Made by a program: the position numbers and the translations under genes
From: a virus
Lineage: Duplodnaviria; Caudoviricetes
Direction: 5' to 3' (one strand)
Virus record (IMG/VR): IMGVR_UViG_3300044850_000102
Span: 1-34,503 of that record
DNA length: 34,503 nucleotides
The notes under the pieces: generated by a model
What the model was told of the DNA's origin: nothing
Seen by the model: only the letters and a program-made list of their open reading frames with translations
Database searches by the model: none
Shown: one piece after another, positions 1-34,503 of the stretch
Numbering within the stretch: position 1 is the stretch's first letter
Layout: each line of letters starts with the position of its first letter

Positions 1-190
1 ACTTTTCAATTCGAGCCCACAAGAAATGGCGTAGAAAAAGGCAGGCATCACCCCAATGATGCCCACCTTCTGTGCTTCGCCAGACCACATCCGTCTATCC
101 ATGACAGACAGGTCACAGCTCTCTAACGAAAATTTTTTCAACTGGATGCCAAAAGGATTTTGACATTCAGGATCGGAGCAAACTCTTACC

Positions 191-787
191 ATGCATGACT
201 TTTACTCGCAACCAATTGGGAAATGGGTTAAACAAAACAGTTCTGTATATTGCGCAAAGGCTTTGGTAGAAAAGGATTTGAGAGGTTTTATACGTCATTT
301 TTGTTTCTCATTGATGACGAGAAACAACGTCGTGATAACCCACAAGCCGATAACTCTTACGATCTCGGAGCTTGGCCAAGGAACATGGTCAACGGTTACG
401 GTTCAACGTGAATTGGCCAAAATGGCAAAAGAAGGCGAATTTAAGCGCCACGGAACCAAGCAAATCAAGTGGAACCCAACACTCGGGAATCGTGTCATCA
501 ACTATAAAGGTAATTTGGGATATGAAGGCCCAGATATCGTACTAAACGAAGCCCAGCTCAGGGTTATCGAGACGCTGAGAAATATGTTAAAGCATCAAAA
601 TTACGACACTCATGAGGATGAAATGAAAGCAGCTTTGAAAAAAATAGATAAACTCGAAGAAAAGTTAGATGCCATTGAAAAAGAATCCAAGATTCGGCAT
701 CAGGAACTTATGAATATTCTGAAAGGAAACGCCAAACCAGAGGAAATCGTCGAGAAAGTTAAGCGTCATTTGGAACTTGTAAAATGA
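191..787 (+). CDS. Hypothetical protein; possible winged-HTH (RepL-like) with C-terminal coiled coil
   Basis: 198-aa ORF with an HTH-like segment (ISELGQGTWSTVTVQRELAKM..WNP) and a heptad-rich tail (LKKIDKLEEKLDAIEKE). The family call is a weak inference. Confidence 0.55.
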   Translation: MHDFYSQPIGKWVKQNSSVYCAKALVEKDLRGFIRHFCFSLMTRNNVVITHKPITLTISELGQGTWSTVTVQRELAKMAKEGEFKRHGTKQIKWNPTLGNRVINYKGNLGYEGPDIVLNEAQLRVIETLRNMLKHQNYDTHEDEMKAALKKIDKLEEKLDAIEKESKIRHQELMNILKGNAKPEEIVEKVKRHLELVK

Positions 788-843
788 ATTCAGTAAAGGA
801 CCATCACTAGACGCAGCCTTTGCGGCGACCGTTGAGAACGATT

Positions 844-1275
844 TCAAATCCAGCCGGAAATCTTAGCGAGTTCTGTCAAGTCTTCGAGGGAACGGATCAC
901 GTAGTATTCCCCACCAGCTCGCCGAAACCTCTGAGAAAATTCTATTTGGGATTGTAGGAGCTTTCCAGTTGGGCTTTTCACCTCGATAGCAATGAACTGC
1001 CCAGAAATAACTCCAAGGATATCTGAAACGCCATTCGGTCGATACCTGTTGCACCGCTTTCTCCCTCGAATTGCAACGCTGTCATTTTGCCAAAACATGC
1101 CCGCTGTACTCGTATTCAGCCAGTCAATGATGGCATTCTGCAAAAACTTTTCCGAAATAAATTCCTGTACAACGGTTTTTTTTACGGCCATATTTTCATG
1201 CTCTAAATGAAAAAGTTCGCCATGACAGGCAATGCATAAAGTGATTGCAGTTCCCTGATTGGTATGGTCATCCAT
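844..1275 (-). CDS. VRR-NUC domain PD-(D/E)xK nuclease
   Basis: Motifs SEKFLQNAIIDWL, GVSDIL, IAIEVKSPTGKL..SQ..F and GGEYYVIRS. An alternative start exists at 1191 (MAVKK). Confidence 0.82.
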   Translation of the reverse strand: MDDHTNQGTAITLCIACHGELFHLEHENMAVKKTVVQEFISEKFLQNAIIDWLNTSTAGMFWQNDSVAIRGRKRCNRYRPNGVSDILGVISGQFIAIEVKSPTGKLLQSQIEFSQRFRRAGGEYYVIRSLEDLTELAKISGWI

Positions 1276-1697
1276 GATATTCCCGCCGTATAACTCATCC
1301 CATATAATCGCGTCTCATTTCTTCGGTGAGGCCCATAGATTCCAAAAGTAGCAAACACATTAGGGCCAGCATGTCTAAGAACCAGCCTACCCACAATAAG
1401 CATCTTAAACTCAAAAGACCGAACGCTAACCGCATCGCTTATAATCCCGAACCATATAAAATCCGGTGGCAATAAGCGAAAAAACGTGTTTTAACATTCT
1501 TCCATTCCTAAAGTATGAGGTCGGCTTATAAAATAGTTTGATACGATTGGTTCATTATCACCACATGGGATGATTGCAATGCAAGCTTATAAACATGATG
1601 TGACGTTGGACATAGATTTTCTGAAAAAGACCTTGACAGAAAGATTATTGCCAATGGTTCTATTACCGGGGACTAAAAAGCCTGTAACAATTAAGCG

Positions 1698-2069
1698 CTA
1701 ACAGACATTATCACCGATCCAAAGCACCTTGGGCTCTAGGCGTGTATCGATGTGGAAATGTTTACGGTATATCCCGACCGCAAAGCCGAGGCTTATCGCA
1801 GCACCGAGAAATTTCAGCTTCGTTGCTCCATCCCAAGTCATGTGATCAATATCGGCGGCTCTCCCGACAAGGTGTTGGCTATTTGGTGCACCGCCTACGC
1901 GAGCATTGAACTCGACAGTTCGATAGCCACTCGTAATGCGGAAGGGTTTGCCGACGATGGTTCTTAGCCTTTGGAGTTTCAGCATAAATTCCGCATCCAT
2001 TTTTGCAAAAAGTTTATCTGGGCTCCAGAATTCATAATCATAAAAGTCAGCTGTTAGTTTTTTATGCAT
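1698..2069 (-). CDS. Peptidase M15A family Zn peptidase (probable cell-wall hydrolase)
   Basis: Motifs ITSGYRT..N..VGGA.NSQH..GRAADI and HFHID. Start placed at MHKKL (2069) after a purine-rich RBS, because the longer track start lies inside a terminator. Confidence 0.85.
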   Translation of the reverse strand: MHKKLTADFYDYEFWSPDKLFAKMDAEFMLKLQRLRTIVGKPFRITSGYRTVEFNARVGGAPNSQHLVGRAADIDHMTWDGATKLKFLGAAISLGFAVGIYRKHFHIDTRLEPKVLWIGDNVC

Positions 2070-2121
2070 ATCTTTAAAACCCTTTTCTATGTTGCCCACC
2101 AGTGTCCTTAGTTTTCCTGCC

Positions 2122-2160
2122 AATAAAAAAGGGCGCGGCAAAGATTATTGCTGCGCCCTT
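2122..2160 (-). terminator. Rho-independent terminator
   Basis: Minus strand AAGGGCGCAGCAA-taatct-TTGCCGCGCCCTT (one mismatch) running into TTTTTTATT. Confidence 0.75.
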
Positions 2161-2211
2161 GCGTGCTGCCGAACCTTGTTTGGAGGTACTTTAAAAAAAG
2201 CGTTGGATGTT

Positions 2212-2403
2212 CTATTTCCAATGTACCTTGATCGGATCCGAAATTCCCTCAAAAAAGCTTATCTGCCTCTCGGAAAAATGTATTTTTAATATTGAACATA
2301 TTAACGCTGGGCCTAAAAAGAAATGGAAGCTGATATCACCTGCAACAACGCGGTCAAATTTCATATTTAATGATCGAAGCATGTCCGTTCTTTCAGCTCT
2401 CAT
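2212..2403 (-). CDS. Small hypothetical protein (63 aa)
   Basis: ATG preceded by a G-rich RBS-like run; lies between the lysozyme and the terminator. No motif recognised. Confidence 0.35.
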   Translation of the reverse strand: MRAERTDMLRSLNMKFDRVVAGDISFHFFLGPALICSILKIHFSERQISFFEGISDPIKVHWK

Positions 2404-2477
2404 ATTCGAAACCCCCCAATTAGAAAAAATTCACAAACAATAGAACCTAATGAAAACTCTCGTGATTTCCATATTTT

Positions 2478-3049
2478 TTAGAAATATACCAATTGACCTT
2501 CCATAAACATGGATGACTCTACTTTGCGCCTATGGGCAAGCCCACGGCTCATTATCTTTATTTTTCGCCTTGGATCTGTAACATAAACCCAAGTATTGAA
2601 TTCCTTTGCAACGGCATTTTCGTCGGCACCCATGTTGTACTTTTTCATTAGTGTCGATGAAAACGCTGCGCCATGCCCAACGTTATAAGTCCAGCTTGCA
2701 ATTGCATCAAACTGATGCTGCTTAGTGTTTTCCCTTAATATTATTGTATTCAACCATTTTTCAAGCTGAGCTATATCTCTTCTGAACATTTGTTCAGCCT
2801 TTACCAGCGTGATCGTATAAGGGTAATCTACAGGCGACCTAGAGCCGTAGCCTATAGACCAGACATTGATATCCCGATAGGAGGTTAGTCGCAGTTTTTC
2901 GAACCATTTGATAAGGTTCTGTCCATCGATGGAAACCCTGAGATATTTCGCCCTTTTTACAGGCGTGGGACTTCCCGGTACTTTCCTATTTATAGAAAGC
3001 GCGACGTCTGATTCGAAAAAGAATAAAAAAAAACGAGTACCCTAATCAT
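2478..3049 (-). CDS. GH24 phage lysozyme (endolysin) with hydrophobic N-terminus; frame broken at a T9 tract (3025-3033)
   Basis: The frame extends upstream of the track ORF with LIKWFEKLRLTSYRDINVWSIGYG, followed by QFDAIASWTYNVG, SSTLMKK and GLAHRRKVE. The only upstream ATG with an RBS (AAGGA, ATG at 3049) needs one extra T to join this frame, giving 190 aa. Confidence 0.85.
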
Positions 3050-3218
3050 TTTCCTTGTCCTCATTGTGTTTATCTTGCCTAGGCTTTTTAGAATTCCTAC
3101 GCATAGAATCACGAAACCTATGCTGAAGAGCACGGCCAGTCTCAGTTTCATCGAGAAACCACTCGCCAATTGCTAGAAATATTATGACGAAAGATAGACA
3201 CACTATTAATTCGATCAT
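3042..3218 (-). CDS. Small single-TM membrane protein (58 aa); holin or lysis-accessory candidate
   Basis: Not in the track. Sequence MIELIVCLSFVIIFLAIGEWFLDE...DKEND with a strong RBS (GGAGGAAGG) and a charged C-tail; its stop overlaps the lysozyme start region. Confidence 0.6.
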   Translation of the reverse strand: MIELIVCLSFVIIFLAIGEWFLDETETGRALQHRFRDSMRRNSKKPRQDKHNEDKEND

Positions 3219-3370
3219 ATTCCCTTCCTCCGTTGGTTAGAGAATCGAATAGGTTTTTTGGGGGTTATAAAAAAAGATTGGTCTATTTCAGAATATAACA
3301 AATAGAATATGCCGTGCAATAGTGCGTTGGCAGCTAATGAAATTGATTAAGGAATACCTAGATATTTTGG

Positions 3371-3402
3371 AAAAATAAAAAAGAGCCGCCCGATGGCGAC
3401 CC
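3371..3402 (-). terminator. Rho-independent terminator ending the structural operon
   Basis: Minus strand GGGTCGCC-atcg-GGCGGCTC (8 bp, two G-U pairs) followed by TTTTTTATTTTT. Confidence 0.65.
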
Positions 3403-3418
3403 ATGGTTTGATTTAGGC

Positions 3419-3583
3419 TTACGCCTTTCCCTCTAATGCTGCAAGGCGTGCCTCTAAAGCGTCGTTTTTGGCCTTTAGTTCCTGGACTGCCTTGACCAAA
3501 ACTGGCGTGAGCCTTGCGTAGTCGATACCCCAAGGGTTTTCCAGGTTGCCGTCTTCAGTAAGGTCATCAGAGCCGACGGCGTC
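3419..3583 (-). pseudogene. Orphan 3' remnant of a tail fibre/tailspike peptidase-S74 chaperone domain
   Basis: Startless frame DAVGSDDLTEDGNLENPWGIDYARLTPVLVKAVQELKAKNDALEARLAALEGKA*, resembling the S74 C-terminal DY..L...LV.A.QEL coiled coil. Confidence 0.75.
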
Positions 3584-3798
3584 CCAGTATCGAGGTTCTG
3601 TTTCATATCCCGGTGTTCAGCATCCATATGGTCGCTGAGAAGGTCAGTTCGCTTGATGTGTTTCTCAAGCTCTTCAGCATTTTTTTCGTGTAGTACCCCG
3701 TGGCGTTCAAGGACGGCTGAGTGCTCACTTAATTTATCCAGTATTTTATCCAGTTTTTGATCTATGCGGTTTTCATTTATGAAAAGTTCTTCATTCAT
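3475..3798 (-). CDS. Coiled-coil protein, probably truncated and fused at about 3585
   Basis: RBS GGAGG and a heptad pattern up to NLDT. The remaining codons are an out-of-frame read of the S74 remnant. Confidence 0.6.
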   Translation of the reverse strand: MNEELFINENRIDQKLDKILDKLSEHSAVLERHGVLHEKNAEELEKHIKRTDLLSDHMDAEHRDMKQNLDTGTPSALMTLLKTATWKTLGVSTTQGSRQFWSRQSRN

Positions 3799-3834
3799 CG
3801 TTTCGCCACCTCCCAGCGGCGCGCGTTGGGGGGG

Positions 3835-6800
3835 TCAGGCCCAGCTTGGTTTGCTGTCTAGTTCTACGTCGCCTGATACACCATAAAAGGCGGTAGTAGC
3901 GGACGCATGGTTAACCGTTATCGTCGCCGCATTTAAATTTGCATAAGCAGCACATGCACCATTTGCGGCATCATTGAAAGCAGCGCAGGCTTGGTAATAG
4001 CTAGTTCGGTTTTTAAATGTTACGCCTGTAATTGTTAGTGTAGTTCCGGTTCTAGCTCCGGAGGCGACTATTCCAGAGATGTTAAACTTAAGCCTGTGGT
4101 TCCCATCTTGGTCTTGGTAGTAAACACCTACAGCATTATAGGACGAAAAAGCTACGCTACTAGATACTGTTAGCGAATACTGCCCTTTTCGAGGCTGCAC
4201 AAGCCCACTAGCCGTACTAGACGCCAACCCAAAGCCGACTGGAGAGGATGGATTGGCTTTGCGTACACGCCAGTAGTAAGACGTTGACCACGCAGATGCT
4301 GGGGCGTCGTCGTTGGCGATGTTCAGGTAGCGACAAAATCTAACAACGGATGTTGTAGAAGACCCGCCCGCTGCTAGAGTAACCCCTGCACTGGCATTAT
4401 CAGACCCAGTCGAATCGAGTGTATAAGGGGCGATAGTTGCAGCATCGACCCATGTTACGCGGTCATAAGATAGCTCAATTTTAATTTGGTCGGTTGCTTG
4501 TATCGGGTATTGCCACGTTACAGTTTTATTTCTAGCTGCAGTCAGCGCACCCGACATTTGAACCCCGGCTGGGCCATACGCTGTAGTAGAGCCCGCCGCG
4601 TCCCAAGTATCCGTTGTGTAAGCGTACTCCACCTGCGCACCAGCACCCAAATTCACCGTGCCGTTGCCAGCCCATTCGGAGATGGGGAATTTCAGTTGCA
4701 GGGCTACGTTATCGCCGGACGCAAAAGAAAACGGTGCAGTTGTTGTCACTGCTGTGTTCGTACCGTAAACGAGAACGAAAGTATCAACGTACCAGTTTAT
4801 ATTCCCCTGGTAGTTTGTGTTCACGCCGGTATCTAGTGCAGCCCATGTTCCCATTGGTAAAACTGTGTCGGTGGTGTTTGGTAGTGCTGAAGTGTTTAGA
4901 GTCAAACCTAAGCCGTTCAAGAGCTGTGTACTTGAAAATGTGGCTGTCCCGCCCGCACCACTTGTAAAGGCTATATCTATTTTAAGCTCAATCTCTGAGC
5001 CAACCCGCCTGTATCTGCCTGTGTAGGTACCGTTGGTAAAGTTCCCAGTAGGCGTATAACTCCCCCACTCACTCACCGCCGCGCCTTGTGTGGTGGTGCC
5101 TGGACCTACGATGAAACTGTCAAAGTAGAGGTTGACAGCTGTAGCCGTAGTTACTGCCCAGTGGAATATCAGGCGGTAGCTTGTGCTTGTCGTCGAGTCA
5201 AATGTGATGTTCCACGTAGAGGCACCAACTTTAGGCAAGCTTGTCGTGCTAGGAGTGATGAGTGTGGCGTTGGTTACATCATAGACGTAAACCACAACAT
5301 CGCCAGCCGTATAGTTGGAGTCGTTGGTAGTCAGGTCAAAGCTGATAGAGAGCTTCTTAGACTTGTCAGGCGTCTTGATTGTGAAGTCGTAGCTGAAGCC
5401 TTCACCCTGACTGTTGGCAGCACTCTTAGCTACTTTAAAGTCGTAAGAGCCCCGCATTGGGCTTGAGCTGTTTGCGCTTAGTGTAAGTGTGGTAGGAGAA
5501 CCGCCAGTACCGTCAGCAGGAGTAGCAGCTGCAGCGTCCTTATAAGTGGCCCAGCCGGTTGTAGCACCAGTCTCAAAGTCTGGGTTGCTAATGTAGTTGA
5601 TGAGGGATGTTCCACCAGCACCTAATTCTGACTCAGTCCCGTTACTATCCTTTTTGTAAATCTTCTTGTCAGACTTAGCATAGATTCTAACTGTGCCAGC
5701 GCCTGCAGTGCCAGGAGTAGACTCTTCGTTTAATATCAGATAGTCGTCAACGGTTGGAGTGACTAGTGTTGGGCTTGTGCCGAATACGTTTGCTCCTGTG
5801 CCCGTCTCATCGGTGAGTGCTGCTGCAAGGTTAGCACTTGAAGGAGTGGCTAGGAATGTCGCAACACCGCTCCCAAGGCCCGATACGCCCGTGGAGATAG
5901 GCAATCCTGTGGCGTTTGTTAAGTTTCCATACAAGGAATTTATCGTAAGATTCCCAGACGAGTCCCAAGAGTATAATGATGACCCAGCTACTCTCGCGTA
6001 ATATAAAACGCAAGTCATTGCCGAGTTCCTGGTTCTCGTTATTTTAATGTCGTAGGTGCCTGTATCAGAGTTCACTGCGTGGTTTGTTAAATCAGTCGCA
6101 TCCCACGCCACAACACCATTATTTCTAAAGCCGTTAGTTCCATCGATTGGAGAGAATGCCGTAAACTGACCCGAACCTGCAATGCTATAGCCGAAAGTTG
6201 GTTGAATACCTTGGTTTGATACTACGGTCTGTAGTAAAAACTCAATTTCCGTGAACGGAGATGATGCACCAATGATAATGTAATCATTATCTGCAATAAA
6301 TATAGCAGTTGTTGTGCCTGTATTCCCGTCAATCATAGCCGGAACGTCTGTCGAAGCGGTGTTATTTGTTCCCGTTGTGGGGTTCGCAAACGATCCGGAT
6401 TCCTGGATTATCGGACCTACTCGAACGCCAGCTTTCAAACCGTAGACAGAAGCACTGCCTTCTGTGCTGAGAACCTCAACCGCATGAACAGAACCGCCTG
6501 TGGAAGACGTTTCATCGACGCTCACCAAAATGACGGATTCATCCGCACCTGGAGCGATGGCGCCCGTAGTATAGACTATGTCCAGCGCCTTCGTATCACC
6601 GTACCCAGCGGCGTTAACAACCAACTCAAACGCGTACGTATCATTTTCTGTTGCTGTGTGCGTTAATATTACCTCACCGATCAGTGTCGGGCTAGTAAGT
6701 GTTTTATTTGTTAGGGTTTGGCTTTCTGTGACACCTACTATCGTTCCAACACCGTGGGTACTAGTATCTGATTCATGGTCAGTGAGTTCCGTTTTTGTCG

Positions 6801-7329
6801 CAAAATTACCGCTTGCTATCCACTCCAAATCCACCGTGTCGTATTTCAAAGCCAGAATCTGAGAAGGCCCTAAAATAAAATCAGATCCCCGCCCTGTGAT
6901 AATGCGGTATCCAACCGTCGCACTAGGGTCATCATTTTTTATTGTGATCGACGATCCCTGGCCGTTAACGAGATAAATCACTTTTTGAAGGCTCGGCACT
7001 ATTCCGCTGATCGAAGCAAGAGAACCTTGTGAAAACTTGATGACCTGAGCCGAAGCTGTAGGCGTCACGGTTTGAAGTGACCCAGTGGTTGTCGTATCGT
7101 CCTGGGTTTCAAAGCTCGTCTTATCGTTCTGCCAGGCCGTCCCATTATATTCACGCACAAGATTGTTGGTCGTATTCCAGTAAAGGCTGCCTGCTTGTGG
7201 CGTAAACACCGCCTCGAAAGCAGCATCATTGGCGTATGATTCTAGTGAGTTTGACGTGAACGCATTTGCATCAGGATTTGTTACGTTCGCACCAGCGATG
7301 TTACTTAGATTCCTAGTTATCGTTGACAT
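3835..7329 (-). CDS. Tail fibre / receptor-binding virion protein (1164 aa)
   Basis: Thr/Ser/Gly/Ala-rich and beta-prone; last large tail gene. Contains fibre-type motifs TLTNKTLTSPT, FLATPSSANLAAALTDETG and WGSYTPT..TGRYRRVG. Confidence 0.75.
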   Translation of the reverse strand: MSTITRNLSNIAGANVTNPDANAFTSNSLESYANDAAFEAVFTPQAGSLYWNTTNNLVREYNGTAWQNDKTSFETQDDTTTTGSLQTVTPTASAQVIKFSQGSLASISGIVPSLQKVIYLVNGQGSSITIKNDDPSATVGYRIITGRGSDFILGPSQILALKYDTVDLEWIASGNFATKTELTDHESDTSTHGVGTIVGVTESQTLTNKTLTSPTLIGEVILTHTATENDTYAFELVVNAAGYGDTKALDIVYTTGAIAPGADESVILVSVDETSSTGGSVHAVEVLSTEGSASVYGLKAGVRVGPIIQESGSFANPTTGTNNTASTDVPAMIDGNTGTTTAIFIADNDYIIIGASSPFTEIEFLLQTVVSNQGIQPTFGYSIAGSGQFTAFSPIDGTNGFRNNGVVAWDATDLTNHAVNSDTGTYDIKITRTRNSAMTCVLYYARVAGSSLYSWDSSGNLTINSLYGNLTNATGLPISTGVSGLGSGVATFLATPSSANLAAALTDETGTGANVFGTSPTLVTPTVDDYLILNEESTPGTAGAGTVRIYAKSDKKIYKKDSNGTESELGAGGTSLINYISNPDFETGATTGWATYKDAAAATPADGTGGSPTTLTLSANSSSPMRGSYDFKVAKSAANSQGEGFSYDFTIKTPDKSKKLSISFDLTTNDSNYTAGDVVVYVYDVTNATLITPSTTSLPKVGASTWNITFDSTTSTSYRLIFHWAVTTATAVNLYFDSFIVGPGTTTQGAAVSEWGSYTPTGNFTNGTYTGRYRRVGSEIELKIDIAFTSGAGGTATFSSTQLLNGLGLTLNTSALPNTTDTVLPMGTWAALDTGVNTNYQGNINWYVDTFVLVYGTNTAVTTTAPFSFASGDNVALQLKFPISEWAGNGTVNLGAGAQVEYAYTTDTWDAAGSTTAYGPAGVQMSGALTAARNKTVTWQYPIQATDQIKIELSYDRVTWVDAATIAPYTLDSTGSDNASAGVTLAAGGSSTTSVVRFCRYLNIANDDAPASAWSTSYYWRVRKANPSSPVGFGLASSTASGLVQPRKGQYSLTVSSSVAFSSYNAVGVYYQDQDGNHRLKFNISGIVASGARTGTTLTITGVTFKNRTSYYQACAAFNDAANGACAAYANLNAATITVNHASATTAFYGVSGDVELDSKPSWA

Positions 7330-9256
7330 AAAGATACCTTCCCTGGATCGCGCGCCCTTGAGGCAGCTGTTCTATAGCTGTAATGATAATTTTTTTCTGA
7401 AACTGAGGATGATCAAGCTCGACCATATCGGCAAGTTCAAGCACCACTTCATCATCCATTAACGTGAATTTTATGGGTGTGATTGGGCTCCCGTAAAAGT
7501 CAGATATTTCATTAAATCGGTCGGTCGTGATCTCTTCGAGAACATGGGAAATCGATAGGGTTCTTTCACTAGCCCATATTTCTGCACGTGGAGATGGGAC
7601 ATTGACCGTCAAATTTGCTAGCGCATCGTCTGAACGGAAATATTGCGGTGAAAATATCACGTTTTTCGTTTGGTCTCGGTATTCACTTCCCCATGATAGG
7701 CCCGTGATCTGAGCTTCCGTCAATGTCTGGCTTGCCGATGCTGTGGGATTAATTCGGACAAGGTACGGCTGATCATTGGAAGCGGGGAAGACCACAATCG
7801 TGAGTAGAGTTCGGTTGATTTCTGAAATGAATGTACCAAGTGTCGGTAAGTTTGTTCCAAAGCCAATTTGCATGCAAACCCGATCCGGGTAAAGCGTATT
7901 CAAAGCCGTAAAGCTTGTGTCGGAAACTGTGTACCCATGCTGCTCAAGCGCCCATTGCATAACCTTGGGTCCTGAGCGGGCTCCTGAAATGTTATTGAGA
8001 ACTACATAAAGATCGGCCGTTGTCAGATCGAGTCCTATTACTCCGGAAATCGTAAGAAAACGGTGCCCAGCTGGCGTGAGGGTGCTCGAAAGCACAGCTG
8101 GAGTAACCCATGTCCAACTAGGTAGTTCGGTTGAAAAAAAATGCCGATAGCGATCACAGTCGAGAAGGGTATTAAAGTTTCCCCCTCCGGGCGGGTCATC
8201 ATATCCAAGGAAAAAATAAGACCGTGTAGCGGTTCGTCCGTAAATACGCCCGGCAACGGTAAGGGCTGCTCCGCCAGTCCGATCCAATACGCAGTTTTCG
8301 CCGAGAATCATGCTATTAAAAGTAACTGCATTACTTGCTTGTTCAAACCTTCCAAAAATATGAGCGCCACCCGTTATAGCTTCATTAATTGCGGAAGTAG
8401 CTGGCAATGTTTGATAGAAAGGCATCCGCCCAAGGATTCCTGTGCTGGTTCCGGTGGGGATAACTTTTATGATGAAGCTATTTGTATTAGGGCTTCGGCT
8501 CATGCCTTTTGTCGTTGGCGGGAGTAGGAAAAACCCACTAGGTGTTCCAAGATCAATTTCCTGGACGTCCCCCAGTTCATAGGGCGTTGTGGACCCGAAA
8601 AGCATCGGGATGGCTGCGTTTTCGAATTCTTTAGGGATATTTGCGCCAGTATAATAGGCATTCGATGAGCTTCGATCGACCCGATTGAGATAGTCGGGAT
8701 CCCCCCAAGTGCATTCGGAATCAAGGATTGTTTGCCTTTTCTGGATGGTCACGGTCAAAGTGAAGTTCGAAACCGCTGAGCGGGTCGTTATACCTTTGAA
8801 CTTTATGACGTCATCAAGATATATGCGTACCGTCCGATTGGAAAAGACCAGGATATTTTGGATTAGCGGTAGCCAGTCATCATCAATGCGGATACCAAAA
8901 GAACCGATAGTGATTTCGGTGAGCCCAGTTTCAAAGCTTCGTATCGAAGTCGAATAACTGATGAAGGACGTTAGGCGGTTTTCCCAGAATACGAGAGGCG
9001 ATGCCGGGTTTGTTGGGTCGCTCGGAAGGTATTGGCTCGGTGCATTGAATATCAGATATAGGTTAAATTCAACTAAGACAACGCCCGAACTATATAAAGG
9101 GATATCGAGTAAAGCGGTTTCCTCATCATAGGTGAACGCGGTATCAATCCCGTTAACATATACCACTGTGACTTCCCAAGGCCATTGGGCCTCAGTCCCC
9201 GAAATGATCGAAGTGATATCTGCAAGAGGGCTAAGAGTGACTTTTTGCACCTGCAT
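7313..9256 (-). CDS. Tail tip/hub structural protein (647 aa)
   Basis: Position after the tape measure gene; IPMLFG and C-terminal LELADMVELD motifs resemble tail-tip proteins. Function inferred. Confidence 0.6.
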   Translation of the reverse strand: MQVQKVTLSPLADITSIISGTEAQWPWEVTVVYVNGIDTAFTYDEETALLDIPLYSSGVVLVEFNLYLIFNAPSQYLPSDPTNPASPLVFWENRLTSFISYSTSIRSFETGLTEITIGSFGIRIDDDWLPLIQNILVFSNRTVRIYLDDVIKFKGITTRSAVSNFTLTVTIQKRQTILDSECTWGDPDYLNRVDRSSSNAYYTGANIPKEFENAAIPMLFGSTTPYELGDVQEIDLGTPSGFFLLPPTTKGMSRSPNTNSFIIKVIPTGTSTGILGRMPFYQTLPATSAINEAITGGAHIFGRFEQASNAVTFNSMILGENCVLDRTGGAALTVAGRIYGRTATRSYFFLGYDDPPGGGNFNTLLDCDRYRHFFSTELPSWTWVTPAVLSSTLTPAGHRFLTISGVIGLDLTTADLYVVLNNISGARSGPKVMQWALEQHGYTVSDTSFTALNTLYPDRVCMQIGFGTNLPTLGTFISEINRTLLTIVVFPASNDQPYLVRINPTASASQTLTEAQITGLSWGSEYRDQTKNVIFSPQYFRSDDALANLTVNVPSPRAEIWASERTLSISHVLEEITTDRFNEISDFYGSPITPIKFTLMDDEVVLELADMVELDHPQFQKKIIITAIEQLPQGRAIQGRYLYVNDN

Positions 9257-9720
9257 TATATCGCTCCATAGAGTTCAAGGGCGACCGGTGCATTGGATGC
9301 TGCGTCGGGAATGGCATTAAAACCCATGGTGACTGGCCAGTCCAGAACTACGCCAATGTATTGGGTATCAGAAAACGTGTAATTTGAAAGCTCAAGTTCA
9401 AAGCGGGTCGGAGCGGATGCATTCATATTGAAACGCGGCGAAAATGTAAACGCGACCCAGCCATAAAAATTATCGGTCGCGTCATATTTTTGTTCGATTG
9501 CCGATACCAAAACTTCCTGGCTCTCACTCAGTAGAACGTCAGAGACATAGGCATTCACCCGCATGCTAACAGTCGGCTGCAGTCCTCTTTTAAAAATCTG
9601 GATGCGATAGAGAGAGAGTTGCTGATTATCATCCGGTTCAACGGTTCCGAGATCTATCGTGTAAGGCGCTCCATTTGAAATGATCACAGCAATGCTGTCA
9701 GGGTATTGCCTGAATGCCAT
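9256..9720 (-). CDS. Putative minor tail protein (154 aa)
   Basis: Stop/start overlaps with both neighbours within the tail module. Confidence 0.6.
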   Translation of the reverse strand: MAFRQYPDSIAVIISNGAPYTIDLGTVEPDDNQQLSLYRIQIFKRGLQPTVSMRVNAYVSDVLLSESQEVLVSAIEQKYDATDNFYGWVAFTFSPRFNMNASAPTRFELELSNYTFSDTQYIGVVLDWPVTMGFNAIPDAASNAPVALELYGAI

Positions 9721-10529
9721 TAGACCACCTCACGCAAAGCAAAGGCCACATTGAACTTGTTCAGATAGGCATGTGTTAGCTTAGGAATATCCTCGAAATA
9801 TGATAGGAGGCTTCCAAACTGGAATGAGTAAGCTATTTCAAGCGGGTCCAGTACGAAAATGAACGGGACCGAGAGTCCGAGTTTTTCGACCGACGATAGG
9901 AGTTTAGTTCGATCATCAGTACCAAGGTAAGTCCAGCCCATAGCAGAAAATATAGAATATTGAAGTTTTCTAACGCTATAGATAACACCCGAATCACTTG
10001 TCGCCCTTCTCGTTAGATCATTCCGTTCGAATTGAAATTGCTGCTTTGCATTGAATTGAAAGTCAATGTGATCGCCAAGGAATATTGCAGAGACTTCGAT
10101 ATCACTCGGGTTAAAGCTGTCATCGATGGTTATTTGCCAAAATCTATATTGCTGGCCTGTTGGGTTATCATCGTCGGTCAGATCACAGAAAACACCCTTA
10201 TCAGTAACTTGGGCCTGCTTTGTGAAAGGTTCATCGCCCTCGAACAGGTCAATCATGTTGGCTTTTAGCGTGATCACGGCTTGATTGCTGATAGTCAGGT
10301 ACTTATCGACTTCCCCAAACATTGCAAAAAAGCTGCACTGCTTATTTGCCTGCATATCAATCTGAATCGTGAAGCTTTTCGTCGTAGGCTTCCATATTTT
10401 CCCGCGCTGCTTGAAATTGAGCGCATTGGAAAATGGAAAACCAGGTTCAGAGGATACCGTAATCACGGAACTATCAAGCTGATTGTTATCACAGATTCTG
10501 GCATTGCGCCTTAGTTTGATATTGCTCAT
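9720..10529 (-). CDS. Putative distal tail protein (269 aa)
   Basis: Directly after the tape measure gene (ATGA overlap); YRFWQITI beta-sandwich motif; ends in FALREVV. Confidence 0.6.
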   Translation of the reverse strand: MSNIKLRRNARICDNNQLDSSVITVSSEPGFPFSNALNFKQRGKIWKPTTKSFTIQIDMQANKQCSFFAMFGEVDKYLTISNQAVITLKANMIDLFEGDEPFTKQAQVTDKGVFCDLTDDDNPTGQQYRFWQITIDDSFNPSDIEVSAIFLGDHIDFQFNAKQQFQFERNDLTRRATSDSGVIYSVRKLQYSIFSAMGWTYLGTDDRTKLLSSVEKLGLSVPFIFVLDPLEIAYSFQFGSLLSYFEDIPKLTHAYLNKFNVAFALREVV

Positions 10530-12760
10530 GCATCCCTCGCCTTGCTTTTTTGGATTTGTCTGTCACTATTACGGCTTGGGCTTATTCGTGACGGACCTTC
10601 CGGAAGCTGCGGAACTTCTGCGGGTGTTGTGGGCGTTTCAATGCTTCCACTGGAACCCACGTTAATTGAAATTGCATCAATGCGATCAGCAACTCGGGAT
10701 AGGCCAGCCACGATCTGCGTTAGCTTATCGTTAACCGTTCCAAAAGTGATCGTATTCAGAATTTTTGCCTGTATTTCGTTTGATTGCTGAAGTAGAACGA
10801 TCTGATCAGCTGTCACACCGCCTTGCAGGGAATTTTGCAGGTCTTCGAAGTTAGACTTCGGAACGACAACCTCACCCGGCGTGAGCAATGCTGGTACTGT
10901 GTCCTTGTTGCCGACGCCCGGAACAATACCACCCTCTGCGAATGCAAAACGCTGCGAACGGATTTCATTTAGTCTTGATGTTCCTATGGCAATTGCTGCA
11001 GCGGCTGCTACAGCACCCAAACCGGGTCCTACAATTGGGATTCCAGCCAGTGACTTATAGGCTTCTATAGCTGTAACTGGAATGGATATGGCTGCCTGTG
11101 CGATAGCTGCAGCCTTACCGAGTTCGAATGCTTCCCTAGACTTGCTTTTTGTGAGTTCTGCAATTACAGAAAGGCCCTTTTGCGCAGTCTGCGCACGTTG
11201 TGCATAGTTCTGTTCATCAAATCGCTTTTTTGCATTTTCGTTTTGGACGAAAAGATTAAATTCTTCATCCTGCGCTTTTTTAGTTTGGGCCTTTCGCTTT
11301 TCATCCCCGGCTTTTTCCTGGGCCAGCTGTTTATTGATACGGTCCTGGTCGCGAAGTAACTCAGCCTCATCAAATTGACCAAGCTGCGCGAGCCGGTCGG
11401 CTTCGATCTTAAGGCGTTCGGCTGTCAACTCTGCTTCGCGTTCCTGCAGGCGAGCAATCTTTTCTTCGTCCTGCGTACCTTCCTGCTCGGCAAGTATCGC
11501 TTGTCTTACAGCTGATTCCTGGAAGGCTATTTCAGTTATCTTTTTTTCTTTTTCCTGAAGCCGTGCCAGTTCCTGTGCAGCCGCTTTGTCACGTTCCTCT
11601 TGCTCTTTCGCTGCTAGTTCAGCAGCAATGCCACCTTCCTTTGATGACTTTTTTTCTGCAAGGCGCTTTGCCTCCTCGCCTTCTGCCCTTTTGTTTTCCT
11701 CTTCGACCCGCTTGTTTCGCTCGGTAGTTAAATCGATGATTTCCTGGTTTACTGCTTTAATTTTTGCGGCAATGTTACGCTTTTCAGCTTCTAGTCCAGC
11801 TTCGCCGCCAGTAAACAGTAGACTTGTCAGGGTCTGTTTTATCGAACCTTTTGGATTCGAAAGATTTCCAAATATCGTTTCCAGTTCCTGCAGCCGTTCC
11901 TTCAGCTTTGCAATTTGCTGTTCCTCTGGACTTGCTGCCAGCTTATTTCTTTCCTGAACAAATTCTCTGATTGAGTCTATGACCGCCGTCAATCCTTGAG
12001 CATATTCAGAAAATGCTGGTGCAGCCTGCTTTCCAAGCTCAGCTGCTAAAATCGTAAAGGAATCTTTTAGTGTGTTAAGTGAACCGGAAACGGTTTTAGA
12101 AAGTCGCTCAGTGGACCCGAAAAACTGACCGCCCTCGGAAGTCATCTTTTGAAATGCGGCTGCAACGTCATCGGAGGTTATTTTGCCCTGTTCACGTAGC
12201 TTTCTGAGGCTACCTTCAGCAACGCCCAGGCTTTCCGAAAGAATCGGTCCGATGTTAACGCCACGTTCGACAAGCTGATTGAACCGCTCGCCCGTAAGCT
12301 TTCCTTCAGCCTGAATCTGTCCGAAAATTGTCGCAAGATCGGAAAGGTCGGTTCCAGTCGCTGCTGAAACTTCTCCCAATTGTCTTAGCTGCTCGATTGA
12401 TTGGCTAGTTGTCGATCCAAACGCCAGTAGCGTTCTATTGGCGGTGGCTACTTCAGCAAGTTCGAAAGGCGATGATGCTGCAAAGGCTGATAGTCTTTCT
12501 AGCTGCCGTTGCGCTCCCTGCGCCGATCCAGTAAAGGCGATAAACTGGGTCGTGAGGTCCTCCATCTCACGCGTAGCATTGAGGACAAAATCAAATGTTC
12601 CTTTTAGAGCGGCAAGACCTCCGATTGCCGCGCCTACTTTCGTAAACGCAGAACCGAGTCCATTGACTTCCTTCTCTGCGTCCTTCGACTGTTTTGAGAG
12701 GTTCCCAAGCGGGTCCGTTGGCTCTGTCTTGATTGCTATCGTTAGGCTGGCATCTGCCAC
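10526..12760 (-). CDS. Tail tape measure protein (744 aa)
   Basis: Tape-measure domain (AASSPFEL..V.TA.R.LLAFG, FGQIQAEGKLTGE..NQL.ERG), long coiled coil and FAEGGIVPG..DTVPALLTPGE. GTG start with RBS AGAGGT. Confidence 0.92.
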   Translation of the reverse strand: MADASLTIAIKTEPTDPLGNLSKQSKDAEKEVNGLGSAFTKVGAAIGGLAALKGTFDFVLNATREMEDLTTQFIAFTGSAQGAQRQLERLSAFAASSPFELAEVATANRTLLAFGSTTSQSIEQLRQLGEVSAATGTDLSDLATIFGQIQAEGKLTGERFNQLVERGVNIGPILSESLGVAEGSLRKLREQGKITSDDVAAAFQKMTSEGGQFFGSTERLSKTVSGSLNTLKDSFTILAAELGKQAAPAFSEYAQGLTAVIDSIREFVQERNKLAASPEEQQIAKLKERLQELETIFGNLSNPKGSIKQTLTSLLFTGGEAGLEAEKRNIAAKIKAVNQEIIDLTTERNKRVEEENKRAEGEEAKRLAEKKSSKEGGIAAELAAKEQEERDKAAAQELARLQEKEKKITEIAFQESAVRQAILAEQEGTQDEEKIARLQEREAELTAERLKIEADRLAQLGQFDEAELLRDQDRINKQLAQEKAGDEKRKAQTKKAQDEEFNLFVQNENAKKRFDEQNYAQRAQTAQKGLSVIAELTKSKSREAFELGKAAAIAQAAISIPVTAIEAYKSLAGIPIVGPGLGAVAAAAAIAIGTSRLNEIRSQRFAFAEGGIVPGVGNKDTVPALLTPGEVVVPKSNFEDLQNSLQGGVTADQIVLLQQSNEIQAKILNTITFGTVNDKLTQIVAGLSRVADRIDAISINVGSSGSIETPTTPAEVPQLPEGPSRISPSRNSDRQIQKSKARDA

Positions 12761-12763
12761 GGT

Positions 12764-13293
12764 TTACCTCTTTTTTGACTGGTATTCATCGAGCCTAGCC
12801 GAAAGGTAACTCACCAGCGAAAACTGCCTGGCTGAAAATTCCTGGACAGTGAGGCCGGAAAGCCCGAGCCGCTGGGTACCGCGGACGAGTTCGAGGATTT
12901 CCACGGCCAGCCTAACGTCTTCCTGGCATTCCTCTATCCCGTCAAGGTACGGTAGCCCTGCGACTATGTTGACCGCCGCCAGCCTTAAGGCTTTTTTGCC
13001 GATTCACTCAGCCGCGCGCCTGCGAGGTCCCAAGCCATTTCAATAAAAGCATCGACATTTTCCCGATCATTCAAAAGTTCATCAATTGAATCAATGGCTC
13101 CTTCAATAGCGACGATAAACGCTCGCCCGGCTTCAATGGCTTTAAGAGTTCTTAGATAAATATCAGACTGGCACTGTTCGGAGTACCAGCCCGAATGCGA
13201 GAAGAACTGCAGCTGCTCGATCACGTTCGGAACGCGATACTTGATACAACCGCCGTTTTTAAGTTTTTGTTCTTTGATATGGCTCATGCTCAT
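12764..13293 (-). CDS. Tail assembly chaperone -1 frameshift product (gpGT-like, about 176 aa)
   Basis: A -1 shift at 12997-12991 opens 75 more codons (ALRLAAVNIV...EYQSKKR), ending 3 nt before the tape measure start. Confidence 0.75.
12985..13293 (-). CDS. Tail assembly chaperone (gpG-like)
   Basis: Lies between the tail tube and tape measure genes; ends GCA AAA AAG CCT TAA, containing the slippery heptamer A AAA AAG. Confidence 0.75.
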   Translation of the reverse strand: MSMSHIKEQKLKNGGCIKYRVPNVIEQLQFFSHSGWYSEQCQSDIYLRTLKAIEAGRAFIVAIEGAIDSIDELLNDRENVDAFIEMAWDLAGARLSESAKKP

Positions 13294-13299
13294 CCAGTG

Positions 13300-14826
13300 T
13301 TACAGGAAATTGATATAAATGTCTTCCAGGTCATCCCCGACAAACGCTGTAGCCTCGAACTGTTCTACGACATAGCCATCCTGATCTGCGATCGTGTTCG
13401 AGGTAATCGAGCATGTCGGGCAAAACACGGAAACGACAGTTCCAGGAACCCAGTTTCCTGCAGTCTTGCGGCCATGAACGAAGGATAGCTGGGTTTCCAC
13501 GTTATTGATCAGGTTATAAAAACGCTGCACATCATGCTTTTTAAATTTGAGAGTTCCGGAAATAGTCACCTCACGGCTGAGGATGATGCTTTCATCAATC
13601 CCGGTTTCCGCGCACCAGTTGGGGACGTCCGTCTTAGGCGTTGCGATCGAAACAGTGAGAGCCTGGCCGCCAACGCAGATATAATCCGAGAAAGTGCCGA
13701 GAAGGAGCATGTTATCCCGGACGACTTGCGGGGTCTGGCTGTCATAGGCAGGCGTGACAGCTGGGTCATAGGTCTGCGCGTTGTCCGAAGTGTAAGTAAG
13801 TGCGCCAGTATCGTCGGTATTGTTAAATCCTAATGTGGTTTTGGCAGAGTTCGCCGTGTTTGCGCCCGTATTCCAAAGGAGCGACAGGACAGACCCGTCA
13901 GAGCTAATAGTGAACTTACCGTCAGTATTTGACCAGGTGCAGCTGATGATATCCCCAGCAGATGCAGCCGAGGCTGAGGTCATTTTGCTGGCAATCTCAG
14001 CCGCAAGGTCGATCGGTGTCGCATACCACTCTTGATCCAGTTGGCATGATACAGTACCAACCGAATCAGTAAAGTCGATGAAGCTAGTGCTGGCGGTGAT
14101 TTCCATTGGGTCAACGTAATAGCGAACCCCGCCGATTTCAAAGGTCACGGCTGCGAGTTCATTGGCTGTAAATTCCATATTCATGGCCGTTGTCCTGCAG
14201 CCTGCGATCATCTGATGTAATGCAGACGATGCCGAGGCTTGATACATGTGGCTTGTGTATGTCGGTTGAGTTGTGCTCGGGAGGTAAAGGACGGCTTTTC
14301 CAAGGCCTACGCCAGCCGCTGGTGCTGTCTGAAAGTTGAATGACATTGGAAGGTCGGTCGCAGTTGCGCCGTCCCATACGTTCCGCACTGCATAGCCGTT
14401 CACGCCATCCTTTAGCAGGATACCCTGACCATTTTGAAAGTTGGTCGATGCGCTTGTGACTTTCAGAATTGCCCGCGTTGTGGCCGTCCCTGCAGTCGAT
14501 GATGCGTTGGTTGTGTATTGCGTTCCATTGACATCAACCGCGCCAAGGCATGCCTCCAAAAGGACTCCGTAGTCGGGTGCCTGGCCCTCGACTCCACTAG
14601 GTTTTAGATATTTTGGTATACTAGCTGTGGGTGCTTGGGAAGTCACAAAAGCTTTGGATGCGCCGATCGAGTTCCGAAGCTCATCGGATGTGACCGTATT
14701 CACCGCGCCAGCAAAGCTTGCTCCTTCACGCACAACGGTGAAATCAGAGTCCGCCGGCAATTCTGGTTCGCCTTCGGTGACTTCTCTCACAAATGCGAAT
14801 ACTGATGACCGTGTAGCAAATGCCAT
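13300..14826 (-). CDS. Major tail tube protein with inserted domains (508 aa)
   Basis: Position before the chaperone; N-terminal VREVTEG and C-terminal REVTISGTL..F.ATA tube-like motifs. Confidence 0.72.
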   Translation of the reverse strand: MAFATRSSVFAFVREVTEGEPELPADSDFTVVREGASFAGAVNTVTSDELRNSIGASKAFVTSQAPTASIPKYLKPSGVEGQAPDYGVLLEACLGAVDVNGTQYTTNASSTAGTATTRAILKVTSASTNFQNGQGILLKDGVNGYAVRNVWDGATATDLPMSFNFQTAPAAGVGLGKAVLYLPSTTQPTYTSHMYQASASSALHQMIAGCRTTAMNMEFTANELAAVTFEIGGVRYYVDPMEITASTSFIDFTDSVGTVSCQLDQEWYATPIDLAAEIASKMTSASAASAGDIISCTWSNTDGKFTISSDGSVLSLLWNTGANTANSAKTTLGFNNTDDTGALTYTSDNAQTYDPAVTPAYDSQTPQVVRDNMLLLGTFSDYICVGGQALTVSIATPKTDVPNWCAETGIDESIILSREVTISGTLKFKKHDVQRFYNLINNVETQLSFVHGRKTAGNWVPGTVVSVFCPTCSITSNTIADQDGYVVEQFEATAFVGDDLEDIYINFL

Positions 14827-14828
14827 TT

Positions 14829-15278
14829 TTAAGTCTCCTCAATATAGTCAACCGAAGTAGTGATCACGCAGATAATGAACTGTTTCCTATCGTCGATGAG
14901 ATATTCGAGGCCATTATCCAGCGCAAAAAAAGAGTTTATGTTTTCCCCTGTAAGGGTTGGATCCTTTTCGAGTGCAGCCAAAACCAAGAATTCATCATCC
15001 ATGAGAGAGTTTTCAAGGCTCTCCCTATAGTCTGCATCCATGTTTGGCGTATAGACATTAGTTAGAATGATCTGAAACTGTCGCCTAATCCTAATGTAAC
15101 CAGCGCAGAATTCATCTGATACTCGTTCGGCTGGCCCAAAACCAATCGAATAGCCCTTCACCATCAGAGTATTGGCATTATCCAAAGTTTCATAGCTATC
15201 GGAGAGCTTAACATAAGCAGGAAGAACGCCTTGCACAAGCGTATTGAGTGCCGATCTGATTTCTGTAACCTTACTCAC
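14829..15278 (-). CDS. Putative tail terminator/completion protein
   Basis: 149 aa, acidic, immediately before the tail tube gene. Positional inference. Confidence 0.55.
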   Translation of the reverse strand: MSKVTEIRSALNTLVQGVLPAYVKLSDSYETLDNANTLMVKGYSIGFGPAERVSDEFCAGYIRIRRQFQIILTNVYTPNMDADYRESLENSLMDDEFLVLAALEKDPTLTGENINSFFALDNGLEYLIDDRKQFIICVITTSVDYIEET

Positions 15279-16129
15279 CGGCTCGCCCTTCCCGTGGTAA
15301 CAAGGGCTTTCTCTACCCTCTCAAGCCTTGCGTTGCCGTTCACGTCCGTGCGGAACTTGTCCTGCGTCATCGCCCGCTCAAAGTTTTCAGCTGCAAGCTT
15401 GATTTCCTCGGAATAGTTCCGCGCGCCCAACCCTGAATAGATGATGTGCGCAGTTTTATGTACCGAAGGGCTTCGAAGTGTTGCAATGTCGAGAATCTGG
15501 TTATCTGAGAAAATGATATTTCTTTGGCCCATGATTTTGGCAATGTATAGCGCCGAAAGAAGGTGCTGGTCTTCCCAGTCGGTCTTTCCCTGCGCCCAGC
15601 CTGCAATTATTTGCTGGTTTTGAAGGATCGGGTATTCCATGAATAGGTCATAGTCCGATGAAAATCGCTGGCCAATATATGAAAGCGTGAACGTGGTCAC
15701 CGTTGCGAATGATATGCGGAGCCAGTAGCCATCATAAATAGTTGGGCCATCGGCCAGTGCATCAATATCACGCGATGAATCTGTAACCACTCCCCAGTTT
15801 TTGTCAAAATTGGGAGTCCACTGGACCACACCGCTTTGCTTCATTCCGCCTGTATAGTCGAGTGAATCGACAACAGTACTCCATTCATTCGGTGCATTCA
15901 AAAGCTGAATAACAGGCGATCGAGCAGCCACACTACCAGTAGAAAAGCGAAAAAACTTATGATTGAATGGCAGAAAAGTTGAAATATAAAGGTAATCGCC
16001 TGCGTTAAAAGTAAGCGCGATATTTTGCCCATTTTTCCACTCATTCAAGGCTACCGTATAATCTGTCCAGCTTGGAACTGAAGCATCGTAAAAGAATATA
16101 CGCTGGTCCTGGTTTGATTGCATGATCAA
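15275..16129 (-). CDS. Putative head-tail adaptor/neck protein (284 aa)
   Basis: Beta-rich N-domain (YWLRI) plus a helical C-domain; located in the neck region with overlapping stop/start codons. Confidence 0.55.
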   Translation of the reverse strand: MIMQSNQDQRIFFYDASVPSWTDYTVALNEWKNGQNIALTFNAGDYLYISTFLPFNHKFFRFSTGSVAARSPVIQLLNAPNEWSTVVDSLDYTGGMKQSGVVQWTPNFDKNWGVVTDSSRDIDALADGPTIYDGYWLRISFATVTTFTLSYIGQRFSSDYDLFMEYPILQNQQIIAGWAQGKTDWEDQHLLSALYIAKIMGQRNIIFSDNQILDIATLRSPSVHKTAHIIYSGLGARNYSEEIKLAAENFERAMTQDKFRTDVNGNARLERVEKALVTTGRASR

Positions 16130-16704
16130 ACCTCCCTCATTATGGCAGACATTCTTTGGTATGTAAGGCCAGCCGCGGTTAAGTTATCCCGAATTCTAAT
16201 TATGATCTGGTCGCCTGCCTCATATATTGCTGAATCAATTAATTGCAGCGATGCATTAAAAACTTCTTCGTTTTCGTTTCCCGTTATCTTTCTGGTAGTG
16301 TCTACTACAGTTGAAACGTGGTTAAGGTCCATAAAGGTCTTGATAGTAAAGAAAAGAAATTCAGTTCCTTCCATTTTCTGCAAAATCTGAATGCCATTAG
16401 TCAGCCCACCGGATATCGTCCCATAATCTAGAATTGACTCGGGAGTGTTCGCCACGACGGAAAAATCAATGTGATCGAGAATAGCTCGGTTTGGGAAGTT
16501 TAGGATGAAGTCCACTGGGGTAACCGAACCGTTTACAAGCTGATCCTTGCTTCCAGCATTCTCGGCATATCGGACTTCGTAGCGATAGCTTTCTACAGGA
16601 ATAACGGGCCGACCTGTAGGCTGTACGCGGACTGTGGAACTGACATTGCTCCCGCCAGGAAGGTACTTTCCGCGCTCAAGATCTGTCAATCCATAGCCTG
16701 CCAT
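16126..16704 (-). CDS. Hypothetical virion protein (192 aa)
   Basis: In operon with RBS AGGAG; VNGSVTPVDF and GGLTNGI beta-rich segments. Confidence 0.6.
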   Translation of the reverse strand: MAGYGLTDLERGKYLPGGSNVSSTVRVQPTGRPVIPVESYRYEVRYAENAGSKDQLVNGSVTPVDFILNFPNRAILDHIDFSVVANTPESILDYGTISGGLTNGIQILQKMEGTEFLFFTIKTFMDLNHVSTVVDTTRKITGNENEEVFNASLQLIDSAIYEAGDQIIIRIRDNLTAAGLTYQRMSAIMREV

Positions 16705-16709
16705 ACTCT

Positions 16710-16949
16710 TTACTCCTGAATGATACTCGAATCATTAGCCGATGGAGCGGGCTTTTTTTCTTTTGCCGGTTTTTCCTTTGCTGTCACCTGCAGGATAGCA
16801 AAAGGAAAACCGTTTGGTTTCAACCCGATTTCCACAATCCGCGCTGGTACACGTATCTGAGTTATCATGCGTTCTTTCAGATTATCAAAGCTGCGTCCGT
16901 CGATCATGACAAGGTTCGAAAAGCCGTTAATATCCTCGATTGGATCCAT
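16710..16949 (-). CDS. Small hypothetical protein (79 aa)
   Basis: First ORF after the capsid terminator; Lys/Pro-rich tail. Confidence 0.55.
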   Translation of the reverse strand: MDPIEDINGFSNLVMIDGRSFDNLKERMITQIRVPARIVEIGLKPNGFPFAILQVTAKEKPAKEKKPAPSANDSSIIQE

Positions 16950-16963
16950 GTGAGGCCCTTTGG

Positions 16964-17000
16964 AAAAAGGGGACGGTCACGGATTAGTGTGAACGCCCCC
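16964..17000 (-). terminator. Terminator/attenuator after the major capsid gene
   Basis: Minus strand GGGGGCGTTCAC-actaatcc-GTGACCGTCCCC followed by TTTTT. Confidence 0.55.
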
Positions 17001-17044
17001 CGGAGTTCTGAGACTAGGGAAAAACTATCAATCCTTGGCCCTAA

Positions 17045-17914
17045 TTAAGCACCAGTCTGGACTTTGATATGGCGCCCAGCACCTTGTATACCGAGTTTTG
17101 CACCAATTACCCAGTCAACCGACATGACGAAAGCGAATTCGTTTTGCGAATGCTTGTCGGAAATTTTAAAACGGGGTTCGTATTGGCTGACCATATAGAG
17201 ATAATCGGGATGGAAAAATAGCCCACCTGCCGTTGCGCCAGCTGTCTGGGTATTGTCTTCGAAAATACTAAACCCATAGCGCTTAAGGCCGATCTGCCCA
17301 CTGATCACTGGAGCATCGCTGCCAACAAAGTCAGCGCTTGTAAAGGTCGTATCGACCAAAAGGTCCGAGTAATACTGTGGTGCGAGCAGGCCGTACCACG
17401 GCTTATTGTAGCTCCACTTTGCAATTGCAGCTGTTTCACGTGCTAGAGCAACGGTAGCAGCTGTCATTGTGGCAATCGAAGGAATTGTGGTAGTGGGCGC
17501 AGAAAGCGAATAGAGATAGGTGTTCAGCTGATTGCTGATAGCTTGCACCATGGCTTGACGGACTTCTGTTGCCCTTGAACCTACAGGATCGATCATCGTC
17601 TGAATAGCAACAAGGTCGTGGAAGTCGTAAGATGCGACGAGACGTTGATCCGCAGTGATCGTCACGCTGGAGAGAGACATTGTCTCTGGCGTGAATGTCC
17701 GACCAACGCCAGCACCATCAATCGTCAAACGCTGACCGGTCGGTGCATTGATCTGGTTGACCACAACACTGTTACCCATTTCGCGTAGGTCACCAGTGTA
17801 TTCGCGGTTTACGAGGTTAAAGAGCAGGTTAGTCTGGCGCAATTCATCCATGAACATGGGAGCCCAAAAGGTTTGAATTGCACTCGTTACGTTGTCTAGA
17901 TCTGTATTAGCCAT
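17045..17914 (-). CDS. Major capsid protein (P22-coat-like HK97 fold)
   Basis: Motifs FWAPMFMDEL, LVNREYTGDL..MGNSV, GQIGLKRYGFSIFE and DWVIGAK; follows the scaffold gene. Confidence 0.85.
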   Translation of the reverse strand: MANTDLDNVTSAIQTFWAPMFMDELRQTNLLFNLVNREYTGDLREMGNSVVVNQINAPTGQRLTIDGAGVGRTFTPETMSLSSVTITADQRLVASYDFHDLVAIQTMIDPVGSRATEVRQAMVQAISNQLNTYLYSLSAPTTTIPSIATMTAATVALARETAAIAKWSYNKPWYGLLAPQYYSDLLVDTTFTSADFVGSDAPVISGQIGLKRYGFSIFEDNTQTAGATAGGLFFHPDYLYMVSQYEPRFKISDKHSQNEFAFVMSVDWVIGAKLGIQGAGRHIKVQTGA

Positions 17915-17973
17915 TTAATCGTCCCTTCCCTGGCGTTTTTTATGGGAAGGGATGAAAAATCACCTTCCCGCGT

Positions 17974-18606
17974 TTACCATTTAAAGCTGTGGTTCACCCG
18001 TCCTGACTTCATTGCTTCCTGTTTTTCCTTGTAAGGAAGCCGCTTCCATTCATCGACACTCATTTTTTGGGCCGAGTTTCCGGTCTTGTCATTAGGGAGA
18101 AACTTGCTAGCTGGTAGCGTTAGCCTTGGGTGCTCTTTTGCAAACATATCGACAGCGCCAGCGACAGAGTTATGATCAATTCCACCTTCGTCTGTCAATT
18201 GTATCTGGTCGAGAGGCAAAAGGCCGAGATACTTCGCTTCCAGCTGTATACCTTTTTCCTGAAGGAGTCCCATAGCTGCATTCAGCTTCCGAAAGTCAGT
18301 CTGATCGCGTTCAAGGCGTTGCGCTTTCTCAAGTGCCTCAGCCTTTTCTCGTTTCAACTGTTCGATGAATTCGAGATGTCTTTTTTCGTCCAGTAGCTTC
18401 TGCTCTTGAATGGTTTTTTGCTCATTCTCGAATATCAAAAGTCTTTCTTGGGTTTCCTGCAGTCGCTTCCGAAGGCCCTTTTCCTGATTCAGCGTTTTCT
18501 CATACGTTTCATAGGAAATGTGCTTCGGCTTATCACTGCCCGATAAGGTCCCACCAGGACCAATTGAATCCCCGCCAGGGATATCTGAGGGATGTGAATC
18601 TGACAC
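17974..18606 (-). CDS. Capsid scaffolding protein
   Basis: Acidic/Gly N-terminus, long coiled coil and C-terminal MSVDEWKRLPYKEKQE motif; directly upstream of the capsid gene. GTG at 18606 has RBS GAAAGGT; the track start is 18621. Confidence 0.75.
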   Translation of the reverse strand: MSDSHPSDIPGGDSIGPGGTLSGSDKPKHISYETYEKTLNQEKGLRKRLQETQERLLIFENEQKTIQEQKLLDEKRHLEFIEQLKREKAEALEKAQRLERDQTDFRKLNAAMGLLQEKGIQLEAKYLGLLPLDQIQLTDEGGIDHNSVAGAVDMFAKEHPRLTLPASKFLPNDKTGNSAQKMSVDEWKRLPYKEKQEAMKSGRVNHSFKW

Positions 18607-18607
18607 T

Positions 18608-18637
18608 GTTATACCTTTCATTAAAAATAGTTGTCAA
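18608..18637 (-). promoter_or_regulatory. Sigma70-like promoter overlapping the scaffold RBS
   Basis: TTGACA-N18-TATAAC on the minus strand. Confidence 0.5.
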
Positions 18638-18644
18638 TGGCCCA

Positions 18645-19106
18645 CTAGCGTCTTGCCAAGTTACGTTTCACATACGCGGCTGCGTCCTTGATTTCCTTGC
18701 CTGAGAGAACGAGGAATCGCCGTCCCTGTTCCTCTTGCCATTCGGCCTTATCAGCTTCCTTTTGCGACCTGAAACCTATGAAAAGCTGGGATTTCGTCGC
18801 TCTCTTTAAAATCATAGCATCGAGCATTTTCCCTTTGAAGGTGAGGTTACTTGTCCGCCCGGTCGCTGCCTCTGGGTGTCTTTGTTGCTTTACTCTCCAT
18901 TTGGCATACTTGTCTGTGACTCGCCTAAGCCTCGCTGCATTTCCACCGGGTACAGATACGCCCTTAGCTTCCCCGCGCGTCCGCTTTCGAATTGTCTGAA
19001 TCAGATAGCCGCCGAGGTTTCGCATGGCTTCGTGTGAATTGATCTGATCGATGATTTTGGAGAACGCATTGACGACGGTTTGGGTTCCCTCAAGTCTCGC
19101 TGTCAT
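18645..19106 (-). CDS. Virion morphogenesis-like protein (basic)
   Basis: NLTFKGKMLDAM, KAEWQ and RRFLVLS resemble the L..TG.M...I / R.FLG signature of the family. Confidence 0.55.
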   Translation of the reverse strand: MTARLEGTQTVVNAFSKIIDQINSHEAMRNLGGYLIQTIRKRTRGEAKGVSVPGGNAARLRRVTDKYAKWRVKQQRHPEAATGRTSNLTFKGKMLDAMILKRATKSQLFIGFRSQKEADKAEWQEEQGRRFLVLSGKEIKDAAAYVKRNLARR

Positions 19107-19542
19107 TTCTCACCTCACGGATAAGCTTATCAAGGTCACGTTTGAGAATATCCAGGAACGGACGGGCCTTCCCCGGTATCGGAGACTCCTGCCCGTATGT
19201 GCCGAGGATATTACCCTCAGCCTTCCTTTCGACCTTTGAACCTTTCCTATAGCCGACAGTGATCTGACCAGCCGCACTGAGCGAGGGAAGGTAGCCGATA
19301 GCGTCAAGCATTTCGTGGCTGAGGGATAAGTCCACAGGCCCACCCTTGGAAACCCCCTTTTGCTTTGCATAGCTTTCAGTATACTGGCCAGCTTTTCCTG
19401 ACCAGTCGCGTCCGGACACATTATATCCCTTTTTGCTTCGGTCCTGGATGAATTCAATAACACGCTGGGCAAGGTCCTGCCGCATTTCAGGGTTGAAGTC
19501 AGCCGGAATTTTCAGCTTGAGATGCGTGTCACGGTTCCGCAT
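19090..19542 (-). CDS. Virion morphogenesis-like protein
   Basis: Motifs YTESYAKQK, VDLSLSHEMLDAI and ARPFLDI. Start at MRNRD with RBS GAGGG; the track start is 19566. Confidence 0.55.
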   Translation of the reverse strand: MRNRDTHLKLKIPADFNPEMRQDLAQRVIEFIQDRSKKGYNVSGRDWSGKAGQYTESYAKQKGVSKGGPVDLSLSHEMLDAIGYLPSLSAAGQITVGYRKGSKVERKAEGNILGTYGQESPIPGKARPFLDILKRDLDKLIREVRNDSET

Positions 19543-21004
19543 TTCCCTCGTCTCCATCATTTTCATTGATATTGTTTGGCAATGGCCGAGGTGGAGCTAT
19601 GACAGGAGTTTCCTCGTCTATTTCCTTGATCAGTTCTTCAATTTCCTCATCGGTTAGGCCGGTGTTAAGCATCTTGATGGCCCGCTTCCGCGACGTGAGG
19701 CCCTGATCCATTTCCGTCCCAAGCTCCGCAATTTTTTCAGCGCGTGTCTGCATCGGTACCGGCTCAGTGAACTTTGTCACCACGCGGGCATCGGCTGAGA
19801 ATATGGTTTTATTTTCCACCACGCCTGCAGCAACCCATGCTGGATGAATATGATGCAAAAGCTTTTCCCAGAATTCGGCTTCGGTCTGCTCATAAACTTT
19901 GATCTGCTTTTTAATGCTCTCAAAAGTGTCAGACTCGTCGATCATTTTACTAATCCCCGAGGCCAGCTGATCGGCTCCAATCTGCGCAATCTGCCCAGGG
20001 CGCACGCCCTTGGTTGAGAGCCAAAGCGCCATTTGACTGGATGCAAGGCTTAGGGTCTGGGTGATATCAATCGTCGGCTTGATCACATCGAATGAGGCTT
20101 TGTTATCACCTTCACCCGGCGGCGTTTGAAAGCTGATAATGCTGTTCGGACTGAATTCGACTTTCTTATCATCGAGGTTTATGGCGACGAATACCGAGAA
20201 AGCCTGAAACTTGACGGCGTAATTCAGGTCAGTGAGCAGGAGCGGGATCAGTAGCGCCAGGTCAAGGTTATCAGTCTGGACTGCAGGCATCGCCGCATCG
20301 TCGGAGTCATTCGAATATGCAAAAGGAGTAACCTGATATGGGTTGAATCCATCCAGTTCATTGTCAACCATGAGGTCTGCAATGATATCACCATTCTGAT
20401 CCATGATTACAAATTGCAGATCGGTATAAACGTAATAGACCTGCTGATCAATCCCGTTGGCCAAGGTTCGCTTTTCCATGCAAAGGATAATCACGTCCGG
20501 GCTCGAATTATCGACACGGCTGGCATTCATAACAAGGAACTGATGATTCGGAACAGTCCTGATGAAAGGCTGCCTGATCCTCGCGTCCAGGATTGAAGCA
20601 GTCTGGTTATCTTTCAGACCGATTTGCAAAAGAGCATAGTAGAAAGCGTTGAATTTGAAATTGTTCTTTCCCATCTTTCGATTGAGGTTAAACTTTCGTT
20701 CATACCACTGCACAAGCTCGAGGTCCTGATCGTTCCCGTTTTCAACGGTTCTTAGAATCGGCTGATCATAAATCTTGGTTAGTTTGTCGACGATCTTTCG
20801 AAAAACGTTGATAGGAGCCTTCCGCGTGCTTGCCGACATATAGGACTTGATGCCAAGGTCCTCTTTCATCCGCTGCTCAAGTAGTCCCTGGATTGCACCG
20901 TCCAGAATATCCTGAATCTTTTCATTGTAAGACAGCCGGTCTTTTTCATTTCGAATGAATGCAGCAACTTTTTTCCGGTCAATGTCTGAAAAGAGGTCAA
21001 TCAT
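19529..21004 (-). CDS. Portal protein (491 aa)
   Basis: Follows terL. Contains INVFRKIVDKL, NPYQVTPF, ASGISK and SRKRAIKMLN..LTDEEIEELIKEI, typical of SPP1-like portals. Confidence 0.85.
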   Translation of the reverse strand: MIDLFSDIDRKKVAAFIRNEKDRLSYNEKIQDILDGAIQGLLEQRMKEDLGIKSYMSASTRKAPINVFRKIVDKLTKIYDQPILRTVENGNDQDLELVQWYERKFNLNRKMGKNNFKFNAFYYALLQIGLKDNQTASILDARIRQPFIRTVPNHQFLVMNASRVDNSSPDVIILCMEKRTLANGIDQQVYYVYTDLQFVIMDQNGDIIADLMVDNELDGFNPYQVTPFAYSNDSDDAAMPAVQTDNLDLALLIPLLLTDLNYAVKFQAFSVFVAINLDDKKVEFSPNSIISFQTPPGEGDNKASFDVIKPTIDITQTLSLASSQMALWLSTKGVRPGQIAQIGADQLASGISKMIDESDTFESIKKQIKVYEQTEAEFWEKLLHHIHPAWVAAGVVENKTIFSADARVVTKFTEPVPMQTRAEKIAELGTEMDQGLTSRKRAIKMLNTGLTDEEIEELIKEIDEETPVIAPPRPLPNNINENDGDEGNAEP

Positions 21005-22365
21005 AGCTGGATCACCTTTGTTTTTTGGGTGCCTTCATCTTTTGCATGGCAGATCGCGTAGCCTAATGCGGTCGTTACGTGCTGATAGCGTTTCGAATCG
21101 TCCTCAATGCTGGTACCTTCCTTTTTGCGTGCCAGCTTCATCCCCTGATTCAGAACAGGACAATCTCTATACACAAATAGTCTTACCTCATTTTTGGCAT
21201 TTTGACACATAGCATTGACGGTAGTCCAACGCCGAACAAGCGGGGGGTTTGTCCTAGGAACCGCTAGCTGGCAGACGAACCTCCGCTGGGCAAACCATTC
21301 CTCGATCAGTTCATAGTTTGACCGGAGTGAGTTCGATGAACGGGCACGCCCGGTCGCATCGCCATATATTATGAACTTTTGAAAGCCCTGGAACACGCCC
21401 TTCGCTTCCAGGTCATCGAGGTTATCAATGCACCATTTGGCATCGTCGATGATGGATTCATGATAAAAATGGAAGGATTGATCCGGCCTAAGCTGAAAAA
21501 CCGCACAGGACTGAGGTTTACCTTCTGCCGTGTTAAAGTCGAATGCTATGCGAAGCGGAAGCGTCATGTCCGCCTTATAAGTCTGCTTGAGAAAGTTATT
21601 CTCTTCCGAATATGCATGATAGATACCTTTCCCAGCAATTGATATCCACCGTCCGCGCAGATAGCGTTCGGCCTCGAGCACCGAGTAGTCCTGAAGTAGC
21701 TGATCGGTGTAGATGCGTTCGAGGTACGGGTTATCGCTCGTGATCGAATAATAAACCTTTCGGCTTTGGAAGGTTTCAGCGCCTTCGATGAAGTATTTGT
21801 ACCAAAACGAATCCGGCTCGTCGGGGTTGGTCGCACAGATTAGAAGGTTCTGGCTCACCCTCGGGATACGGCGCAAGCGGGCCTTCAGGATTTTAAACCC
21901 TGCTTCAAAATCATCCTCGTTCTCGGTCAATTCCTCGATAAGCACCATGGACAGTTTCAAAGATCGAAACTTTGCATAGCGCTGATCCCCCCAAGTCACA
22001 GAAATAATGCGCGAGCCGTTCACAAAGTCTATTTCCCCCGTATTGAACCGGGTTGAATAGTGCTCTCCTTCGATCATGCTATCTTCTAGGTGCTCAAGGA
22101 TTTCCCGGAAGAGAGTTTTCTTAAGGTCCGAAAGCGAGCGCCGACCGATCGCAACGCATGCGCCTGGGTATTCAATGCAGTGCCTGATAGCTATGTGAGC
22201 GAGAAGAATTGACTTCGCCGAACCGACCGACCCACTCAGGAGTATTTCGGGAGTGAATAACTTATAGTCATGGTTTCGAATGAAGCGGAGAACGTCGCAC
22301 TGATAACCGAAGGGTATGAAGCCAGACAAGTTAGCCTTAGAAATAACCGGCTCTTCTATTCCCAT
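21001..22365 (-). CDS. terL: Terminase large subunit
   Basis: Walker A SGSVGSAKS, Walker B VLIEE, ATNP coupling motif, DNPYL, RYLRGRW and nuclease motifs FDFN and YGDATG. Confidence 0.93.
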   Translation of the reverse strand: MGIEEPVISKANLSGFIPFGYQCDVLRFIRNHDYKLFTPEILLSGSVGSAKSILLAHIAIRHCIEYPGACVAIGRRSLSDLKKTLFREILEHLEDSMIEGEHYSTRFNTGEIDFVNGSRIISVTWGDQRYAKFRSLKLSMVLIEELTENEDDFEAGFKILKARLRRIPRVSQNLLICATNPDEPDSFWYKYFIEGAETFQSRKVYYSITSDNPYLERIYTDQLLQDYSVLEAERYLRGRWISIAGKGIYHAYSEENNFLKQTYKADMTLPLRIAFDFNTAEGKPQSCAVFQLRPDQSFHFYHESIIDDAKWCIDNLDDLEAKGVFQGFQKFIIYGDATGRARSSNSLRSNYELIEEWFAQRRFVCQLAVPRTNPPLVRRWTTVNAMCQNAKNEVRLFVYRDCPVLNQGMKLARKKEGTSIEDDSKRYQHVTTALGYAICHAKDEGTQKTKVIQL

Positions 22366-22821
22366 TTAAACCTTCTTTGGATCATAGGCCAGACGAATTA
22401 GGTTCTTTTCATCTTCTGGCTGCGCGTTATTATCGGCGTTCGATTTCGAATAATAGTCTGGAAAGCGGCGCGACATAAGGAATTGGATCATCTTGTCGTT
22501 TGCTTTTTTTAGGTGTTCATGGTCGCTGATCGCCTCACCGTCCTTGGTTTTCCTCTTCTGGTAAGCGGCTCCAGTGGCTATCGTCATCGCCAGCTTTTCC
22601 CACCATCGTTGTGATTCCTCTTTGCCAAGCTCACAGGCATTACGAAACTCAGGATGTCTTTGCTGCCATTCTAGGAAGGTTTTTCTGGGCACTCCTATCT
22701 CTGCACAGCACGCAGCAATGCTTTCGCCTTTGCTCATAAGTCGCCGAACGAGGTCGCAATACTCGGACCTATACTTCTCAGGTCGTCCTATTTTTTTCCT
22801 TTCGTTTAACTGATCTGACAT
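22366..22821 (-). CDS. terS: Terminase small subunit
   Basis: GRPEKY..EY, HTH IGVPRKTFLEW..HPEF and WWEK; abuts terL. Confidence 0.82.
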   Translation of the reverse strand: MSDQLNERKKIGRPEKYRSEYCDLVRRLMSKGESIAACCAEIGVPRKTFLEWQQRHPEFRNACELGKEESQRWWEKLAMTIATGAAYQKRKTKDGEAISDHEHLKKANDKMIQFLMSRRFPDYYSKSNADNNAQPEDEKNLIRLAYDPKKV

Positions 22822-22972
22822 GCTGCCGACCTTTTACTTCCGCAATTTTTATGGATTCTATAACTATAATATGCCACAATTACCACGGTTGATCAACTAT
22901 CGATTCCTCAGTAGGATTTGCAGCACCGCCACCAGACGAGAGTCATATTGCATAAAATAAAGGTTGTGATGA

Positions 22973-23587
22973 ATGGAAAACCACTCACCAATGCGCATAG
23001 AAAATCATATTCTAAAAACCGAACTTCTCGATATTGAGCAATTGACCCCGCTACAGGGTGGCCTCAAAAAACTGAGCGATGAGAATTTTAATAAGCTTCG
23101 CCAATCTCTTATAAATAAAGGCTTTCAATTCACCGTGCATGTTTGGGAGTCGGGCGGGGTTACCTATATTATCGACGGGCACCAGCGCGTGCACGTCATG
23201 AAACAGATGCGAAAGGGTGGCTGGGAAATCCCGCCTATCACGTGCTCGTTCGTCAAAGCAGCCACCTATCACGAGGCCAAAGAACTAATCCTCTATAGTG
23301 TATCGCAATACGGAAAAGTAGATCAGGAAGGCTGGACCGAGTTCACCATGGGCGAGGATTTTGATTTTTCCAAGTTTGATATTCCATCGTTTACCGTTGA
23401 GATGCCAATTGATTGGGATAGTGATCTCCACAAGAGCCAAGAGGATTTTGATTCGGTTCAATCCAATGTTGATGGAATCACAGCAACCGTAAAAGTGAAG
23501 TGTCCCCAGGAGTTGGCTGGAGATGTCATCTCGGCTATTAAAGGTATGATTGAGGATATGGGCTGGGAGGGTGTGACAGTTGCTTAA
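22973..23587 (+). CDS. ParB/Srx N-terminal domain protein
   Basis: KLRQSL..KGF..VHVW....IIDGHQRV motif; heads the modification operon. Confidence 0.82.
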   Translation: MENHSPMRIENHILKTELLDIEQLTPLQGGLKKLSDENFNKLRQSLINKGFQFTVHVWESGGVTYIIDGHQRVHVMKQMRKGGWEIPPITCSFVKAATYHEAKELILYSVSQYGKVDQEGWTEFTMGEDFDFSKFDIPSFTVEMPIDWDSDLHKSQEDFDSVQSNVDGITATVKVKCPQELAGDVISAIKGMIEDMGWEGVTVA

Positions 23588-24452
23588 TATCCTCATTGCC
23601 TATCCATACTGGACTAACGCAATGGCTGAATATCTTCGACCATTGGACGAAGCTGGGCAGCTCCGTTTCCTTTTGGACTCCGGTGCGTTTACGGCTTGGA
23701 AATCTGCAAATCCGATTAAGATTGATGACTATTGTAGGTTCCTGGAGCAGTTACCTATCATGCCCTGGAGATATTTTGCGCTGGATGTCATTGGCGATCC
23801 ACATGGCACAATGCGCAATTATGAATTGATGCTCAAACGTGGTTTTAAACCGATTCCGATCTTCACACGTGGAGAGAATCCAGATGTTTTGGATGAATAC
23901 TTTAAGACATCAGATGTAGTTGGAATTGGCGGACTCGTTGGAACACCAAGGAACAAAGGCTTTGTTAAGGGACTGTCAAAATTTATTAACGGTCGTCGTG
24001 TCCATTTACTTGGGTTCACAAATAAGTCCTTTCTCAAGGTTTTGAAGCCATATTCCTGTGACAGCTCGTCCATCCAAAGTGCGGCAAGGTACGGACAGGT
24101 TGAACTATTTGATATAAAAAAAGGTACTTGGATAAAGCTTCAGAAGTCTATTTTTTCCTCCAAGCCTCCAAGCGCGGTTATCCAGCTAATAGAGAGCTAC
24201 GATGTAGCACCGATTGATTTGGCTCGAAACGACAATTGGGTCGGCCTTAGGAGCATTGGCCGACGGCTAAGTTTTCGTTCACACGTTCGAGCAAGCCTTG
24301 CCTATGAGAGGATTCTAGGAGTTAAATATTTTCTGGCTTTAAATGCGGTCGACCAGATTGTCCTGATCTTGGATTGTTATGGAAGGGAGTCTTTTTTATA
24401 TGATCGAATGCACAAGGCGAATCCAGTTTTGCGCAGGGCATCGGGTTCTTAA
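23580..24452 (+). CDS. TGT-superfamily DpdA-like DNA-guanine transglycosylase (divergent)
   Basis: LDSGAF, LDVIGD, IGGL, HLLG and CDSSS match the order of TGT catalytic motifs; adjacent to que genes. TTG start with RBS GGGAGG. Confidence 0.75.
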   Translation: MLNILIAYPYWTNAMAEYLRPLDEAGQLRFLLDSGAFTAWKSANPIKIDDYCRFLEQLPIMPWRYFALDVIGDPHGTMRNYELMLKRGFKPIPIFTRGENPDVLDEYFKTSDVVGIGGLVGTPRNKGFVKGLSKFINGRRVHLLGFTNKSFLKVLKPYSCDSSSIQSAARYGQVELFDIKKGTWIKLQKSIFSSKPPSAVIQLIESYDVAPIDLARNDNWVGLRSIGRRLSFRSHVRASLAYERILGVKYFLALNAVDQIVLILDCYGRESFLYDRMHKANPVLRRASGS

Positions 24453-24822
24453 TCACGAATCAAAATGCGCGAATATGCATGGGCATAATTATGTTGCCAT
24501 GTTCTACGCCGTTGCAGATGAGCTTGATGGAATCGGTCGGGTGATTGACTTCTCGGTCCTTAAGGAGAAGCTTGGGGGATGGGTTGACGAGCATTGGGAC
24601 CATACTTCGATCATCTTTGAAAGAGATGTTGAGCTGATTGAGAAGCTATCAGGCGTTAACAAAAAGCCGATCTTCGTGTCGAAGTGGAACCCGACAGCTG
24701 AGAACATGGCGGACTTTTTACTACGCGAGGTCGCTCCATCGGTCCTTGCAGGGACAGGCGTCATGGTTCGTAGGGTACAGCTTTGGGAGACTGAAAATTG
24801 CTTTACGGAGGCCAGCCTATGA
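24400..24822 (+). CDS. queD: 6-carboxy-5,6,7,8-tetrahydropterin synthase
   Basis: FCAGH, C..MHGHNY, VIDFS, WDH, NPTAEN and WETE. Start at 24400 after GGAAGGGAG. Confidence 0.92.
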   Translation: MIECTRRIQFCAGHRVLNHESKCANMHGHNYVAMFYAVADELDGIGRVIDFSVLKEKLGGWVDEHWDHTSIIFERDVELIEKLSGVNKKPIFVSKWNPTAENMADFLLREVAPSVLAGTGVMVRRVQLWETENCFTEASL

Positions 24823-25418
24823 GTGATCCCTTGCTATTCATAAATGACCTGTTCTGGACTATTCAGGGTGAGGGCTCAAACGCCGGAAGGCGCGCTCTTT
24901 TTGTCAGGATGCCGTACTGCAATCTTTCATGTAGCTGGTGTGACACAAATTTTTCGACTCACACGATAATACCAGTGTCATATTTCGTAGAGTTTGCACA
25001 GATGGAACCATCAAGGTTCGCTGTTATTACAGGAGGCGAGCCATTAATGCATCGCCATACCCCTATAGTGGCAAAGGTTCTCAAGGATCTTGGATTCGAA
25101 ATTGCTGTTGAGACGAACGGGACATTTCCGTCAGTAGATGGCATCGACTTTATCACCTGCTCCCCCAAAGCTCAGTCCATGTTCAGGATTGATCCGGCGC
25201 TCTACGACAAGGTTTCGGAGTTCAAGTATGTGGTGGATGATGCCTTCAGCTTCGACACACTGATCAGGCATGACAATGATCCGGAAACCATGCGGCATTC
25301 ACTCTCCCCCGAGTTTACGAATATGGCCAGTAATGTGGAGCGCATCACGACCTATATTCAAAAGAATCCGCGGTGGCGTCTGAATCTTCAAACTCATAAG
25401 TGGATAGGGATTCCCTGA
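24819..25418 (+). CDS. queE: 7-carboxy-7-deazaguanine synthase (radical SAM)
   Basis: [29 protein letters not shown] and LQTHK. ATGA overlap with queD and RBS GGAGG. Confidence 0.93.
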
Positions 25419-25966
25419 TGGAAAATGAAAGCATCATTCGAAGTATGCTGACAGCGATCGGCGAGAACCCAGACCGCGAGGGGCTGCTCGATACTCCCAA
25501 GCGGGTCGTCAAGTCGTGGCGCGAGCTGTTCTCCGGTTACGATCAGAACCCTGCCACGATCTTGGAACGTGACTTTGAGGGCGGCGGGTATGACGAAATG
25601 ATCGTCCTTCGTGATATCGAACTCTATTCCATGTGCGAGCATCACATGCTACCGTTTTATGGTCGTGCACATGTTGCCTATATTCCTGGTGCCCGTGTTG
25701 TCGGACTATCGAAGCTTGCCCGCGTTGTCGAGTGCTTCGCTCGCCGGCTTCAAATTCAAGAAAAGCTTACCCGTCAGATAGCCGATGCGATTAACGAATT
25801 CCTTAACCCAAAAGGCGTCGGAGTTATAATTGAAGCCCAGCACATGTGCATGGTCGCCCGTGGAGTTGGTAAACAAAATTCAGTTATGACAACGAGTGCG
25901 TTGATTGGCAAATTTCGCGATTCTGAAGTACGTGCAGAATTTTTTAATCTAACTGGGAGAAGTTAA
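25418..25966 (+). CDS. folE: GTP cyclohydrolase I
   Basis: [35 protein letters not shown] and HMCMVARGV. Confidence 0.96.
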
Positions 25967-25967
25967 A

Positions 25968-26675
25968 ATGACGAAAGCTCTAGTTGTTCTTAGCGGTGGT
26001 CAGGATAGTGCAACCTGCATGGCATGGGCTGCCACTATTTTTGATGAAATCCATGCGCTCTCGTTTGATTATGGTCAACGGCATAGACGCGAATTGGAAT
26101 CGGCCCAGGCAATTGCGGATATGTTTGGTGCCTCGATGAATATCATCGGGGTTGATGCCCTGCGGGCGAATCCATCAAGCGGATTGACCAGATCCGATAT
26201 CGATGTAAATGAAATCGATTCTGAAACCTCACTCCCCAAGTCTTTCGTGCCTGGCCGTAATCTGATTTTTCTCACATCGGCATCCTCAATCGCCCTATCG
26301 TTGGGAATCCATGATATAGTGACCGGCGTCTGCCAAACAGATTTTTCTGGATATCCGGATTGTAGACGGGAGACGATCGATGCTCTCGAACGCGCAATCA
26401 ATCTTGGGAACGCTGGGCTGGGAGCCGTGAGGATTCATACCCCTCTCATGTATATGACGAAAGCAGAGACGGTTCTGCTGGCCAAACGCCTGAGCCTGGG
26501 CTGGGAAGCCATCGGGAAATCATGGACATGTTATGAGGGTGGAGAAGAGCCTTGCGGAATATGTCCAGCTTGTGTTTTGAGGATTAATGGGTTCAAAGAG
26601 GCTGGCTTGAGCGATCCAGCATTTAGTGATGTTCGTAAACCATTAGAGGGTTTGGCAATTGGAATGCAGTTATGA
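25968..26675 (+). CDS. queC: 7-cyano-7-deazaguanine (preQ0) synthase
   Basis: LSGGQDS, FDYGQRH, VPGRN, YPDCR and TCY......CG.CPAC.LR. Confidence 0.95.
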   Translation: MTKALVVLSGGQDSATCMAWAATIFDEIHALSFDYGQRHRRELESAQAIADMFGASMNIIGVDALRANPSSGLTRSDIDVNEIDSETSLPKSFVPGRNLIFLTSASSIALSLGIHDIVTGVCQTDFSGYPDCRRETIDALERAINLGNAGLGAVRIHTPLMYMTKAETVLLAKRLSLGWEAIGKSWTCYEGGEEPCGICPACVLRINGFKEAGLSDPAFSDVRKPLEGLAIGMQL

Positions 26676-26743
26676 ACTTGTGACCGGGATTCGAACCCGG
26701 AACCCGTGCGCTCCGCTACCGTGTTGACCATTCCCACAAGCTC
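26673..26743 (-). other. tRNA-like element, probably a degenerate tRNA
   Basis: Perfect T-arm CCGGG-TTCGAAT-CCCGG, terminal stem GAGCTTGTG/CACAAGTTC and D-loop-like AATGGTCAA. No proper anticodon arm and no CCA. Confidence 0.45.
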
Positions 26744-26837
26744 TTCGCGAACCCTATACTTGCACAATTGATATAGCATTTTCAAGATTATATTGGGCGC
26801 AGCGGTTTGCGGGAGTTACCGAAAGGCGGCGCAAACA

Positions 26838-27539
26838 TCAGAGAATGCTGGAACTCGCACGAATTCGCGAAATCGTCCATCCGCTATTTGCTCCCCCAGT
26901 AGCGCTACAACCGCCATTGGTGTGTACTCCGACGAGCGAGCCCGAATCATTCAAGATTCCAGATCCCGAGCTCCCTCCTAGTGAATCGACAGAATATGAA
27001 ATTTTATCAGGGTTTGAATTTTTCAATAATTTTCCGACCGCGATTACCTTCGGTCGTGCGGCGGGATGTTGGATAATAGCTAGATTCTGAGTTACATTCC
27101 CCAGTGGAGTAGATGGTATGTTTGGGCTCGAGTCGAGAACAACCAAAGCATAATCTGGGCTATTACTGCTTTCTAGCGCAATGCCATGGATAGTGATGGT
27201 AGGACCGTCAGCGTTGTTTTCGTAATTAAATTCTACTTTCGCCGAAGCTCCTTTCTTTAAGCAATGACCAGCGGTAAGGAAAAGGTTTTTCTTGCCGTTG
27301 TGATTTCCGATGAAAGTCCCGCTACAAGCAGCATTCCCTGCACGGAGCCTGCCTACAGCGCCCTCTCTTTTTTGAACCCATTTCAGGCTGCCATTATATT
27401 TATTGATAGGCACGAAATCCTCGGTTTTTCCGCAGATGGATTTGACTTCACTGGTTTCATCGGTACCATCACCACAGCCGGGCCAAACTGTCAAACTCAT
27501 CAAAACCAGAGCCAAATAAAAACTTTTCCCTTTTTGCAT
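26838..27539 (-). CDS. Trypsin-like (S1) serine protease, probable lipoprotein
   Basis: Catalytic triad motifs LTAGHC, DYAL and GSSGS; signal peptide ending in a lipobox-like WPGC; RBS GGAGG. Confidence 0.85.
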   Translation of the reverse strand: MQKGKSFYLALVLMSLTVWPGCGDGTDETSEVKSICGKTEDFVPINKYNGSLKWVQKREGAVGRLRAGNAACSGTFIGNHNGKKNLFLTAGHCLKKGASAKVEFNYENNADGPTITIHGIALESSNSPDYALVVLDSSPNIPSTPLGNVTQNLAIIQHPAARPKVIAVGKLLKNSNPDKISYSVDSLGGSSGSGILNDSGSLVGVHTNGGCSATGGANSGWTISRIRASSSIL

Positions 27540-27617
27540 CCGCGTCCTCCACTATGGTTGCCTGCCGTTTACCTCTTTCCTGCCTATATGGCTTAGGTTA
27601 TATCACGAATTGACAAA

Positions 27618-28040
27618 TTATTTGTCCGAAATATCTGGGTTACTACTTGAAGCACCAGCCGCTGCGCCAGTACCGGTTCCGAAAGATGCTTCCACGCGAA
27701 CCTTAGTAGATCCATCGGCTTTTTTTTCGTAATCTACCACAATGCGACCTCCTACCCCGACAGACTTGGCAGCCTTGCCGACGATATCGCTTACCGCATC
27801 TGCAATTCCGCCGACCTGACTTGGATCAGCATAGCCTGCTGGTCCATTTCCTGCCTTACGCGGAATGTCGGTCTGGAAAAATGTTTCGCAATTCGATTCG
27901 ATACAAACTTCGAATTCTAAAATATTCGGATCTTTTTCCATAATGGTGCTGCCAATTTTCTCAAAAAGCATTCTGGGCGTGGGATTTGCGAACGCCATTG
28001 ACGGCATTCCCAGCAATAGAACAGCGAAAATGTTTTTCAT
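27618..28040 (-). CDS. Secreted hypothetical protein (140 aa)
   Basis: Sec signal MKNIFAVLLLGMPSMAFA; ATG at 28040 preceded by GGAGGAG. Confidence 0.7.
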   Translation of the reverse strand: MKNIFAVLLLGMPSMAFANPTPRMLFEKIGSTIMEKDPNILEFEVCIESNCETFFQTDIPRKAGNGPAGYADPSQVGGIADAVSDIVGKAAKSVGVGGRIVVDYEKKADGSTKVRVEASFGTGTGAAAGASSSNPDISDK

Positions 28041-28049
28041 CGGCTCCTC

Positions 28050-28125
28050 CAGCGCGGACACTCCAGCCATATCCCGACCCGAGCCGGCGAGGAAATGGAC
28101 GGGATTGGCTGGAGAGGAAGCGCTG
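28050..28125. repeat. Subterminal imperfect inverted repeat of the IscB element
   Basis: Nested pairs CAGCGC/GCGCTG, CTCCAGCCA/TGGCTGGAG and ATCCCG/CGGGAT. Confidence 0.75.
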
Positions 28126-28196
28126 CCAATCTATCTCGCTTAAGGGGTCCAGGGGAATCGGAGATATCCCCTGGTGCCTTTTTCCGGATGTGTTCT

Positions 28197-29483
28197 TCAG
28201 TGCATGTAAGCATAACCGTCTCCTTTATGAATTATGCTGCAGTGTTTATGGCTGATACCTTGTATGACGCCTGATTTTGTTGTGATGTTGAAGTTTCCAG
28301 ACTTTCGCACAGCGACTTTCCCGATATGAGTCCCGCATTTTTTGCCGCCCGGAACTTTAGCTCGTACTATGTCTCCTGTCTTAAAGCCGAAAAAGATCTT
28401 GCCCTGAGTGGCTTCCCCTCTTGGGAAGCCGAATTTGTCCATGAGTTGAACCTGCCTGTCACCGTGTCCAGTTGCCTTGATTTTAAGTGGCTTCAGTGAA
28501 GCGGGAATATGAACTTTACCACCGGTTTCGGATACACAGACGGCGTCTATCCAGTGGGCTTTTTCGAGGCCCTGGCTCTGGCGGTTAAATTTGGTTTGGG
28601 CTCCCGTTCCGGTGCGGGTAGGGAGAATTCTGGACAGATTTTCACATATTTTATAGCGGGTGGCGTTAACGGCAGCGGCATCTTTCAGTGGGGCCTTGAG
28701 CTGATCATGGATCGCTTTAAGAACTTTGGGCTTTGACTTCAAAAAATCCTCTACGGAGCTGTTCCCCTTCTTTTGATTGCAGGGTCTACAAGCCATACAG
28801 AGATTATCCACTCGGTCGCTTCCACCTTTGGATCGGGCTAGAATATGTTCGATTTCAAGTGGTAGCGAATCCTTGCTGCAGTATGCGCAGCGGTAATTCC
28901 ATTTTTGAAGGAGGAATTCCCTAATTTCAAAGCCAAAGAGGGTTCCCCTCTGATATTCAAGGCCGGAAATGTCTTGATTCTGCATTTTTTGCATGTCAAA
29001 TTTAACGCGCTCGACCACGATCTCAGAAGAGAAGGCAAACGAGGAAAGTCGTCTGGCCCAGGTTTGAACGCCAAGGACCCGCGAAACTATACTGGGCGGC
29101 AGCCAGCCCTTTTTTCTTGTTCGATTGTCGAAACGGGCCTGCCTAAAGCCTGTCTTACGTGCTCGCCGCGTTCCCCTTATAGTTCGTCTTTTGTCGAGAG
29201 CACTTTTGATCTGCTGTCCCCGATGCTCGAGCTCAGCCGCCCAAAGAACTTTTCTGCCTCGCTTGCATGCCGCGACCAGGGCTATGCCTGTGGTCTTGCT
29301 GCCAGGATCGAACTTTAATTCGCTTGCCTGGGTATCGCCCTGTTGCCTCTCAGTCAGGCAGATGGTGAACGGAAACTGTCTGATGACTTTGGCCCTGCCA
29401 TTGCCAAGCAATTGTCTTGCCCGTGCTGGATGGCAAGGCATCAGCGGCTTTCTGCTTTTTGTAATGACCAGGACACTTTGCAT
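28197..29483 (-). CDS. iscB: RNA-guided endonuclease IscB (428 aa)
   Basis: PLMP domain, RuvC-I DPGSKTTG, Arg-rich bridge helix, RuvC-II VERVKFD, HNH (CAYC, EHILARSKGGSDRVDNL..AC.PCN) and RuvC-III HWIDA. Confidence 0.95.
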   Translation of the reverse strand: MQSVLVITKSRKPLMPCHPARARQLLGNGRAKVIRQFPFTICLTERQQGDTQASELKFDPGSKTTGIALVAACKRGRKVLWAAELEHRGQQIKSALDKRRTIRGTRRARKTGFRQARFDNRTRKKGWLPPSIVSRVLGVQTWARRLSSFAFSSEIVVERVKFDMQKMQNQDISGLEYQRGTLFGFEIREFLLQKWNYRCAYCSKDSLPLEIEHILARSKGGSDRVDNLCMACRPCNQKKGNSSVEDFLKSKPKVLKAIHDQLKAPLKDAAAVNATRYKICENLSRILPTRTGTGAQTKFNRQSQGLEKAHWIDAVCVSETGGKVHIPASLKPLKIKATGHGDRQVQLMDKFGFPRGEATQGKIFFGFKTGDIVRAKVPGGKKCGTHIGKVAVRKSGNFNITTKSGVIQGISHKHCSIIHKGDGYAYMH

Positions 29484-29802
29484 AACGCATCCAATTTCTC
29501 GGACTTTCCCGCTGGTCAGTCCCGTTAGGGACGAGCTTGGGTTACCCCAAGGTTCTCGGCTTTCGCCGGTAAAGTGTGCCTCGCTCGGACTGATGGGGTT
29601 ATACTCAAAAGCCGTTCTGGACTTTCCCTTATCCTCACTTCGGTCTTTTGACTCAGAGCCTGGAACTGGCAACGCATTCCAGGGTGCCTCCCAAAAATCC
29701 TCTCCCTGTGTCCAGGGGAGCTGGTCAATGAGGGCTTCGGCTTTGTTTCCTCCATCCGAAGCCCCATCCATATCGCGTTAGCGATTGGGTGGGGAGATTG
29801 AC
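29484..29802 (-). ncRNA. Omega (HEARO-type) RNA scaffold; guide expected from the flank at about 29803-29822
   Basis: GTCAAT...ATTGAC 5' stem, TTGACCAG, CACCCTGGAATGC..GCCAGTTCCAGGCTCTG, CGAGGCACACTTTACCGGCGAAAGCCG and several short hairpins directly upstream of iscB. Confidence 0.85.
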
Positions 29803-29937
29803 CGAACTTTCTCCAAAGGAGACCATGACTTTGTTTCTCAAATTCTGGCCCTCATTTCCTCAACACCAAGCTTTTCTCTAAGGATCGTATTTTCCTGAAA
29901 CGCAAGCTCCCAGTTCCGATACCATTTCTCTTTTCCA

Positions 29938-30054
29938 TCAAAACGGCTCCCCGTTGAAAACGAAACGCAGGAAAAACCACAATCCTATAAGGATCATAAT
30001 CCCCATCCAGATCATGAAAAGAAGTTCTTTGATCTGCTCGAAAGTGAAGCTCAT
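29938..30054 (-). CDS. Small TM protein (38 aa; 71 aa if shifted +1 at TTT TGA)
   Basis: Not in the track. Sequence MSFTFEQIKELLFMIWMGIMILIGLWFFLRFVFNGEPF; ATGA overlap with the upstream gene and RBS GAGGTTAGGA. Confidence 0.6.
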   Translation of the reverse strand: MSFTFEQIKELLFMIWMGIMILIGLWFFLRFVFNGEPF

Positions 30055-30338
30055 AAAATCCTAACCTCATCATCCTGGAGAATCGGTCTCCATTTTTCCT
30101 CGCGTGTGTACTTATCAAAATAGAGATACCCAGCTGACTCGTCGTGATCATCGTCATATATAGGCCATTTTCTCATGCAGTAGGTGGCCTCTATCCATTC
30201 GTTTTCCGGCCAGTCGTTCCGAACAAGAATCTTTACACCGTCTTTCAACGGCAGGACAAGCCGGTCGCACATGAGCTTGCTATCCTTCCGGGCTCGGTAC
30301 ATGGCGAGGACGGGGGTTTCTTCAAGATTAACCAGCAT
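30051..30338 (-). CDS. Hypothetical protein (95 aa)
   Basis: Overlapping stop/start codons on both sides. Confidence 0.6.
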   Translation of the reverse strand: MLVNLEETPVLAMYRARKDSKLMCDRLVLPLKDGVKILVRNDWPENEWIEATYCMRKWPIYDDDHDESAGYLYFDKYTREEKWRPILQDDEVRIL

Positions 30339-30472
30339 TACTTCAATCCCTTCAGCGTTTGAAACACTGCGAGCAGAACCTTGGTCGGCTGTTTTTCAAG
30401 GTCATCTATGCGGTACTTGATTTCATCATAAGTTTCATAATCAAAATTGACGGTTTTTTTGTCGATATCCAT
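30338..30472 (-). CDS. 44-aa protein carrying a copy of the RecT C-terminal motif
   Basis: Not in the track. Sequence MDIDKKTVNFDYETYDEIKYRIDDLEKQPTKVLLAVFQTLKGLK; TAATG overlap with the next gene; 15/19 aa identical to the RecT C-terminus. Confidence 0.7.
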   Translation of the reverse strand: MDIDKKTVNFDYETYDEIKYRIDDLEKQPTKVLLAVFQTLKGLK

Positions 30473-30515
30473 AGCTCATCCCATCACGAAACATCTTTCA
30501 GCCTGTCCAGTGTGT

Positions 30516-31040
30516 TCATCCCCCAACCCCGAACCAATTCGCAGCCATGCCCGCCACTTTTTTTCGCTGTAGCGGTTGGGGTAATTGGCTGATCATCTTT
30601 ATCACGTCGCACAAAAGTTCTTCCGGCTCAGGAATGGTCGTACAATAGCGAGATTCCATTCCTTCGGGCTCAAATTGCACTTCCAAGGCTTTTGATCCGA
30701 TTGACTCAACTGGAAGGTGTCTCTCAAGTTCAAAAGGCTCAGAAATAGTATTAGGGCTATTAATACCTATTGCTTTTTTTGGCATGGAATCCATTGCCCG
30801 CGTTATTGATAATGGCGCAATGTTAACCTGATGGAATGCATCAGCTAAGCGTTCGATAAGCTGCCAGTGTCCGAGTTCAGCAAACCGTCCGACAAATTGG
30901 GAAAGCTCCTGCGGTTCTCGTCCAGCCGCTTCCATGACATGGGATATTTTGCTTATCTGTGTGCCCTGAGCGATTAGCGCGCGTACACCGCTTTCGACAT
31001 CCGAAACGAAATGCAGCTGTGATTCAGTTGGCTGTGCCAT
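30516..31040 (-). CDS. Hypothetical protein (about 174 aa)
   Basis: Long ORF downstream of recT with RBS AGGTGG before MAQP. No family recognised. Confidence 0.6.
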   Translation of the reverse strand: MAQPTESQLHFVSDVESGVRALIAQGTQISKISHVMEAAGREPQELSQFVGRFAELGHWQLIERLADAFHQVNIAPLSITRAMDSMPKKAIGINSPNTISEPFELERHLPVESIGSKALEVQFEPEGMESRYCTTIPEPEELLCDVIKMISQLPQPLQRKKVAGMAANWFGVGG

Positions 31041-31170
31041 AAATACCACCTATATAAAGCAGGAAGGAAAGGTTATTTCCCCACTGCATAAAATGAGCTT
31101 GCTTAGAGCATTGTTTTCCAAACAGCCTTGGAATTTAGGACAGCCATGGCTCGGAAGTCCAGCCGATCTT

Positions 31171-32187
31171 TTAAAAACCTTTGAGAACCTGAAATACTGA
31201 CAACAGGACTTTCGTCGGCTGCGCTTCGAGTTTTTCGAACGGCATACCGATCGCTTCCTCGATCTCGGCTTTGACTTCAGGTCCACCGCCGCGAGCCATA
31301 AGAATCTCAGATATCTTTTCTTCGACCTTACTAAAGATCTCCATGCGCTGGCGCTCGGAATTATCGGCGCTTGATTGAGCATCAATTTCTTGTGGCGTTG
31401 TTACTGGCTCAGACCAGCTAACCCCGGCATCAAGCAAAGTTTGAGCGTTATCCTGGCTATCGCCGATGTCAGCCTGGTCGGATGCCAATGCAGCACCGGC
31501 CATTTCCACGGAAACCGGCAGATATTTAAAGATTCTCCGCACAACGGTTTTGCGCGCCATCTCGTCGAAATGGCTTTTCCAAACAGGGTTATTATTTCCA
31601 TTCGTCCGTATCGCTTCGACCTGCGCTCGGCTCATTACCTCCATCTGAATTCCGCCGTCTTTCAACTTTGCGACGGCATAAACATGAGTCAGCTCTCCCG
31701 GCTCTCCCTCGGTCGGAACGTGTTCGATATATTCTTCGGTCCCATAGCCATAGCGGAAGTGATCATTTTCATGAACTGCTCTTGCCGATATGGATACGAT
31801 CTGTCCCGAGCGGCGGGCAAGGTCGATCAGACCACGATAGCCAGGAATAAACTGAACTTCTCGACATTTTTTCTTATTGTTCCAAAACGGGATAAGGTAG
31901 GCGTGGCCCAGCGCATTTCCCGGTTCAAGTCCGAGCTGGCTGCATTGAATGATGGCGCCGAGAAATGAAACGGGATCACACCCGAGTAGTTCCGGATTTT
32001 TTCTAACCTCTGTTGTCACGACACGCACCATCCGATCCGGTGTCATATGCCTTGGTAGGGCCGCAGAGATCTGCGACTTCTGGGCTTCGAGTAGCTTAAG
32101 TGCGCTGGGCCTATCTTCTGCCGGGCCAGATGATTTCATCGCTGCCGGTGCTGATTTAACTATTGCAGGTCTTTTTTGTTCGCTCAT
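31171..32187 (-). CDS. recT: RecT single-strand annealing recombinase
   Basis: ALPRHMTPDRM.R, SQLGLEPGNALGHAYLIPF, GYRGLIDLARRSGQI and W..HFDEMARKTVVRR.FKYLPVS. Confidence 0.95.
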   Translation of the reverse strand: MSEQKRPAIVKSAPAAMKSSGPAEDRPSALKLLEAQKSQISAALPRHMTPDRMVRVVTTEVRKNPELLGCDPVSFLGAIIQCSQLGLEPGNALGHAYLIPFWNNKKKCREVQFIPGYRGLIDLARRSGQIVSISARAVHENDHFRYGYGTEEYIEHVPTEGEPGELTHVYAVAKLKDGGIQMEVMSRAQVEAIRTNGNNNPVWKSHFDEMARKTVVRRIFKYLPVSVEMAGAALASDQADIGDSQDNAQTLLDAGVSWSEPVTTPQEIDAQSSADNSERQRMEIFSKVEEKISEILMARGGGPEVKAEIEEAIGMPFEKLEAQPTKVLLSVFQVLKGF

Positions 32188-32203
32188 GAGGTATCACCTT
32201 TGC

Positions 32204-32794
32204 TTAGGAAGCCGATTCCGATTCGGCTGGTTTACTATTTTCGATAGGCTTTTTCAGGAGAAATGCAACATAGTCCCGATCTTTGAATTCGCCGAGTTCC
32301 AGGGCCAGGGGATCGCCAGATTTAAGACCTTCGGTGATCGCTGACTTAGAATATGTATAGTCAACTTTCACGTATTTTTCATACTTGATCGAAGCCATGG
32401 CGTCGGCTTTCTCGCTGACCTTGAGTTCGACCGCTTTTGATTTACGCAGACTCGCCACGTATTCATTGCCGGGAAACTTCTCGAACCCATGCCGCTTAAG
32501 GCTGTCCGCAACGTAGCCCTTCAGCCAATCGGCTCGATTCTCAGCCGCTCTTGCCATCGCTGCATAGCGCGCAGCCTTAGCTCTATATCGCTCTGCGTTC
32601 ACCGAAAGGCCATCGACCACATAGACGCAGTTATCAATCTTGACCATTCCGTTATCAACCAAAGCGGCGTGCTGTACCGGGTCGAAATGCCCACCCTGAT
32701 CGTCGAGCATCTCGATTTCAAAGAGGATGGAATCCAAAGTTTTCCGTTCCTCAGTTAATTCCAGGACCCTAAGCCCTGGGCCTTTTTTTGCCAT
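32204..32794 (-). CDS. Siphovirus gp157-like (Gam-like) protein
   Basis: KIDN, coiled coil ..AENRADWLKGYV, SLRKSKAVE, K.AI...LKSG; upstream of recT. Start at MAKK with RBS AGAGG. Confidence 0.7.
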   Translation of the reverse strand: MAKKGPGLRVLELTEERKTLDSILFEIEMLDDQGGHFDPVQHAALVDNGMVKIDNCVYVVDGLSVNAERYRAKAARYAAMARAAENRADWLKGYVADSLKRHGFEKFPGNEYVASLRKSKAVELKVSEKADAMASIKYEKYVKVDYTYSKSAITEGLKSGDPLALELGEFKDRDYVAFLLKKPIENSKPAESESAS

Positions 32795-32950
32795 GCAGCA
32801 ACCTCTTTCCAATGGATGTTTCGAACCTAAAAACCGCTATAGCCATTGTTATAACCGCCTTTCAGGCTATAGAAAATCTTTTTTTTGCATCAGGATTGCG
32901 GTATAAGGATTTTCATGACCCATAACATCCACACAGAAAGGCGTCCAAAA

Positions 32951-33340
32951 ATGATCCCACAGAAAAAGCCCATGCAAATTATTCGGGAAAACGGAATCTA
33001 TAGATGCGTCAAGTTAAACAGGAAATACTACTGCATCGCCTGGGACGAGGCGGCCAATAAAACCCGCGCCATTATAAGCTCAGATCGCGTGGTGGGAGAG
33101 CTACGCAGTTTTGATGGCTACTCGCACGCCGCGGTTGAATACGTGGCGAAGGGTCGCAAGCGAGATACCGCCATCGCCTATTTCAATGCCTTTCTGCGCT
33201 CACAAAAGCGTGCTGGCTTGCTAAAGCAGGTTCAGAGTGCAATCGGGCATGACGCCGAACCAGCGCGATCGATTTGCTCATGGTGCAATGGGAGCGGCAT
33301 AGACCATCGGAACGTCGAGTGGAGCTGCACGAAATGCTAA
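32951..33340 (+). CDS. Hypothetical protein with C-terminal Zn ribbon
   Basis: CSWCNGSG...CTKC; RBS GAAAGG before MIPQ. Start uncertain (32885, 32915 or 32951). Confidence 0.6.
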   Translation: MIPQKKPMQIIRENGIYRCVKLNRKYYCIAWDEAANKTRAIISSDRVVGELRSFDGYSHAAVEYVAKGRKRDTAIAYFNAFLRSQKRAGLLKQVQSAIGHDAEPARSICSWCNGSGIDHRNVEWSCTKC

Positions 33341-33912
33341 ACCGAGAAGAACTACGCGAAGGATCGCCGGAAATTGGTCAAGGGTCGCCTGAGCAAGGGA
33401 AGGTGAATAAGTTACTCGTCGATAACTTCGTCGCGTTCCTGGCCGTATTTTCACCGGCTGAGCGGCAAGCCATTTTTAAAGCCATTATGGCTATGCCCGA
33501 TTTCCCAGGAAAAGAAAAATCCCCTACCCCACCAATGGCTGGCTGGTTGGGGTCAGGCTCCTTAGCAACCGTGGACTTCTGCAAGCGCATAGAGTTCTGC
33601 TACCAGGAGTTTCAAAAAAGACACCGCAAACTCTCAAAGCAGCCCTATATCGACTTCAAAGCCACGGAGGCCCTTGCACATGAAGCCATTCGGTACGGCG
33701 GAGTGCAGGCTCTCCAGGAATACGTTGAGCACCTGGAGCACATATTTCAGTCGGAAACTTGGTGGGGATTTGATAGGCCGGAACGTATGAGGCACCACTG
33801 GCAATCGTATGTTCAAAAGGTTAAATCCCAGCCAGCCAGCCAGCCATTGAGTGGGAGTGGGGAAGTTTTTTTCTTTCAAAAGCTTTCTGCGCATAATATT
33901 GATAGGCCATGA
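33334..33912 (+). CDS. Hypothetical protein (about 192 aa)
   Basis: ATG with RBS GGAG overlapping the previous stop region; helical; no family recognised. Confidence 0.55.
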   Translation: MLNREELREGSPEIGQGSPEQGKVNKLLVDNFVAFLAVFSPAERQAIFKAIMAMPDFPGKEKSPTPPMAGWLGSGSLATVDFCKRIEFCYQEFQKRHRKLSKQPYIDFKATEALAHEAIRYGGVQALQEYVEHLEHIFQSETWWGFDRPERMRHHWQSYVQKVKSQPASQPLSGSGEVFFFQKLSAHNIDRP

Positions 33913-34503
33913 TACATATGCGTCAAATGAAAGCCTTGCAGGGAAGCTGGGAAGCAGAGTTAAATGCGCCCACATCATCTGCACATGTTTCCCTCCAGCG
34001 CCTGCGACTTAGTGGGCCACCATAAACAGCCGCTTGCTATTGGTACGCGGATCTGTGCTGGGTTTACTGGAGACTGCACAGAATGTGATTCACAGAAAAG
34101 CCATCGGTCTTAATGCCCTCGGCTTTCCCGCTCTTTGAAAACCTCATAACGCAACGCGCTCTTTAACCGGCGAGCGGCAAGACCGCGCTTAGCGGTCGAT
34201 AGCTCGGCGGAACCAGTTGATACCGGAAAGCATGGGGAGAAGGGTGCACGGTATTTCCGACGGGTTGGGCTACCGAGAAAACGGGGTATGAAAAGATGTC
34301 TAAGAAAAATCCCCGTAGCCCATGAGCAGCGCGGCCTCATTTTCAAAAACGCCGGTTTCAAATCGCGATACTGTGCGCCAGAATAGACTTCTTAGGATTA
34401 CCTCATAAAGGGGGAGCGTTCAAACAGGATCGGTCGGATTTGGATTTGGGGATTTCGGATTTTCACTCAGGCAGGCCCACCCACCCAGCCCAGTCCATAG
34501 AAG

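Follow-up and report, generated by a model that had tools for sequence, protein, structure and literature searches.

A transposase-less IS200/IS605 element inserted between the ribosome-binding site and ATG of a phage gene likely keeps that gene translated through its terminal GGAGG

The closest described relatives of the insertion analyzed here are the ISC elements (Kapitonov, Makarova and Koonin 2016, PMC4810608), which have an N|ATGA target, GT...CG termini and ends in common with TnpB elements. Like our element, ISC1-1_MA, ISC2-1_HM and ISC2-1_MS and their IS605B partners are inserted 5′ of ATGA with no target duplication, and the ISC elements resemble it further in their subterminal hairpins, in carrying iscB only and in sharing ends with oppositely oriented TnpB elements. 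The main text of that paper does not contain the words "start codon", "ribosome" or "translation", does not take ATGA as a start and leaves the Shine-Dalgarno (SD) sequence unremarked. In main-text passages of Meers et al. (bioRxiv 10.1101/2023.03.14.532601), the transposase TnpA chooses its target by pairing with a left-end DNA guide, GstIscB of ISGst5 uses the TAM TTCAT and cuts the empty donor joint, and iscB elements share the orientation of upstream genes, since transcription of the guide has to come from outside; downstream start codons and ribosome-binding sites go unmentioned in the same passages ("ribosome binding" and "Shine" each occur 0 times). ISGst5 resembles the element described here in its target, since TTCAT reads ATGAA on the iscB strand, as well as in its flank-derived guide, outside transcription and co-orientation with upstream genes, and differs in that its TAM was measured, whereas ours is putative and taken from the flanking word. 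Insertion between an SD and a start codon is known from IS900 and IS901 of the IS110 family (Doran 1997 and Inglis 2003, as cited in PMC2942039 and PMC8141618), which use another transposase family and in which the host SD is said, in the same sources, to drive the element's own hed ORF; unlike them, our element makes an SD, or a stop/start overlap, available to the host gene, and the likeness is confined to the target position. IStrons, which combine a group I intron with IS605/IS607 (PMC4227781), are IS200/IS605-type elements that are likewise harmless to the host gene, but they are described there as spliced out of RNA, whereas our element is intron-less and any masking would act at translation initiation. 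The N|ATGA target, the TTCAT TAM and the homing logic are already published. A link of IS200/IS605 targets to start codons or terminal SDs was not found in the open-access main texts searched, and is not mentioned in the text available for PMC13565253, PMC13180657 (term search) and PMC4607514. Masking of an insertion at a start codon is apparently an unpublished, partial variant with a precedent in IS900.

The window, a stretch of 34,503 nucleotides from a Caudoviricetes virus, contains one such element, the parts of which are as follows.

29803..29822, minus strand: phage 5′ flank, the predicted omegaRNA guide (position after the mechanism of Meers et al.), including the native SD GGAGA (29814-29810) in a predicted 5-bp hairpin
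28041..29802, minus strand: whole non-autonomous IS200/IS605 (ISC) element, 1762 bp, termini GT...CG, delimited by empty alleles L038 and L036 and by copies elsewhere that diverge at the same ends
29762..29802, plus strand: right end, with a subterminal hairpin (29762-29794; DNA fold z -3.4) and a terminal TTGAC (29798-29802) on the transposase strand
29569..29802, minus strand: omegaRNA scaffold (HEARO, RF02033), E 1.2e-16, model positions 1-211
28197..29483, minus strand: iscB, 428 aa, RRXRR plus HNH, with RuvC residues D59, E158 and D313 and HNH residues H213, N227 and N236 present
28037..28213, minus strand: 58-codon ORF, candidate translational relay, with the SD AAGGAG (28225-28220) 6 nt before its ATG
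28050..28125, plus strand: left-end subterminal hairpin, DNA fold z -3.35, also seen in the RNA fold
28046..28050, minus strand: element-borne SD GGAGG, 5 nt 5′ of the ATG and mostly outside the left-end stem (sequence and RNA fold)
28036..28040, minus strand: target and putative TAM ATGAA, which is the host-gene start codon (TTCAT on the transposase strand), kept in the window and in copies X3, X5, X6, X7 and X19
27618..28040, minus strand: downstream phage gene, 140 aa, intact, 96%, 91% and 77% identical to element-free homologues

On the minus strand, the native GGAGA is followed by a 7-nt spacer (29809-29803) and then by the start of the element, GTCAAT, at 29802, while at the opposite end the GGAGG is followed by a 5-nt spacer and the host-gene ATG at 28040. 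A search with the 140-aa protein found three viral loci that carry the downstream gene (L036, L037 and L038), and the element was absent from all three. In L038 the 5′ flank of the window, with 0 mismatches in 28 nt, is directly joined to ATGAAAAAC, and L036 has the same junction (ATGAAAAAC) behind a partly different flank; the more distant L037, with an SD of its own, is likewise element-free. The empty alleles of L038 and L036 thus define the insert as 28041-29802, 1762 bp, inserted beside its 4-5 nt target without duplication, although the CG shared by both sides permits a formal 2-nt shift. The original prediction had placed the ends and the position between SD and ATG exactly here and had called for a search for the empty allele, and the native SD joined to ATGAA in two related phages now bears out both. 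The 140-aa protein had no Pfam or NCBIfam match, and its description as secreted was judged by eye from the N-terminus. Its gene forms a two-gene cassette with a gene for a trypsin-like protease (PF13365; 26838-28040, minus strand), both with N-termini resembling export signals, and the cassette is retained in the related phages L036-L038 with differing upstream neighbours. Elsewhere in the window, positions 23580-26675 hold a cluster resembling queuosine/7-deazaguanine synthesis genes, which we take, from their translations, to be QueD-, QueE-, FolE- and QueC-like along with a possible transglycosylase; the cluster suggests modified phage DNA, which could also affect cutting by IscB.

Sequence comparison identifies the insert as an ordinary, intact, transposase-less member of a known group, an IS200/IS605 element with omegaRNA and iscB. 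The IscB protein matched PF14239 (E 3.5e-63), an HNH profile (E 1.9e-12) and NCBIfam NF040563 (417 bits, cut-off 175), with its catalytic residues conserved in alignment A2 and the HNH domain inserted in an RRXRR/RuvC protein. The omegaRNA scaffold lies upstream of iscB and begins at the element end, with HEARO model position 1 falling exactly on 29802; its score of 82.7 bits is 0.3 bit below the 83-bit gathering cut-off, so that Rfam gave no match at the gathering threshold and HEARO was visible in E-value mode only. Both ends have subterminal hairpins and lack inverted repeats. A PF01797 search for the Y1 transposase (TnpA) that marks autonomous ISC2Y/IS605 elements found nothing in the contig, which has a completeness of about 50%. 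Rfam gave no group I intron match at the element, as an IStron would require, and IscB is the sole long ORF, with no DEDD transposase and antisense hed ORF of the IS900 (IS110) type. From 29771 to 29484 (minus strand), the omegaRNA region contains no stop in the frame of iscB over 96 codons. Database entries for the 98% and 91% relatives are annotated as 524-aa proteins, and similar 540-aa frames are found in elements of G001 and G002; these extensions through the omegaRNA region probably reflect mis-called starts. Promoter and terminator scans of the region were at chance level (5 vs 3.5 and 5 vs 5.3, respectively), with no terminator found between iscB and the host start.

Copies of the element in other sequencing runs were counted leaving out run X1, which may be the source of the window, and ATGAA adjoins the element in every copy seen (window, X3, X5, X6, X7 and X19), in agreement with the ATGA-type target originally proposed. 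In X3 the same left end (496 nt compared, 2 differences) precedes a frame that reads MKRVAFILGSLF and by eye resembles a signal peptide; in X7 the short frame visible behind the element is open, and in X5 and X6 the contigs end just 3′ of ATGAA. X19 is a non-start site, where the element sits before ATG-AAC-TGA; a contig of this RNA run spans the left end into the flank, and the contigs give neither strand nor level. The L036-type empty phage site is also present in X3 and X9, and in X3 the empty site has a depth of about 104 and the element one of about 10, consistent with recent acquisition from the host. A scan of viral sequences with an 18-nt stretch of the left end gave two matches, both inside genes, which were set aside as chance. 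Among a random sample of 201 genomes of one phylum, IscB was above cut-off only in the centre genome.

The L038 junction is a perfect match to the predicted guide and TAM and should be cut if the enzyme works like GstIscB, and by the same analogy we infer that IscB would cut empty alleles. The L036-type junction has a mismatch 2 nt from the TAM and the predicted guide folds a 5-bp hairpin over the native SD, either of which could weaken cutting. The original prediction was right that the guide derives from the 5′ flank, at the position given in the passages of Meers et al., and named the wrong agent in proposing that the TAM steers insertion: as TnpA picks the target through its left-end DNA guide in that account, the TAM of the nuclease merely matches the target of the transposase.

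Whether such elements tend toward start codons, as had also been predicted, was evaluated on 76 left ends from 132 pattern hits in the three unrelated genomes G001, G002 and G005, comprising exact hits and those one-mismatch hits that resembled left ends; 6 without a second end or target were dropped, leaving 70. Empty sites were rebuilt by script and classified with a simple codon-based gene caller, on which the start calls depend. The element was at or next to a called start in 34 of the 70 copies (13/23 in G001, 6/12 in G002 and 15/35 in G005), compared to 4.5% of 999, 7.3% of 536 and 3.8% of 976 control ATGA words, respectively, and 16 of the 70 were called inside genes. With only non-disruptive sites considered, starts accounted for 13/19, 6/8 and 15/27 copies versus 30%, 29% and 25% of control ATGA (p < 0.01 each). 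A native SD was present in the 5′ flank of 8/23, 6/12 and 13/35 copies versus 12%, 17% and 10% of controls. Frames of at least 60 codons followed 45 copies, 36 of them with a Pfam match. The family profiles start at residue 1 or close to it for RuvA, L15, NagB, XylB, PcrA, TrpA, ProA and HisB (the last initiated by GTG), and no more than about 20 residues in for IF-2 and NuoB. Crowding at start codons, as read from these rebuilt sites, is real and family-wide, and is compatible with targeting at insertion as well as with survival. IscB elements with GTGA targets had little enrichment at starts, with long ORFs behind 3 of 12, and TAA targets exist as well, so the proposal that all TAM variants are start-codon adaptations was rejected.

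The distribution of the terminal SD was determined on left ends collected with a hairpin pattern that contains neither SD nor ATG and that covered about 120 of about 140 and about 120 of about 1400 stretches, with a sister hairpin pattern supplying TAA-target ends as controls and an SD called at 4 nt or more with an aligned spacing of 4-11 nt. Among the matches listed, ATGA was directly behind 193 of 204 unique sites, and an SD of at least 4 nt was present in 62 of 169 distinct ATGA-family ends (about 37%; shuffle mean 16.8, maximum 31) and one of at least 5 nt in 46 of the 169 (shuffle 3.1), with a spacing mode of 6 nt. The TAA-target controls with the same hairpin had an SD in 2/36 (shuffle 2.1). 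An independent set selected by IscB protein comprised 169 loci, with a left end visible in 46 and 42 distinct ends, of which 16 had an SD (shuffle mean 3.6, maximum 11). Mapped on a quick 50-protein IscB tree, the SD requires 14 changes, of which strong branches force at least 8, and clusters no more than in shuffles; being scattered over the tree, it is not the trait of a single clade. By host, again among the matches listed, it was found in 25/36 ends from Actinomycetota, 0/12 from Poribacteria, 0/9 from Chlamydiae/Verrucomicrobia and 0/6 from Archaea. ORFs of at least 70 codons lay behind 52/67 SD-positive and 67/127 SD-negative ends among the matches listed (p 7e-4; GC-adjusted p 0.02), the lineages being non-independent. 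A native SD in the flank did not differ between elements with and without a terminal SD (15/29 vs 14/41, p 0.22), and a native SD together with a long frame was found for 14/29 vs 10/41 (p 0.045). Among the matches listed, the 5′ arm of the left-end stem pairs with 46% of the SD bases on average, and with every SD base in some ends.

The terminal SD is, on this evidence from sequence, a real but partial family trait, neither universal nor required. The prediction that relatives would combine a terminal SD with a flanking ORF start therefore holds in part: the SD is far above shuffles and controls and yet is found in only about 37% of ends, and copies at starts are common in G005 (15/35, including those at rplO and infB), whose ends have neither SD nor overlap. 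Nor is the trait specific to IscB, since 12 of 13 tested ATGA-family elements carry TnpB on the opposite strand and others are gene-less; with ends common to such elements, the terminal SD is a trait of IS200/IS605. Several features of the left ends were recorded alongside. The left-end guide covaries with the flanking word (GGTTTCC/GTATCC with ATGA, GGCTTCC/GGCATCC with GTGA and GTTCCC/GTGTCCC with ATGG; L456-L613), and two near-identical sister IscBs, L550 (ATGG) and L555 (ATGA), are one guide base apart, both with a perfect SD, so that the target seemingly switches faster than the nuclease changes. A TnpB element of enterobacterial type (L040, L050, L069 and L102) has a terminus of GGAGG plus 7 nt at four different sites, with the SD wholly paired in the left-end stem. 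With the pattern used, 123 of the 169 IscB loci had no recognizable left end (L001-L010 and L456-L613 examined), and several phage iscB copies run straight into the next gene, possibly as domesticated forms or with divergent ends.

A second arrangement by which an element can meet a host start was found in G001 (15 full-length copies) and G002 (10 copies), where iscB lacks a stop codon within the element: its frame continues across the left end to a TGA formed with the target, overlapping the host start. Of 9 lineages with an iscB frame extending to the end, 8 use this frame (p 0.001 versus one third, 0.02 versus one half), and the iscB frame reached the element end in 4 of the 42 protein-selected elements. 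A guaranteed stop would be a sufficient reason for the borrowed TGA, and selection may be for a fixed IscB C-terminus only. A proposed avoidance of left-end lengths that close the overlap frame was rejected, as left ends of the TAA control are distributed over the same lengths. The iscB of the window terminates 159 nt short of the target-TGA position, and the 58-codon ORF has its start within the last part of iscB, runs through the left-end hairpin and terminates at the TGA contained in the ATGA target; a relay ORF as a general device was unsupported among relatives (12/17 vs 6/11, p 0.44). TnpB elements were also seen with a back strand that is stop-free across the whole element in a frame ending on the target TGA (L082, L228, L241, L246, L257, L261, L263, L267, L271, L272, L274, L296 and the L043 family), and in L261 and the mini-element L233 this frame begins at the first TTG of the element. 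Most long TnpB back-strand frames lack a start at the first codon of the element, and comparable open back strands are common among ordinary genes of the GC-rich G002 (14 of 36); these frames are an unproven candidate for a selected translational bridge.

The reading we favor, and consider likely, is that the element sits between the host ribosome-binding site and ATG and that its left-end GGAGG keeps the gene translated, with such masking a frequent refinement of the family and not its defining feature. TnpA supplied in trans would insert the element beside TTCAT or TCAT by pairing with the left-end DNA guide, and omegaRNA transcribed from outside the element would direct IscB to cut the empty junction, both as in the published mechanism. 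With ATGA the commonest gene beginning, part of the insertions would fall on start codons, and these would be retained because the coding sequence is left whole and a promoter lies upstream, as the guide RNA needs. Many lineages would then have repeatedly acquired features that restore initiation, namely a terminal SD (about 37% of ends) or an iscB stop on the target TGA; that the SD or overlap does restore translation is probable to the same degree. The same picture could arise as a by-product of survival, in which the choice of ATGA has other causes, selection removes disruptive insertions and the GGAGG is a coincidence, as part of the lower stem or through purine-rich drift, so that genes behind the element use SD-independent initiation or are partly silenced. 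The N|ATGA target was indeed published without a translational reading in the main text of PMC4810608, the SD is missing from most ends (about 63%) and from the G005 start copies at essential genes, about half of the SD bases are stem-paired and the flank-SD contrast is non-significant. We nevertheless regard this explanation as unlikely, because the SD excess over shuffles is 4-fold (4-nt) to 15-fold (5-nt) in two independently chosen sets, the SD peaks at canonical spacing, shows no excess in TAA-target ends that have the same hairpin and appears repeatedly over the tree, and in 35 of 61 SD ends, among the matches listed, under half of the SD bases are stem-paired.

Two further explanations place the cause elsewhere. 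The bias could arise at insertion, with TnpA preferring start-codon ATGA, for example in single-stranded DNA exposed by transcription, which would account for starts making up 34/54 of non-disruptive sites versus 25-30% expected; on the co-orientation of iscB, main-text passages of Meers et al. allow for insertions being "preferentially generated or preferentially retained", and IS900/IS901 are cited, in the sources above, as targeting the SD-start interval. The same excess is, however, expected from the need of omegaRNA for an outside promoter and from harm at promoters within the "intergenic" class, and the copies called inside genes, together with the non-start copy in X19, also speak against a preference of this kind, which we consider improbable. 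That the phage uses the element as a switch or weapon instead of harboring a selfish passenger is hardly credible: IscB and its RNA are intact, and a recognizable left end remains in only 46/169 loci and is lost in many phage iscB loci, but the empty alleles in all three related phages largely refute domestication, near-identical copies occur at unrelated sites in other samples and both transposon ends are intact here.

If masking at the start codon is as frequent as the favored reading holds, it bears on the family at large. It is possible, though we hold this broader view only tentatively, that the ATGA, ATGG and GTGA targets of IS200/IS605 elements are an adaptation for parking at start codons and that the left end is a repeatedly evolved translation-repair module, acting through a terminal SD, a borrowed stop or relay ORFs. 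Such elements would then be intron-like silent parasites of translation initiation, with a splicing-free way for RNA-guided transposons to precede essential genes such as rplO, infB and nuoB, and parking would give a biological reason why the ATG-like TAMs of IscB, and with them the ancestral Cas9 PAM, resemble start codons. A further prediction is that host ribosome-binding sites form part of many natural omegaRNA guides and could thereby favor off-target binding at the starts of other genes, and for annotation, an insertion sequence just 5′ of a gene need not inactivate that gene.
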